Part shown: one piece after another, positions 1-17,526 of the stretch
Position numbering within the stretch: position 1 is the first letter of the stretch
How the letters are laid out: each line of letters opens with the position of its first letter
Source: a virus
Taxonomy: Duplodnaviria; Heunggongvirae; Uroviricota; Caudoviricetes
DNA: 17,526 nucleotides
Reading direction: 5' to 3' (one strand)
Virus record (IMG/VR): IMGVR_UViG_2645727821_000005
Span: 1 to 17,526 of that record
Notes under the pieces: model-generated
Databases searched by the model: none
Told to the model about the DNA's origin: nothing
Seen by the model: only the letters and a program-made list of their open reading frames with translations
Program-made: the position numbers and the translations under genes

Positions 1-237
1 GTAACCATAAGGCGGCGTCCACAGAAAGGCCTTCCAGCCCCCGTGCTCAGCCAGAAACGACTCCAGCGCCGTGGCCTCCTCACGGGAGACAGACAGCGTC
101 ACGCTGTACGTTTTCAGGTCAGCGTTCAGCCCGGCAGGCGCACGCTGGGAATAGCCATCACCAAAGCGCACCTCCCTGACGGAAGGAGCCGATGTCACAT
201 CCATCCCGGGTTTCACTTTCCAGCGGAAGGTTTTCAT
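1..237 (-). CDS. M: Tail protein gpM (lambda M-like), partial: 3' end runs off the window edge
   Basis: Minus-strand ATG at 237..235 (MKTFRWKVKPGMDV...) reads in frame to position 1 with no stop. The ATG overlaps the TGA stop of H (ATGA coupling). Position directly downstream of H matches lambda gene order. Confidence 0.8.
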   Translation of the reverse strand, partial: MKTFRWKVKPGMDVTSAPSVREVRFGDGYSQRAPAGLNADLKTYSVTLSVSREEATALESFLAEHGGWKAFLWTPPYGY

Positions 238-2816
238 CGTCCACCTCCGTAGAACAGACCACCATCGCGCATCTGTGCCTGGATTTCATCACGGGCACCC
301 TTGCGGGCCATGTCATACACCGCCTTCATCATCTGTGGACCTGGCAGACCATTCGTACCGTCGTTCTGAATCACCACGTTGTTGTTCTGCTCAAACCTGA
401 TACCCTCTGAACGCCGCATTTGCGCCGGACTTCCGGTGCCACCGACATAACCGCCAGTGGCATAGCCGCGCATCAGCCGGTAGAGATTCCCCACGCCAAT
501 CCGGCTGGTTGCCTCCTTCGTGAAGACAAATTCACCACGGTGAACAATCCCCGCTGGCTCATATTTGCCGCCGGTTCCAGTAAATCCTCCGGTTGCAAAA
601 TGAAATTTCTCCGCAGCGGCCTGAATGGCTGTACCGGTTGAGACGGATGCGCCGCCACCAACAACTCCGCCAATGACGCTGCCGATACTCCCGACAATCC
701 CCACCATTGCCTGCTTAAGCAGAATTTCTGTCATCATGGACAGCACGGAACGGGTGAAGCTGCGCCAGTTCTGCTCACTGCCGGTCAGCATCGCCGCCAT
801 ATTCTGCGCAATACCATCAAAGGTCTGCGTGGCTGCACTTTTAACCTGCGACATACTGTCCGTGGCGCTCTCTTCCCACTCACTCCAGCCGGACTTCAGG
901 CCTGCCATCCAGCTCCCGCGAAGCTGGTCTTCAGCCGCCCAGGTCTTTTTCTGCTCTGACATGACGTTATTCAGCGCCAGCGGATTATCGCCATACTCCT
1001 CCTTCAGGCGCTGTTCCGTGGCTTCCCTCGCTGCCTGCCGGTCAGTCAGCCCCCGGCTTTTCGCATCAATGGCGGCCCGTTTTGCCCGTTGCTGCTGTGC
1101 AAATTTATCCGCCTGCTTCGCCAGTTCGTTCAGCCGTTTCTGGTGTTCAACCTTATCGCCAAGTTCAGCCAGCTGACGTTTGTACTCCAGCGTCTCTTTT
1201 TCATGAGCAAGAAGAGATTTTTCCTCGATACTTAGCGATTTCTTCTGTCCGTCCAGAACGTCAGCAGACAACTTCTCATGCAACACGGCATACTGGCTTT
1301 CGGCTGTCCACAAATCCCGGCGCTGCTGGCTGATTTTTTCATTCGCTCCGCTATGCTGCTCAAGCATTTTTAGTTCAGCTTGTAACGCAAGAAGAGCTGC
1401 ATGTGCTCGATCTTCCTGACGCTCTCCCGCAGACACCTTCACGCCGGACTGTTTCGGCTTTTTCAGCGTCGCTTCATAATCCTTTTTCGCCGCCGCCATC
1501 AGCGTGTTGTAATCCGCCTGCAGAATTTTCCCGTCTTTCAGTGCCTTATTCAGTTCTTCCTGACGGGCGGTATATTTCTCCAGCGGCGTCTGCAGCCGTT
1601 CGTAAGCCTTCTGCGCCTCTTCGGTATATTTCAGCCGTGACGCTTCGGTATCGCTCTGCTGCTGCGCATTTTTGTCCTGTTGACGCTGTTGATCTACCCT
1701 CTTTTGGGCTGCATCCCGCTCCAGGCGTTTTTTTTCACGATCATCCCAGTAACGCGCCCGCGCTTCATCGTTAACGAAATAATCATCCTTGCGCAGATTC
1801 CAGATGTCGTCTGCTTTCTTAAACGCAGCCTCTGCCTTAATCAGCATCTCCTGCGCGGTATCAGGACGACCAATATCCAGCACCTCATCCCACATGGATT
1901 TGAATGCCCGTGCTGTCCTGTCTGCCCAGGTCTCCAGCGTGCCCATGTTCTCTTTCAGGCGGCGGGTCTGGTCATCAAACCCTTTCGTTGCGGCCTCGTT
2001 CGCCGCCTGCAATGCCCCGGCTTCATCGCCGGAACGCTGCAACTGAGCAACATACGCAATCTGCTCCGCCGTCACGTTATGGAACTGGCGCGCCATCGCC
2101 GTCAGCCCCGACGTCGGGTCAGTGGTCAGCTTCCCGAAGGCTTCAGCGACCTTGTCCACCTCCACGCCGGATGCAGAGGAGAAACGCGCCACACTCTGGC
2201 TGATGGACGCAATCTGAGCCTCACCGCTTACCCCCGCCTTAACCAGTGCACTGAGTGACTCGCTGGTCTGGTTAAACGTCAGCCCTGCCGCCTGCCCGGC
2301 TCTGGACAGGACCAGCATACGATCTGCCGTCAGACCCGACTGATTGCCGGAAAGGACCAGCGTTTTGTTGAAATCGGACAGGGTTGAGTTGCCCTGATAC
2401 CAGGCATACGCCAGCGCACCGGTCGCCACCGCCAGCGAGGTTGCCCCGACCATCGGCAGGGTGATCGCACCGGCAAGCCCCCTGAACATGGGGATCATCC
2501 CGCCGAAGGAGTCCTTCACCTGACCACCCTGTTGCAGCAGGATCAGCCACGGACTTTGCCCGCCTGCAAGCTGCGTGGCCACGTCGGTGAACTGCGCAGG
2601 CAGCATACGCATGGCAGCTTTATACTGCCCGACGGAAATCCCCGCTTTCTGTGCAGCCAGTGCCTGTCGGCTCAGCGACTGTTCAACGACTGCCGCTGTT
2701 TTTTTCGCATCACTTTCCGTACCGGAAAAATGACGCCTGACTCTGGCCATCTGCTCGTCAAATCTGGCCGCATCCAGACTCAAATCAACGACCAGATCGC
2801 CTACCGGTTCAGCCAT
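234..2816 (-). CDS. H: Tail tape measure protein gpH
   Basis: 860-aa ORF, ATG at 2816..2814. N-terminus MAEPVGDLVVDLSLDAARFDEQMARV and C-terminal glycine-rich region match lambda gpH as I recall it; long coiled-coil-like central region. Start overlaps the end of the T reading frame. Confidence 0.93.
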   Translation of the reverse strand: MAEPVGDLVVDLSLDAARFDEQMARVRRHFSGTESDAKKTAAVVEQSLSRQALAAQKAGISVGQYKAAMRMLPAQFTDVATQLAGGQSPWLILLQQGGQVKDSFGGMIPMFRGLAGAITLPMVGATSLAVATGALAYAWYQGNSTLSDFNKTLVLSGNQSGLTADRMLVLSRAGQAAGLTFNQTSESLSALVKAGVSGEAQIASISQSVARFSSASGVEVDKVAEAFGKLTTDPTSGLTAMARQFHNVTAEQIAYVAQLQRSGDEAGALQAANEAATKGFDDQTRRLKENMGTLETWADRTARAFKSMWDEVLDIGRPDTAQEMLIKAEAAFKKADDIWNLRKDDYFVNDEARARYWDDREKKRLERDAAQKRVDQQRQQDKNAQQQSDTEASRLKYTEEAQKAYERLQTPLEKYTARQEELNKALKDGKILQADYNTLMAAAKKDYEATLKKPKQSGVKVSAGERQEDRAHAALLALQAELKMLEQHSGANEKISQQRRDLWTAESQYAVLHEKLSADVLDGQKKSLSIEEKSLLAHEKETLEYKRQLAELGDKVEHQKRLNELAKQADKFAQQQRAKRAAIDAKSRGLTDRQAAREATEQRLKEEYGDNPLALNNVMSEQKKTWAAEDQLRGSWMAGLKSGWSEWEESATDSMSQVKSAATQTFDGIAQNMAAMLTGSEQNWRSFTRSVLSMMTEILLKQAMVGIVGSIGSVIGGVVGGGASVSTGTAIQAAAEKFHFATGGFTGTGGKYEPAGIVHRGEFVFTKEATSRIGVGNLYRLMRGYATGGYVGGTGSPAQMRRSEGIRFEQNNNVVIQNDGTNGLPGPQMMKAVYDMARKGARDEIQAQMRDGGLFYGGGR

Positions 2817-3647
2817 ACCGGACTCCTCCTGCGATACCTTCTGATACTGTCATCAGCATTACGTCATCCTCCGTCATGTCCGCCACATCCGGGGAAGCGG
2901 GGATAACTTCATTCCCGTCCGGGCCAAAGCGGACGCCTCCGGCAAGCCCTGCCGCTTTCTGCATCAGCACATCATCTTCAGGCTCTTCGTCAGCCTCGCG
3001 CCGGTTCAGCAGACTGAAATCCAGCGGATGCATATCCGGATCGCTGAAAAACAGGCTGAGCACGGTGTACGTCAGCCCGGAAAAGTGCATATCCAGCAGA
3101 ACATCATGAAAATAATGGGTACTGTAAAAGCGGTGCCAGTCGGCATACTCCGTGGATGACATCCCGGCGAGCATGGCGCGCCAGTCGGGTCGCCCCATCT
3201 CGCGCGCCAGTTTCAGGGCAAAACTCAGCTCACCGTCGAACACTTTCCCGCAGAAACAGGCTCTGCAGGCCCGGCGTCCTCTGCCTGGTCAGGGGCATCA
3301 TTCACCACAAACTCATACATTCCGGACAGCCGGTACACCACGTTTTCAGCATGAGAAATTGCCGCTGTGGGCCAGGTGGTAAGCACTTCCTGCTCAATCT
3401 GTTTAACGGCTTCATTCATGGACGGCTGCTTTGTCTTCTGCGGATGGTTATGCCACAGGGACATCGCCACCAGAAACGCGCCGGTTCTGATGGCGTCTTC
3501 CACAGTAAACTTCCGGTTGCTGTCTGACTCCGCCTGTTCTGCCTGCCGTTTCATCAGGGCGAGATGCTCAATACGCTGCAGGGCTGACAGTTCAGAAAGC
3601 GTGACGGTCACGCCGTTATATTCAAATGATTCGGTTTTCAGGAACAT
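2809..3647 (-). CDS. T: Tail assembly chaperone gpGT, made by a -1 programmed frameshift from G into the T frame
   Basis: The T frame (2809..3243) is open in the -1 frame relative to G and has no independent start with an RBS. Slippery heptamer G GGA AAG lies at minus-strand 3249..3243. T frame ends 8 nt inside the start of H. Confidence 0.85.
3225..3647 (-). CDS. G: Tail assembly chaperone gpG
   Basis: 140-aa ORF (MFLKTESFEYNGVTVTLSEL...), ATG at 3647..3645 preceded by GGAGAG. Same length as lambda G. Ends SAGKCSTVS immediately after the GGGAAAG slippery heptamer. Confidence 0.92.
   Translation of the reverse strand: MFLKTESFEYNGVTVTLSELSALQRIEHLALMKRQAEQAESDSNRKFTVEDAIRTGAFLVAMSLWHNHPQKTKQPSMNEAVKQIEQEVLTTWPTAAISHAENVVYRLSGMYEFVVNDAPDQAEDAGPAEPVSAGKCSTVS
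3243..3249 (-). other. Programmed -1 ribosomal frameshift slippery site GGGAAAG (G to G-T)
   Basis: Plus strand 3243..3249 is ctttccc, reverse complement GGGAAAG, lying across the last codons of G (…A-G-K-C-S-T-V-S-stop). The -1 frame continues into the T ORF. Confidence 0.85.
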
Positions 3648-3662
3648 CGCTGACTCTCCGGA

Positions 3663-4403
3663 TTAGCTGTCGGTGACGTTGATTTCTGCAACCGCAGCAA
3701 ACTCACCATTACCGGATACAACCGGAATGTTGACCCTGCCTGCAGCAACGCCCTTCACGGTGATGGTCATACCACTGACCGACACGGTGGCTTTTGTTTT
3801 ATCCGAAGACACCGCACGGAAGCTCTTGTCGGTTGCGCCTTCCGGCTGGAATGCCACGGTCAGCGTGGTGCTCTGCCCTTTCACCACCGAGGTGCTGGCA
3901 GGCGTCACGGTCATGCCGGTTGCCGCTGTTACCGTGCTGCGATCTTCTGCCATCGACGGACGTCCCACATTGGTGACTTTCACCGTGCGGGTGATCACTT
4001 CCTTCGCCGTCACCGCCTTACCGATACTGCTGACCCAGCCACGGAACACATCGACCGTGCCGTTCGGGAAGCGAATTTTATAGGCACGGGTATCACCTTC
4101 ATTAAACCACGCCAGCAGCGCCTGCTGCCCCTGCTCTCCGGGCATCCACGCCAGCGTGAAACTGGTATCTCCGGCAGATTTCTGCCCCTGCCCGGTCGCA
4201 GTCCAGTCCGCATCTTCATCATCGAGATAGCTGTCGTCATAGGACTCAGCGGTCAGTTCGCCGGGTGTCAGGTCTTTAACTTTTGCCAGACGCGACCAGT
4301 CAACGTCTGAAAGCGGGTTTGCATAAGGGTCGCCGCTCCCGTTATAAACCCACAGTGTGGTCCCGGCCCCTTTCACCGGTGCCAGAGGATTTGGTGTTGG
4401 CAT
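3663..4403 (-). CDS. V: Major tail tube protein gpV
   Basis: ATG at 4403..4401 preceded by GAGGA gives 246 aa ([20 protein letters not shown]...), the lambda V length. The ORF-track start at 4433 is an upstream in-frame extension that overlaps U. C-terminal Ig-like region present. Confidence 0.9.
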
Positions 4404-4410
4404 ATCGTCC

Positions 4411-4806
4411 TCACATTTCATAGGTAATGACATAAGTCAGATCGGCTGAACTCCACAGGCCCGCATCATCGTCGCGCCGGTAGTCATAGCCGCTGGCCAC
4501 CATACTGGTGATCAAATCTGACAGTGCCGGGATATCGCTCATCACCGGATAAATCCGGGACTCCATCCACGCATCCAGCTCTGAATCCGGCACCTGAGCA
4601 GGCAGGAAAACTTCGATATGCAGCTCCGCCTGCCAGGTATCGCTGTCCAGCTCTTCGCCCGTGTATTCAGCGCCAGTGAGATAAACGGCAATTGCCGGAA
4701 AATCCGCCTCATCAAAAACAGCGGGGCGACCATCAAAAAGCGTCGCCCCGGTGTCATGCTTCTCCAGTGCATCCAGTACGGCTGCACGGAGTTCAGTATG
4801 TTTCAT
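4411..4806 (-). CDS. U: Tail tube terminator protein gpU
   Basis: 131 aa ([21 protein letters not shown]...), same length as lambda U. ATG overlaps the Z stop (ATGA). Confidence 0.92.
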
Positions 4807-5378
4807 CGCTTTATCACAATCCTCAGTTGTTGTTTCAGCGCATAGCTCAGTTCTTTTGGCAGACGTTCTCGCCGGATACGGTTAACGTTCTCATCAAAAG
4901 CCTGTTTCAGTGGGACCGCCATCGGAATTTTCACCACCTGAATGGGAAGACGATTACGCTTTTTCCTTCCCTTATCGTCAGTGCCCTTCGCATACCGTGC
5001 TTCTGGCAGACGTTGCATAACATGCCAGCGTCCATTATTTAATCGCTGGATGAATGCCCGCTGATAACGATGCTGACCGGCTTTGAGTATGCTGTTCGGG
5101 CGATGACCAAGCATCCTGATCCCCAGCTTAATAGCAGGGAGATCACCTCGGTTAACGATAATTTTTGCATTCGGATTTCTGACCGTAGCTCGTTTCAGTC
5201 TGGATCGCTCTTTAACCAGTTTTCTCGGCACCCGGGTTTCACGGGCGACCTGAGACGAAGACTGATTAATCGCCGTTGCGGCCACGCGGTTAATGGCCAT
5301 TGCTGACGCACCAGGCACCGCCGTTTTGCTGATACGGCTGAGGTTTTCAACGGCCTGCTCAAGACCTTTTATGGCCAT
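4803..5378 (-). CDS. Z: Tail completion protein gpZ
   Basis: 191 aa (MAIKGLEQAVENLSRISKTAV...), ATG at 5378..5376. Position and length match lambda Z (192 aa as I recall). Confidence 0.88.
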   Translation of the reverse strand: MAIKGLEQAVENLSRISKTAVPGASAMAINRVAATAINQSSSQVARETRVPRKLVKERSRLKRATVRNPNAKIIVNRGDLPAIKLGIRMLGHRPNSILKAGQHRYQRAFIQRLNNGRWHVMQRLPEARYAKGTDDKGRKKRNRLPIQVVKIPMAVPLKQAFDENVNRIRRERLPKELSYALKQQLRIVIKR

Positions 5379-5389
5379 ACACCCCCCTT

Positions 5390-5743
5390 TCAGCGACGAC
5401 GGTTAACGGCAGGCGGCACACCACGCCCAAGCCAGAGATGACAACTTCCGCCATCATCCGGCGAAATCCGGTCTATCCAGAAGTTTTCCTCACCGATGGT
5501 CAGCGTGTCGCCGCGCCGCAGCTGCCGCACATCATCAGTCCGGACAAACAGGGACGGGCTGGAGCCTTCAACGCGCACGCCCTGTCCGGCATAGCTGATA
5601 TTTTCAGGGTCATCAAAAACACCACGTATCACCGCACCGGACTGCTCACCGGATGTCATGGTGGCTGACGTTCCCATGTACCCGCGTATCGTTTCATCGG
5701 CGCGGGCAATGGCAGCATCGAACAGGTTATCGAAATCAGCCAC
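5390..5743 (-). CDS. FII: Head-tail joining protein gpFII
   Basis: 117 aa (MADFDNLFDAAIARADETIRGYMG...). GTG start at 5743..5741 preceded by GGGAGG with 4-nt spacer. Confidence 0.9.
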   Translation of the reverse strand: MADFDNLFDAAIARADETIRGYMGTSATMTSGEQSGAVIRGVFDDPENISYAGQGVRVEGSSPSLFVRTDDVRQLRRGDTLTIGEENFWIDRISPDDGGSCHLWLGRGVPPAVNRRR

Positions 5744-5754
5744 AGCGCCTCCCG

Positions 5755-6153
5755 TTATTGCATTCTGGCCAGGCCACGTTCTGTCATTTCGGCTGCCACA
5801 CCGGCAGAGACACGGAACGCCGTTCCCGGCAGCACAAATGCCACAGGTTCATCCCGCGTGGCGTGAAGTGCATCGGTATGCAGCGTCACCAGTGCCACTA
5901 CCGTGACCAGTTCAGCCGTATCATGAATCACGGTATCCGGCTGCGCTGATACCACCTCATTTTCATGCCCGGTCAGCGCATTTTCCGGGCTGACAGATGT
6001 GTCCTGACCGGCAGCGTCATCCGTGTCATCAAGCTCCTCTTCCAGCTCTGCCACACGGAGTGCCAGTTCTTCTTTCGTCCCCGTCAGGCTGACATCACGG
6101 TTCAGTTGCTCACCCAGCACCTGAAGACGGGCAATCAGTTCATCTTTCGTCAT
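5755..6153 (-). CDS. FI: DNA packaging / head assembly protein gpFI
   Basis: ATG at 6153..6151 preceded by GGAGGAG gives 132 aa (MTKDELIARLQVLGEQLNRDV...), the lambda FI length. The ORF-track start at 6192 is an upstream extension. Confidence 0.9.
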   Translation of the reverse strand: MTKDELIARLQVLGEQLNRDVSLTGTKEELALRVAELEEELDDTDDAAGQDTSVSPENALTGHENEVVSAQPDTVIHDTAELVTVVALVTLHTDALHATRDEPVAFVLPGTAFRVSAGVAAEMTERGLARMQ

Positions 6154-6194
6154 GGACTCCTCCACAGAGAGAAAATGGCCCCGAAGGGCCATGA

Positions 6195-7220
6195 TTACGC
6201 CAGTTGTACAGACACGAATTCATCAGGGTCAGCCAGCAGCATCAGCGGTGCTGACTGAATCATAGTGAACTCACGCGCCGGATCGCCGGTGGTCACCCAG
6301 TTTTTCGGGTAACGGGCAGAGGCGTTAATGCCTTCGCGCTGTGCGTCCGCATCCTGAATGCAGCCATAGGTGCGCAGACCGCGTGCCTGAGTGTTCCCCA
6401 GCACCATCGTGTTGTCCGGCAGGAAGTTCTTTTTGACGCCGTTTTCCACGTACTGTCCGGAATAAACGACGATGGCCACATCGCCATACATTCCCTTATA
6501 AGACACCGCTTTGCCCAGGTCTTTCACCGCTGTCTCCAGCTCGGAATGAGAGCCGCGACGGGTATCCAGCTTATCCTTGACGGCCTTGAAGGAACGGAAC
6601 AGCGCCCAGCCTTTCGGATCAAACACGATGATATTCACCACACCGCTGGCGTTCAGCGCGTAGGCTTCGATATCGTCGGTCGGGTCATACGTGGACTTGT
6701 CACGCTGGCTCCACTGCGTGCCGCCGGACTGCGTGATGTTATTCGCCGCACTGCGGCCCATATCCACTTCAACCGGATCGAAGGCTTCACCGGTCATGGT
6801 GTATTTGCCCTTAAGCACGGCAGAAACGGCCTGCATCTCTTCGACCTGAGCAATGGCCAGCTCTTCGTCACGCATGTTCTGCATGATGATGCGACGGCGG
6901 CGGTAAGCCGGGTCCGCCAGATTCTGTGGATCTTCATCCGGCAGGCGACGCAGGGTCATCTGCGGATTCACCTCATGCTTCGGCTTGACATATCCCGGCG
7001 TAAATTCAGAGGTGGAGCCGCCACGGGAACGGATAACCTCACCGGAAACAATCGGCGAAACGTACAGCGCCATGTTTACCAGTCCCGGAATTTGTGAGAG
7101 ATAGACTTTCTCCGTGGTGAAGGGATAGCTCTCACGGAAAAAGAGACGCAGAAACAGCGGATCAAACTTAAATTTCTTCTCATTTGCCGCCAGCAGCTGG
7201 GCAGTTGTGTACATCGACAT
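6195..7220 (-). CDS. E: Major capsid protein gpE
   Basis: ATG at 7220..7218 gives 341 aa (MSMYTTAQLLAANEKKFKFDPLFLRLFF...), the lambda E length. The ORF-track start at 7247 is an upstream extension into the D-E intergenic hairpin. Confidence 0.93.
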   Translation of the reverse strand: MSMYTTAQLLAANEKKFKFDPLFLRLFFRESYPFTTEKVYLSQIPGLVNMALYVSPIVSGEVIRSRGGSTSEFTPGYVKPKHEVNPQMTLRRLPDEDPQNLADPAYRRRRIIMQNMRDEELAIAQVEEMQAVSAVLKGKYTMTGEAFDPVEVDMGRSAANNITQSGGTQWSQRDKSTYDPTDDIEAYALNASGVVNIIVFDPKGWALFRSFKAVKDKLDTRRGSHSELETAVKDLGKAVSYKGMYGDVAIVVYSGQYVENGVKKNFLPDNTMVLGNTQARGLRTYGCIQDADAQREGINASARYPKNWVTTGDPAREFTMIQSAPLMLLADPDEFVSVQLA

Positions 7221-7230
7221 AAAAAAATTC

Positions 7231-7257
7231 CGTAAAAAAAGCCGCACAGGCGGCCTT
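7231..7257 (-). terminator. Putative intrinsic terminator/attenuator hairpin between D and E
   Basis: Minus strand reads GCCGCCTGTGCGGC (5-bp GC-rich stem, 4-nt loop) followed by TTTTTTT, between the D stop and the E start. Confidence 0.5.
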
Positions 7258-7275
7258 TAGTGATGAAGGGTAAAG

Positions 7276-7608
7276 TTAAACGATGCTGATTGCCGTTCCG
7301 GCAAACGCGGTCCGTTTTTTCGTCTCGTCGCTGGCAGCATCCGGCCAGAGCACATCCTCATAACGGAACGTGCCGGACTTGTAGAACGTCAGCGTGGTGC
7401 TGGTCTGGTCAGCATCAACCGCAAGAATGCCAACGGCAGCACCGTCGGTGGTGCCATCCCACGCAACCAGCTTACGGGTGGAGGTGTCCGGCATCAGCGG
7501 GGTCATTGCAGGCGTTTTCGCACTCAATCCGCCGGGCGCGGTTGCGGTATGAGCCGGGTCACTGTTGCCCAGCGGCTGGTAATGGGTAAAGGTTTCTTTG
7601 CTCGTCAT
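7276..7608 (-). CDS. D: Head decoration protein gpD
   Basis: ATG at 7608..7606 preceded by AAGGGA gives 110 aa ([27 protein letters not shown]...), the lambda D length. Confidence 0.92.
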
Positions 7609-7617
7609 AAACATCCC

Positions 7618-8223
7618 TTACACTGGTGTGTTCAGCAAATCGTTAACGGCATCAGATGCCGGGTTACCTGCAGCCAGCGGTGCCGGTGCACCCTGCATCA
7701 GACGATCCAGCGCAGTATCACTGCGCGCCTGTGCACTCTGTGGTGCTGCGGCCAGAATGCGGCGGGCCGTTTCCACGGTCATACCGGGGGTTTCAGCCAG
7801 CACGCGGGCCTGTTCTTCGCGTCCGTGAGCCTCCTCACAGTTGAGGATCCCCATAATGCGGCTGTTTTCTGCCGCAACTGCTGCGGTGATCTGCGCGTTC
7901 ACGTCCGGCTGCGCCGCGCTGGCGTTTTCGCCCTCCGTCTCTGGCATCACGTCAGTAACGTCAGCCTGCGAAGCAGTGGCTGAAACAGTTGTTGATTGGG
8001 TCTCTTTGGTCATTCGCCCTCCTGAGAGACGGGATTTACGTGCATCCAGTGCATCACGCATGACGGTGATCGCATCGGTGCTGTTAACAAGTTCATCAGC
8101 CAGTCCGGCATCAATGGCCTCCTGACCGCTGTACACTGCAGCCTCGGTATCCAGCACAGCCTGCACGGACAGGCCGGTATATGCCGACACCTTCTGCGCA
8201 AACATCCGGCGGGTTGCATCCAT
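7618..8223 (-). CDS. Nu3: Scaffolding protein gpNu3, nested in frame in the 3' third of C
   Basis: Internal in-frame ATG at 8223..8221 (MDATRRMFAQKVSAYTGL...) gives 201 aa sharing the C stop, as in lambda. Called from the lambda precedent and the presence of the ATG, not from an independent signal. Confidence 0.6.
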   Translation of the reverse strand: MDATRRMFAQKVSAYTGLSVQAVLDTEAAVYSGQEAIDAGLADELVNSTDAITVMRDALDARKSRLSGGRMTKETQSTTVSATASQADVTDVMPETEGENASAAQPDVNAQITAAVAAENSRIMGILNCEEAHGREEQARVLAETPGMTVETARRILAAAPQSAQARSDTALDRLMQGAPAPLAAGNPASDAVNDLLNTPV

Positions 8224-8917
8224 CCGGGACTGCAGTGTCTCCCGGACGTCATCCGGAAGATGGCTGTAGGGGTTGCCATCCACCTTATGGCTGCCGCTGT
8301 AAATCAGCGTGATTTCCATGCCCTGTTTCTCCAGCGCAGCGCCGTAATTACTGTGAGCCATCATGACGCCGATGGAGCCTGTCCGGGCGGTCTGTGTGAC
8401 CAGACGCCGGGAGGCGGCACTGGCAAGCAGCTGACCTGCACTGCAGTTCATGTCGTTGGCCAGCGCCCATACCGGTTTTATGTCACGCACACGGGCGATG
8501 ATGTCAGCGCAGTCAAATGCCCCCGCCACCATCCCGCCGGGCGTGTCCATATCGAGCAGAATGCCGTCCACCATCGGATCGCTGGCAGCCTGTTGCAGAC
8601 GGGCGATAATGCCGTTGTAACCGGTCATCCCCGAATACGGCTGCAGCGCCCGCGTCCGGCTGACCAGCGTGCCGGACACCGGCAGCACGGCGATGCCGTT
8701 CATGACCTGATAACTGCGGGCCTGTCGTGGTCCGTCATCATCAACGGATAACGCCAGCGTCGCGGGTGCCTCTCCGGCAGTCAGGCTGTCACCGGACACC
8801 GCATCCGTCAGGCGGCTGATCCCAAGCTGGCCTGCAAGCGCACAAAAGAAAACCCGCGCATAGGCGGGTTCAAGCATCAGCGGCTCATTAAAGGCCATGC
8901 TGGCAATATGCGGGAGA

Positions 8918-8937
<20 letters not shown>
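7618..8937 (-). CDS. C: Head maturation protease / scaffold gpC (ClpP/S49-like)
   Basis: GTG at 8937..8935 preceded by GGAGGAGAAGA gives 439 aa (VTAELRNLPHIASMAFNEPLML...), the lambda C length. Start overlaps the 3' end of B by 20 nt as in lambda. The ORF-track start at 9072 is an upstream extension. Confidence 0.9.
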
Positions 8938-12618
<3,681 letters not shown>

Positions 12619-12644
<26 letters not shown>

Positions 12645-13164
12645 TCAGCAACCCCGGTATCAGTTCATCCAGCGCGGCTGCTTTGTTCATGGCTTTGATG
12701 ATATCCCGTTTCAGGAAATCAACATGTCGGTTTTCCAGTTCCGGAAAACGCCGCTGCACCGACAGGGGGATCCCGTCGAGAATACTGGCAATTTCACCTG
12801 CGATCCGCGACAGCACGAAAGTACAGAATGCGGTTTCCACCACTTCAGCGGAGTCTCTGGCATTTTTCAGCTCCTGTGCGTCGGCCTGCGCACGCGTAAG
12901 TCGATGGCGTTCGTACTCAATAGTCCCTGGCTGGAGATCTGTCTCGCTGGCCTGCCGCAGTTCTTCAACTTCCCGGCGCAGCTTTTCGTTCTCAATTTCA
13001 GCATCCCTTTCGGCATACCATTTTATGACGGCGGCAGAGTCATAAAGCACCTCATTACCCTTGCCACCGCCTCGCAGAACGGGCATTCCCTGTTCCTGCC
13101 AGTTCTGAATGGTACGGATACTCACACCGAAAATGTCAGCCAGCTGCTTTTTGTTGACTTCCAT
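12619..13164 (-). CDS. Nu1: Terminase small subunit gpNu1
   Basis: 181 aa (MEVNKKQLADIFGVSIRTIQNWQEQGMPVLRGGGKGNEVLYD...), ATG at 13164..13162. N-terminal winged-HTH region. Sits about 190 bp downstream of cosN as in lambda. Confidence 0.95.
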
Positions 13165-13400
13165 TGTTCATTCCACGGCCAAAAACAGAGAAAGGAAACG
13201 ACAGAGGCCCAAAAGCTCGTTTTCAGCACCTGTCGTTTCCTTTCTTTTCAGGGGGTATTTTAAATAAAAACATTAAGTTACAACGAAGAAGAACGGAAAT
13301 GCCTTAAACCGGAAAATTTTCATAAATAGCGAAAACCCGCGAGGTCGCCGCCCCGTAGCCTGCCGGATCGCCGGAAAGGACCCGCAGGCGTTCTGGTTTA
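13165..13400 (-). other. cos region (cosB between cosN and Nu1, cosN, and the cosQ side)
   Basis: Reverse complement of 13261..13353 reads GGGCGGCGACCTCGCGGGTTTTCGCTATTTATGAAAATTTTCCGGTTTAAGG..., the lambda left end as I recall it. Plus strand 13354..13385 (cgtagcctgccggatcgccggaaaggacccgc) resembles the lambda right end. Confidence 0.85.
13342..13353. other. cosN 12-nt cohesive-end sequence (GGGCGGCGACCT on the minus strand)
   Basis: Plus strand 13342..13353 is aggtcgccgccc, the exact reverse complement of the lambda 12-nt cohesive end. Confidence 0.85.
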
Positions 13401-13435
13401 TTCTCAATGAATTCAATGTCTGACAGACCTGCGTC

Positions 13436-13453
13436 GTGCGACCACGGTCGCAC
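13436..13453. repeat. 18-bp palindrome GTGCGACCACGGTCGCAC, copy 1 of 3
   Basis: 8-bp inverted arms GTGCGACC / GGTCGCAC around a 2-bp centre. Identical 18-mer recurs at 15122..15139 and 15342..15359. Confidence 0.9.
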
Positions 13454-13477
13454 AGCAATGAATCAACATCCTGCATG

Positions 13478-13546
13478 CTCGTGCAGAGGAGTTCCCCGTC
13501 AGGCTACGGTCATGGTTAATGCGGGAATACAGCGACGATACAGCGC
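13478..13546. repeat. Direct repeat, copy 1 (~69 bp; partner at 15263..15331)
   Basis: ctcgtgcagaggagttccccgtcaggctacggtcatggttaatgcgggaatacagcgacgatacagcgc aligns to 15263..15331 in the same orientation with 5 mismatches (about 93% identity) at an offset of 1785 bp. Confidence 0.9.
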
Positions 13547-13662
13547 ATGATGTGTCAGGCTTGAATACATTTATCCGTTAAAAGGGATATCAGTTAAGTT
13601 ATCCCGTGTAGGGTATAAGCCATTATCAAAGCCACTCAGTAGCGAATGGCTTTTGTAATGGA

Positions 13663-14112
13663 CTATTTAATTAGTGATGCTGCGTATTCGATTAGATATA
13701 ACTTAGGTGCCAACCAGATTTTTAACCATGTCATATTGGTTACTACAGCAATAATAAAACTTACCCACAGAACAAAAACTGCTGCTAATGGTAAGATAAG
13801 AAAACTAATCTCACCGTTACTTTCCCAAATCATAGTCGGTTTGTATTTAGGCTTCCCTTTTTCCCATGACCATCCTTCATTATCGAACTTACCAATTTCA
13901 ACTTTTTGGTACTGTTTCTTCATAAACCAAATAACCAGCGGGATTGTTGAAATGGCTATTAATGTTTTAATCAGGCTATCAACCATATTCCATACCAGCA
14001 ACTGATGAACAACATCCGGAATCTGAGCCTGACTGAATGCAATGGCGGAATCAATTCCATCGCTGGCCTTCTTCAATAAATCAACAAGAATTTTATTTGC
14101 TTCTTCTTGCAT
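13663..14112 (-). CDS. Hypothetical small membrane protein (149 aa; at least two predicted transmembrane segments), AT-rich accessory gene
   Basis: ATG at 14112..14110 with a weak AGGA-type RBS (MQEEANKILVDLLKKASDGIDSAIAF...). Hydrophobic stretches LIKTLIAISTIPLVIWFM and ISFLILPLAAVFVLWVSFIIAVV. Lysine-rich, low GC compared with the flanking phage genes. No family recognised. The ORF-track start at 14157 is an alternative. Confidence 0.7.
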   Translation of the reverse strand: MQEEANKILVDLLKKASDGIDSAIAFSQAQIPDVVHQLLVWNMVDSLIKTLIAISTIPLVIWFMKKQYQKVEIGKFDNEGWSWEKGKPKYKPTMIWESNGEISFLILPLAAVFVLWVSFIIAVVTNMTWLKIWLAPKLYLIEYAASLIK

Positions 14113-14237
14113 GTTTATATCCTGTAAGTTGTAAGCCTGTTCGAGAAAAATAAACAACTACGAGAGACAGAAAAAAAATATCTCAGGCTCTCTTTCTATA
14201 AGCTTTTAGTTGAGGATGTTCTGCAAAACAAAACTGG

Positions 14238-15098
14238 TTAGTTATGTAACTGCTTCCGGAATACAACAGCCGACGAGCTACAACGTAAAATTCGTTTGAT
14301 TGTGGCAGTTGAGGAAACATACTTGCATTTCTCAACATCATCAATAATGACCACATCCGGTACAGGAATGACGCGGGTATGCAATGTTTTTGCACTAATA
14401 ACATCACAGCCATTCAGTGGTCGAATATCTGCATCTTCAGGCACTACCAGAAGCACACGTTTTTCCGGTGCAGAAAAGCCAGCAGCAAGAGTGCGTGACA
14501 ATAAAGTCATTCCGCTGCGTGGCTTCATACAAATTTCAGAAATATGATTCTTTTCGTCCAAATGATGCTGGACATCATTTTTATCATCACTCAACAACTC
14601 TGCTGTTAATACAATCCCTGCTGTCTCAGATTTCCAGGAAATGCTGATATCCTGATCATCTGCATCAACATCATATTTCATCGAGTAAGGACTAAAGCTA
14701 CGTCCAACGAACGCATCATTTACCAGTACACGCCCACCCTGTCTGACCTGAAAGTCAACGCGCCCTGAAAGCTGATTTGCTGTTACAAGCAATGCCTTTT
14801 TTCTTTTTGTTTTATTGCTCATTGCCACCAACTGTTCAGCCATCTCTCTTGTCACACTACCAGAAACTCTTTCTTGAATTTTCACAGAAAATTTTCTGGA
14901 TGTAGTAGCATCGACATTAAAAAATCTGGATGTCATCAGGCAGTTATTAACAATTGGCATCAGCTCACTTACGATTGTAAAAAATTCCCGGTAAAGCTCA
15001 TTTTGCTTTTCAACACACAGCTTTCCACAATCGTCCAGCTTACGCTCAAGAGCACTTAACCTTTCCATTATTGAATTAATTTTTTGCAACTCTTTCAT
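14238..15098 (-). CDS. Hypothetical protein (286 aa), AT-rich accessory gene with a coiled-coil-like N-terminus; function unknown
   Basis: ATG at 15098..15096 preceded by a strong AGGAGG RBS at 5-6 nt spacing (MKELQKINSIMERLSALERKLDDCGKL...). The 373-aa ORF in the track extends upstream through the repeat and palindrome region and is probably not translated. Low GC. No family recognised. Confidence 0.75.
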   Translation of the reverse strand: MKELQKINSIMERLSALERKLDDCGKLCVEKQNELYREFFTIVSELMPIVNNCLMTSRFFNVDATTSRKFSVKIQERVSGSVTREMAEQLVAMSNKTKRKKALLVTANQLSGRVDFQVRQGGRVLVNDAFVGRSFSPYSMKYDVDADDQDISISWKSETAGIVLTAELLSDDKNDVQHHLDEKNHISEICMKPRSGMTLLSRTLAAGFSAPEKRVLLVVPEDADIRPLNGCDVISAKTLHTRVIPVPDVVIIDDVEKCKYVSSTATIKRILRCSSSAVVFRKQLHN

Positions 15099-15120
15099 CA
15101 AAACCTCCTGACAAAAATAC

Positions 15121-15140
15121 CGTGCGACCACGGTCGCACG
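15121..15140. repeat. 18-bp palindrome, copy 2 of 3 (9-bp arms here), just upstream of the 286-aa gene RBS
   Basis: cGTGCGACCACGGTCGCACg. On the minus strand the hairpin is followed by GGTATTTTTGT and then AGGAGG and the ATG, so it is terminator- or attenuator-like. Confidence 0.85.
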
Positions 15141-15262
15141 CTCCTGAATACATGCCCTGTTTCTTCCACCCTCGCACAGGACTGGCGAGCATGAGGGACA
15201 AACCCGCGAATCATTAGCGCGGTAAAAACCCGGTGTGCATCGTTTTTGATTATTTCCGCACA

Positions 15263-15331
15263 CTCGCGCAGAGGAGTTCCCCGTCGGGCTACGGTCATGG
15301 TTAATGCGGAAATACGGCGACGATGCAGCGC
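15263..15331. repeat. Direct repeat, copy 2 (~69 bp; partner at 13478..13546)
   Basis: ctcgcgcagaggagttccccgtcgggctacggtcatggttaatgcggaaatacggcgacgatgcagcgc; see copy 1. Confidence 0.9.
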
Positions 15332-15340
15332 GGTATTTAA

Positions 15341-15360
15341 TGTGCGACCACGGTCGCACA
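15341..15360. repeat. 18-bp palindrome, copy 3 of 3 (9-bp arms), 20 nt downstream of the DUF4406-like gene stop
   Basis: tGTGCGACCACGGTCGCACa. On the minus strand it follows the TAA of the upstream gene and is followed by the A/U-rich ATTAAATAC. Confidence 0.85.
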
Positions 15361-15378
15361 CGAGAAACAAAGAGATTT

Positions 15379-15690
15379 TTATGCTACAGAGGAACAAGCT
15401 GGCGGGTAATTCAGCGTAGTGAATACCGGCATCTCCATCTTGTATGCGTAATGATACTCAGCAGTTGCTCCAGCAGACGCTTTCCAGCCAGGAAGCATCA
15501 AAATAGCATCCGCACAACGAAGCATTGCAAAGCAAATATCCATGTATTCACGTTGTGTCAGACCATTAGGTAAAGTGGCTGGATTCAAGACAGAGTGACC
15601 ATGTCGTGACAAACGATCTGCCTCTTTATTAAAGGCGTCACGATTAAAGTTCTCATATCCCGTCATTGGCCCGGCAATATAAATTTTCAT
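15379..15690 (-). CDS. Small accessory protein, DUF4406-like / nucleoside 2-deoxyribosyltransferase-like (103 aa)
   Basis: ATG at 15690..15688 (MKIYIAGPMTGYENFNRDAFNKEADRLSRHGHSVLNPATLP...). The N-terminal MKIYIAGPMTG...NP motif is what I recall as characteristic of DUF4406. Sits directly downstream of Rz. GC is visibly lower than the head genes. Family call is from memory. Confidence 0.75.
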   Translation of the reverse strand: MKIYIAGPMTGYENFNRDAFNKEADRLSRHGHSVLNPATLPNGLTQREYMDICFAMLRCADAILMLPGWKASAGATAEYHYAYKMEMPVFTTLNYPPACSSVA

Positions 15691-15731
15691 TCACTATCCA
15701 ACAAATTGAGTTCGTTTTTGATACAGAGGGA

Positions 15732-16199
15732 TTAATTCAGGCATTGCGTATTGATGTATTCCTGAAGCGTTCTCAGTGCTGTTTGGTCGCGGATAATTCC
15801 GTCCCGGATACCGAGAACGTTTCGTCCAGCAACTGAAGAGAGTTCGACGGTGGCATCATTGCCCATGCCGGAGGCGCTGGAGGTTTTGGCTGAGGCTGGC
15901 ACAAGGCATTTTCCTTTGACGAGCACCCGACCACCATTATCAAGCTTACGCCGAAGAGCATCATTTTCAGCTTTCGCATTGGCTAACTCCTTCGTGTATT
16001 TAGCATCGAGTGCATCAGCAGCACGCTGGCGCTGCTGCATGTCAGCGATGGTGGCGGTCGCCTGCTTCAGCTCACTGACTTTTTTATCACGCTGTTCTTT
16101 GTAGGCGATGGCGTTATCACGGTAATGATTAACAGCCCACGACAGGCAGACGATGATGCAGATAACCAGAGCGGAGATAATCGCGGTTAACCGACTCAT
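15732..16199 (-). CDS. Rz: Spanin inner-membrane subunit Rz (i-spanin)
   Basis: ATG at 16199..16197 ([40 protein letters not shown]...) gives an N-terminal transmembrane helix, then a coiled-coil periplasmic domain; N-terminus is like lambda Rz. The ORF-track start at 16235 is a GTG extension. Confidence 0.85.
15773..15979 (-). CDS. Rz1: Spanin outer-membrane lipoprotein subunit Rz1 (o-spanin), embedded in the +1 frame of Rz
   Basis: 68 aa ([44 protein letters not shown]...). ATG at 15979..15977, lipobox-like VVGC and a proline-rich segment, entirely inside Rz in a different frame as in lambda Rz/Rz1. Confidence 0.8.
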
Positions 16200-16287
16200 G
16201 ACATCAACACCCCAACGGCTAGAAACCACGGCCACGCATCGTTGCCATTAAATGCGAGCAACGCTGCCATGAAAAAGCAAATCATGC

Positions 16288-16785
16288 TCATTGCTGCCCC
16301 CACAAACAGACTTCTCGCTCAATATCACGACGGGTCATCAGCCCTTTCCATTGCTTACCGCCAGCGTATGTCCAGCGACGCAACTGGTCACATGCGCCCT
16401 TGATATCGCCCTGGTTTATTTTGCGAAGAAGCGTCGATGTTCTGAAATTACCAGCACCCACGTTGTAAACGAATGAGTAAAGAGCGCCGCGCGTTGTTTC
16501 CGGTATATCGACTTTGATGTACGGGTTAATTTGTCTGGCGACAGTGGCAAGGTCTTTATTCAGGAGGGCTTTGCATTCTGCTTCGGTATACGTTTTACCG
16601 AGCATGATGTCTTTTCCGGTGTGTCCGTGACATACAGTCCATACGCCAACGATATCTTTGTATGGTATGTAGCTGACACCTTCCAGGCCATCGTCACCAC
16701 CTGGGCCAGTGATTAACACTGATGCTATAGCAATTGCTCCGCCACCAATAGCAGCAGCAACGGCTTTTCGTAATGATGGAGGCAT
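16288..16785 (-). CDS. R: SAR endolysin (T4-lysozyme-family muramidase with N-terminal signal-anchor-release domain), phage 21 R-like
   Basis: 165 aa ([59 protein letters not shown]...). Gly/Ala-rich weakly hydrophobic N-terminus typical of SAR endolysins, followed by a lysozyme catalytic region. ATG overlaps the S stop (TAATG). Confidence 0.9.
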
Positions 16786-17000
16786 TATTCACCTCTCGCA
16801 GCCTTGCGCTTATCTTCTTTAATCTTGAAATAAAGGTTTGTCAGGTACGTCAGCAGGCCAAATACCAGGCTACCCAGCACACCTATTGCTGCCCACTGTG
16901 AGGGCGTGACTTTATCGAGCAACTGTAAAAACCAATACCCGGCACTACCTGCTGAGGTGCCATAGGCGACACCCGTTGTTAACTTATCCATGGATTTCAT
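16785..17000 (-). CDS. S: Pinholin (phage 21 S-like holin/antiholin with dual-start motif)
   Basis: 71 aa ([71 protein letters not shown]). Two transmembrane segments. MKSM dual start at Met1 and Met4. RBS GAGGTGG. Immediately upstream of the SAR endolysin. Confidence 0.9.
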
Positions 17001-17031
17001 AACCCCACCTCGCAGATGCGGGTGCTGTGTA

Positions 17032-17060
17032 ATGGAAATAAAAAGGCCACCTGCGTGGCC
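17032..17060 (-). terminator. Putative intrinsic terminator between the methyltransferase gene and S
   Basis: Minus strand reads GGCCACGCAGGTGGCC (6-bp GC stem, 4-nt loop) followed by TTTTTATTT, in the 66-bp gap between the methyltransferase stop (17067) and the S start (17000). Confidence 0.6.
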
Positions 17061-17066
17061 ACCAGA

Positions 17067-17526
17067 TTATTTCCCCACCAGCTCGTTTATCTCTTTCACT
17101 GTCTGGTTAAACCGCCCTGACTCAAGATCAACACCTAAGGCCCGACGCCCCAGCGCCATTGCTGCTTTTATTGTGGAACCGGATCCCATAAAAAAATCAG
17201 CAACCAGATCACCTGGTCGACTACTGGCATTGATTATTTGCCTGAGCATATCCGCCGGTTTCTCACACGGATGTTTCCCCGGGTAGAACTGAACGGGTTT
17301 ATGCATCCAGACATCGGTATAAGGCACGGAGACTGATACGGAGAAATAGCGCCGGAGAGATTTAAACTCATCCAGCAATTCAGAATATTTGCGATTCAGT
17401 GAATCATAAGATGCCACCAGCTGGTGGTGTGGTTGTTCCAGTTGTTGTTCCTGAAACTTCTCTGCCGCTATACGGGAAAACAGTGCCTGTAACTTCCGAT
17501 AGTCAGCCTCATTCGGCAACTGCCAC
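17067..17526 (-). CDS. DNA methyltransferase (N6-adenine/N4-cytosine family, beta-class motif order), 3' portion only; 5' end lies outside the window
   Basis: C-terminal ...HKPVQFYPGKHPCEKPADMLRQIINASSRPGDLVADFFMGSGSTIKAAMALGRRALGVDLE... contains the FxGSGST AdoMet-binding motif I near the C-terminus. The DPPY-type catalytic motif expected upstream is not in the window, so the Met at 17519 is probably not the true start. Confidence 0.8.
   Translation of the reverse strand, partial: WQLPNEADYRKLQALFSRIAAEKFQEQQLEQPHHQLVASYDSLNRKYSELLDEFKSLRRYFSVSVSVPYTDVWMHKPVQFYPGKHPCEKPADMLRQIINASSRPGDLVADFFMGSGSTIKAAMALGRRALGVDLESGRFNQTVKEINELVGK

Follow-up and report, generated by a model that had tools for sequence, protein, structure and literature searches.

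The window analyzed here is a stretch of 17,526 nt from a tailed-phage genome (IMG/VR record IMGVR_UViG_2645727821_000005). Its cos-proximal interval 13436-15360 is AT-rich, with a GC content of 0.36-0.44 over positions 13600-15200 vs 0.53-0.60 in the flanking late genes, and, given the positions of Nu1 (12619-13164) and cosN (Table 1), is located between the lysis genes and cos. The 12-nt cosN sequence is identical to the lambda cohesive end as quoted in PMC12315714. Both the compositionally foreign character of the interval and its placement are thus as described in the first-pass annotation, and the Rz-cos interval of lambda, when checked, does carry bor.

The interval contains two adjacent, co-oriented genes 125 nt apart, encoding a 286-aa soluble protein and a 149-aa membrane protein, and both share the orientation of S, R, Rz, Nu1 and A, which is the late-transcription orientation initially assigned to them. 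The 286-aa gene stands as originally delimited, together with its AGGAGG ribosome-binding site. A longer ORF of 373 aa, starting from GTG at 15359, was considered as the true gene and rejected, as the extension is an open frame in non-coding DNA, where indels of one base are seen in relatives. The neighboring DUF4406 gene (Pfam DUF4406, E=3.7e-34; 83% identity to N15 gp57) follows the lysis genes, the same position as in N15, and its product matches no PADLOC-DB v2 model at E<=1.

Table 1. Features of the cos-proximal interval and its immediate surroundings (positions in the window).
Feature	Position	Strand	Basis or remark
cosN, 12-nt cohesive-end sequence gggcggcgacct	13342-13353	-	downstream limit of the variable slot; read from sequence
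Palindrome, copy 3	13435-13453	.	82 nt upstream of cosN
Conserved spacer (13547-13685) and truncated, diverged module copy (13473-13546, downstream repeat)	13473-13685	-	
149-aa inner-membrane protein gene (phrog_3054)	13663-14112	-	ORF and profile match
286-aa soluble protein gene (phrog_2571)	14238-15098	-	ORF and profile match
AGGAGG ribosome-binding site	15104-15109	-	5 nt before ATG at 15098; read from sequence
Palindrome, copy 2 (15121-15140), followed by GUAUUUUUGU	15111-15140	-	intrinsic-terminator-like; immediately 5' of the ribosome-binding site of the 286-aa gene
Full module copy, containing the upstream repeat (15258-15331)	15154-15335	-	lambdoid conservation and predicted fold
Palindrome, copy 1, N15-type SopB (ParB) site (IR)	15341-15359	.	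exact match to N15 IR1/IR4
103-aa DUF4406 (nucleoside 2-deoxyribosyltransferase-like) gene	15379-15690	-	N15 gene 57 homologue; just beyond the interval of the first-pass annotation

The three copies of an 18-bp palindrome, GTGCGACCACGGTCGCAC, reported earlier are indeed present, starting at positions 13436, 15122 and 15342, with 0.01 copies expected by chance in the window. The palindrome coincides letter for letter with the N15 SopB centromere site IR1/IR4 (PMC7205306, Table 4) and fits the IR1-IR4 consensus GTGCGACC-NN-GGTCGCAC. N15 has four copies and PhiR46_1 five, and the N15 sites match those of the window's relatives in genomic location (following Q, preceding the methylase, and within the slot between DUF4406 and cos), so that the likeness to IR1-IR4 extends from sequence identity to dispersed single copies at matching positions. 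One of the four N15 sites is retained in the DUF4406-to-cos slot, whereas the window has three sites within 1.9 kb. PhiR46_1, the closest relative of the window (98.6% identity over the cassette), encodes ParA, a SopB-like ParB (74% identity to N15 SopB) and telL/telR; hence, dispersed copies of the palindrome are found on a replicon with both SopA/SopB-type partition genes and telomeres. Our comparison shows the three palindromes to be predicted N15-type SopB (ParB) centromere sites, and not, as was proposed, marks of one inserted unit. The palindrome has been observed in about 50 unrelated contexts. It is located 24 nt ahead of the start of the 286-aa gene in every locus having this gene, and N15 IR4, the equivalent of copy 2, is annotated as a putative terminator stem-loop.

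The direct repeats were also correctly placed 1785 bp apart (start to start), being 74 nt long (13473-13546 and 15258-15331) with 91% identity. As brackets of an insertion they do not hold up: the analysis shows them to be one full and one partial copy of a non-coding module of ~190 nt common to lambdoid phages. Lambda has a single copy of the module, located between bor and lambdap78 (around 46.85-47.04 kb), and at least 119 IMG/VR contigs carry it as well. Three hairpins are predicted: a long one, a middle one that varies, and a 3' one whose GGUGGAAGAAAC loop is conserved; the partial copy 13473-13546 lacks the 3' strand of the long hairpin. The RNAalifold energy is -36 kcal/mol for the sense strand vs -15 for the antisense one, and 96.4% of cells are paired, vs 31-57% with slid partners, with 4 compensatory pairs. 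The Rfam search of positions 13000-16000 at E<=1 did not yield any match to the module, the only matches being two eukaryotic ones at the chance level. The prophage sRNA svsR (PMC12803456), considered as a relative, was rejected, being an unrelated RNA located where cI ends (3').

Mosaic joints between relatives of the window fall within the module and within the palindrome. In this respect the module resembles the boundary (linker) sequences of lambdoid mosaics, which are short conserved non-coding stretches at mosaic joints; the record of CUS-3 contains an annotated 'boundary sequence' of this kind. Unlike plain boundary sequences, the module has base-pair covariation on the late-sense strand, and because of that it may have an RNA function of its own, beyond being a recombination substrate. 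The covariation, the presence in lambda and the lack of an Rfam family may make it worth the attention of specialists.

Comparison of the Rz-cos interval shows that the cassette is variably present among close relatives. One locus, L147, is a precise empty site, with the module, the palindrome and cos but no cassette, the flanks being 96.7-96.9% identical. The left-flank and right-flank matches share exactly one palindrome there, which at first suggested an insertion that had duplicated its target at this site. This was ruled out, since the palindrome is a SopB site and since another locus, L114, has the right-hand junction (spacer, partial module, palindrome and cos, arranged as in the window) but neither gene; the latter also indicates that the mosaic structure is recombinational. 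Integron- or transposon-like features were not found in the interval, which has no recombinase gene and whose flanking palindrome is pre-existing. Thus, a conserved lambdoid spacer and already known partition sites account for the apparent insertion scars.

The slot itself is hypervariable. In 119 lambdoid loci, the same interval contains bor, p78/YbcV, DUF3950, Rha-like, TonB_C-like and other genes. Three of these loci have the 286-aa gene and two have the membrane gene. In N15, the cargo of the slot between DUF4406 and cos consists of dcm and gp59, and the N15 genome has no homologue of either the 286-aa or the 149-aa protein. The cassette shares with lambdoid morons (lambda bor, DLP12 borD/ybcV, N15 genes 58 and 59) the slot, the presence/absence polymorphism at one position between close relatives, and the atypical base composition. 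It differs from bor, which has its own promoter and is located on the opposite strand, in that the cassette genes have the late-operon orientation and no predicted promoter.

The gene order of the late region is that of N15, and 14 of the 35 E. coli matches are located on plasmids of roughly 36-75 kb. These observations indicate that the window is probably the late region of an N15-like linear phage-plasmid; as the window stops short of the par genes, the partition-gene part of this assignment leans on PhiR46_1. The interval is then the variable slot between the lysis genes and cos, in which accessory genes that circulate separately have been put together as a mosaic, with conserved non-coding sequences at the joints. 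We estimate at about 0.7 the probability that it is a slot of an N15-like phage-plasmid with mosaic accessory cargo, and not one two-gene system. The result is corrective, since what appeared to be a new two-gene defence system is better read as mosaic cargo of the ordinary kind, in a slot already known to be hypervariable.

A crude consensus scan, which weak or non-sigma-70 promoters may escape, revealed no promoter-like site upstream of either gene, and the region has fewer such sites than shuffled sequence. The same type of scan identified a terminator-like hairpin with a U tract ahead of the 286-aa gene and no clear terminator after the membrane gene. Since recognizable promoters are absent, the genes follow the direction of the late operon, and the first one lies behind the hairpin, both are probably expressed in the lytic cycle as part of the late transcript antiterminated by Q. 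In the plasmid-prophage state, silencing of the two genes may be aided by SopB occupying the sites on either side.

Neither protein had been recognized in the first-pass annotation, and indeed neither has an annotated function. As families they are not undescribed, both being already included in PHROG families of unknown function. The defence-system scan was negative for both proteins (zero PADLOC-DB v2 families at E<=1), the PDB sequence search yielded nothing significant for either family, and on the structure route Foldseek against BFVD found nothing at E<=0.001.

The 149-aa protein belongs to phrog_3054 (E=1.3e-58). That it is a membrane protein with at least two transmembrane segments is confirmed by hydropathy and AF2 helices: strongly hydrophobic segments cover residues about 43-65 and 99-130, and helices are modeled at 33-68 and 106-125 (low-confidence model, pLDDT 62.2). 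The prediction is two, possibly three, membrane helices and a conserved amphipathic C-terminal helix. The relatives form 488 clusters at E<=1e-3, from Enterobacteriaceae as well as Vibrio and virulent phages, and the family is found in 177 phage records, among them those of N4-like and phi92-like virulent phages and of Vibrio phages. In members from different genera and kinds of phage, at 56-90% identity, 37 columns are invariant.

The genomic context of this family is diverse. In P22-like and lambda-like prophages the membrane gene stands alone between N and cIII, often adjoining sieB or ral in the pL operon; in a Klebsiella prophage it follows KilA-N; in virulent N4-like and phi92-like phages it is located in early regions, and in a Vibrio phage it is a lone gene on the opposite strand among tail genes. 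In the virulent phages, its neighbors are a collagen/YadA-anchor protein, an AAA ATPase and small unknown proteins, and no conserved partner was found. Our analysis thus shows the 149-aa gene to be a member of a widespread phage family whose membrane proteins are encoded by stand-alone genes. Being well conserved and present in lambdoid, P22-like, P2-like, N4-like, phi92-like and Vibrio phages, phrog_3054 may merit the attention of specialists.

The 286-aa protein (phrog_2571, E=2.7e-162) is much more restricted. Its family consists of 15 clusters vs 488 for the membrane protein, only one full-length cluster at 50% identity is present among 1.84 billion representatives, and it is confined to E. 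coli phages; no Pfam, NCBIfam or PADLOC matches were found. The predicted layout is a helical hairpin at the N-terminus, a beta domain in the center and a small alpha/beta domain at the C-terminus, according to a low-confidence AF2 model (pLDDT 51.8) built on a 9-sequence alignment. Residues ~100-170, the central domain, are homologous to 74-aa ORFs coupled to Rz, and the analysis shows that the gene is a lineage-restricted composite whose middle domain is related to the post-Rz ORF of many lambdoid prophages. The product would be a cytoplasmic late protein of the Rz-linked phrog_2571 family. A degenerate P-loop in the C-terminal domain (KPRSGMT...VLLVVPED...DVVIIDD), prompted by weak PDB matches to the P4 ATPase and Wzc (E 0.4-0.9), was considered and dropped; this domain alone matched no NTPase family in Pfam or PDB.

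As for function, the 149-aa protein may act alone in the inner membrane, blocking entry of a second phage genome (superinfection exclusion), which is a tentative guess. T4 Imm, P22 SieA/SieB and HK97 gp15 are likewise small helical membrane proteins encoded by stand-alone accessory genes. The likeness to these exclusion proteins is in position and architecture only: the 149-aa protein has no Pfam match, including PF14163 SieB, and nothing significant in PDB or BFVD.

Our second choice, an unlikely one, is that the 149-aa protein tunes lysis timing, being a lysis accessory (antiholin, lysis-timing or spanin-associated protein), with the 286-aa protein involved in the lysis programme through its Rz-linked domain. 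In a Pantoea P2-like phage the membrane gene is inserted between the endolysin and Rz, the Rz start overlapping its stop codon, which favors lysis over exclusion. A location of this gene just 3' of the lysis genes is also observed in TUM9803, a Klebsiella prophage and the window itself, and the 74-aa ORFs related to the 286-aa protein have a 4-nt overlap with the end of Rz. However, most family members are far from lysis genes, for example in the pL early operon of P22-like and lambda-like phages or in the early part of N4-like and phi92-like genomes, and none of the holin or spanin families of Pfam was matched.

The first-pass annotation compared the two genes with lambda RexA/RexB, and an exclusion or abortive-infection pair would here consist of phrog_3054 as a phage inner-membrane effector and the 286-aa protein as its lineage-specific partner, the sensor activating it; this seems quite improbable. 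RexA/RexB are also encoded by adjacent genes of a lambda-related temperate phage, with a soluble protein of ~280 aa and a membrane protein of ~145 aa, so that sizes and architecture do agree, as do the proximity and common orientation of the genes and the purifying selection on both of them. Moreover, among the 5426 complete E. coli genomes surveyed, 28 carry the full-length 286-aa gene, and in all 28 it is followed by the membrane gene. Still, the linked copies in the E. coli lineage are 96-99.7% identical, and because of that shared descent accounts for the linkage equally well as functional coupling would.

Other observations separate the two genes. Relatives of the membrane gene, in virulent phages too, almost always have unrelated neighbors; an intact 276-aa variant of the first gene, P0009, stands alone beside cos (one case, two contigs, at the locus level); and in 7 of 35 carriers deletions have removed the membrane gene together with the 3' end of the 286-aa gene. 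The two genes are not an obligate or conserved pair, and they circulate independently, unlike RexA/RexB. Further, neither protein has sequence or profile similarity to the Rex proteins (hhalign probabilities of 2.3% for the 286-aa protein vs RexA and 0.1% for the 149-aa protein vs RexB) or matches a PADLOC model. RexB has four transmembrane helices, compared to the two or three membrane helices predicted for the 149-aa protein. Finally, the rex genes are located beside cI in the immunity region, whereas the genes of the window are in the late operon behind a terminator-like hairpin, and not at a position predicted to be expressed in the lysogen. The Rex analogy is not supported by these data, and separately circulating accessory cargo remains the preferred reading.

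It is very improbable that the cassette hitch-hikes as dispensable DNA currently devoid of function, retained only by linkage to the centromere sites and cos, as its rarity (28 of 5426 complete E. coli genomes, 2-3 of 119 lambdoid loci), several independent truncated alleles and no recognizable domains are set against dN/dS well below 1 for both genes and the strong conservation of the membrane protein. The dN/dS values of the two genes are 0.07-0.38, which is also the range for the 149-aa gene, and the 286-aa gene has 0.26 in comparison with an 80%-identical variant, showing purifying selection on both.

The window carries a lambda-like late region on the minus strand, with the gene order, from high to low coordinates, methylase fragment, holin, lysozyme, Rz, DUF4406 gene, the interval at 13436-15360, cosN, Nu1, terminase A and head/tail genes. 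The GC content is 0.36-0.44 inside the interval versus 0.53-0.60 outside. All features that the first-pass annotation described here (the AT-rich interval, both genes, the AGGAGG ribosome-binding site, the direct repeats and the three palindromes) are present, while its interpretation as one inserted exclusion cassette has largely given way to SopB sites, a lambdoid spacer and mosaic cargo.

The palindrome GTGCGACCACGGTCGCAC occurs in three copies in the window, with 0.01 expected by chance. More than 119 stretches of IMG/VR viral contigs also contain it, frequently in several copies per contig and with about 50 unrelated flanking contexts, which points to a protein-binding site. It resembles the sopC repeat of the F plasmid, a likeness that pointed to the phage-plasmid N15 (NC_001901), in which exactly four copies were identified at no more than one mismatch. 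The four SopB centromere sites of N15 are printed in Table 4 of PMC7205306 as IR1 (GTGCGACCACGGTCGCAC), IR2 (GTGCGACCTCGGTCGCAC), IR3 (GTGCGACCATGGTCGCAC) and IR4 (GTGCGACCACGGTCGCAC). The palindrome is identical to IR1 and IR4 and is thus already known, as a SopB centromere site of N15; judging by this identity, the three copies in the window are centromere sites of the IR4 type. N15 has one site (IR4) in this slot, while the window has three within 1.9 kb. Relatives carry extra copies immediately following the Q gene and immediately preceding the methylase gene, comparable to IR2 and IR3.

The gene order of N15 (methylase, holin, lysozyme, gp55, gp56, DUF4406 (gene 57), dcm (gene 58), IR4, gp59, cos) matches that of the window, and the DUF4406 proteins of the two are 83% identical. 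The closest relative of the interval, with 98.6% identity, is Escherichia phage PhiR46_1, whose record has annotated telL and telR sites and ParA, a ParB 74% identical to N15 SopB, and five palindrome copies. Moreover, 14 of the 35 E. coli matches to the gene for the 286-aa protein are located on plasmids of roughly 36-75 kb, and YDC107_1, which has a truncated copy of this gene, is classified as Ravinvirus. Together with the palindrome identity, these observations show that the window is part of an N15-like linear phage-plasmid. In some relatives, toxin-antitoxin genes (HicA/HicB, RelE/ParE) adjoin the late-region methylase gene (L014:1238-1876; L006:1-66), this being another variable accessory slot of these phage-plasmids.

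Features of the late region and the AT-rich interval (positions in the window)
Feature	Position	Strand	Remark
Holin	16785-17000	-	
Lysozyme	16288-16785	-	
Rz	15732-16235	-	
103-aa DUF4406 gene	15379-15690	-	nucleoside 2-deoxyribosyltransferase-like
Palindrome	15341-15359		identical to N15 IR1/IR4
Module, complete upstream copy	15154-15335	-	
Palindrome	15121-15140		identical to N15 IR1/IR4
286-aa ORF	14238-15098	-	AGGAGG five bases before ATG
149-aa ORF	13663-14112	-	two strongly hydrophobic helices
Conserved spacer preceding downstream module copy	13547-13685		
Module, truncated diverged downstream copy	13473-13546	-	
Palindrome	13435-13453		identical to N15 IR1/IR4
cosN	13342-13353		
Nu1	12619-13164	-	

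The direct repeats (74 nt, 91% identical, spaced by 1785 nt) are copies of a spacer conserved in lambdoid phages. Of the 375 phage records matching the interval, most matched the repeat region only, and the repeat is the 5' part of a non-coding module of about 190 nt, present in at least 119 IMG/VR contigs and once in lambda (NC_001416), between bor and lambdap78 at approximately 46.85-47.04 kb. The repeats and palindromes are not scars of a single inserted unit: comparison of relatives shows a mosaic and not an insertion. The empty-site relative L147 has the module, palindrome and cos, and both flanks of the cassette align to it at 96.7-96.9% identity, the two matches overlapping exactly in a single palindrome; L114 has the spacer, a partial module, the palindrome and cos, and neither gene; in PhiR46_1 the second module copy is 172 nt long and the third palindrome is absent; and in L014 the module and palindrome are followed by the 286-aa gene alone and cos. 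All these joints lie in shared non-coding sequence, as expected from homologous recombination at lambdoid boundary sequences, one of which is annotated as a "boundary sequence" in the CUS-3 record. L147 and L114 have a gene weakly similar to Rha-like regulators between Rz and the module, where the window has the DUF4406 gene.

The anticipated variability of the slot among relatives was borne out, both by the cassette-free L147 and L114 and by the cargo of 119 lambdoid loci (bor in 34, p78/YbcV in 33, DUF3950 in 54, a Rha-like gene in 19, a TonB_C-like gene in 10, the 286-aa gene in three and the membrane gene in two). The locus is a mosaic of accessory cargo, and the slot that contains it was already known as hypervariable.

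The module may form an RNA structure on the late-transcript strand, for which the evidence is suggestive but not proof. RNAalifold, applied to 40-57 non-redundant copies, yields a long hairpin (CAUCGUC...UAUUCCCGCAU paired with UGCGGGAAUA...ACGAUG), a 3' hairpin (GUCCGGU-loop-ACCGGAC) with a conserved GGUGGAAGAAAC loop, and a middle hairpin whose stem differs wholly between phages (CCGCG/CGCGG, CUGUG/CGCAG, UCUCAU/AUGGGA, CACGUU/AACGUG). The folding energy of the sense strand is -36 kcal/mol versus -15 for the antisense one, many pairs being G-U. In this structure 96.4% of cells are paired, compared with 31-57% after the partners are shifted by one to three columns, and four pairs (22 cells) covary, having changed on both sides; the copies are close relatives of one another and are themselves the source of the structure. 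No match to the module was found in Rfam, and it could be an undescribed late-operon RNA element or a recombination linker only. Gene callers also place an ORF of about 58 aa across it on the opposite strand (e.g. XSB42774 of PhiR46_1). Elsewhere, in the cosN-Nu1 gap (the cosB region), there is a 26-nt inverted repeat at 13189-13245 with 85% complementarity and a 5-nt gap, whose weak match to an Rfam miRNA model was rejected as a chance hit.

The promoter scan found no sigma-70-like site before either cassette gene, and promoter-like sites are fewer in the region than in shuffled sequence. Together with the GUAUUUUUGU that follows it, the middle palindrome scores as an intrinsic terminator, located immediately ahead of the ribosome-binding site of the 286-aa gene, and N15 IR4 is likewise annotated as a putative terminator. 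In the simplest reading, both genes would be expressed in lytic growth, as part of the late transcript antiterminated by Q. SopB bound to the three closely spaced sites could add silencing in the plasmid prophage; ParB proteins of P1 and F are known to silence, and the reference list of PMC5016525 includes Rodionov et al. 1999. The 286-aa frame stays open for 87 codons further upstream, to a GTG inside the first palindrome (14238-15359, minus strand), and the resulting 373-aa ORF is spurious, running through non-coding sequence.

That the 286-aa and 149-aa proteins form a paired system, as in the Rex-like exclusion pair proposed earlier, is improbable. The genes are adjacent and co-oriented, and the membrane gene follows the full-length first gene in all 28 complete E. 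coli genomes that have the latter, but these copies are 96-99.7% identical, so that linkage by descent suffices. Moreover, P0009, an intact 276-aa variant of the first protein, stands alone adjoining cos, deletions in seven of the 35 E. coli carriers remove the membrane gene with the 3' part of the first gene, and the membrane family overwhelmingly occurs without it. Neither protein is similar to RexA/RexB, and the suggested defence-system scan with PADLOC matched no model. Both are members of existing families without assigned function, and nothing observed links them to a defence system.

The 286-aa protein belongs to phrog_2571. Only 15 clusters turned up in 5.8 billion sequences, every one from E. 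coli, and HMMER, run exhaustively over 1.84 billion representatives, gave a single full-length cluster at 50% identity. A profile including two weak partial relatives revealed the origin of its middle part: residues approximately 100-170 share homology with 74-aa ORFs that abound in lambdoid prophages of EHEC, EPEC and Salmonella. These small ORFs also fall in phrog_2571, and the start of each has a 4-nt overlap with the Rz stop codon (e.g. L032:4001-4225). These ORFs have conserved cysteines missing from the window protein, the matching part of whose gene is the 14590-14800 region. In P0145, a 181-aa relative (L028:5001-5546) encoded between the Q and holin genes of a lambdoid prophage, the order is reversed, the beta domain being N-terminal and the coiled coil last; upstream lies a stretch of about 2.9 kb without called genes. 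Given the homology of its middle part, the 286-aa protein is a lineage-restricted composite. Its low-confidence model (pLDDT 51.8) predicts a helical hairpin (2-58), a six-stranded domain (100-169) and a small alpha/beta domain (199-283). Truncated alleles of 198 and 104 aa (YDC107_1, L006, L007) arose when deletions fused the gene, at nt 585 or nt 353, with the spacer or module downstream of it.

The 149-aa protein, a member of phrog_3054, has no match in Pfam, NCBIfam, PADLOC or PDB. The family is large, with 488 clusters from Escherichia, Salmonella, Cronobacter, Citrobacter, Klebsiella and Pantoea, and 177 phage records contain a member, those of Vibrio phages and strictly virulent coliphages among them. 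In the alignment there are two transmembrane helices; the N-terminal helix is conserved, as is the loop EGYSW..G.PKY.PT.IW, and the C-terminal helix TWLKIWLAPKLYLIEYAA hardly varies. The dN/dS relative to homologs is 0.07-0.38. The surroundings of the gene vary. In P22-like and lambda-like prophages it has N (or ral, or sieB) on one side and cIII on the other, and in Klebsiella it follows a KilA-N gene in the stretch from the lysis genes to terminase. An N4-like Shigella phage and phi92-like coliphages have it in their early regions, while in a Vibrio phage it stands by itself on the opposite strand amid tail genes. No conserved partner was found across these neighbourhoods, and the protein stands alone as an accessory membrane protein. 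Superinfection exclusion is the first guess at its role, given the genes that it usually accompanies (sieB, ral, early genes of virulent phages); the second would be lysis timing, suggested by a Pantoea P2-like phage, where the gene lies between endolysin and Rz/Rz1, its stop codon overlapped by the Rz start. The remaining interest of the locus lies in this broad, well-conserved family and in the possibly structured module shared with lambda. In the virulent N4-like Shigella phage B2, the phrog_3054 homolog is followed by gp84 (L022:2973-3962), which has collagen repeats and a YadA-type outer-membrane anchor, an unusual envelope protein for a virulent phage.

Follow-up and report, generated by a model that had tools for sequence, protein, structure and literature searches.

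Why should a phage carry the same short inverted repeat three times within 2 kb? The stretch of DNA that we analyzed, hereafter the window, is 17,526 nucleotides long and consists of a lambda-like late region on the minus strand, from the tape-measure gene to the late methylase gene. Three copies of one 18-mer lie in it, and nothing in the annotated genes accounts for them. We propose that the three 18-mers are very probably N15-type centromere sites, belonging to the class formed by IR1 to IR4 of N15 and the partition sites of phiKO2. The prediction is based on the match to published N15 centromere sites, on positional homology and on the co-occurrence of the sites with sopAB in relatives. 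Hence, the 18-mer is a rediscovered known element, and the window holds a new instance of it, tripled in a variable accessory zone. The repeat can thus be explained although the window's own genes cannot do so: its binding protein would be encoded about 25 kb away on N15-like genomes, or nowhere.

Three copies between the lysis genes and cos

An exact-match search of the whole window for GTGCGACCACGGTCGCAC confirmed the three identical copies and the positions given for them in an earlier note on this DNA (Table 1). A fourth copy is absent from the window, even with up to 3 mismatches allowed. About 0.01 matches are expected by chance, and the observed count was reached in none of 200 shuffles, which bears out the view that the copies are unlikely to be accidental. 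The 18-mer had been called a palindrome, and it does consist of two inverted 8-bp arms (GTGCGACC and GGTCGCAC); however, the AC at its center is not symmetric, and the palindrome is imperfect. Because of this center each copy has an orientation, which is identical in all three. Sites A and B are spaced 1686 bp apart and sites B and C 220 bp.

The minus-strand order of the region is late methylase, holin, lysozyme, Rz, DUF4406, 286-aa and 149-aa genes, followed by cos, Nu1, A, W, B and onwards, and the sites lie in its accessory part, after the lysis genes and before cos. Their placement near cos, before the ribosome-binding site of the 286-aa gene and after the stop codon of the DUF4406 gene is as the earlier note described it. 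The distance from site A to the 12-nt cosN overhang is 83 nt, and to cosQ 53 nt; both cos elements were read by comparison with the right and left ends of lambda. The site and its cos-side flank are also found in the plasmid pAH01-1 and the CUVM3 prophage. Site B is located 10 nt 5' of the Shine-Dalgarno sequence of the 286-aa gene and 23 nt 5' of its start codon (ATG, 15098, minus strand), and the minus strand continues after the site with GGUAUUUUUG. The DUF4406 gene upstream of site C is homologous to N15 gene 57 and to phiKO2 gp58. Searches of Pfam and PADLOC gave no match to either the 286-aa or the 149-aa protein, and in relatives the 286-aa gene product is annotated as a hypothetical protein. 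An Rfam scan of positions 12500 to 16500 (E<=1) returned 3 sub-threshold chance matches (mir-578, osmY and adapt33), none of them at the sites.

Table 1. Sites, genes and repeats of the accessory region, in window positions
Feature	Positions	Strand	Basis and remarks
cosN overhang AGGTCGCCGCCC; cosQ	13342-13353; 13377-13383	-	Window compared with lambda ends
Site A	13436-13453	.	Exact match; cos-proximal, predicted N15-type SopB-binding inverted repeat
Element E partial copy, 5' part	13469-13661	-	blastn to Ayreon E 11-204, 91.2%; then site A
74-nt repeat (D1)	13473-13546; 15258-15331		Copies 91% identical
149-aa accessory gene	13663-14112	-	No family match
286-aa accessory gene	14238-15098	-	ORF; between sites B and A
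Site B	15122-15139	.	Exact match; arms extend to 9 bp (C...G)
Element E partial copy, 3' part	15153-15331	-	blastn to Ayreon E 126-305, 92.8%; bounded by sites C and B
Site C	15342-15359	.	Exact match; 19 nt 3' of DUF4406 stop codon
DUF4406 gene	15379-15690	-	Pfam PF14359, E=3.7e-34; precedes site C

Match to the SopB sites of N15 and its relatives

The centromere of N15 has been assembled from oligonucleotides IR1 to IR4 (Table 4 of the cited work), and IR4 contains TTTCGTGCGACCACGGTCGCACGCTTTTCC (PMC7205306). The N15 genome has four copies of the site: one in repA (33479), one after Q (35930), one 38 nt before the -35 element of the late promoter (41124) and one after gene 58 (45561). The last of these, IR4, is exactly the window 18-mer, and IR2 and IR3 differ from it in the central 2 bp alone. 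[quoted passage not shown] The site at the fourth position (48618-48635) follows a DUF4406-like gene at a distance of 16 nt, compared with 19 nt for site C in the window. Judged by these neighborhoods, site C corresponds in position to the fourth phiKO2 site and to the IR4 zone of N15. The conserved positions of such sites are in repA, after Q, ahead of the late promoter and after the DUF4406 gene or gene 58; the window covers the last only, and site C fits it. Several dispersed copies at conserved positions are a property of N15, phiKO2, pAH01-1 and many IMG/VR loci. Moreover, all three window copies read TGCGACC-NN-GGTCGCA, and position 4 of each half-site is the C of N15 and not the G of F. 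In lambda, which served as the negative control, the 18-mer was absent even at 3 mismatches.

The window and N15 share sites that are dispersed rather than in tandem, one of them between the DUF4406 gene (gene 57 in N15) and cos. They differ in that N15 has a single site between gene 57 and cos, whereas the window has three within 2 kb; the window sites are accompanied by a different accessory cassette and by element E, which N15 lacks, and the window lacks sopAB. phiKO2 differs from the window in its single site in the DUF4406 zone, its different host genus and its HK97-type head genes, and phiKO2-like phages have further sites after the major capsid gene.

The core of the F sopC site, TGGGACC-AC-GGTCCCA (TGGGACCACGGTCCCA), shares its 7-2-7 architecture and central AC with the window sites. 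The sites of N15 and F differ by 1 nucleotide per half-site, at position 4/4' (PMC2910045); F has G where the window has C, and this difference is reported to switch SopB specificity. F SopB is reported to be 49% identical to N15 SopB and not to function on N15 sites, and on an array of the N15 centromere foci were formed by N15 SopB but not by F-specific SopB (PMC7205306). F sopC is a series of 10 to 12 tandem 43-bp repeats, unlike the window sites with their spacing of 1686 and 220 bp. A centromere of the F sopC type was rejected on these grounds, namely the missing tandem array, the different half-site base and the spacing. The parS sites of chromosomes and of P1 are likewise short inverted repeats on which a ParB-family dimer is loaded, and they have a centromere role, but they have other sequences (e.g., TGTTCCACGTGGAACA) and other cognate proteins. 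To our knowledge, dif/Xer sites, telRL and REP elements are unlike the 18-mer in sequence, and we rejected them as well.

The nearest relatives of the region include E. coli plasmids of about 46 to 75 kb (mostly 46 to 50 kb) and the Ravinvirus phage YDC107_1, which pointed us to N15-like linear phage-plasmids. The closest relative among plasmids is pAH01-1, which has genes for a protelomerase, SopA, a ParB/SopB protein and a replication protein of the CyRepA1 family, similar to N15 RepA. Its SopB is 73% identical to that of N15, and the helix-turn-helix stretch is near-identical; it is to this nearly unchanged stretch that SopB specificity has been assigned (PMC2910045). In pAH01-1 the 18-mer or a variant with one mismatch occurs at six places: inside repA, after Q, before the late methylase gene and at window positions A, B and C. 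Sites A and B are intact in this plasmid, and site C is degenerate. The degenerate form, GAGCGACCACGATCGCAC with its GATCGC half-site, occupies the same position in pAH01-1, CUVM3 and NCCP 15734.

The distribution beyond these relatives is consistent with partition sites. An exact scan of IMG/VR with a free center recovered 119 loci, which together with the E. coli loci provide 172 sites. These fall in about 40 flank contexts, mostly conserved N15-group or phiKO2-group positions. Common contexts are 186 to 189 nt after Q; after the DUF4406 gene or gene 58; 8 to 9 nt after a gp51-like gene, at about 260 nt from the late methylase gene that follows; 24 nt before the 286-aa gene; about 272 to 300 nt from Nu1; and, in phiKO2-like Klebsiella phages, two contexts after the major capsid gene. 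The context of site B ranks second among the exact sites in the IMG/VR loci (18 sites). The central dinucleotide is AC/GT in 160 of the 172 sites, AT in 6, GC in 3, and GA, AA or CC in one each, and its orientation relative to gene order varies across the surveyed loci; both the variable center and the variable orientation agree with a symmetric dimer whose binding ignores the center. In a scan of contigs from all species, again with a free center, the matches listed were mostly single chance matches in high-GC genomes (Actinomycetota and similar), the exceptions among them being a 46-kb Pseudocitrobacter contig and one Escherichia contig. The E. coli chromosomal DNA retrieved next to prophages, about 60 kb in all, lacked the 18-mer, and on the question of a REP/BIME-like repeat, the contexts recovered among the surveyed loci were all phage (late regions) or phage-plasmid. 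In the search of other genomes that the earlier note had recommended, the 18-mer occurs in close relatives that encode protelomerase, SopA and SopB, and also in prophages without sop in the stretches fetched. The remark that no annotated gene explains the copies is true of the window and ceases to be true on N15-like genomes, which have sopAB elsewhere.

Could the 18-mer be a regulatory element instead? Of the three proposals in the earlier note, that of operators for a dimeric regulator came closest, in that the copies are predicted sites of a dimeric DNA-binding protein, but this protein would be SopB, of the ParB family, and the sites would serve as a centromere and not as transcription operators. 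A role as operators for some other dimeric regulator, for which the neighboring 286-aa protein and a phage repressor would be candidates, is highly improbable. Site B does separate the ribosome-binding site of the 286-aa gene from the DNA upstream, but the 18-mer is present in N15 and phiKO2, which do not have this gene, and the 286-aa protein has no match to a DNA-binding family. Furthermore, the operators of the CB repressor are annotated elsewhere in N15.

A reused intrinsic terminator, or a hairpin that stabilizes RNA, on the late minus-strand transcript would insulate the accessory genes, and each of the three copies can fold into a G+C-rich hairpin of 8 to 9 bp with about -14 kcal/mol. 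Site B was detected by the terminator scan, solely on account of a U tract peculiar to the window, and N15 IR4 has been annotated as a putative terminator stem-loop. However, neither strand has a U tract at sites A and C, and the one at site B is offset by 3 nt. The latter is also interrupted in pAH01-1, YDC107_1, VTB96815v, CUVM3 and EC12, which have UAUCUUUG where the window has UAUUUUUG; after site B the relatives read caaagatacc and the window caaaaatacc. A hairpin with a U tract that is kept in relatives was thus not found, and the number of terminator-like structures in the scan (4) matches the 3.9 expected from shuffles. Termination within repA would do harm, yet the coding sequence of this gene contains a copy of the 18-mer in N15 and phiKO2. 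A role as a hairpin would not keep the exact sequence of the arms across about 40 contexts. We therefore regard the terminator put forward in the earlier note, with a U tract at one site of three that is broken in all sequenced relatives, as a very unlikely explanation.

Mosaic junctions and element E

The copies of the 18-mer are embedded in a longer partial duplication, a 74-nt repeat (D1) that the earlier note overlooked. Its two copies lie in partial copies of element E, a widespread conserved lambdoid element of about 300 bp, and the sites sit at mosaic junctions beside this element. Direct repeats of "site plus E" stand on both sides of the accessory genes in pAH01-1.

This arrangement raises the question of whether the 18-mer is a site of recombination or insertion. 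It could be a hotspot for the exchange of accessory modules, or a small mobile cassette could use it as its active end or its target. When the window is compared with other phage contigs, the outer edge of site A (13453 or 13455) is precisely where homology blocks stop, and a single cluster of flanks is found with several different partners on the other side of the site. The DA33135 prophage provides an "empty" version of the site A junction without the inverted repeat, relative to which the site-bearing versions have a discrete 29-bp insertion with a possible 4- to 5-bp repeat (GACC). The direct repeats in pAH01-1 would fit such a role too. On the other hand, no recombinase or transposase is linked to the sites, and junctions at the site are what any selected short element amid shuffled flanks would be expected to produce, and the compared loci had been selected for the presence of the site. 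The suggestion of recombination sites has thus gained circumstantial support from the mosaic junctions, but no link to a recombinase. We consider recombination unlikely to be the function of the 18-mer; the junction evidence is compatible with its identity as a centromere site and does not replace it.

Working centromere cluster or orphan sites

In type Ia partition, a SopB dimer binds an inverted repeat via its helix-turn-helix and nucleates a larger complex, which SopA positions on the nucleoid. SopB reportedly binds the N15 sites and stabilizes plasmids that carry them in a SopAB-dependent manner, single sites are said to suffice for partial stabilization, and the Sop system reportedly also assists the expression of late genes. 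Binding by SopB and stabilization dependent on SopAB have been published for the N15 sites (PMC7205306). By analogy, each 16-bp inverted repeat TGCGACC-NN-GGTCGCA in the window would be recognized by the helix-turn-helix of an N15-type SopB dimer. In an N15-like linear phage-plasmid, SopB at the dispersed sites would nucleate partition complexes, and the SopA ATPase would position these such that each daughter cell inherits a copy of the prophage. Three sites in 2 kb may then form a local cluster for the loading of SopB in the middle of the linear prophage map. Site C may represent the ancestral position after the DUF4406 gene, and sites B and A may have arrived with the duplication and with the insertion of the accessory cassette (the 286-aa and 149-aa genes), which would be flanked by repeats of "element E plus site." We infer both the binding of SopB at sites A to C and the presence of a cognate SopB accompanying the window DNA.

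The second of these points depends on the kind of element from which the window came. From the tape-measure gene to the late methylase gene, the window contains no protelomerase gene, no sopA or sopB and no other partition gene; the phage, plasmid and E. coli collections gave no match to the whole window above about 96%, and none of the IMG/VR loci was its source. Its holin/methylase end matches integrated lambdoid prophages, and the three sites may therefore be orphans. In this case, an integrated lambdoid prophage would have taken the accessory region from an N15-like phage-plasmid, and the sites would be of the SopB type by descent and functionless here. We entertain this possibility seriously, at slightly less than even chances. 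The same sites are present in integrated prophages that have an integrase and lambda- or P22-type early genes but neither sop nor telN in the prophage stretches fetched, namely VTB96815v (at dusA), CUVM3 and EC12 (at tRNA-Ser). An N15-type sopB was detectable by megablast in 15 of 5426 complete E. coli genomes, and the strains of these three prophages are not among the 15. The EssD holin and methylase end of the window is joined to DUF4406 in chromosomal prophages only, and degenerate copies of site C exist in several relatives. However, the window copies are intact, with 18 of 18 bases kept in all three, although their flanks differ by 2 to 8% from relatives. Moreover, the triple cluster also occurs on N15-like backbones: in one IMG/VR locus (L228), A, B and C are accompanied by a site of the IR3 type, which places the complete cluster on such a backbone, and pAH01-1 has it with the degenerate C. 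On balance, we lean slightly towards an integrated prophage as the source of the window. If so, the cognate protein would be absent in cis, and the N15-type sites would act only beside a co-resident N15-like plasmid.

Intact sites in prophages without Sop proteins could in principle have a use of their own. A compact module of "site plus element E" may have spread into Sop-less integrated lambdoid prophages and been kept intact for a function, as decoys that titrate SopB or as portable joints, but we judge this improbable. If the sites were decoys, the titration of SopB would destabilize incoming or co-resident N15-like phage-plasmids, resulting in a partition-based incompatibility between prophages. 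If they were portable joints, accessory cassettes could be swapped between phage-plasmids and integrated prophages.

In summary, sites A to C leave the known mechanism of Sop partition unchanged. What is modestly new is the frequent occurrence of such sites as orphans in integrated prophages, and their position at mosaic junctions beside a conserved lambdoid element. Places of the site B type are chromosomal in 34 of 49 cases, which makes the sites commoner in integrated E. coli prophages than on N15-like plasmids. In the N15 group, the accessory DNA between the DUF4406 gene and cos is variable, and centromere sites can multiply there. The distribution of the sites could matter for the incompatibility between prophages and phage-plasmids, and the 18-mer could serve as a marker of exchange between these lifestyles.

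Element E and the split around the accessory genes

Next to the sites lies element E, a conserved stretch of about 300 bp that appears to be non-coding and that lambdoid phages carry 3' of their lysis cassette. The element starts with a terminator-like hairpin, which the Ayreon record annotates as a terminator. Over its core, identity to the lambda bor-p78 intergenic region and to DLP12 is about 82%. When a 2.6-kb query containing E was compared with 5426 complete E. coli genomes, 4913 had matches, at a median of 2 places per genome, and the widespread matches fall in the E segment. N15 does not have the element, and Rfam gave no match for it.

In the window, E is divided between two partial copies that overlap, one on each side of the accessory genes. 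Neither the 286-aa nor the 149-aa accessory protein had a match in Pfam or PADLOC; judged by eye, the 149-aa product looks like a membrane protein. The two genes move as a pair between N15-like plasmids and integrated prophages, and in the Ravinvirus phage YDC107_1 a deletion has left the 286-aa gene fused with the end of its 149-aa neighbour.

Locations of element E, the accessory genes and associated repeats
Feature	Location	Strand or context
Element E	L002 (Ayreon) 425-740	
Element E counterpart, lambda	46868-46974	
Element E counterpart, MG1655 (DLP12)	579009-579116	
Element E partial copies	window 13469-13661 and 15153-15331	
286-aa accessory gene	window 14238-15098	minus
149-aa accessory gene	window 13663-14112	minus
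Degenerate site C, GAGCGACCACGATCGCAC	L004 32700; L246 22291; L250 19999	
Inverted repeat, 26-nt arms, 85% complementary	window 13189-13245	between cosN and Nu1

An empty junction and a repeat near cos

In the DA33135 prophage (L249 1860-1880) the cos-side flank (...ctgacagacc) runs directly into element E (tgaatacacg...), forming an "empty site". Compared with this sequence, site-bearing junctions (L004 30680-30730 and L132 about 1590-1640) contain a 29-bp insertion that includes the inverted repeat; the ends of the insertion show a possible short repeat, GACC or AGACC.

The imperfect inverted repeat between cosN and Nu1 is an ordinary feature; comparison with lambda equates it with the R-site region of cosB, bound by the small terminase subunit.

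Sites in other phage-plasmids and in integrated prophages

The 18-mer is also found 3' of the major capsid gene in phiKO2-like Klebsiella phage-plasmids (L126, L129, L163 and related IMG/VR loci). The phiKO2 record annotates no site there. In the commonest capsid-downstream context the palindrome arms are lengthened to 13 bp, ACGCTGTGCGACC-AC-GGTCGCACAGCGT.

N15-type SopB sites are present as well in integrated lambdoid prophages without genes for a Sop system (L245, L246 and L247, in E. coli chromosomes). Among complete E. coli genomes, 34 of the 49 places of the site-B type are chromosomal, and an N15-type sopB is detectable in only 15 genomes. Site C recurs in a degenerate form, GAGCGACCACGATCGCAC, in which one change alters the inner half-site. 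Because one N15-like plasmid and two integrated prophages have this form in common, it is an inherited variant and not the product of independent decay.

Follow-up and report, generated by a model that had tools for sequence, protein, structure and literature searches.

A duplicated lambdoid late-region spacer flanked by N15-type palindromes: probable mosaic recombination at a two-gene cassette

The repeat pair, the cassette and their surroundings

The locus described here lies in a window of 17,526 nt (the whole stretch of DNA that was analysed) and comprises a two-gene cassette bracketed by direct repeats, three copies of an 18-bp palindrome, an upstream DUF4406 gene that is the counterpart of N15 gene 57 (N15 annotation), and a cos site (Table 1). 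An N15-like linear plasmid-prophage appears to be the source of the window, whose − strand carries late genes of lambda type. Since neither sopAB, tel nor repA lies within the 17.5 kb, plasmid-prophage status rests on relatives of 96–98% identity and on 28 matching E. coli genomes. The nearest relative, PhiR46_1 (96–98% identical here), carries telL/telR, a RepA-type primase, ParA/ParB, with a ParB 74% identical to N15 SopB, and a large N-terminal ORF in the N15 protelomerase position. About half of the 28 E. coli matches are on plasmid records of 46–62 kb and the rest are on chromosome records.

Table 1 Features of the locus, with positions counted from the first letter of the window
Feature	Position	Strand	Remarks
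DUF4406 / nucleoside 2-deoxyribosyltransferase-like gene	15379..15690	−	Pfam E 3.7e-34
Palindrome 1, GTGCGACCACGGTCGCAC	15342..15359	.	10 nt upstream of copy B
Repeat copy B (core, 74 nt)	15258..15331	−	5' two-thirds of the complete conserved unit
Complete conserved unit (core and first ~30 nt of R)	15229..15331 (103 nt)	−	cmsearch 130.1 bits
R, tail of element	15140..15257	−	Middle variable; ends in conserved motif GGAAGAAAC(A/C)GG
Palindrome 2	15122..15139	.	Directly after R; 23 nt before gene 1 ATG
Cassette gene 1	14238..15098	−	286 aa; PHROG 2571 (unknown function)
Cassette gene 2	13663..14112	−	149 aa; PHROG 3054 (unknown function); two hydrophobic segments
L, left arm of element	13547..13662	−	95% identical to Ayreon
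Repeat copy A (core), truncated	13473..13546	−	Lacks 3' strands of predicted helices P1 and P2
Palindrome 3	13436..13453	.	19 nt downstream of copy A; ~83 nt before cosN
cosN cohesive-end sequence, GGGCGGCGACCT	13342..13353	−	Read from sequence; preceded by cosQ-like GGGTCCTTTCCGG; matches lambda cos

A repeat search returned one outstanding direct-repeat family in the window, with two copies of 74 nt at 91% identity and a spacing of 1785. As all remaining families are of 27 nt or less at 73–83% identity, the 74-nt repeat is far beyond chance. An earlier note on this DNA had reported a direct repeat of about 69 bp with 5 mismatches; the count holds for that core (13478–13546 and 15263–15331), and the repeat extends to the full 74 nt. 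At the 3' end of copy A, weak similarity runs about 14 nt further (TGCAGGA versus TGCGGAA). A 25-nt third "copy" at 6078–6102, with 76–80% identity, was treated as chance.

The repeats had been considered probably non-coding, and the comparison of copies agrees. The + strand translations are SRRGVPRRATVMVNAEIRRRCSA in one copy and SCRGVPRQATVMVNAGIQRRYSA in the other, which amounts to 4 amino-acid changes, and homologues of the repeat in other phages carry indels of 1 nt and 9 nt. These non-synonymous differences and indels rule out coding on either strand. A consensus scan for sigma-70-like promoters found none in either copy, and the suggestion that the repeat is a duplicated promoter is therefore without support.

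The segment between the copies is indeed compositionally distinct, as had been noted, with a GC content of 0.36–0.45 versus about 0.5 in the flanks. The two ORFs in it matched only their PHROG families; neither had a match in Pfam, NCBIfam or PADLOC. For gene 1, a PDB sequence search gave no match, an AlphaFold2 model made without an alignment was unusable (pLDDT 39.8), and no sigma-70-like promoter was found upstream. No integrase or transposase domain was found in the ORFs that lie between the repeats or next to them, which bears out the earlier statement that none lies between them. A terminator-like hairpin (13653–13628) opens L directly after the gene 2 stop codon, and its counterpart in Ayreon is annotated as a terminator. 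The cassette is absent from the relative L185 and from most lambdoid phages.

A conserved prophage unit of about 104 nucleotides

The repeat belongs to a larger conserved unit of about 103–104 nt. This unit was found at 426 places in 424 phage records, and hence almost always as a single copy, and its position was always between Rz/bor and cos/terminase. Its carriers include lambda, 933W and Stx phages. The unit at copy B is homologous to the copies in lambda, 933W and DLP12, and copy B itself is 100% identical in PhiR46_1 and YDC107_1. Among 5426 complete E. coli genomes, 4575 (84%) carry the unit, with 11,716 copies in total, and it is never annotated. The earlier note had counted membership in a known host repeat family against its own proposal of an insertion footprint, and the repeat does prove to be part of a widespread, prophage-borne family. 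The DLP12 copy of K-12 lies at 579,010–579,113 (111.7 bits). For the K-12 borD-ybcV spacer no annotated feature and no relevant paper were found, and a full-text literature search with pieces of the unit sequence returned only unrelated primer matches. A contig scan with a degenerate pattern returned a few Escherichia genomes, the other matches being largely lambda control-DNA contamination (contigs of ~3.5 kb and ~48.5 kb in unrelated assemblies) and apparent chance matches.

Comparison among phages suggests that the ancestral element has the order L-core-R; in many phages, a terminator-bearing L precedes the ~104-nt unit and the variable tail R. Ayreon has a single element, which is flanked on the left as copy A is and on the right as copy B is; the two copies in the window are thus complementary fragments of one element. 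Copy B, in which alone the unit is complete, is core and R without L, while copy A is L and core without R. The unit was rejected as a bor promoter: in 933W its start lies ~114 nt ahead of the bor start, on the far side of an AT-rich region that by our own reading contains a PhoP-box-like GTTTA-N5-TGTTTA, and it is also kept in phages without bor.

The predicted fold of the unit consists of two helices, P1 (8 bp) and P2 (10 bp), and a small CCC/GGG hairpin. One alternative is that the unit acts in cis on the late transcript, as a structured RNA or a regulatory site, and that two copies are kept because each serves an adjacent gene block. The unit boundaries are sharp and coincide with the predicted base of P1/P2; they are identical across six groups of left flanks, of which at least four are unrelated to one another. 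In the fold alignment of 21 pairs, 97.7% of cells are paired and 2 pairs show compensatory double changes, with 28 G-U cells versus 13 non-pairs on the late strand. In O104:H4-type Stx phages the unit has lost 9 nt internally, with P1 and P2 retained. None of 500 shuffles reached the score, at an effective sequence number of 1.14. On the other hand, folding of single sequences gives weak z-scores (−1.6 to −2.3), and RNAalifold assigns covariation no more than −0.59 kcal/mol. The power to detect covariation is low because the unit family is narrow (82–100% identity). When 0.9 Mb of loci were searched with the covariance model for more divergent members, no match fell below 105 bits, so that no such power was gained. 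The covariation lends the predicted fold modest support. Copy A cannot form the fold because the 3' strands of both helices are missing (cmsearch only 59.7 bits with broken pairs; fold z-score +0.98), and nearly all phages have a single copy. We consider it unlikely that the duplication was a functional one.

An Rfam 15 scan of 12500–17526 gave no relevant match at E ≤ 1, with two chance-level matches elsewhere. The small RNAs AgvB, AsxR, Esr41, STnc100 and PasA-D were rejected as candidates since they map near Q/pR' or the holin gene and not at the unit. With its plausible conserved fold, this extremely common, sharply bounded and unannotated prophage element of 104 nt may merit a specialist's attention.

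Palindromes at the junctions and the origin of the duplication

The repeat copies have three perfect 18-bp palindromes at their edges, all in the same orientation, where 0.03 would be expected by chance; these junction palindromes, of N15 type, were missed in the earlier note. The inverted repeats IR1–IR4 of the linear plasmid-prophage N15 are reportedly bound by SopB, and the N15 centromere sites are reported to affect late gene expression. The sequence of IR1 and IR4 is identical to that of the palindromes here (PMC7205306, Table 4). All three also conform to the N15-type site pattern GTGCGACC-NN-GGTCGCAC, with arms of 7–8 bp and a purine-pyrimidine centre. The N15 sites, at 33479, 35930, 41124 and 45561, are dispersed, and IR4 lies between genes 58 and 59, ~800 bp before cos. 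N15 thus has four dispersed sites, with one near the right end before cos, and PhiR46_1 has five. In relatives, the palindrome also occurs within repA and ahead of the late promoter, and some relatives have palindrome 1 with one mismatch. We propose that the three palindromes are partition centromere sites of a plasmid-prophage, a prediction that places them at the IR4 position in triplicate.

The palindromes could instead be primarily terminators or other RNA hairpins, or attC-like recombination sites. Palindrome 2 looks like a terminator because a T-run, GGTATTTTTGT, follows it, and it was called by a terminator scan; it may serve as a terminator hairpin in addition. N15 IR4 is itself annotated as a putative rho-independent terminator, and the shared orientation of the three would fit such roles. 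However, palindromes 1 and 3 have no T-run, the sequence is exactly that of an experimentally used N15 SopB site (PMC7205306), relatives carry further copies within repA and ahead of the late promoter, and there is no integron-type integrase. A primary role other than that of centromere is decidedly improbable.

The relatives differ in how the parts of the locus are joined. L122, L053 and L038 have a single copy in the order L'-core-R-PAL-cos (PAL, palindrome), and the L100 type a single copy as L-core-19 nt-PAL-cos. L185, with the same upstream context as the window, has DUF4406-PAL(1 mismatch)-core-R-cos, again a single copy, and may be either an empty site or a deletion product. L172 carries the cassette with the downstream copy only, as an HNH-like gene, a decayed palindrome and g1-g2-L-core-R. 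Two copies, the second complete, are present in L091, PhiR46_1 and YDC107_1. The window reads PAL-core-R-PAL-g1-g2-L-core-PAL. The palindrome lies exactly at the junctions: it links the end of R to 4 different right neighbours and the DUF4406 end to 2, and on the cos side it has 2 different left neighbours. The earlier suggestion that the repeats are sites of recombinational module exchange is supported.

Copy A is a chimera of two lineages. The window and PhiR46_1 are identical through the end of gene 2 and nearly so through L. In the core, copy A has 3 differences from the L100 type and 7 from PhiR46_1. Over the ~70 nt that follow, the window differs from L100 at one position, and PhiR46_1 is unrelated there; the junction at palindrome 3 is the same in L100-type relatives.

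We propose, with a probability of roughly 70%, as the simplest history that an unequal crossover at a centromere palindrome doubled the spacer and a second crossover within the element truncated copy A, which would make the locus a case of ordinary phage mosaicism and not a mobile-element footprint. The starting genome would already have had core-R-palindrome downstream of the DUF4406 gene. The donor would have supplied the AT-rich cassette, two genes that lack a promoter, preceded by a palindrome and followed by L-core; unequal crossover at the 18-bp N15-type SopB centromere palindrome would have made the join. In a second crossover, another lineage would then have recombined with the downstream copy at a point inside L/core, so that the right part of this copy gave way to the 19 nt and the third palindrome; copy A would be truncated for that reason. 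The 5 mismatches would likewise reflect the joining of two lineages and not decay after duplication. We infer the order of events from extant architectures only. The homology of 18 bp is short for RecA-type recombination, which speaks against the crossover; the same pattern could also arise through a Red/RecET-type phage recombinase, or through illegitimate joining with selection for keeping a centromere site.

One of the possibilities named in the earlier note is an att-like duplication. On this reading, a mobile cassette would have inserted site-specifically and duplicated a target of about 70 bp, with the recombinase supplied in trans. Direct repeats do flank a compositionally distinct cassette, and single-copy relatives of the kind that the note proposed to look for were found (L185, L122, L100); such empty sites are equally expected from homologous recombination. 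An att-like insertion should leave the same duplicated target on both sides, but the copies run into opposite halves of one element (core and R versus L and core), the reverse of that outcome. In addition, the repeat length varies from 74 to ~210 nt in relatives, L172 has the cassette with one copy only, no cognate recombinase lies in or beside the element, and the 5 mismatches trace to crossover with another lineage. The att-like reading is largely refuted, and we regard it as extremely unlikely. A local tandem duplication of PAL-cassette-L-core-R followed by two deletions could formally yield the arrangement in the window. It needs three events, with deletion end points falling by chance next to the core, and it leaves unexplained L172, the single-copy R-PAL-cos genomes, the lineage difference between the copies and the chimeric copy A. 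This route is disfavoured as very improbable.

On the crossover model, homologous recombination gave rise to the repeats and can also act on them, deleting the cassette again; they are not att sites. This removes a false lead, as the locus would reflect mosaic recombination in a phage-plasmid and not a new mobile element. The palindromes at the cassette junctions could serve as joints for recombination, and accessory genes could through them come to lie inside a SopB partition complex. Two linked ideas are tentative, with odds clearly below even: that the unit is an undescribed structured cis-RNA in the late transcripts of lambdoid phages, with a role in processing or stability for instance, and that the centromere palindromes are also preferred joints for cassette exchange in N15-like plasmid-prophages.

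Comparison with known systems

The spacers between bor and lambdap78 in lambda and between borD and ybcV in DLP12 contain a homologue of the ~104-nt unit, which is oriented to the late operon there as it is in the window. They differ from the window in having a single copy, no palindromes, and the bor promoter region in place of L. The F plasmid sopC consists of tandem 43-bp repeats with a 16-bp motif, TGGGACCACGGTCCCA (PMC3177203). Its binding motif is built like the one here, from 7-bp arms on either side of a central A-C, but the arm is GGGACC in F and GCGACC here, and the sites here are dispersed instead of arrayed.

A further comparison is with N15 IR1–IR4. The 18 bp are identical to those of IR1 and IR4, the sites are dispersed and not in tandem, and IR4 lies in the same neighbourhood, from the post-lysis accessory genes to cos. 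In contrast to N15, where there is one site, three fall within 1.9 kb of the window and border the duplicated spacer and the cassette, and the centre dinucleotide of these palindromes is opposite to that of IR4 in orientation relative to the late strand.

Integron cassettes with attC resemble the locus in that a promoter-less cassette is bounded by a palindrome joined to varied neighbours. There is no IntI-type integrase here, however, the 18-bp palindrome is perfect and is known as a binding site of ParB type, and the junction patterns fit homologous or illegitimate recombination. Morons have reportedly been described in lambdoid phages. The cassette resembles them in that its extra genes of deviant composition lie between conserved phage genes, here conserved late blocks, with a terminator-like hairpin behind. 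It departs from lambdoid morons in that its front lacks a detected sigma-70-like promoter and that it is bounded by a predicted centromere palindrome.

Two partial copies of one element

A direct repeat of 74 nt is the single outstanding repeat family of the window; no other family exceeds 27 nt. The earlier note had described an imperfect direct repeat here crossed by reading frames that are not conserved, and both observations held up, with 5 mismatches between copies in a 69-nt core. The interval between copies B and A is AT-rich (GC 0.36–0.45 compared to about 0.5) and contains the two genes of the cassette, neither of which had a match in Pfam, NCBIfam, PADLOC or PDB. A sigma-70-like promoter for the cassette was sought but not found. 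In YDC107_1 (L001, 3268–3868) and in locus L009, a deletion has left a fusion in which 585 nt from the start of gene1 run into the closing 23 nt of gene2, and some chromosomal copies (H89, H92) have an IS5-family element within the cassette region.

Coordinates of the features of the repeat region and its surroundings
Feature	Position	Strand	Description
DUF4406 gene	15690-15379	-	Pfam E 3.7e-34
PAL1	15342-15359		perfect 18-mer
Repeat, copy B	15258-15331		74 nt, 91% identity to copy A
Ending of R tail	15140-15160		GGAAGAAAC(C/A)GG
PAL2	15122-15139		perfect 18-mer
gene1	15098-14238	-	286 aa; PHROG 2571 match
gene2	14112-13663	-	149 aa; two hydrophobic segments; PHROG 3054 match
Repeat, copy A	13473-13546		74 nt, 91% identity to copy B
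PAL3	13436-13453		perfect 18-mer
cosN	13353-13342	-	GGGCGGCGACCT; with cosQ, between repeat region and Nu1
Inverted repeat	13189-13245		26 nt, 85% complementary, 5-nt gap; between cosN and Nu1 start
Partial core match	6078-6102		25 nt, 76-80% identical; within head gene, treated as chance match

The window genes are in lambda order, all on the - strand: DNA methylase fragment, holin, lysozyme, Rz/Rz1, DUF4406 gene, repeat region, cosQ/cosN, Nu1, A, and head and tail genes. The cosN is lambda-type, and the inverted repeat presumably corresponds to the lambda cosB-region dyad. The closest complete relative, PhiR46_1 (98% identity across 85% of the region), belongs to the N15-like linear plasmid-prophages: it carries telL/telR, a RepA-type primase, ParA/ParB and a large N-terminal ORF where N15 has its protelomerase. 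PhiR46_1 ParB and N15 SopB share 74% identity. YDC107_1 is classed as Ravinvirus. The whole window arrangement was found in 28 complete E. coli genomes, about half of them on 46–62-kb plasmid records. At the cosN position the nearest relatives, PhiR46_1 and locus L185, read GGGCGGAAGGCG where the window has GGGCGGCGACCT; the window is mosaic to the right of copy A.

Phage Ayreon has one element with the left flank of copy A (L) and the right flank of copy B (R), and the hairpin at the start of its L is annotated as a terminator. This single element with both arms indicates that the ancestral form was L-core-R, of which copy B is core and R without L and copy A is L and core without R. The opposite arrangement would be expected of a target-site duplication. 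The att-like duplication proposed earlier was rejected, since the copies retain different parts of the element and the mismatches between them trace to a crossover with another lineage.

A conserved 104-nt unit of the element

A 136-nt query around copy B matched 426 places in 424 phage records, indicating that a record nearly always has just one copy of the element. Among these phages are lambda, 933W (between bor and the terminase genes), many Stx phages, mEp460 and Ayreon; in K-12 the element lies between borD and ybcV (579,010–579,113). Of 5426 complete E. coli genomes, 4575 gave a match to a 103-nt query, for a total of 11,716 places (per-genome median 2, maximum 11); no annotated feature covered any of the E. 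coli matches listed. All variants of the R tail examined (window, lambda, 933W, Kati) share a conserved ending, and the preceding 70 nt or so are highly variable. The lambda version of the unit also occurs at a fixed position in unrelated bacterial assemblies (Cohnella, Brevibacillus, Pedobacter, Polaromonas, Pseudomonas, Shewanella and others), on contigs of about 3.5 kb (L238, L240, L244, L258, L261, L266, L269, L284) or 48.4–48.5 kb (L231, L260, L280). They resemble leftover lambda control DNA in public assemblies, either a ~3.6-kb amplicon or the complete lambda genome.

All contexts share about 104 nt, made up of the core and the initial 30 nt of R. On the left, the shared part has its edge at one and the same nucleotide, before GCG, in six left-flank groups. 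Of these, five are clearly different (PAL1 plus 10 nt; L; the bor promoter region; right after the Rz stop codon; one further context), and the sixth (L290, an O104:H4-type Stx phage) resembles a diverged L. In the predicted fold, an 8-bp helix P1 and a 10-bp helix P2 close the unit, which has a small CCC/GGG hairpin. Among 27 distinct unit sequences, 97.7% of cells pair, with double changes at two P2 pairs (CG/UA and CG/GC). The late strand has 28 G-U cells vs 13 non-pairs; read from the opposite strand, most of these would become A-C mismatches. The observed score was reached by 0 of 500 shuffles, and slid controls paired at only 30–62%. A 9-nt deletion in O104:H4-type Stx2 phages (L290 1501–1595, L291 301–395) removes the inner hairpin and leaves P1 and P2 intact. 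Against a functional fold, however, the family is narrow (82–100% identity, effective sequence number 1.14), RNAalifold assigns covariation only -0.59 kcal/mol, and the single-sequence z-scores on the late strand are weak (-1.6 and -2.3). Divergent members were sought and not found, and neither Rfam nor the literature yielded a matching family or paper. It is possible but rather doubtful that the unit is a structured cis-RNA of the late transcript; alternatively, it is a neutral, frequently recombined spacer. Copy A is without the 3' strands of P1 and P2 (59.7 bits, vs 130.1 for copy B), and a functional unit would be possible only for copy B.

Centromere palindromes and a proposed recombination history

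The perfect 18-mer occurs three times (0.03 expected by chance), always in one orientation. On the + strand it reads GTGCGACCACGGTCGCAC, identical to IR1 and IR4, two of the SopB centromere sites of N15, whose sequence was used for a synthetic N15 centromere (PMC7205306 Table 4). N15 has four sites: one at 33479 within repA, one at 35930, one at 41124 a short way upstream of the late promoter, and IR4 at 45561. IR4 lies between genes 58 and 59, some 800 bp ahead of cos, with an annotation as putative terminator. Since the IR1/IR4 sequence occurs three times, the window appears to carry a triplicated IR4-position centromere. PhiR46_1 has five sites, two of which flank its copy B. On the late strand the window reads DUF4406, PAL1, 10 nt, core (B), R, PAL2, 23 nt, gene1, gene2, L, core (A), 19 nt, PAL3, cos. 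PAL2 thus lies 23 nt upstream of the gene1 ATG, just before its Shine-Dalgarno; in the prophage state, a SopB partition complex assembled there could silence the cassette or insulate it.

An exact-match scan of viral contigs for the palindrome gave more than 119 loci with 84 distinct flank contexts, and window segments were mapped onto all fetched loci. Single-copy loci read L'-core-R-PAL-cos (L122, L053, L038), L-core-19 nt-PAL-cos (six loci, L100 type) or, in the same upstream context as the window, DUF4406-PAL (1 mismatch)-core-R-cos (L185, either an empty site or a deletion product). Two copies, the second complete, occur in L091 with the palindrome and in PhiR46_1 and YDC107_1 without it; L106 is of the window's own type. 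L172 has the cassette with the downstream copy only, as gene1-gene2-L-core-R. In this non-N15 context a decayed palindrome, GTGCGACCGTGGTTGCTC (~5370–5417), directly follows an HNH-like gene, consistent with loss of selection where SopB is absent. In L073, the palindrome adjoining R has its centre dinucleotide flipped relative to all other copies at that junction (AC, not GT, when read on the late strand); N15 IR4 likewise reads AC there. The junction in these architectures is the palindrome: through it, four different right neighbours adjoin the R end and two adjoin the DUF4406 end, and on the cos side there are two different left neighbours.

We propose that an unequal crossover at the palindrome, between [..core-R-PAL-cos] and [X-PAL-gene1-gene2-L-core-R..], would have produced the two-copy state. 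In a three-way alignment, the window and PhiR46_1 agree at every position up to the end of gene2 and almost completely across L. Within the core it has 3 differences from the L100 lineage vs 7 from PhiR46_1, and in the ~70 nt after the core one difference from the L100 lineage, where PhiR46_1 is unrelated. This lineage switch indicates a second crossover inside the element, which left copy A truncated, and the 5 mismatches between copies are lineage differences rather than post-duplication decay. The order of events and exchange at the 18-mer itself are what we infer from these comparisons; an alternative to the latter is illegitimate joining, with a centromere site then kept by selection. The suggestion in the earlier note of a site of recombinational module exchange is supported by both the relatives' architectures and the lineage switch.

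Further work might be worthwhile only on the 104-nt unit, which lacks annotation, and on the overlap between centromere sites and cassette joints. The repeat is explained by known processes, namely mosaic recombination around a moron-like cassette in an N15-like phage-plasmid. Known centromere palindromes mark the junctions, and the F plasmid sopC motif, TGGGACCACGGTCCCA, is built like them (PMC3177203).

Follow-up and report, generated by a model that had tools for sequence, protein, structure and literature searches.

A DUF4406 gene behind the lysis genes of an N15-like phage as a candidate gene for a minimal dNMP N-glycosidase

We analyzed a stretch of 17,526 nucleotides of viral DNA (Caudoviricetes; IMG/VR record IMGVR_UViG_2645727821_000005), hereafter the window, with a focus on a gene on its minus strand at positions 15379–15690. 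Its product, a 103-aa protein that is the counterpart of gp57 of phage N15, is with near certainty a typical member of the DUF4406 family, within the N-(deoxy)ribosyltransferase-like superfamily. Judging from its conserved residues, the protein may be a minimal dNMP N-glycosidase with a core of ~90 residues that shapes the nucleotide pool, and we give this reading about an even chance.

An earlier note on this DNA had placed a small gene with the N-terminal signature MKIYIAGPMTG...NP at positions 15379–15690, directly downstream of the spanin genes and with a GC content below that of the head genes, and each of these observations was reproduced. The ORF list contained an ORF of 103 aa at exactly these coordinates on the minus strand, and its translation carried the signature (MKIYIAGPMTGYENFNRDAF...VLNPATLP). 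A 41-nt gap separates its start codon from the stop codon of Rz. The start itself is unambiguous because an in-frame TGA (15693–15691) directly precedes the ATG, and a GGA is located 7–9 nt 5' of the start (15699–15697). The GC content of the ORF was 44.6%, compared with 56.6% for the block of head and tail genes at positions 1–13164, and its GC3 was 38.5%, compared with 62–67% for the terminase and portal genes. Between this ORF and N15 gp57, pN/pS was ~0.12; we give this ratio instead of the classical dN/dS, which was not computable for this pair because the synonymous sites were saturated (pS 0.81). The value indicates strong purifying selection on the gene. Because the product scored 117 bits against a Pfam cut-off of 22, and because pN/pS was ~0.12, we take the ORF to be a real gene rather than a chance ORF.

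The assignment to DUF4406, which the earlier note had based on the motif, proved right. A profile search matched the protein to Pfam PF14359 (DUF4406) with an E-value of 3.7e-34 and 117.4 bits (cut-off 22), and residues 1–90 were aligned with positions 1–90 of the 91-position profile, that is, over its full length. PHROG 355, which is named 'nucleoside 2-deoxyribosyltransferase', also matched (E 3e-45). The Pfam profile of the nucleoside 2-deoxyribosyltransferases (NDTs), PF05014, scored 20.7 bits, below its cut-off of 28.8, and the match to DUF1937 in Pfam was likewise sub-threshold. The protein PA1492 (PDB 1t1j), which belongs to DUF1937 and is itself uncharacterised, shared 21% identity with the window protein. 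NCBIfam gave no match, and a single-sequence search found no counterpart among the PDB sequences. No rival family with a confident match was found in the profile searches, and no sequence or profile match to TIR-domain NADases with a TIR-type active site was obtained. The motifs of the family (YIAGPMxG, NRxxF, NPAxLPxGL, YM and LxGWxxSxGAxxE), assessed for conservation in sets of 58 and 268 homologues, were all present in the window protein.

The NDT-like fold that had been suggested along with the family was recovered by structure prediction. AlphaFold2, with an alignment of 58 homologues as input, produced a model with a mean pLDDT of 94.2, and this model displayed a flavodoxin-like alpha/beta, NDT-like fold of the kind common to NDT, DNPH1 and MilB. 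Its folded core stops at approximately residue 90. The best Foldseek matches of the model in the PDB were NDTs, and the DUF4406 family profile recovered, by sequence, the NDT 2a0k (E 1.8e-4) and BlsM (E 0.0034). The family was described in the same note as one of unknown function, which is still true: DUF4406 is mentioned in three papers, to judge from their titles in passing, and PF14359 was absent from the literature found, as were PhiR46 and N15 gene 57. A TIR preprint in which the DNPH1 papers are cited contained nothing pertinent.

We evaluated residue conservation in 150 DUF4406 representatives clustered at 50% identity and compared the conserved positions with the active sites of characterised enzymes. 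Tyr4 (codon at 15679–15681) aligned with the active-site Tyr in the 'KIYIAGP' strand of NDT and with a Phe of BlsM in profile alignments to 2a0k and 5vto; among the representatives, this position was Tyr in 125 and Phe in 18. The segment S72-A-G74-A-T-A-E78 (codons at 15457–15477) includes the Ser and Gly predicted to bind the 5'-phosphate and the Glu predicted to be the nucleophile, and its key residues were nearly invariant in the ungapped representatives (S72, 142/142; G74, 141/142; E78, 138/140). In profile alignments, E78 coincided with the catalytic Glu of T. brucei NDT (2a0k), BlsM and MilB, and S72-x-G74-x-x-x-E78 coincided with S97-P-G99-T-H-V-E103 of MilB, a segment that reads SPGTHVE in both BlsM and MilB. 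At the position of Ser72, the NDT of T. brucei, which is nucleoside-specific, carries an Asp. Further positions were conserved to a similar extent: G7 (145/145 ungapped), F20 (150/150), P37 (149/150) and Y49 (148/150). High conservation was also seen for N16, R17, N36 and W69. The third residue of the catalytic triad, which is located in the helix before strand 3 and is an Asp in NDT, DNPH1 and MilB and an Asn in DmtZ, was not found; the window protein has Cys53 (codon at 15532–15534) at this position, which corresponds to D78 of MilB and N77 of DmtZ.

Among the 150 representatives, column 53 was occupied by C in 98, D in 21, T in 10, A in 7, G in 6 and S in 6 (31 representatives in total with neither C nor D). 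The triad column is thus Cys in approximately two thirds of the representatives and Asp in approximately one seventh. This variation suggests either a modified catalytic mechanism or subfamilies that would differ in their chemistry.

The positions of Tyr4 and of the S72–E78 segment have described counterparts in the (d)NMP N-glycosidases. In the structure of MilB with hmCMP, Ser97 and Gly99 form hydrogen bonds with the 5'-phosphate, and the E103A mutant served to trap the substrate (PMC4081090). According to PMC7308715, citing Sikowitz 2013, and PMC11204291, a Tyr instead of a Phe beside the catalytic Glu is considered to make an enzyme favour 2'-deoxy substrates, so that this position separates dNMP from NMP glycosidases. 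As in MilB and BlsM, a Ser-x-Gly located six residues before the Glu of the window protein replaces the Asp of NDTs. Differences were also evident: identity to the (d)NMP N-glycosidases (DNPH1/Rcl, MilB, BlsM and BcmB) was ~20%, the core of the window protein is ~40–60 residues shorter, the base-stacking Phe of MilB is replaced by Met9, and the triad Asp is replaced by Cys53. In the model and the alignments, the window protein also lacks the NDT-type C-terminal element, its core ending at approximately residue 90. In NDT and Rcl, a C-terminal segment contributes a residue to the active site of the neighbouring subunit.

Because Tyr4, Ser72/Gly74 and Glu78, taken together, match the corresponding residues of the glycosidases, we predict a dNMP N-glycosidase. 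In the predicted reaction, Glu78 would attack C1' to yield a covalent Glu78 intermediate, Tyr4 would position Glu78 and shut out substrates with a 2'-OH group, and Ser72 and Gly74 would grip the 5'-phosphate; the deoxyribose 5-phosphate might also be passed on to another base. If the gene is expressed as part of the lysis operon, of which it would be the final gene ahead of the packaging genes, the enzyme would act on the nucleotide pool during progeny DNA synthesis and packaging. Its target may be a particular canonical dNMP, or a damaged or modified one, that would be removed or recycled.

We consider the dNMP N-glycosidase to be the best mechanism because some phage relatives are fused to NTP/dNTP pyrophosphohydrolase domains. 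For example, gp164 of Mycobacterium phage Minerva (L002, 2980–3726) combines a DUF4406 domain (residues 28–111) with a PRA-PH/MazG-like NTP pyrophosphohydrolase domain (residues 142–196). In addition, PHROGs named MazG-like pyrophosphatase and hydrolase matched the DUF4406 domain, and the structural neighbours in BFVD included proteins named 'dATP/dGTP diphosphohydrolase N-terminal domain-containing', whose partners are known by name alone. These pyrophosphohydrolase fusions tie the DUF4406 domain to enzymes that produce dNMPs and lend independent support to the prediction. Domain fusions among the 43 longest close representatives were uninformative, the additional part being an HTH, DUF551 or nothing; these are probably mis-called starts or small phage ORFs. 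With regard to annotation, Minerva gp164 is recorded as a nucleotide pyrophosphohydrolase, yet it comprises two domains, and gp28 of Arthrobacter phage BaileyBlu (L003), recorded as a 'MazG-like pyrophosphatase', consists solely of a DUF4406/NDT-like domain and looks mis-annotated.

A phage enzyme with a comparable linkage has been described. DmtZ, a member of the NDT superfamily, is a dAMP N-glycosidase and deoxyribose-5-phosphate transferase, and it is fused to or located beside Dut, which hydrolyses dATP/dGTP (PMC12884076). Like DUF4406 here, DmtZ of Gordonia phage Ghobes and Arthrobacter phage Wayne is a phage-encoded protein of this superfamily, and its linkage to Dut parallels the fusions between DUF4406 and MazG-like domains. 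However, DmtZ represents a separate sequence family (hhalign E 0.045), with a length of 161 aa and the triad Tyr6/Asn77/Glu103, and the DNA of DmtZ phages contains 2-aminoadenine, whereas no sign of such DNA was found here.

Several points nevertheless speak against a glycosidase. The triad Asp/Asn is replaced by Cys53, at a position that varies across the family, which is a weak point of the prediction; another is that the C-terminal element that completes the active site of NDT and Rcl is missing. Sequence similarity to the characterised enzymes is weak, as seen from the PF05014 score and the hhalign E-value for DmtZ. Moreover, in the window the gene is found in a late lysis operon and not in a replication module, and we see no specific reason for a late dNMP hydrolase.

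The protein could instead be a true nucleoside 2'-deoxyribosyltransferase, which would swap the bases of free deoxynucleosides in salvage or base exchange; we regard this as unlikely. PHROG 355 and many phage homologues carry this label, NDTs (for example those of T. brucei, 2a0k, and L. leichmannii, 1f8x) gave the best PDB profile and Foldseek matches, in which both the catalytic Glu and the KIYIAGP strand coincide, and transferase activity is displayed by some phage NDTs of PF05014 (bioRxiv 10.1101/2025.10.22.683976). However, the window protein scored 20.7 bits against PF05014, for which the gathering cut-off is 28.8, and the C-terminal third of NDTs is absent from it. Where NDTs have an Asp that reads the 5'-group and binds the free 5'-OH, the family has an invariant Ser, like the phosphate-binding glycosidases, and the fusion partners are NTP pyrophosphohydrolases, which yield monophosphates and not nucleosides. 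The common label 'nucleoside 2-deoxyribosyltransferase' for DUF4406 proteins is therefore probably wrong.

We then considered the genes around DUF4406, which are also on the minus strand. The nearest upstream gene, Rz (i-spanin; 15732–16235, stop codon at 15732–15734), was identified by PF03245 (E 1.8e-27), and the Rz1 ORF (15773–15979, from the ORF list) is embedded in it and contains LIMVVGC, which we judge to be a lipobox motif. Further upstream are a lysozyme (16288–16785; PF00959, E 1.8e-45), a P21-type holin (16785–17000; PF04971, E 2e-35) and the C-terminal part of an N6/N4 DNA methyltransferase (17067–17519; PF01555, E 6.9e-23, and synteny). This methylase is located 5' of the lysis genes here and likewise in N15, PY54 and PhiR46_1. 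A scan of the 41-nt spacer between Rz and DUF4406 (15691–15731), which holds the GGA and the in-frame TGA mentioned above, found no terminator-like or promoter-like site on the minus strand. Because the gap is free of such sites, co-transcription of DUF4406 with the lysis genes would be the simplest reading.

Downstream of DUF4406, a perfect hairpin, GTGCGACC-GTGG-GGTCGCAC, lies 20 nt past the stop codon (15341–15359); its predicted folding energy is –14.3 kcal/mol, and it has no T-run. A second copy (15121–15140) is followed by the T-run GTATTTTTGT and scores as terminator-like. Barring read-through, the DUF4406 transcript is likely to end at the latter hairpin.

To place the gene among its relatives, we compared the order of genes in other phages and plasmids. 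The window protein was 100% identical to XSB42771.1, a 'hypothetical protein' of Escherichia phage PhiR46_1, a linear plasmid-prophage of 46 kb with telL/telR, protelomerase, ParAB and lambda-like head and tail genes, and 83% identical to gp57 of N15, the prototype telomere phage. Lysis genes, DUF4406 and packaging genes followed one another in the same order in Yersinia phage PY54 (ORF64, 65% identity), in Enterobacter contigs of 38–95 kb (79%) and, with a different terminase, in a Klebsiella phiKO2-like plasmid (~85%). An integrated lambdoid prophage of E. coli showed the order Q, holin, lysozyme, Rz, DUF4406 and Nu1. N15, PY54 and PhiR46_1 provide the closest known counterparts; in them, as in the window, methylase, holin, lysozyme, Rz and DUF4406 precede the packaging genes. 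N15 and the Enterobacter relatives differ in an additional 67-aa ORF between Rz and DUF4406, and N15 alone has a C5 methyltransferase after DUF4406, where the window has a low-GC cassette of two genes. In N15 (L017, 6234–7542), gp57 overlaps the start of gp58 (C5 cytosine methyltransferase, PF00145) by 20 nt.

A search of 5,426 complete E. coli genomes found the allele of the window in 38; chromosomes accounted for 25 copies and plasmid records for 16. The RefSeq label of the allele is everywhere 'DUF4406 domain-containing protein'. In PLSDB, a copy at ≥80% identity was found in ~197 records and a protelomerase in 228, an approximate comparison made by the size of the two sets. These similar counts suggest a near-core status of the gene in telomere phage-plasmids. 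DUF4406 is a very large family and rich in phage proteins: with clustering at 50% identity, an exhaustive HMMER search matched 10,869 clusters at E ≤0.001, of which 1,482 reached E ≤1e-10. By tblastn, the domain was detected in 559 phage records, mainly of Vibrio, Mycobacterium, Gordonia, Arthrobacter and Pseudomonas phages, and it also occurs in 364 plasmid records. Outside the N15-like lineage, DUF4406 is usually found in early or replication modules: it lies in the nin region of Salmonella lambdoid prophages, right after the replication genes and DUF977, among the early genes of Vibrio phage Cla and Vibrio prophages, and adjoining DnaQ, RecA or beta-clamp genes in actinophages. A DUF4406 protein of 203 aa is encoded near ea22-like genes by phage D6, which is P1-like. 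Because the gene is found in early or replication modules elsewhere, its position after Rz is specific to the N15-like lineage.

These observations bear on the roles that had been considered for the gene in the earlier note, namely anti-defence, nucleotide-pool manipulation and lysogenic conversion. The context favours nucleotide-pool manipulation among them, and we found no evidence for a role in anti-defence or lysogenic conversion. The occurrence of the gene in replication or nucleotide-metabolism modules of other phages also speaks for the predicted dNMP N-glycosidase, as does the low pN/pS. No defence family in PADLOC-DB matched the DUF4406 protein or either of its two neighbours at E ≤0.1. 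The apparent near-core status of the gene and the lack of a PADLOC match argue against a variable 'moron'.

A counter-defence protein would hydrolyse or sequester an immune nucleotide signal of the host or a toxic nucleotide, such as an ADP-ribose-derived signal or a modified dNMP. We consider such a role rather improbable, since neither the literature found nor PADLOC links the family to defence or anti-defence systems, the gene appears near-core rather than variable in telomere phage-plasmids, the Tyr-Glu pair disfavours 2'-OH substrates (ribose or NAD-type), and most phages carry the gene in a replication module.

The space between DUF4406 and Nu1 is occupied by the two-gene cassette (13663–15098, minus strand), with a GC content of 36–41%. 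The first gene encodes a 286-aa protein (phrog_2571) that was found in Escherichia only (15 clusters) and gave no match in Pfam, the PDB or PADLOC; its AlphaFold2 model was poor (pLDDT 58) and showed a coiled coil at the N-terminus and a middle part rich in beta structure. The product of the second gene (149 aa, phrog_3054) has two hydrophobic segments, at approximately residues 43–65 and 99–135. We asked whether the cassette could be a functional partner of DUF4406, and rejected this as unlikely, since it is absent from other carriers. Because it is missing from another DUF4406-carrying prophage (L020), we read the cassette as a separate insertion rather than a partner of DUF4406; it is a candidate exclusion or defence insertion.

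The flanks of the cassette contain repeated sequences. Three perfect hairpin copies, CGTGCGACC-ACGG-GGTCGCACG, are located at 13435–13453, 15121–15140 and 15341–15359, with RNA folding energies of approximately –14 to –15 kcal/mol. Together with the hairpins, a direct repeat of 74 nt at 13473–13546 and 15258–15331, with 91% identity between its copies, brackets the cassette. This layout looks like the scar of an insertion through recombination between duplicated flanks. The region at ~15153–15331 (~180 nt, with a copy near 13473–13570) is homologous to the ylcI/ynfO region upstream of Nu1/nohD, a homologue of which was found in lambdoid prophages of 3,181 of the 5,426 E. coli genomes. The copy that adjoins Nu1 has a stop codon, TGA, where the other copy reads CGA, and a 99-aa ORF across the upstream ylcI/ynfO-like copy had no Pfam match. 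The palindromes and the 74-nt repeat were also considered as an RNA element or as the ends of a mobile element; they proved to be mostly ylcI/ynfO homology with one terminator-like hairpin, that is, the flanks of the cassette. Rfam gave no match within the window.

The cassette is also relevant to a further explanation, in which DUF4406 would be a prophage-borne toxin or defence effector that depletes nucleotides to abort superinfection. NDT-like domains are effectors in retron systems (PMC12405507), and the gene occupies an accessory region of the prophage beside this uncharacterised low-GC cassette. We nevertheless regard an effector as very improbable: the protein, of 103 aa, stands alone, and neither a sensor nor a partner gene accompanies it from lineage to lineage; its gene follows Rz and showed no separate promoter-like site, PADLOC gave no match, and other carriers lack the neighbouring cassette.

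In mammals, DNPH1 removes an epigenetically modified dNMP. With this precedent, DUF4406 might assist a methyltransferase by cleaving a by-product of methylation or a modified nucleotide, for example 5-methyl-dCMP from DNA turnover or S-adenosylhomocysteine, and the overlap of N15 gp57 with gp58 and the N6/N4 methylase at the head of the same lysis operon in this lineage are consistent with it; however, the C5 methylase is missing here and in PY54 and the Enterobacter and Klebsiella relatives, no methylase adjoins the family members of Salmonella, Vibrio and actinophages, and the idea is purely conjectural, so that we give it hardly any weight.

We return to the dNMP N-glycosidase. In a more specific form of this prediction, DUF4406 proteins would constitute distinct minimal N-glycosidases with a Tyr-Cys-Glu or Tyr-Asp-Glu site, which in temperate phages and phage-plasmids would destroy one specific nucleotide, either a modified or damaged dNMP or a toxic or signalling nucleotide of the host. 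On this view, N15-like phages would have the gene as the last of the lysis operon for a late task, linked to packaging or counter-defence, and not for general salvage. We put this forward as a speculative and rather doubtful extension.

The gene described here is an ordinary, already annotated member of its family; the present analysis adds a specific and testable prediction of its activity, that of a dNMP N-glycosidase, and casts doubt on the common NDT label. A defined activity for DUF4406 would correct thousands of entries now labelled either 'hypothetical' or 'nucleoside 2-deoxyribosyltransferase', the latter label being probably wrong. If this activity is that of a dNMP N-glycosidase, ordinary temperate phages would join the viruses that edit the nucleotide pool of their host, as was lately shown by DmtZ.

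Follow-up and report, generated by a model that had tools for sequence, protein, structure and literature searches.

By sequence comparison, the 17,526-nucleotide window (the whole stretch of DNA that we analysed; positions 1 to 17,526 of IMG/VR record IMGVR_UViG_2645727821_000005) is an ordinary lambda-family prophage whose lysis genes are of the phage 21/DLP12 type and not lambda's own. Positions 15732-17000 (-), where (-) denotes the minus strand, very probably make up a lambdoid prophage's lysis cassette, part of its late genes, put together from modules common in the lambdoid gene pool. The span carries S, R, Rz and an embedded Rz1, all intact, and its nearest neighbours come from assemblies of Escherichia coli and other enterobacteria. 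It also contains a fifth open reading frame (ORF), of 31 codons, that was absent from the first-pass annotation of this DNA. Pairwise comparison indicates a mosaic finer than one junction, with at least six segments, each of which has a different nearest relative.

That annotation had described the structural backbone as lambda-like, and blastn bears this out: the window aligned to lambda (NC_001416) at 93.7% identity over 6-4946 and at 97.2% over 5122-13384, with cos conserved. The lambda-type virion and packaging module (6-13341 (-)) consists of cosB, Nu1, A, W, B, C/Nu3, D, E, FI, FII, Z, U, V, G, T and H. All 15 structural and packaging genes are intact and collinear with lambda from Nu1 to H, and their products are 90-99.6% identical to the lambda proteins (Nu1 98.3%, A 98.8%), except for Z at 64%. 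Compared with phage 21, the head and packaging proteins are 52-67% identical (Nu1 only 53%), and the tail gene DNA is 95% identical to both lambda and 21. Lambda comparison placed the cos core, cosN with the 30 nt to its right including cosQ, at 13342-13384 (-). The 12-nt cosN, GGGCGGCGACCT (13342-13353), is identical to that of lambda; cosQ, GGGTCCT, lies at 13377-13383, and cosB, cosN and cosQ are all intact. Homology to lambda stops at 13384, the outer edge of cosQ. Because lambda and phage 21 also part from each other there, this break is a usual module boundary and not peculiar to the element. A recombination junction had been proposed between the lysis module and cos; the break at the cosQ edge matches that proposal, but it is not the single junction of the region.

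S (16785-17000 (-); Pfam PF04971) is a predicted class II pinholin with a dual start. It matched PF04971, 'Bacteriophage P21 holin S', with 121 bits against a cut-off of 26 over residues 5-67, and also PHROG 9876 and PHROG 20 'holin'. The protein is identical to phage 21 S at 61 of 71 residues, with all ten substitutions conservative, and to its closest relative, phage 434B S, at 71 of 71; the lysis region of 434B derives from the DLP12 prophage of E. coli K-12. At the DNA level, S showed 73-76% identity to S21 versus 98-99% to phage Ayreon (MF807953). The protein has the class II layout of about 70 residues, two transmembrane domains (TMDs), a Gly/Ala/Ser-rich TMD1 resembling a signal-anchor-release (SAR) domain, and a basic C-terminal tail. 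TMD1 is weakly and TMD2 strongly hydrophobic, so that only residues 31-60 pass the Kyte-Doolittle threshold while residues 8-27 fall below it, a profile shared with S21. The MKSM dual start noted earlier (M1-K2-S3-M4) is identical to that annotated in phage 21 (OL657228) for the S21-71 antiholin and the S21-68 pinholin, and predicts a 71-residue antiholin from the ATG at 17000 and a 68-residue pinholin from Met4, the ATG at 16991 (-). S21-68 is a pinholin and S21-71 its antiholin (PMC9239132, PMC7312051). Small (<2 nm) depolarising holes impassable to proteins have been established for S21-68 in these studies; as S is 86% identical to S21 and fully (100%) identical to the 434B/DLP12 protein, it would be expected to make holes of this kind. 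A hairpin over the S Shine-Dalgarno sequence, comparable to lambda sdi, was predicted for phage 21 as well as for the window, with z scores of -1.5 and -1.6 that are not significant against shuffled sequences.

R (16288-16785 (-)), whose ATG and the stop codon of S have one base in common (TAATG), encodes a predicted SAR endolysin of 165 residues with a T4-lysozyme/GH24 fold (PF00959, 154.7 bits). Its full-length matches were PDB 3HDE (R21; 159/165 identical) and 4ZPU (RrrD; 161/165), at E values of about 1e-109, and its DNA is 89-98% identical to phage 21. The catalytic triad E35-x8-D44-x5-T50 is present. Residues 4-31 form a hydrophobic stretch that is 57% Gly/Ala/Ser/Thr, as in a SAR N-terminus, and residues 1-28 are identical to those of R21, which has been solved in membrane-bound and released forms (3HDE, 3HDF). 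R21 belongs to the SAR endolysins and is set free when the membrane depolarises (PMC9239132, PMC7312051), and 96% identity to it suggests that R would be exported via Sec, tethered to the membrane and freed on depolarisation. By contrast, lambda encodes a three-TMD holin (S105/S107) and a soluble transglycosylase R, both dissimilar to the S and R of the window. Blastn gave no lambda match over 16208-17526, and homology to lambda S and R was rejected: global protein identities of about 20-22% with negative alignment scores amount to noise, and there is no DNA homology. The identities of S (86%) and R (96%) to their phage 21 counterparts thus uphold the earlier assignment of the lysis proteins to the phage 21 type.

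Rz (15732-16199 (-); PF03245, 96.8 bits; PHROG 13) encodes an i-spanin of 155 residues, with an N-terminal TMD (residues 1-27) and, after it, a coiled-coil domain in the periplasm; the start codon of the gene is the ATG at 16199 and not the GTG at 16235 given in the mechanical ORF list. Rz1 (15773-15979 (-); PF06085, 73.9 bits), an o-spanin lipoprotein of 68 residues with the lipobox VVGC at Cys19, lies entirely inside Rz in the +1 frame, the arrangement of two-component embedded spanins. Periplasmic cysteines are present at C98 and C153 of Rz and at C27 of Rz1. Rz is itself mosaic: its 5' part (about 15952-16207) is shared with lambda and 21 at 86% identity, and its 3' part is a different allele for which blastn found neither lambda nor 21 DNA homology. 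Rz1 is not the lambda or 21 allele, being 39-41% identical to both; its identity is 97% to HK620, 96% to SPN3UB and 94% to ST104. On these alignments, the Rz 3' part and Rz1 are the HK620/ST104-type allele, not the 21 type. The embedded spanins of HK620/ST104/SPN9CC-type phages likewise have an Rz1 of 68 residues, 94-97% identical to that of the window, and their Rz C-terminal domain is the same allele, the window's Rz being near-identical there to SPN3UB Rz by inspection. These phages differ from the window in their holins and endolysins, which are of other types, and in their P22-like virion genes.

Several known phages share parts of this arrangement. Phage 21 has the same gene order, MKSM motif, S and R lengths (71 and 165 residues) and TAATG overlap, and about 80% identity over the N-terminal ~85 residues of Rz. 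Unlike the window, it has an S whose DNA is only about 75% identical, another allele of the Rz C-terminal half and of Rz1 (Rz1 41%), R and Rz genes that overlap by ATGA where the window places the 31-codon ORF, and tRNA genes with pR' upstream of S where the window has a methylase gene; we found no tRNA genes upstream of S in the window. The DLP12 genes essD and rrrD, as carried in 434B (OL657227), encode S and R identical at 71/71 and 161/165 residues, with 96.7% identity across the S-R DNA. In 434B, the lysis region was replaced by DLP12 sequence (PMC9119081), and the cassette adjoins virion genes whose annotation calls them lambda-similar, so that a module replacement of the same kind is documented. 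However, homology between DLP12/434B and the window starts only about 17 nt upstream of S, with the nmpC porin gene upstream and lambda-type Rz/Rz1 and bor downstream in 434B. Ayreon, compared over its late region only, has the order Q ... DNA methylase, terminator, S, R, Rz/Rz1 and is 97-100% identical in DNA over the stretch that runs from methylase to R, and likewise over Rz/Rz1, but it lacks an 88-nt insert carrying the small ORF (its R and Rz overlap directly), the DUF4406 gene and the two-gene cargo described below.

Upstream of S, the window ends within an N6/N4 DNA methyltransferase gene, whose 3' part (17067-17526 (-); PF01555; PADLOC MTase_II) is 98-100% identical to Ayreon and whose product has 350 residues in related contigs (L107-L114). 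Between the methylase stop codon and the S ribosome-binding site lies an intrinsic-terminator-like hairpin, GGCCACGCAGGTGGCC followed by TTTTTATTT (17045-17060 (-); fold z-score -3.0), and the homologous Ayreon site is annotated as a terminator. On the cos side, a cargo ('moron') region (13385-15731 (-)) stands in place of the lambda bor-to-cos segment, which in lambda holds bor and lambdap78/79 between Rz and cos. This region contains the DUF4406 gene (15379-15690) and two orphan genes (14238-15098 and 13663-14157) flanked by a direct repeat (13469-13547 and 15195-15331). An 18-bp palindrome occurs there in three copies, only one of which is terminator-like; it was dismissed as a lambda or 21 feature, being absent from both with 4 mismatches allowed. 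The 286-aa and 164-aa cargo proteins were likewise dropped as a candidate defence system, as neither PADLOC nor Pfam gave a match.

As the first-pass annotation had anticipated, pairwise nucleotide identity to lambda or phage 21 in sliding-window comparison was not smooth across the window, and the profile was segmented against lambda, 21, Ayreon, Emek and an E. coli prophage. No two of these five parts, namely S, R, the small ORF, the 3' part of Rz together with Rz1, and the cargo, share their closest relative, and the window is therefore not the product of just one lambda x 21 exchange. A single recent cross of a lambda-like phage with phage 21, broken only once, between Rz and cos, would be in keeping with the identity of R DNA to 21 and of the tail genes to both phages. 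It is nevertheless contradicted by the segment-wise identities, and we consider it very improbable: S DNA is far closer to Ayreon than to 21, the Rz 3' part and Rz1 lack homology to either proposed parent, the small-ORF insert occurs at high DNA identity almost only in P22-like Salmonella phages and E. coli phage 2B8, and a methylase gene occupies the position of the phage 21 tRNA genes and pR'. An assembly chimera joining reads from two prophages of one genome would be conceivable, since places resembling this region number 2 per E. coli genome at the median and 13 at most, and short reads could be mis-joined there. Yet the whole arrangement, 7.2 kb across the junctions, recurs at 99.95-99.96% identity in two independent assemblies (L110 and L112), and a closely related arrangement is present in the closed chromosome NZ_CP148453.1 and in phage genomes, leaving a chimera with hardly any likelihood.

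Assembly from shared modules is the reading that we prefer, and parts of the window do recur in other combinations. A block of methylase, S, R, small ORF and Rz 5' part, 99.4% identical, adjoins a lambda-type module in two contigs (L108, L111) and a different head module in others (L107, L109, L113, L114), the latter with a DUF1441 small terminase of 163-179 aa, a large terminase of 699-700 aa and a portal of 502-526 aa. At least 14 sequenced phages cover at least 80% of the window, and no phage record spans it smoothly; the best, YDC107_1, reaches 88% coverage in 7 pieces. The region 13354-17526 was found in one piece in none of the complete E. coli genomes, the best having 96.6% identity over 94% in four pieces. 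Such a lysis cassette on a lambda backbone is already known from many GenBank records and has also been made in the laboratory (434B, lambda x DLP12 recombinants). Recombinants between lambda and DLP12 form readily, with junctions clustered beside cos (PMC3945230).

A decaying cryptic prophage, like DLP12 in K-12, whose lysis genes are relics or have been domesticated by the host, for example for vesicles or biofilm, would be consistent with the 100% (S) and 98% (R) identity to 434B alleles taken from defective DLP12 (PMC9119081) and with a published role of the DLP12 lysis genes in the making of outer-membrane vesicles (PMC7918800). The absence of the immunity and replication genes from the window, which also lacks the Q region, would fit this reading too. 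We nonetheless judge decay unlikely: every late gene in the 17.5 kb is intact, as are cosB, cosN and cosQ; the DLP12-derived R and Rz are functional in lambda (PMC3945230); and nearly identical late regions occur in plaque-forming phages, among them Ayreon, PhiR11_1 and Kati.

The only unusual item in the region is a tiny, conserved, uncharacterised gene between R and Rz. This 31-codon hypothetical ORF (16196-16291 (-)), lying outside the classical cassette, has an ATG that overlaps the R stop codon (CAATGA) and a TGA that overlaps the Rz ATG (TCATGA). It occupies the slot between a SAR lysozyme gene and Rz in 90 IMG/VR contigs, and the 4-nt overlap with Rz was kept in all 80 with enough downstream sequence. 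Its pN/pS is 0.23 in frame, compared with 1.5 and 6.4 when the two alternative frames are read. The ORF is absent from lambda, 21, 434B and Ayreon. The 88-nt insert that carries it showed 95-97% DNA identity in 18 records, and in the P22-like Salmonella phages PS34, BTP1 and vB_SemP_Emek this degree of identity extends over the R 3' part, the ORF and the start of Rz. Those phages, by contrast, have a 67-aa holin starting MYRM, a diverged remainder of Rz and Rz1, and a podovirus virion. In SPN3UB, UPF_BP1 and Klebsiella phage RCIP0114, homologues with 43-48% identity stand at this position beside differing endolysins, which are of the SAR type by annotation in RCIP0114 and by N-terminal inspection in SPN3UB and UPF_BP1. 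The small ORF co-occurs with at least five holin families and stays attached to Rz where an HNH endonuclease gene has been inserted upstream.

Emek annotates the small ORF as hypothetical 'orf30', and databases name it only 'hypothetical' or 'uncharacterised'. In the 20 complete E. coli genomes that match best, PGAP gave it no annotation, and our literature search returned no description of it. It matched no Pfam or NCBIfam model; its only PHROG match was a weak one to phrog_14810, of unknown function (E = 0.0034), and an exhaustive HMMER search recovered only 2 representatives. We rejected a lipoprotein, as the product lacks a signal peptide and Cys5 is not preceded by a lipobox. The ORF is probably a real expressed gene. 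A lysis-related function is a more tentative suggestion: the product, translationally coupled to R and Rz, could be a very small peptide that forms a hairpin in the membrane and adjusts either how the SAR endolysin is retained or released, or how the spanins work. If so, it may add a fifth or sixth member, so far undescribed, to the lysis cassettes with SAR endolysins. The classical lysis model leaves this ORF unaccounted for.

Near-identity to experimentally studied proteins allows a course of lysis to be proposed. Q-antiterminated late transcription would pass the terminator after the methylase gene, and both S starts would be translated, the 71-aa form with its extra Lys2 acting as antiholin and the 68-aa form as pinholin. 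R, exported by Sec, would stay inactive and tethered to the inner membrane by its weakly hydrophobic SAR N-terminus until the pinholin triggers, nanometre-scale holes form and the membrane potential collapses. The SAR domain would then exit the bilayer, R would refold into an active muramidase and degrade the cell wall, and Rz in the inner membrane with the outer-membrane lipoprotein Rz1 would act last by disrupting the outer membrane. Homologous recombination probably brought the cassette itself together with the lambda-type module of head, tail and cos, the exchanges falling in conserved linkers: the cos/cosQ edge, the Rz 5' part and the S ribosome-binding site.

S21/EssD and R21/RrrD are the paradigm pinholin and SAR endolysin. 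The lysis finding is a correct reading of textbook lambdoid modular evolution and as such matters little; its main use is for annotation, and as a clean example of recombination boundaries at conserved linkers. The small ORF, a widespread and mostly unannotated peptide gene under purifying selection, could matter more than the cassette. If it acts in lysis control, it would be a new component in a lambdoid pathway thought to be fully enumerated.

The window is a lambdoid late region with its genes on the minus strand. Its S gene (16785-17000, minus strand) encodes a 71-residue product that begins MKSM, as the first-pass annotation had noted, and scores 121 bits against the Pfam model PF04971 (Bacteriophage P21 holin S), for which the cut-off is 26. 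This product is identical to phage 21 S at 61 of 71 residues in a global alignment and to phage 434B S at 71/71, and its sub-threshold TMD1 and strongly hydrophobic TMD2 follow the S21 pattern. R (16288-16785, minus strand) encodes a 165-residue protein with a PF00959 match, whose full-length matches (E about 1e-109) are the solved structures 3HDE (phage 21 R) and 4ZPU (DLP12 RrrD). It shares 159/165 residues with phage 21 R by global alignment and 161/165 with 434B R, carries the E35-x8-D44-x5-T50 triad, has the same residues 1-28 as R21, and is 57% Gly/Ala/Ser/Thr across its N-terminal hydrophobic stretch. According to its genome announcement, 434B had its lysis region replaced with sequence from DLP12 of E. 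coli K-12 (PMC9119081). We also considered kinship with lambda S and R and rejected it, as global alignment gave about 20% identity and negative scores; by blastn, the window has no match to lambda over S and R. The earlier proposal that S and R are of the phage 21 type, unlike those of lambda, therefore holds.

Our evidence on mechanism consists of sequence identity, domains, overlaps between genes and conserved motifs, and the steps of lysis are taken from studied homologues (PMC9239132, PMC7312051). By analogy, S68 would build up in the membrane and then trigger to form small holes, and S71, bearing the extra Lys2, would delay triggering. Depolarization would release the SAR domain of R, which would refold into an active muramidase, and the Rz-Rz1 spanin complex would complete lysis. 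A hairpin predicted over the S Shine-Dalgarno sequence in both the window and phage 21 was no better than shuffled controls (z about -1.5).

Rz (15732-16199, minus strand) and the Rz1 embedded in it (15773-15979, minus strand) match PF03245 and PF06085, respectively, and the Rz1 lipobox is VVGC19. The Rz1 protein is 39-41% identical to its lambda and phage 21 counterparts and 97% identical to that of HK620. The 3' part of Rz together with Rz1 (15732-15951) is of Ayreon/HK620/ST104 type, with no lambda or phage 21 match; the 5' part of Rz (15952-16207), which is 86% identical to lambda and 86% to phage 21, is a conserved linker. The spanins are not of 21 type, and the description of the lysis module as phage-21-type applies to S and R but not to the Rz 3' part and Rz1.

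To map breakpoints, we used a 100-nt sliding comparison against five references together with HSP tables. A recombination junction between the lysis module and cos had been proposed, and the comparison supports mosaicism but not a single lambda x 21 junction: the mosaic is multi-segment, with at least six segments that differ in closest relative. Positions 6-13384 are closest to lambda-type sequence, and the cargo region (13385-15731, minus strand) has no lambda or phage 21 homology except for a repeated element of 65-140 nt. Positions 16201-16290, within a small ORF between R and Rz, show 95-97% DNA identity to 18 phage records; most of these are from P22-like phages of Salmonella, and E. coli phage 2B8 is also among them. 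R DNA is 89-98% identical to phage 21, S DNA is only 73-76% identical to phage 21 and 98-99% to Ayreon, and S-R together are 96.7% identical to 434B/DLP12. Going upstream, phage 21 and 434B homology stops about 10-17 nt ahead of the S start codon, and Ayreon-type methylase sequence goes on at 98-100%; an intrinsic-terminator-like hairpin is predicted at 17045-17060 (minus strand), and a DNA methyltransferase gene (PF01555) is represented by its 3' end at 17067-17526 (minus strand).

The packaging, head and tail genes and cos are lambda-like, as had been suggested, with blastn identities to lambda of 93.7% over 6-4946 and 97.2% over 5122-13384. cosQ, cosN and cosB lie at about 13200-13384, with cosN (GGGCGGCGACCT) at 13342-13353, and are followed on the minus strand by Nu1, A, W, B, C/Nu3, D, E, FI, FII, Z, U, V, G, T and H. 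The Nu1, A, W, B, C, D, E, FI and FII proteins are 90-99.6% identical to those of lambda and 52-67% to those of phage 21 (FI has no reported phage 21 match), and U, V, G, T and H are about 91-100% and about 94-98% identical, respectively. Z (4803-5378) is only 64% identical to lambda Z (63% to phage 21) because of a 175-nt patch (4947-5121) without lambda or phage 21 homology, a small intragenic mosaic in a tail-gene block that is otherwise 94-97% identical. The 30 nt to the right of cosN, including cosQ GGGTCCT, are conserved across the window, lambda and phage 21, and all three diverge directly past this stretch. No tRNA genes were found in the window.

Within the cargo region, genes for proteins of 164 (13663-14157) and 286 residues (14238-15098), both on the minus strand, occupy the stretch that separates the lysis genes from cos and that in lambda holds bor; this position makes them candidate lysogenic-conversion or defence genes. 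Neither protein has a Pfam, NCBIfam or PADLOC match, and the two match nothing but PHROG families 3054 and 2571, both of unknown function. These orphan genes lie between the copies of a direct repeat (13469-13547 and 15195-15331; 74-nt core, 91% identical). Lambda and phage 21 each have one copy of the element, at 46868-46974 (upstream of bor) and 41542-41680, respectively. The arrangement looks like the product of either cassette insertion by recombination at a conserved linker between genes or duplication of a moron promoter region. An 18-bp palindrome, GTGCGACCACGGTCGCAC, occurs in three exact same-orientation copies (chance expectation 0.01), beside cos (13436-13453), just upstream of the 286-residue ORF (15122-15139) and just downstream of a DUF4406 gene (15342-15359), and is absent from lambda, phage 21 and Ayreon even allowing four mismatches. 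It may serve as an operator or recombination site or form an RNA hairpin; the middle copy looks like a terminator, as it alone is followed by a T-run. The DUF4406 protein (103 residues; 15379-15690, minus strand), encoded directly downstream of Rz, resembles nucleoside 2-deoxyribosyltransferases, and a 'YdfR family protein', its putative counterpart, is listed at that point in one related E. coli record that also contains the region.

The combination of these lysis genes with a lambda backbone is not new. Coverage of the window reaches 80% or more in 14 phage records, among them PhiR11_1, mEp332, Kati and Turner, which have lambda-type H...Nu1 genes with a 71-residue S and a 165-residue R. The exact R protein occurs on 22 contigs, and in all eight of those examined the methylase-S-R-88-nt gap-Rz block is constant while the structural modules vary. 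In contigs L108, L110, L111 and L112 the block is followed by lambda-type Nu1, A, W and B; in L107, L109, L113 and L114, which share window positions 16083-17526 at 99.4% identity, it leads into a non-lambda module for terminase, portal and head. The junction with this latter module, which has a DUF1441 small terminase, a 699-700-residue large terminase and a ClpP-capsid fusion, falls within Rz at about window position 16083. The window matches L110 (GCA_019328105.1) at 99.96% and L112 at 99.95% over the full 7.2-kb overlap; it therefore comes from such a prophage, and misassembly does not account for the arrangement. The same cargo-Rz-R region is found in several 'plasmid' records of complete E. 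coli assemblies (about 36-68 kb, most 46-51 kb), probably lambda-like phage genomes that were assembled as circular replicons of their own. Lambda can take up DLP12 DNA across R-Rz-cos-nu1 by Red-mediated recombination, giving viable recombinants with junctions concentrated beside cos (PMC3945230); 434B is a spontaneous case of DLP12 lysis-region acquisition (PMC9119081), and a recent paper on a lambdoid genome treats a five-gene lysis module of 21-like type as a matter of routine annotation (PMC12315714). The first-pass observation and its interpretation are correct, and the feature is ordinary and already known.

R overlaps Rz through ATGA in lambda, phage 21, 434B and Ayreon, whereas in the window 88 nt lie between them. 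This insert bears a 31-codon ORF (16196-16291, minus strand) whose ATG overlaps the R stop codon and whose TGA overlaps the Rz start codon. Among phage records, 18 carry the ORF at 90% identity or more, and three of them (Emek, as 'orf30', P6 and vB_ST415_1NRH) have a 'hypothetical protein' at its position. Homologues with 43-48% identity are found at the equivalent position in Salmonella phages SPN3UB and UPF_BP1 and Klebsiella phage RCIP0114, each following a different endolysin with a SAR-like N-terminus (annotated as SAR in RCIP0114, called by visual inspection of the N-terminus in SPN3UB and UPF_BP1), and share the motif NG(N/H)D(G/A)W(G/P)W. Of 93 matches in a degenerate-motif scan of IMG/VR, 90 were the small ORF. 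Rz starts 4 nt before its end in 80/80 contigs with enough downstream sequence, and an E-x8-D-x5-T lysozyme, most commonly with a Gly/Ala-rich N-terminus, lies upstream in 70/75 with enough upstream sequence; in the remaining five, an HNH endonuclease gene separates R from the ORF (four) or R is cut by the contig end (one). Contigs L013, L029, L046 and L095 carry an HNH/AP2-type homing-endonuclease-like gene between the endolysin gene and the ORF, which is still joined to Rz by the 4-nt overlap. The accompanying holins belong to at least five families.

The exact peptide occurs on 561 contigs, and hundreds of others carry close variants (Salmonella, E. coli, Klebsiella, Shigella), with database names that are all 'hypothetical' or 'uncharacterised'; we found no published description in the literature searched. 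The insert is present in 60 of 5,426 complete E. coli genomes, and PGAP places no gene over it in the 20 best-matching complete records listed. A single-sequence AlphaFold model predicts helices at residues 2-15 and 20-30 with an NGND turn between them (mean pLDDT 80). Across 29 distinct 96-nt alleles, with motif codons fixed by the search left out, pN/pS was 0.23 in frame and 1.5 and 6.4 in the other two frames, which contain stop codons in 29/29 and 14/29 alleles. The pN/pS of 0.23 shows that the small ORF is under purifying selection. We regard it as a real gene, and its position and coupling lead us to hypothesize a role in lysis.

Follow-up and report, generated by a model that had tools for sequence, protein, structure and literature searches.

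An M.EcoGII-family adenine methyltransferase gene and a terminator-like hairpin upstream of the pinholin gene of a lambda-like late region

The stretch of phage DNA that we analysed, 17,526 nucleotides long and hereafter called the window, ends inside a methyltransferase gene of the M.EcoGII family that lies directly upstream of the lysis genes. Taken as a whole, our reading is that this is a Q-dependent late gene whose product would hypermethylate progeny DNA before lysis, and that the hairpin behind it would serve as a second terminator; we think this reading likely. The Q, pR' and tR' of the window phage and the N-terminal catalytic half of the enzyme are predicted from its relatives. The long reading frames of the window all lie on the minus strand, and a lambda-like late operon runs from the holin gene (17000) to the tape-measure gene (2816-234). 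The features discussed below are as follows.

17067..17526, minus strand: 3' part of an M.EcoGII-family beta-class N6-adenine DNA methyltransferase gene (PF01555, PHROG 6952, identities)
17178..17192, minus strand: FxGxG AdoMet-binding motif I (F-M-G-S-G), read from the translation
17034..17060, minus strand: intrinsic-terminator-like element, a stem-loop and U-tract TTTTTATTTCC (U-tract 17044-17034; scan, folds, comparison)
17006..17024, minus strand: second hairpin, CACCCGC-AUCU-GCGAGGUG (minimum-energy and centroid folds, -8.8 kcal/mol)
16785..17000, minus strand: S21-type pinholin, 71 aa, with an MKSM (Met1/Met4) dual start (PF04971, E 2e-35; translation)
16288..16785, minus strand: SAR-type endolysin, 165 aa (PF00959, E 1.8e-45; translation)

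The methyltransferase gene and its family

The methyltransferase frame (17525..17067, minus strand) holds 152 open codons of about 350 and closes with a TAA stop at 17069-17067. The fragment matches the Pfam family PF01555 (N6_N4_Mtase; E 7e-23; score 82 bits, cutoff 26.7), with an alignment to positions 132-220 of the 221 in the profile, and it matches PHROG 6952, 'DNA methyltransferase', with an E-value of 5e-88. It comprises the last part of the target-recognition domain together with the AdoMet-binding lobe at the C-terminus. The FMGSG motif lies 35 residues before the C-terminus, a placement that corresponds to the beta-class order, and motif I in the full-length relative aligns with motif I of solved beta-class enzymes. 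The Pfam match and the C-terminal FxGxG thus bear out the initial annotation, which had described the 3' end of a beta-class N6A/N4C methyltransferase. The catalytic DPPY motif falls beyond the window; in the 98.7%-identical Ayreon/cdtI protein it occupies residues 35-38, near the N-terminus, and this points to adenine, not cytosine, as the target.

The 152 window residues align without gaps, at this 98.7% identity, to the C-terminus of the intact 350-aa Ayreon/cdtI protein; on this alignment, the gene is cut by the window edge and not by mutation. Only 152 codons are visible, and many Stx2a phages hold remnants comprising just the last ~35 codons, so that a pseudogene, truncated or frameshifted beyond the window edge, might be imagined. 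We consider this highly improbable: the visible frame is uninterrupted and nearly identical to intact genes, 1105 of the 1108 matching E. coli genomes align to 80% or more of the 526-bp query, and an intact 350-aa gene is found in every relative inspected.

The M.EcoGII enzyme family is well characterised and is sold as a reagent. M.EcoGII and M.EcoGI, which are encoded by prophages of E. coli O104:H4, are non-specific N6-adenine methyltransferases; M.EcoGII modifies adenine whatever the surrounding DNA sequence, and its authors count it among a very large family carried by E. coli prophages (Murray et al. 2018, PMC5778455). Identity to the M.EcoGII sequence in Supplementary Table S1 of PMC11551740, a machine-read PDF that could contain a few misread letters, is 74% (110/149; 73.8%) for the window fragment and 81% (281/347) for the full-length Ayreon/cdtI relative. 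Identity to the reconstructed ancestor Anc291 is 85% for the fragment and 89.6% for the full-length relative; the corresponding values for SUPREM, which is itself 70% identical to M.EcoGII, are 72% and 71%. The target-recognition domain is 77% identical to that of M.EcoGII, and 67% over the part that lies inside the window. The genomic setting also agrees with that of the family, since the window is a lambda-like late operon and the relatives carry the gene between Q and the lysis or stx genes. Judged by these comparisons, the window gene is a member of the M.EcoGII family.

Like the window enzyme, M.EcoGII is a beta-class protein of about 350 aa from E. coli lambdoid prophages, and its close homologues (93-94% identical) likewise lie after Q and ahead of the stx or lysis genes. 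The window enzyme belongs to a different sublineage (the Ayreon/cdtI/SfV/mEp460 type), and its gene has a terminator and then the holin gene immediately after it, whereas the M.EcoGII type has tRNA and stx genes downstream.

Membership in the family predicts that the window enzyme methylates adenines with little or no sequence specificity, so a search for a target motif should find none. An alternative is that it is a sequence-specific orphan adenine methyltransferase with a narrower anti-restriction or regulatory role. Its target-recognition domain differs from that of M.EcoGII by about 23%, or 33% in the window part, and M.PflMI, the nearest site-specific relative, falls in the same sequence-similarity cluster, both of which would suit such an enzyme. 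[quoted passage not shown] The window enzyme also sits well inside the E. coli prophage clade, which Murray et al. treat as one large family. A methylome study of the O111 STEC strain 95JB1 reports that no motif attributable to the M.EcoGI/GII homologues was detected (PMC6602927).

The lysis genes and the two hairpins upstream of S

Downstream of the methyltransferase, S begins with an ATG at 17000, leaving a gap of exactly 66 nt (17066..17001) after the stop codon; both this distance and the pinholin itself had been called in the initial annotation. PF04971 is the Pfam family 'Bacteriophage P21 holin S', and RefSeq names the homologues of the pinholin EssD. The endolysin has a Gly/Ala-rich, signal-anchor-release-like N-terminus and the residues E35/D44/T50, and its homologues are named RrrD in RefSeq. 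The PF04971 match, the dual start and the adjoining endolysin with its SAR segment place these genes with the S21-type pinholins and SAR endolysins. Indeed, the cassette resembles that of phage 21 (the S21 dual-start pinholin and the R21 SAR endolysin) in all of these respects, down to MKSM and E35/D44/T50, and also in having a stem-loop over the S ribosome-binding site.

The initial annotation had noted a GC hairpin and U-tract ahead of S, and our consensus scan recovers it as the hairpin GGCCACGCAGGTGGCC at 17060..17045 followed by TTTTTATTTC. The hairpin, GGCCAC-GCAG-GTGGCC, starts 6 nt past the methyltransferase stop and has six pairs, five of them G-C, around a tetraloop, with a free energy of -11.1 kcal/mol; eight of the nine nucleotides of the tract that follows are U. 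It therefore has the features of an intrinsic terminator, a G+C-rich stem-loop and a U-tract (UUUUUAUUU). Five terminator-like sites occur in the last 1.5 kb, compared with 1.4 +/- 1.4 in shuffles; this one ranks first among them, and the other four lie outside intergenic gaps. For the 81-nt intergenic stretch, the folding energy is -30.7 kcal/mol versus -21.2 +/- 3.3 kcal/mol for 200 shuffles (z -2.9), none of which was as good. From these features we predict that the hairpin terminates transcription and is the second intrinsic terminator of the region. Its use in both directions was rejected: the opposite strand has the same stem with a poor U-tract (ACCAGAUUAUUU) and no nearby gene.

We compared the hairpin across 11 distinct intergenic variants drawn from about 170 loci. 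The first hairpin occurs with five loop forms while its stem and U-tract stay constant, the only change in the stem being from G-C to G-U. Over both stems of the gap, the 11 variants show no compensatory double changes and only two wobble-compatible ones, which is too little variation for covariation, and part of the stem conservation could be due to recent shared ancestry. In the SfV and Ayreon records, the hairpin was independently annotated as a terminator by the depositors, and in phages such as SfV it accompanies the methyltransferase next to a different holin. In the L088/L133 lineage, the hairpin is replaced, with the sequence breakpoint at the first base of the stem, and the M.EcoGII-lineage genes of Stx phages are followed by tRNA genes without such a terminator; the hairpin is thus not essential to the module. 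Homology of the methyltransferase module ends near 17006, and that of the S21 module begins near 17016-17024.

These boundaries might instead point to a hairpin without useful termination, either an element for stability or processing at the 3' or 5' ends of mRNA or a palindrome at the recombination joint between the methyltransferase and the lysis genes. The mosaic joints fall exactly at the hairpin gap, the L088/L133 sequences diverge at the stem's first base, the hairpin is missing from the Stx-phage lineage, and the stem lacks compensatory double changes. Set against this are the full set of canonical features, in composition, loop, U-tract and distance from the stop codon, the restriction of variation to the loop, and the terminator annotations by two independent groups of depositors. 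We think that an element of this other kind is improbable, and a terminator remains our preferred reading. Rfam models gave nothing above the gathering score in the window, and in the Q-to-S region of Ayreon, searched at E<=1, only sub-threshold leader-like matches that reflect the terminator hairpins.

The second hairpin, which the initial annotation had missed, pairs the Shine-Dalgarno sequence of S (GAGG). Among the variants, the only change in its stem is from A-U to G-U. It is kept, with another loop, in PhiR11_1, which has an S21 holin and a porin gene in place of the methyltransferase, and it is kept in SfV too, despite another holin; this retention indicates that it belongs to the lysis module. 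The second hairpin is probably a translational control structure of the dual-start holin gene, and we take it to be a stem-loop that probably tunes the use of the two start codons, as in lambda S and S21. One could also imagine that the tandem hairpins and the stop codon 6 nt upstream form a coupling device, in which ribosomes finishing the methyltransferase modulate termination or unmask the S ribosome-binding site. We regard this as extremely unlikely; if it were true, holin synthesis would depend on prior translation of the methyltransferase, a checkpoint by which the phage would methylate first and lyse second.

Position of the gene in related phages

Phage Ayreon is 98.9% identical over 827 bp comprising the gene end, the gap and S; cdtI, mEp460 and SfV are 93.7-98.6% identical in DNA over the methyltransferase 3' end and the gap. 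All four phages encode an intact 350-aa enzyme whose DPPY motif is near the N-terminus. The initial annotation had placed the gene between Q and S, and the gene order in Ayreon, SfV, mEp460, E. coli AR437 and Z1323CEC0009 (Q, optional cargo, a conserved ORF of 65-67 aa, the methyltransferase and the holin) agrees. The enzymes of the Stx2 phages 1720a-02 and Stx2_EH2246 are 93.4-93.7% identical to M.EcoGII, and Stx2_EH2246 and phiP27 share the order Q, small ORF, methyltransferase, tRNAs, stxAB (stx2AB in Stx2_EH2246) and lysis genes. Homologues of only 55-61% identity lie directly upstream of the holin in PhiR46_1, in pAH01-1 (a 47-kb replicon) and in the Yersinia phage P840. In every relative examined, the methyltransferase lies between Q and the lysis or stx genes, and the module is paired with at least three different types of Q. 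In GC content (0.48-0.51), the methyltransferase gene does not differ from Q and the lysis genes, whereas obvious cargo has values of 0.35-0.40. Since the position is kept even in the 55-61%-identical homologues, the methyltransferase is, on these comparisons, a long-standing resident of the Q-to-S slot and not a recent insertion.

The 526-bp segment is present in 1108 of 5426 complete E. coli genomes (~20%); an exact match to the window was not found among them, the best being 99.4% over 526 bp. The gene is already annotated in SfV, cdtI, mEp460 and Ayreon, and the arrangement is common and already known, so it is not a new type of element. SfV orf48 (NC_003444) is the same gene, with the same hairpin and position as in the window and a 'putative rho-independent terminator' annotated downstream, and cdtI, mEp460 and Ayreon carry it as well (93.7-98.9% DNA identity over the 3' end and intergenic region). 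SfV differs from the window in that its methyltransferase module is joined to a different holin and the loops of both hairpins are different. In PhiR11_1, which is DLP12-like, the porin gene before S is in reverse orientation, in the place where the window has the methyltransferase.

Several further observations concern these loci. The 65-67-aa ORF (Ayreon locus 2554-2757; equivalents in loci L002, L003, L005, L006 and L089) always precedes the methyltransferase; it belongs to PHROG 331, the phiP27 copy is named a TrmB-family regulator in RefSeq, and searches of Pfam and NCBIfam gave no match. It is followed by a strongly structured leader of 150 nt (z -2.8), with no obvious Shine-Dalgarno sequence in this leader before the methyltransferase start; the leader could provide dedicated control of methyltransferase translation. 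In E. coli AR437, the Q-to-S interval (locus 454-3315) has an extra gene for a DNA cytosine methyltransferase, and its opposite strand encodes a HEPN-like nuclease and a DUF262 protein; these genes are likely to be defence cargo inserted between Q and the module of small ORF and methyltransferase. In many Stx2a phages, TL-2011c and ArgO145 among them, all that is left of the methyltransferase is its final ~35 codons (66% identity), apparently a remnant of the gene.

The rest of the window is mosaic too. A joint at the S/R boundary divides positions 1-16778 from 16779-17526. From R onward, the best matches are E. coli records of 46-62 kb annotated as plasmids (for example pAH01-1) and phage YDC107_1, which could be plasmid prophages and which have a different holin and a 55%-identical methyltransferase at the same position; the window methyltransferase and S match chromosomal prophages instead. 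Between the endolysin stop and the Rz start lies a hydrophobic 31-aa ORF (16196-16291, minus strand) with an ATGA overlap at each end. The closest chromosomal relative lacks it and has R and Rz in direct overlap. The ORF is found with 97-98% identity in 18 phage records; most are P22-like Salmonella phages (Emek, SEN22, BTP1), E. coli phage 2B8 is also among them, and some of the records annotate it as hypothetical. Finally, a low-GC block (0.36-0.41) at 13600-15360 on the minus strand, between the lysis cassette and Nu1, looks like cargo; it contains two ORFs without known function (PHROG 2571, ~286 aa; PHROG 3054, ~149 aa) and is preceded by an ORF resembling DUF4406 or nucleoside 2-deoxyribosyltransferase proteins (15379-15690).

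Proposed control of late transcription and DNA modification

Terminators also lie upstream of the methyltransferase in several relatives. In Ayreon, Q is followed by a promoter-like TTGCAT-17-TAAGAT and then by an annotated terminator, AACCCGCCACTGAGCGGGTTTTTTT. A terminator of the same sequence (AACCCGCCACTGAGCGGGTTTTTT) stands before the small ORF and methyltransferase in Ayreon, as a second copy, and in Z1323CEC0009, and SfV has one annotated at the equivalent place; in Ayreon and SfV, the upstream terminator follows closely on Q and is separated from the methyltransferase stop codon by 1.5-2.2 kb. The two copies of the tR'-type terminator in Ayreon (locus 1733-1755 and 2409-2435) flank a low-GC (0.35) lipoprotein-like ORF, which suggests that cargo entered by recombination at the terminator.

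Scans for the sigma-70 consensus in the window end and four relatives yielded no more sites than expected from shuffles, and no promoter-like site that would drive the methyltransferase or S was found in them, although a weak or atypical promoter may escape such a simple consensus. Of the two locations that the initial annotation had allowed for the late promoter, upstream of the window or within the methyltransferase gene, this favours the first. The 43 nt between the U-tract and S contain no promoter-like site either, so every holin transcript must cross the hairpin, and Q-modified polymerase has to read through it.

The need for Q antitermination past the late terminator in lysis is familiar from lambda. 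The lambda tR' resembles the window hairpin in being an intrinsic terminator between the late promoter and the holin gene that is overridden by Q for lysis; one report states that this override is required (PMC7547250). The lambda tR' is, however, the first terminator after pR', whereas the window hairpin would be a second, downstream one. We rejected the idea that the window hairpin is tR' itself, since an upstream tR'-type terminator holds that position in Ayreon, SfV and Z1323CEC0009. The initial annotation had offered a methyltransferase terminator or a tR'-like site read through by Q-modified polymerase; the evidence favours a terminator that Q-modified polymerase has to pass, other than tR' itself. 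Our literature search turned up no statement of the Q-to-S position of M.EcoGII-type genes and no measurement of their dependence on Q.

Our model for the module assumes the order Q, late promoter and tR'-type terminator, optional cargo, 65-67-aa ORF, methyltransferase and lysis cassette (or tRNAs, stx and lysis genes). In the lysogen, polymerase starting at the late promoter would halt at tR', so that the enzyme would not be made and its toxicity would be avoided. Upon induction, Q would render polymerase resistant to terminators, and the methyltransferase would be co-transcribed with the holin, endolysin, spanin and structural genes. After replication, the phage DNA would then become heavily N6-methylated shortly before packaging and lysis, a late modification in a cell that is about to lyse anyway, and this methylation would be expected to blunt many restriction systems of the next host. 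The likely job of the hairpin would be to stop unmodified polymerase that had started downstream of tR', for example in cargo, before it reached the lethal lysis genes.

Q-dependent expression of the window methyltransferase is predicted from this arrangement, as is its silence in the lysogen, which would follow from its place behind a tR'-type terminator and from the lack of a promoter-like site in the relatives. Expression by Q only would explain both the silence and the late timing. M.EcoGII is not expressed in its lysogen and slows growth if it is constitutive (PMC5778455; PMC12707154), and such silence is reported for M.EcoGI/GII and close homologues only. A comparable logic is seen in Mom of phage Mu, which also modifies phage DNA, is silent in the lysogen, is toxic if mis-expressed and is switched on late (PMC12707154); Mom is unrelated to the window enzyme in protein and chemistry and has its own dedicated regulatory circuit rather than Q antitermination.

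The methyltransferase might alternatively be a 'moron', an autonomous gene that has a promoter and a terminator of its own, is active in the lysogen and alters the methylome and gene expression of the host. The Q-to-S interval is indeed a hotspot for cargo, as the AR437 genes for a cytosine methyltransferase, HEPN and DUF262 proteins and the low-GC lipoprotein-like ORF of Ayreon illustrate, and the gene has a terminator after it. It has, however, no upstream promoter-like site above chance in a simple consensus scan, and its GC content is like that of the neighbouring late genes; M.EcoGI/GII are lysogen-silent and harmful when constitutive, and the position is conserved even in distant homologues. 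We consider an autonomous gene of this kind very unlikely and favour expression under Q. The initial annotation had proposed that the enzyme either protects phage DNA or alters the epigenetic state of the host; the evidence favours the former, and, given the reported silence of the family in lysogens, a durable change of the host epigenome is unlikely.

For annotation, a 'DNA methyltransferase' before the lysis genes, as found in ~20% of complete E. coli genomes, can be read as an enzyme of the M.EcoGII type that is not motif-specific. Methylome surveys of lysogens should expect no motif from a methyltransferase of the window type, and the virion DNA of such prophages would be expected to carry dense adenine methylation and to resist cutting. 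The place of the gene behind a tR'-type terminator would offer a simple structural reason for the published silence of M.EcoGII in its lysogen, together with its toxicity when expressed constitutively.
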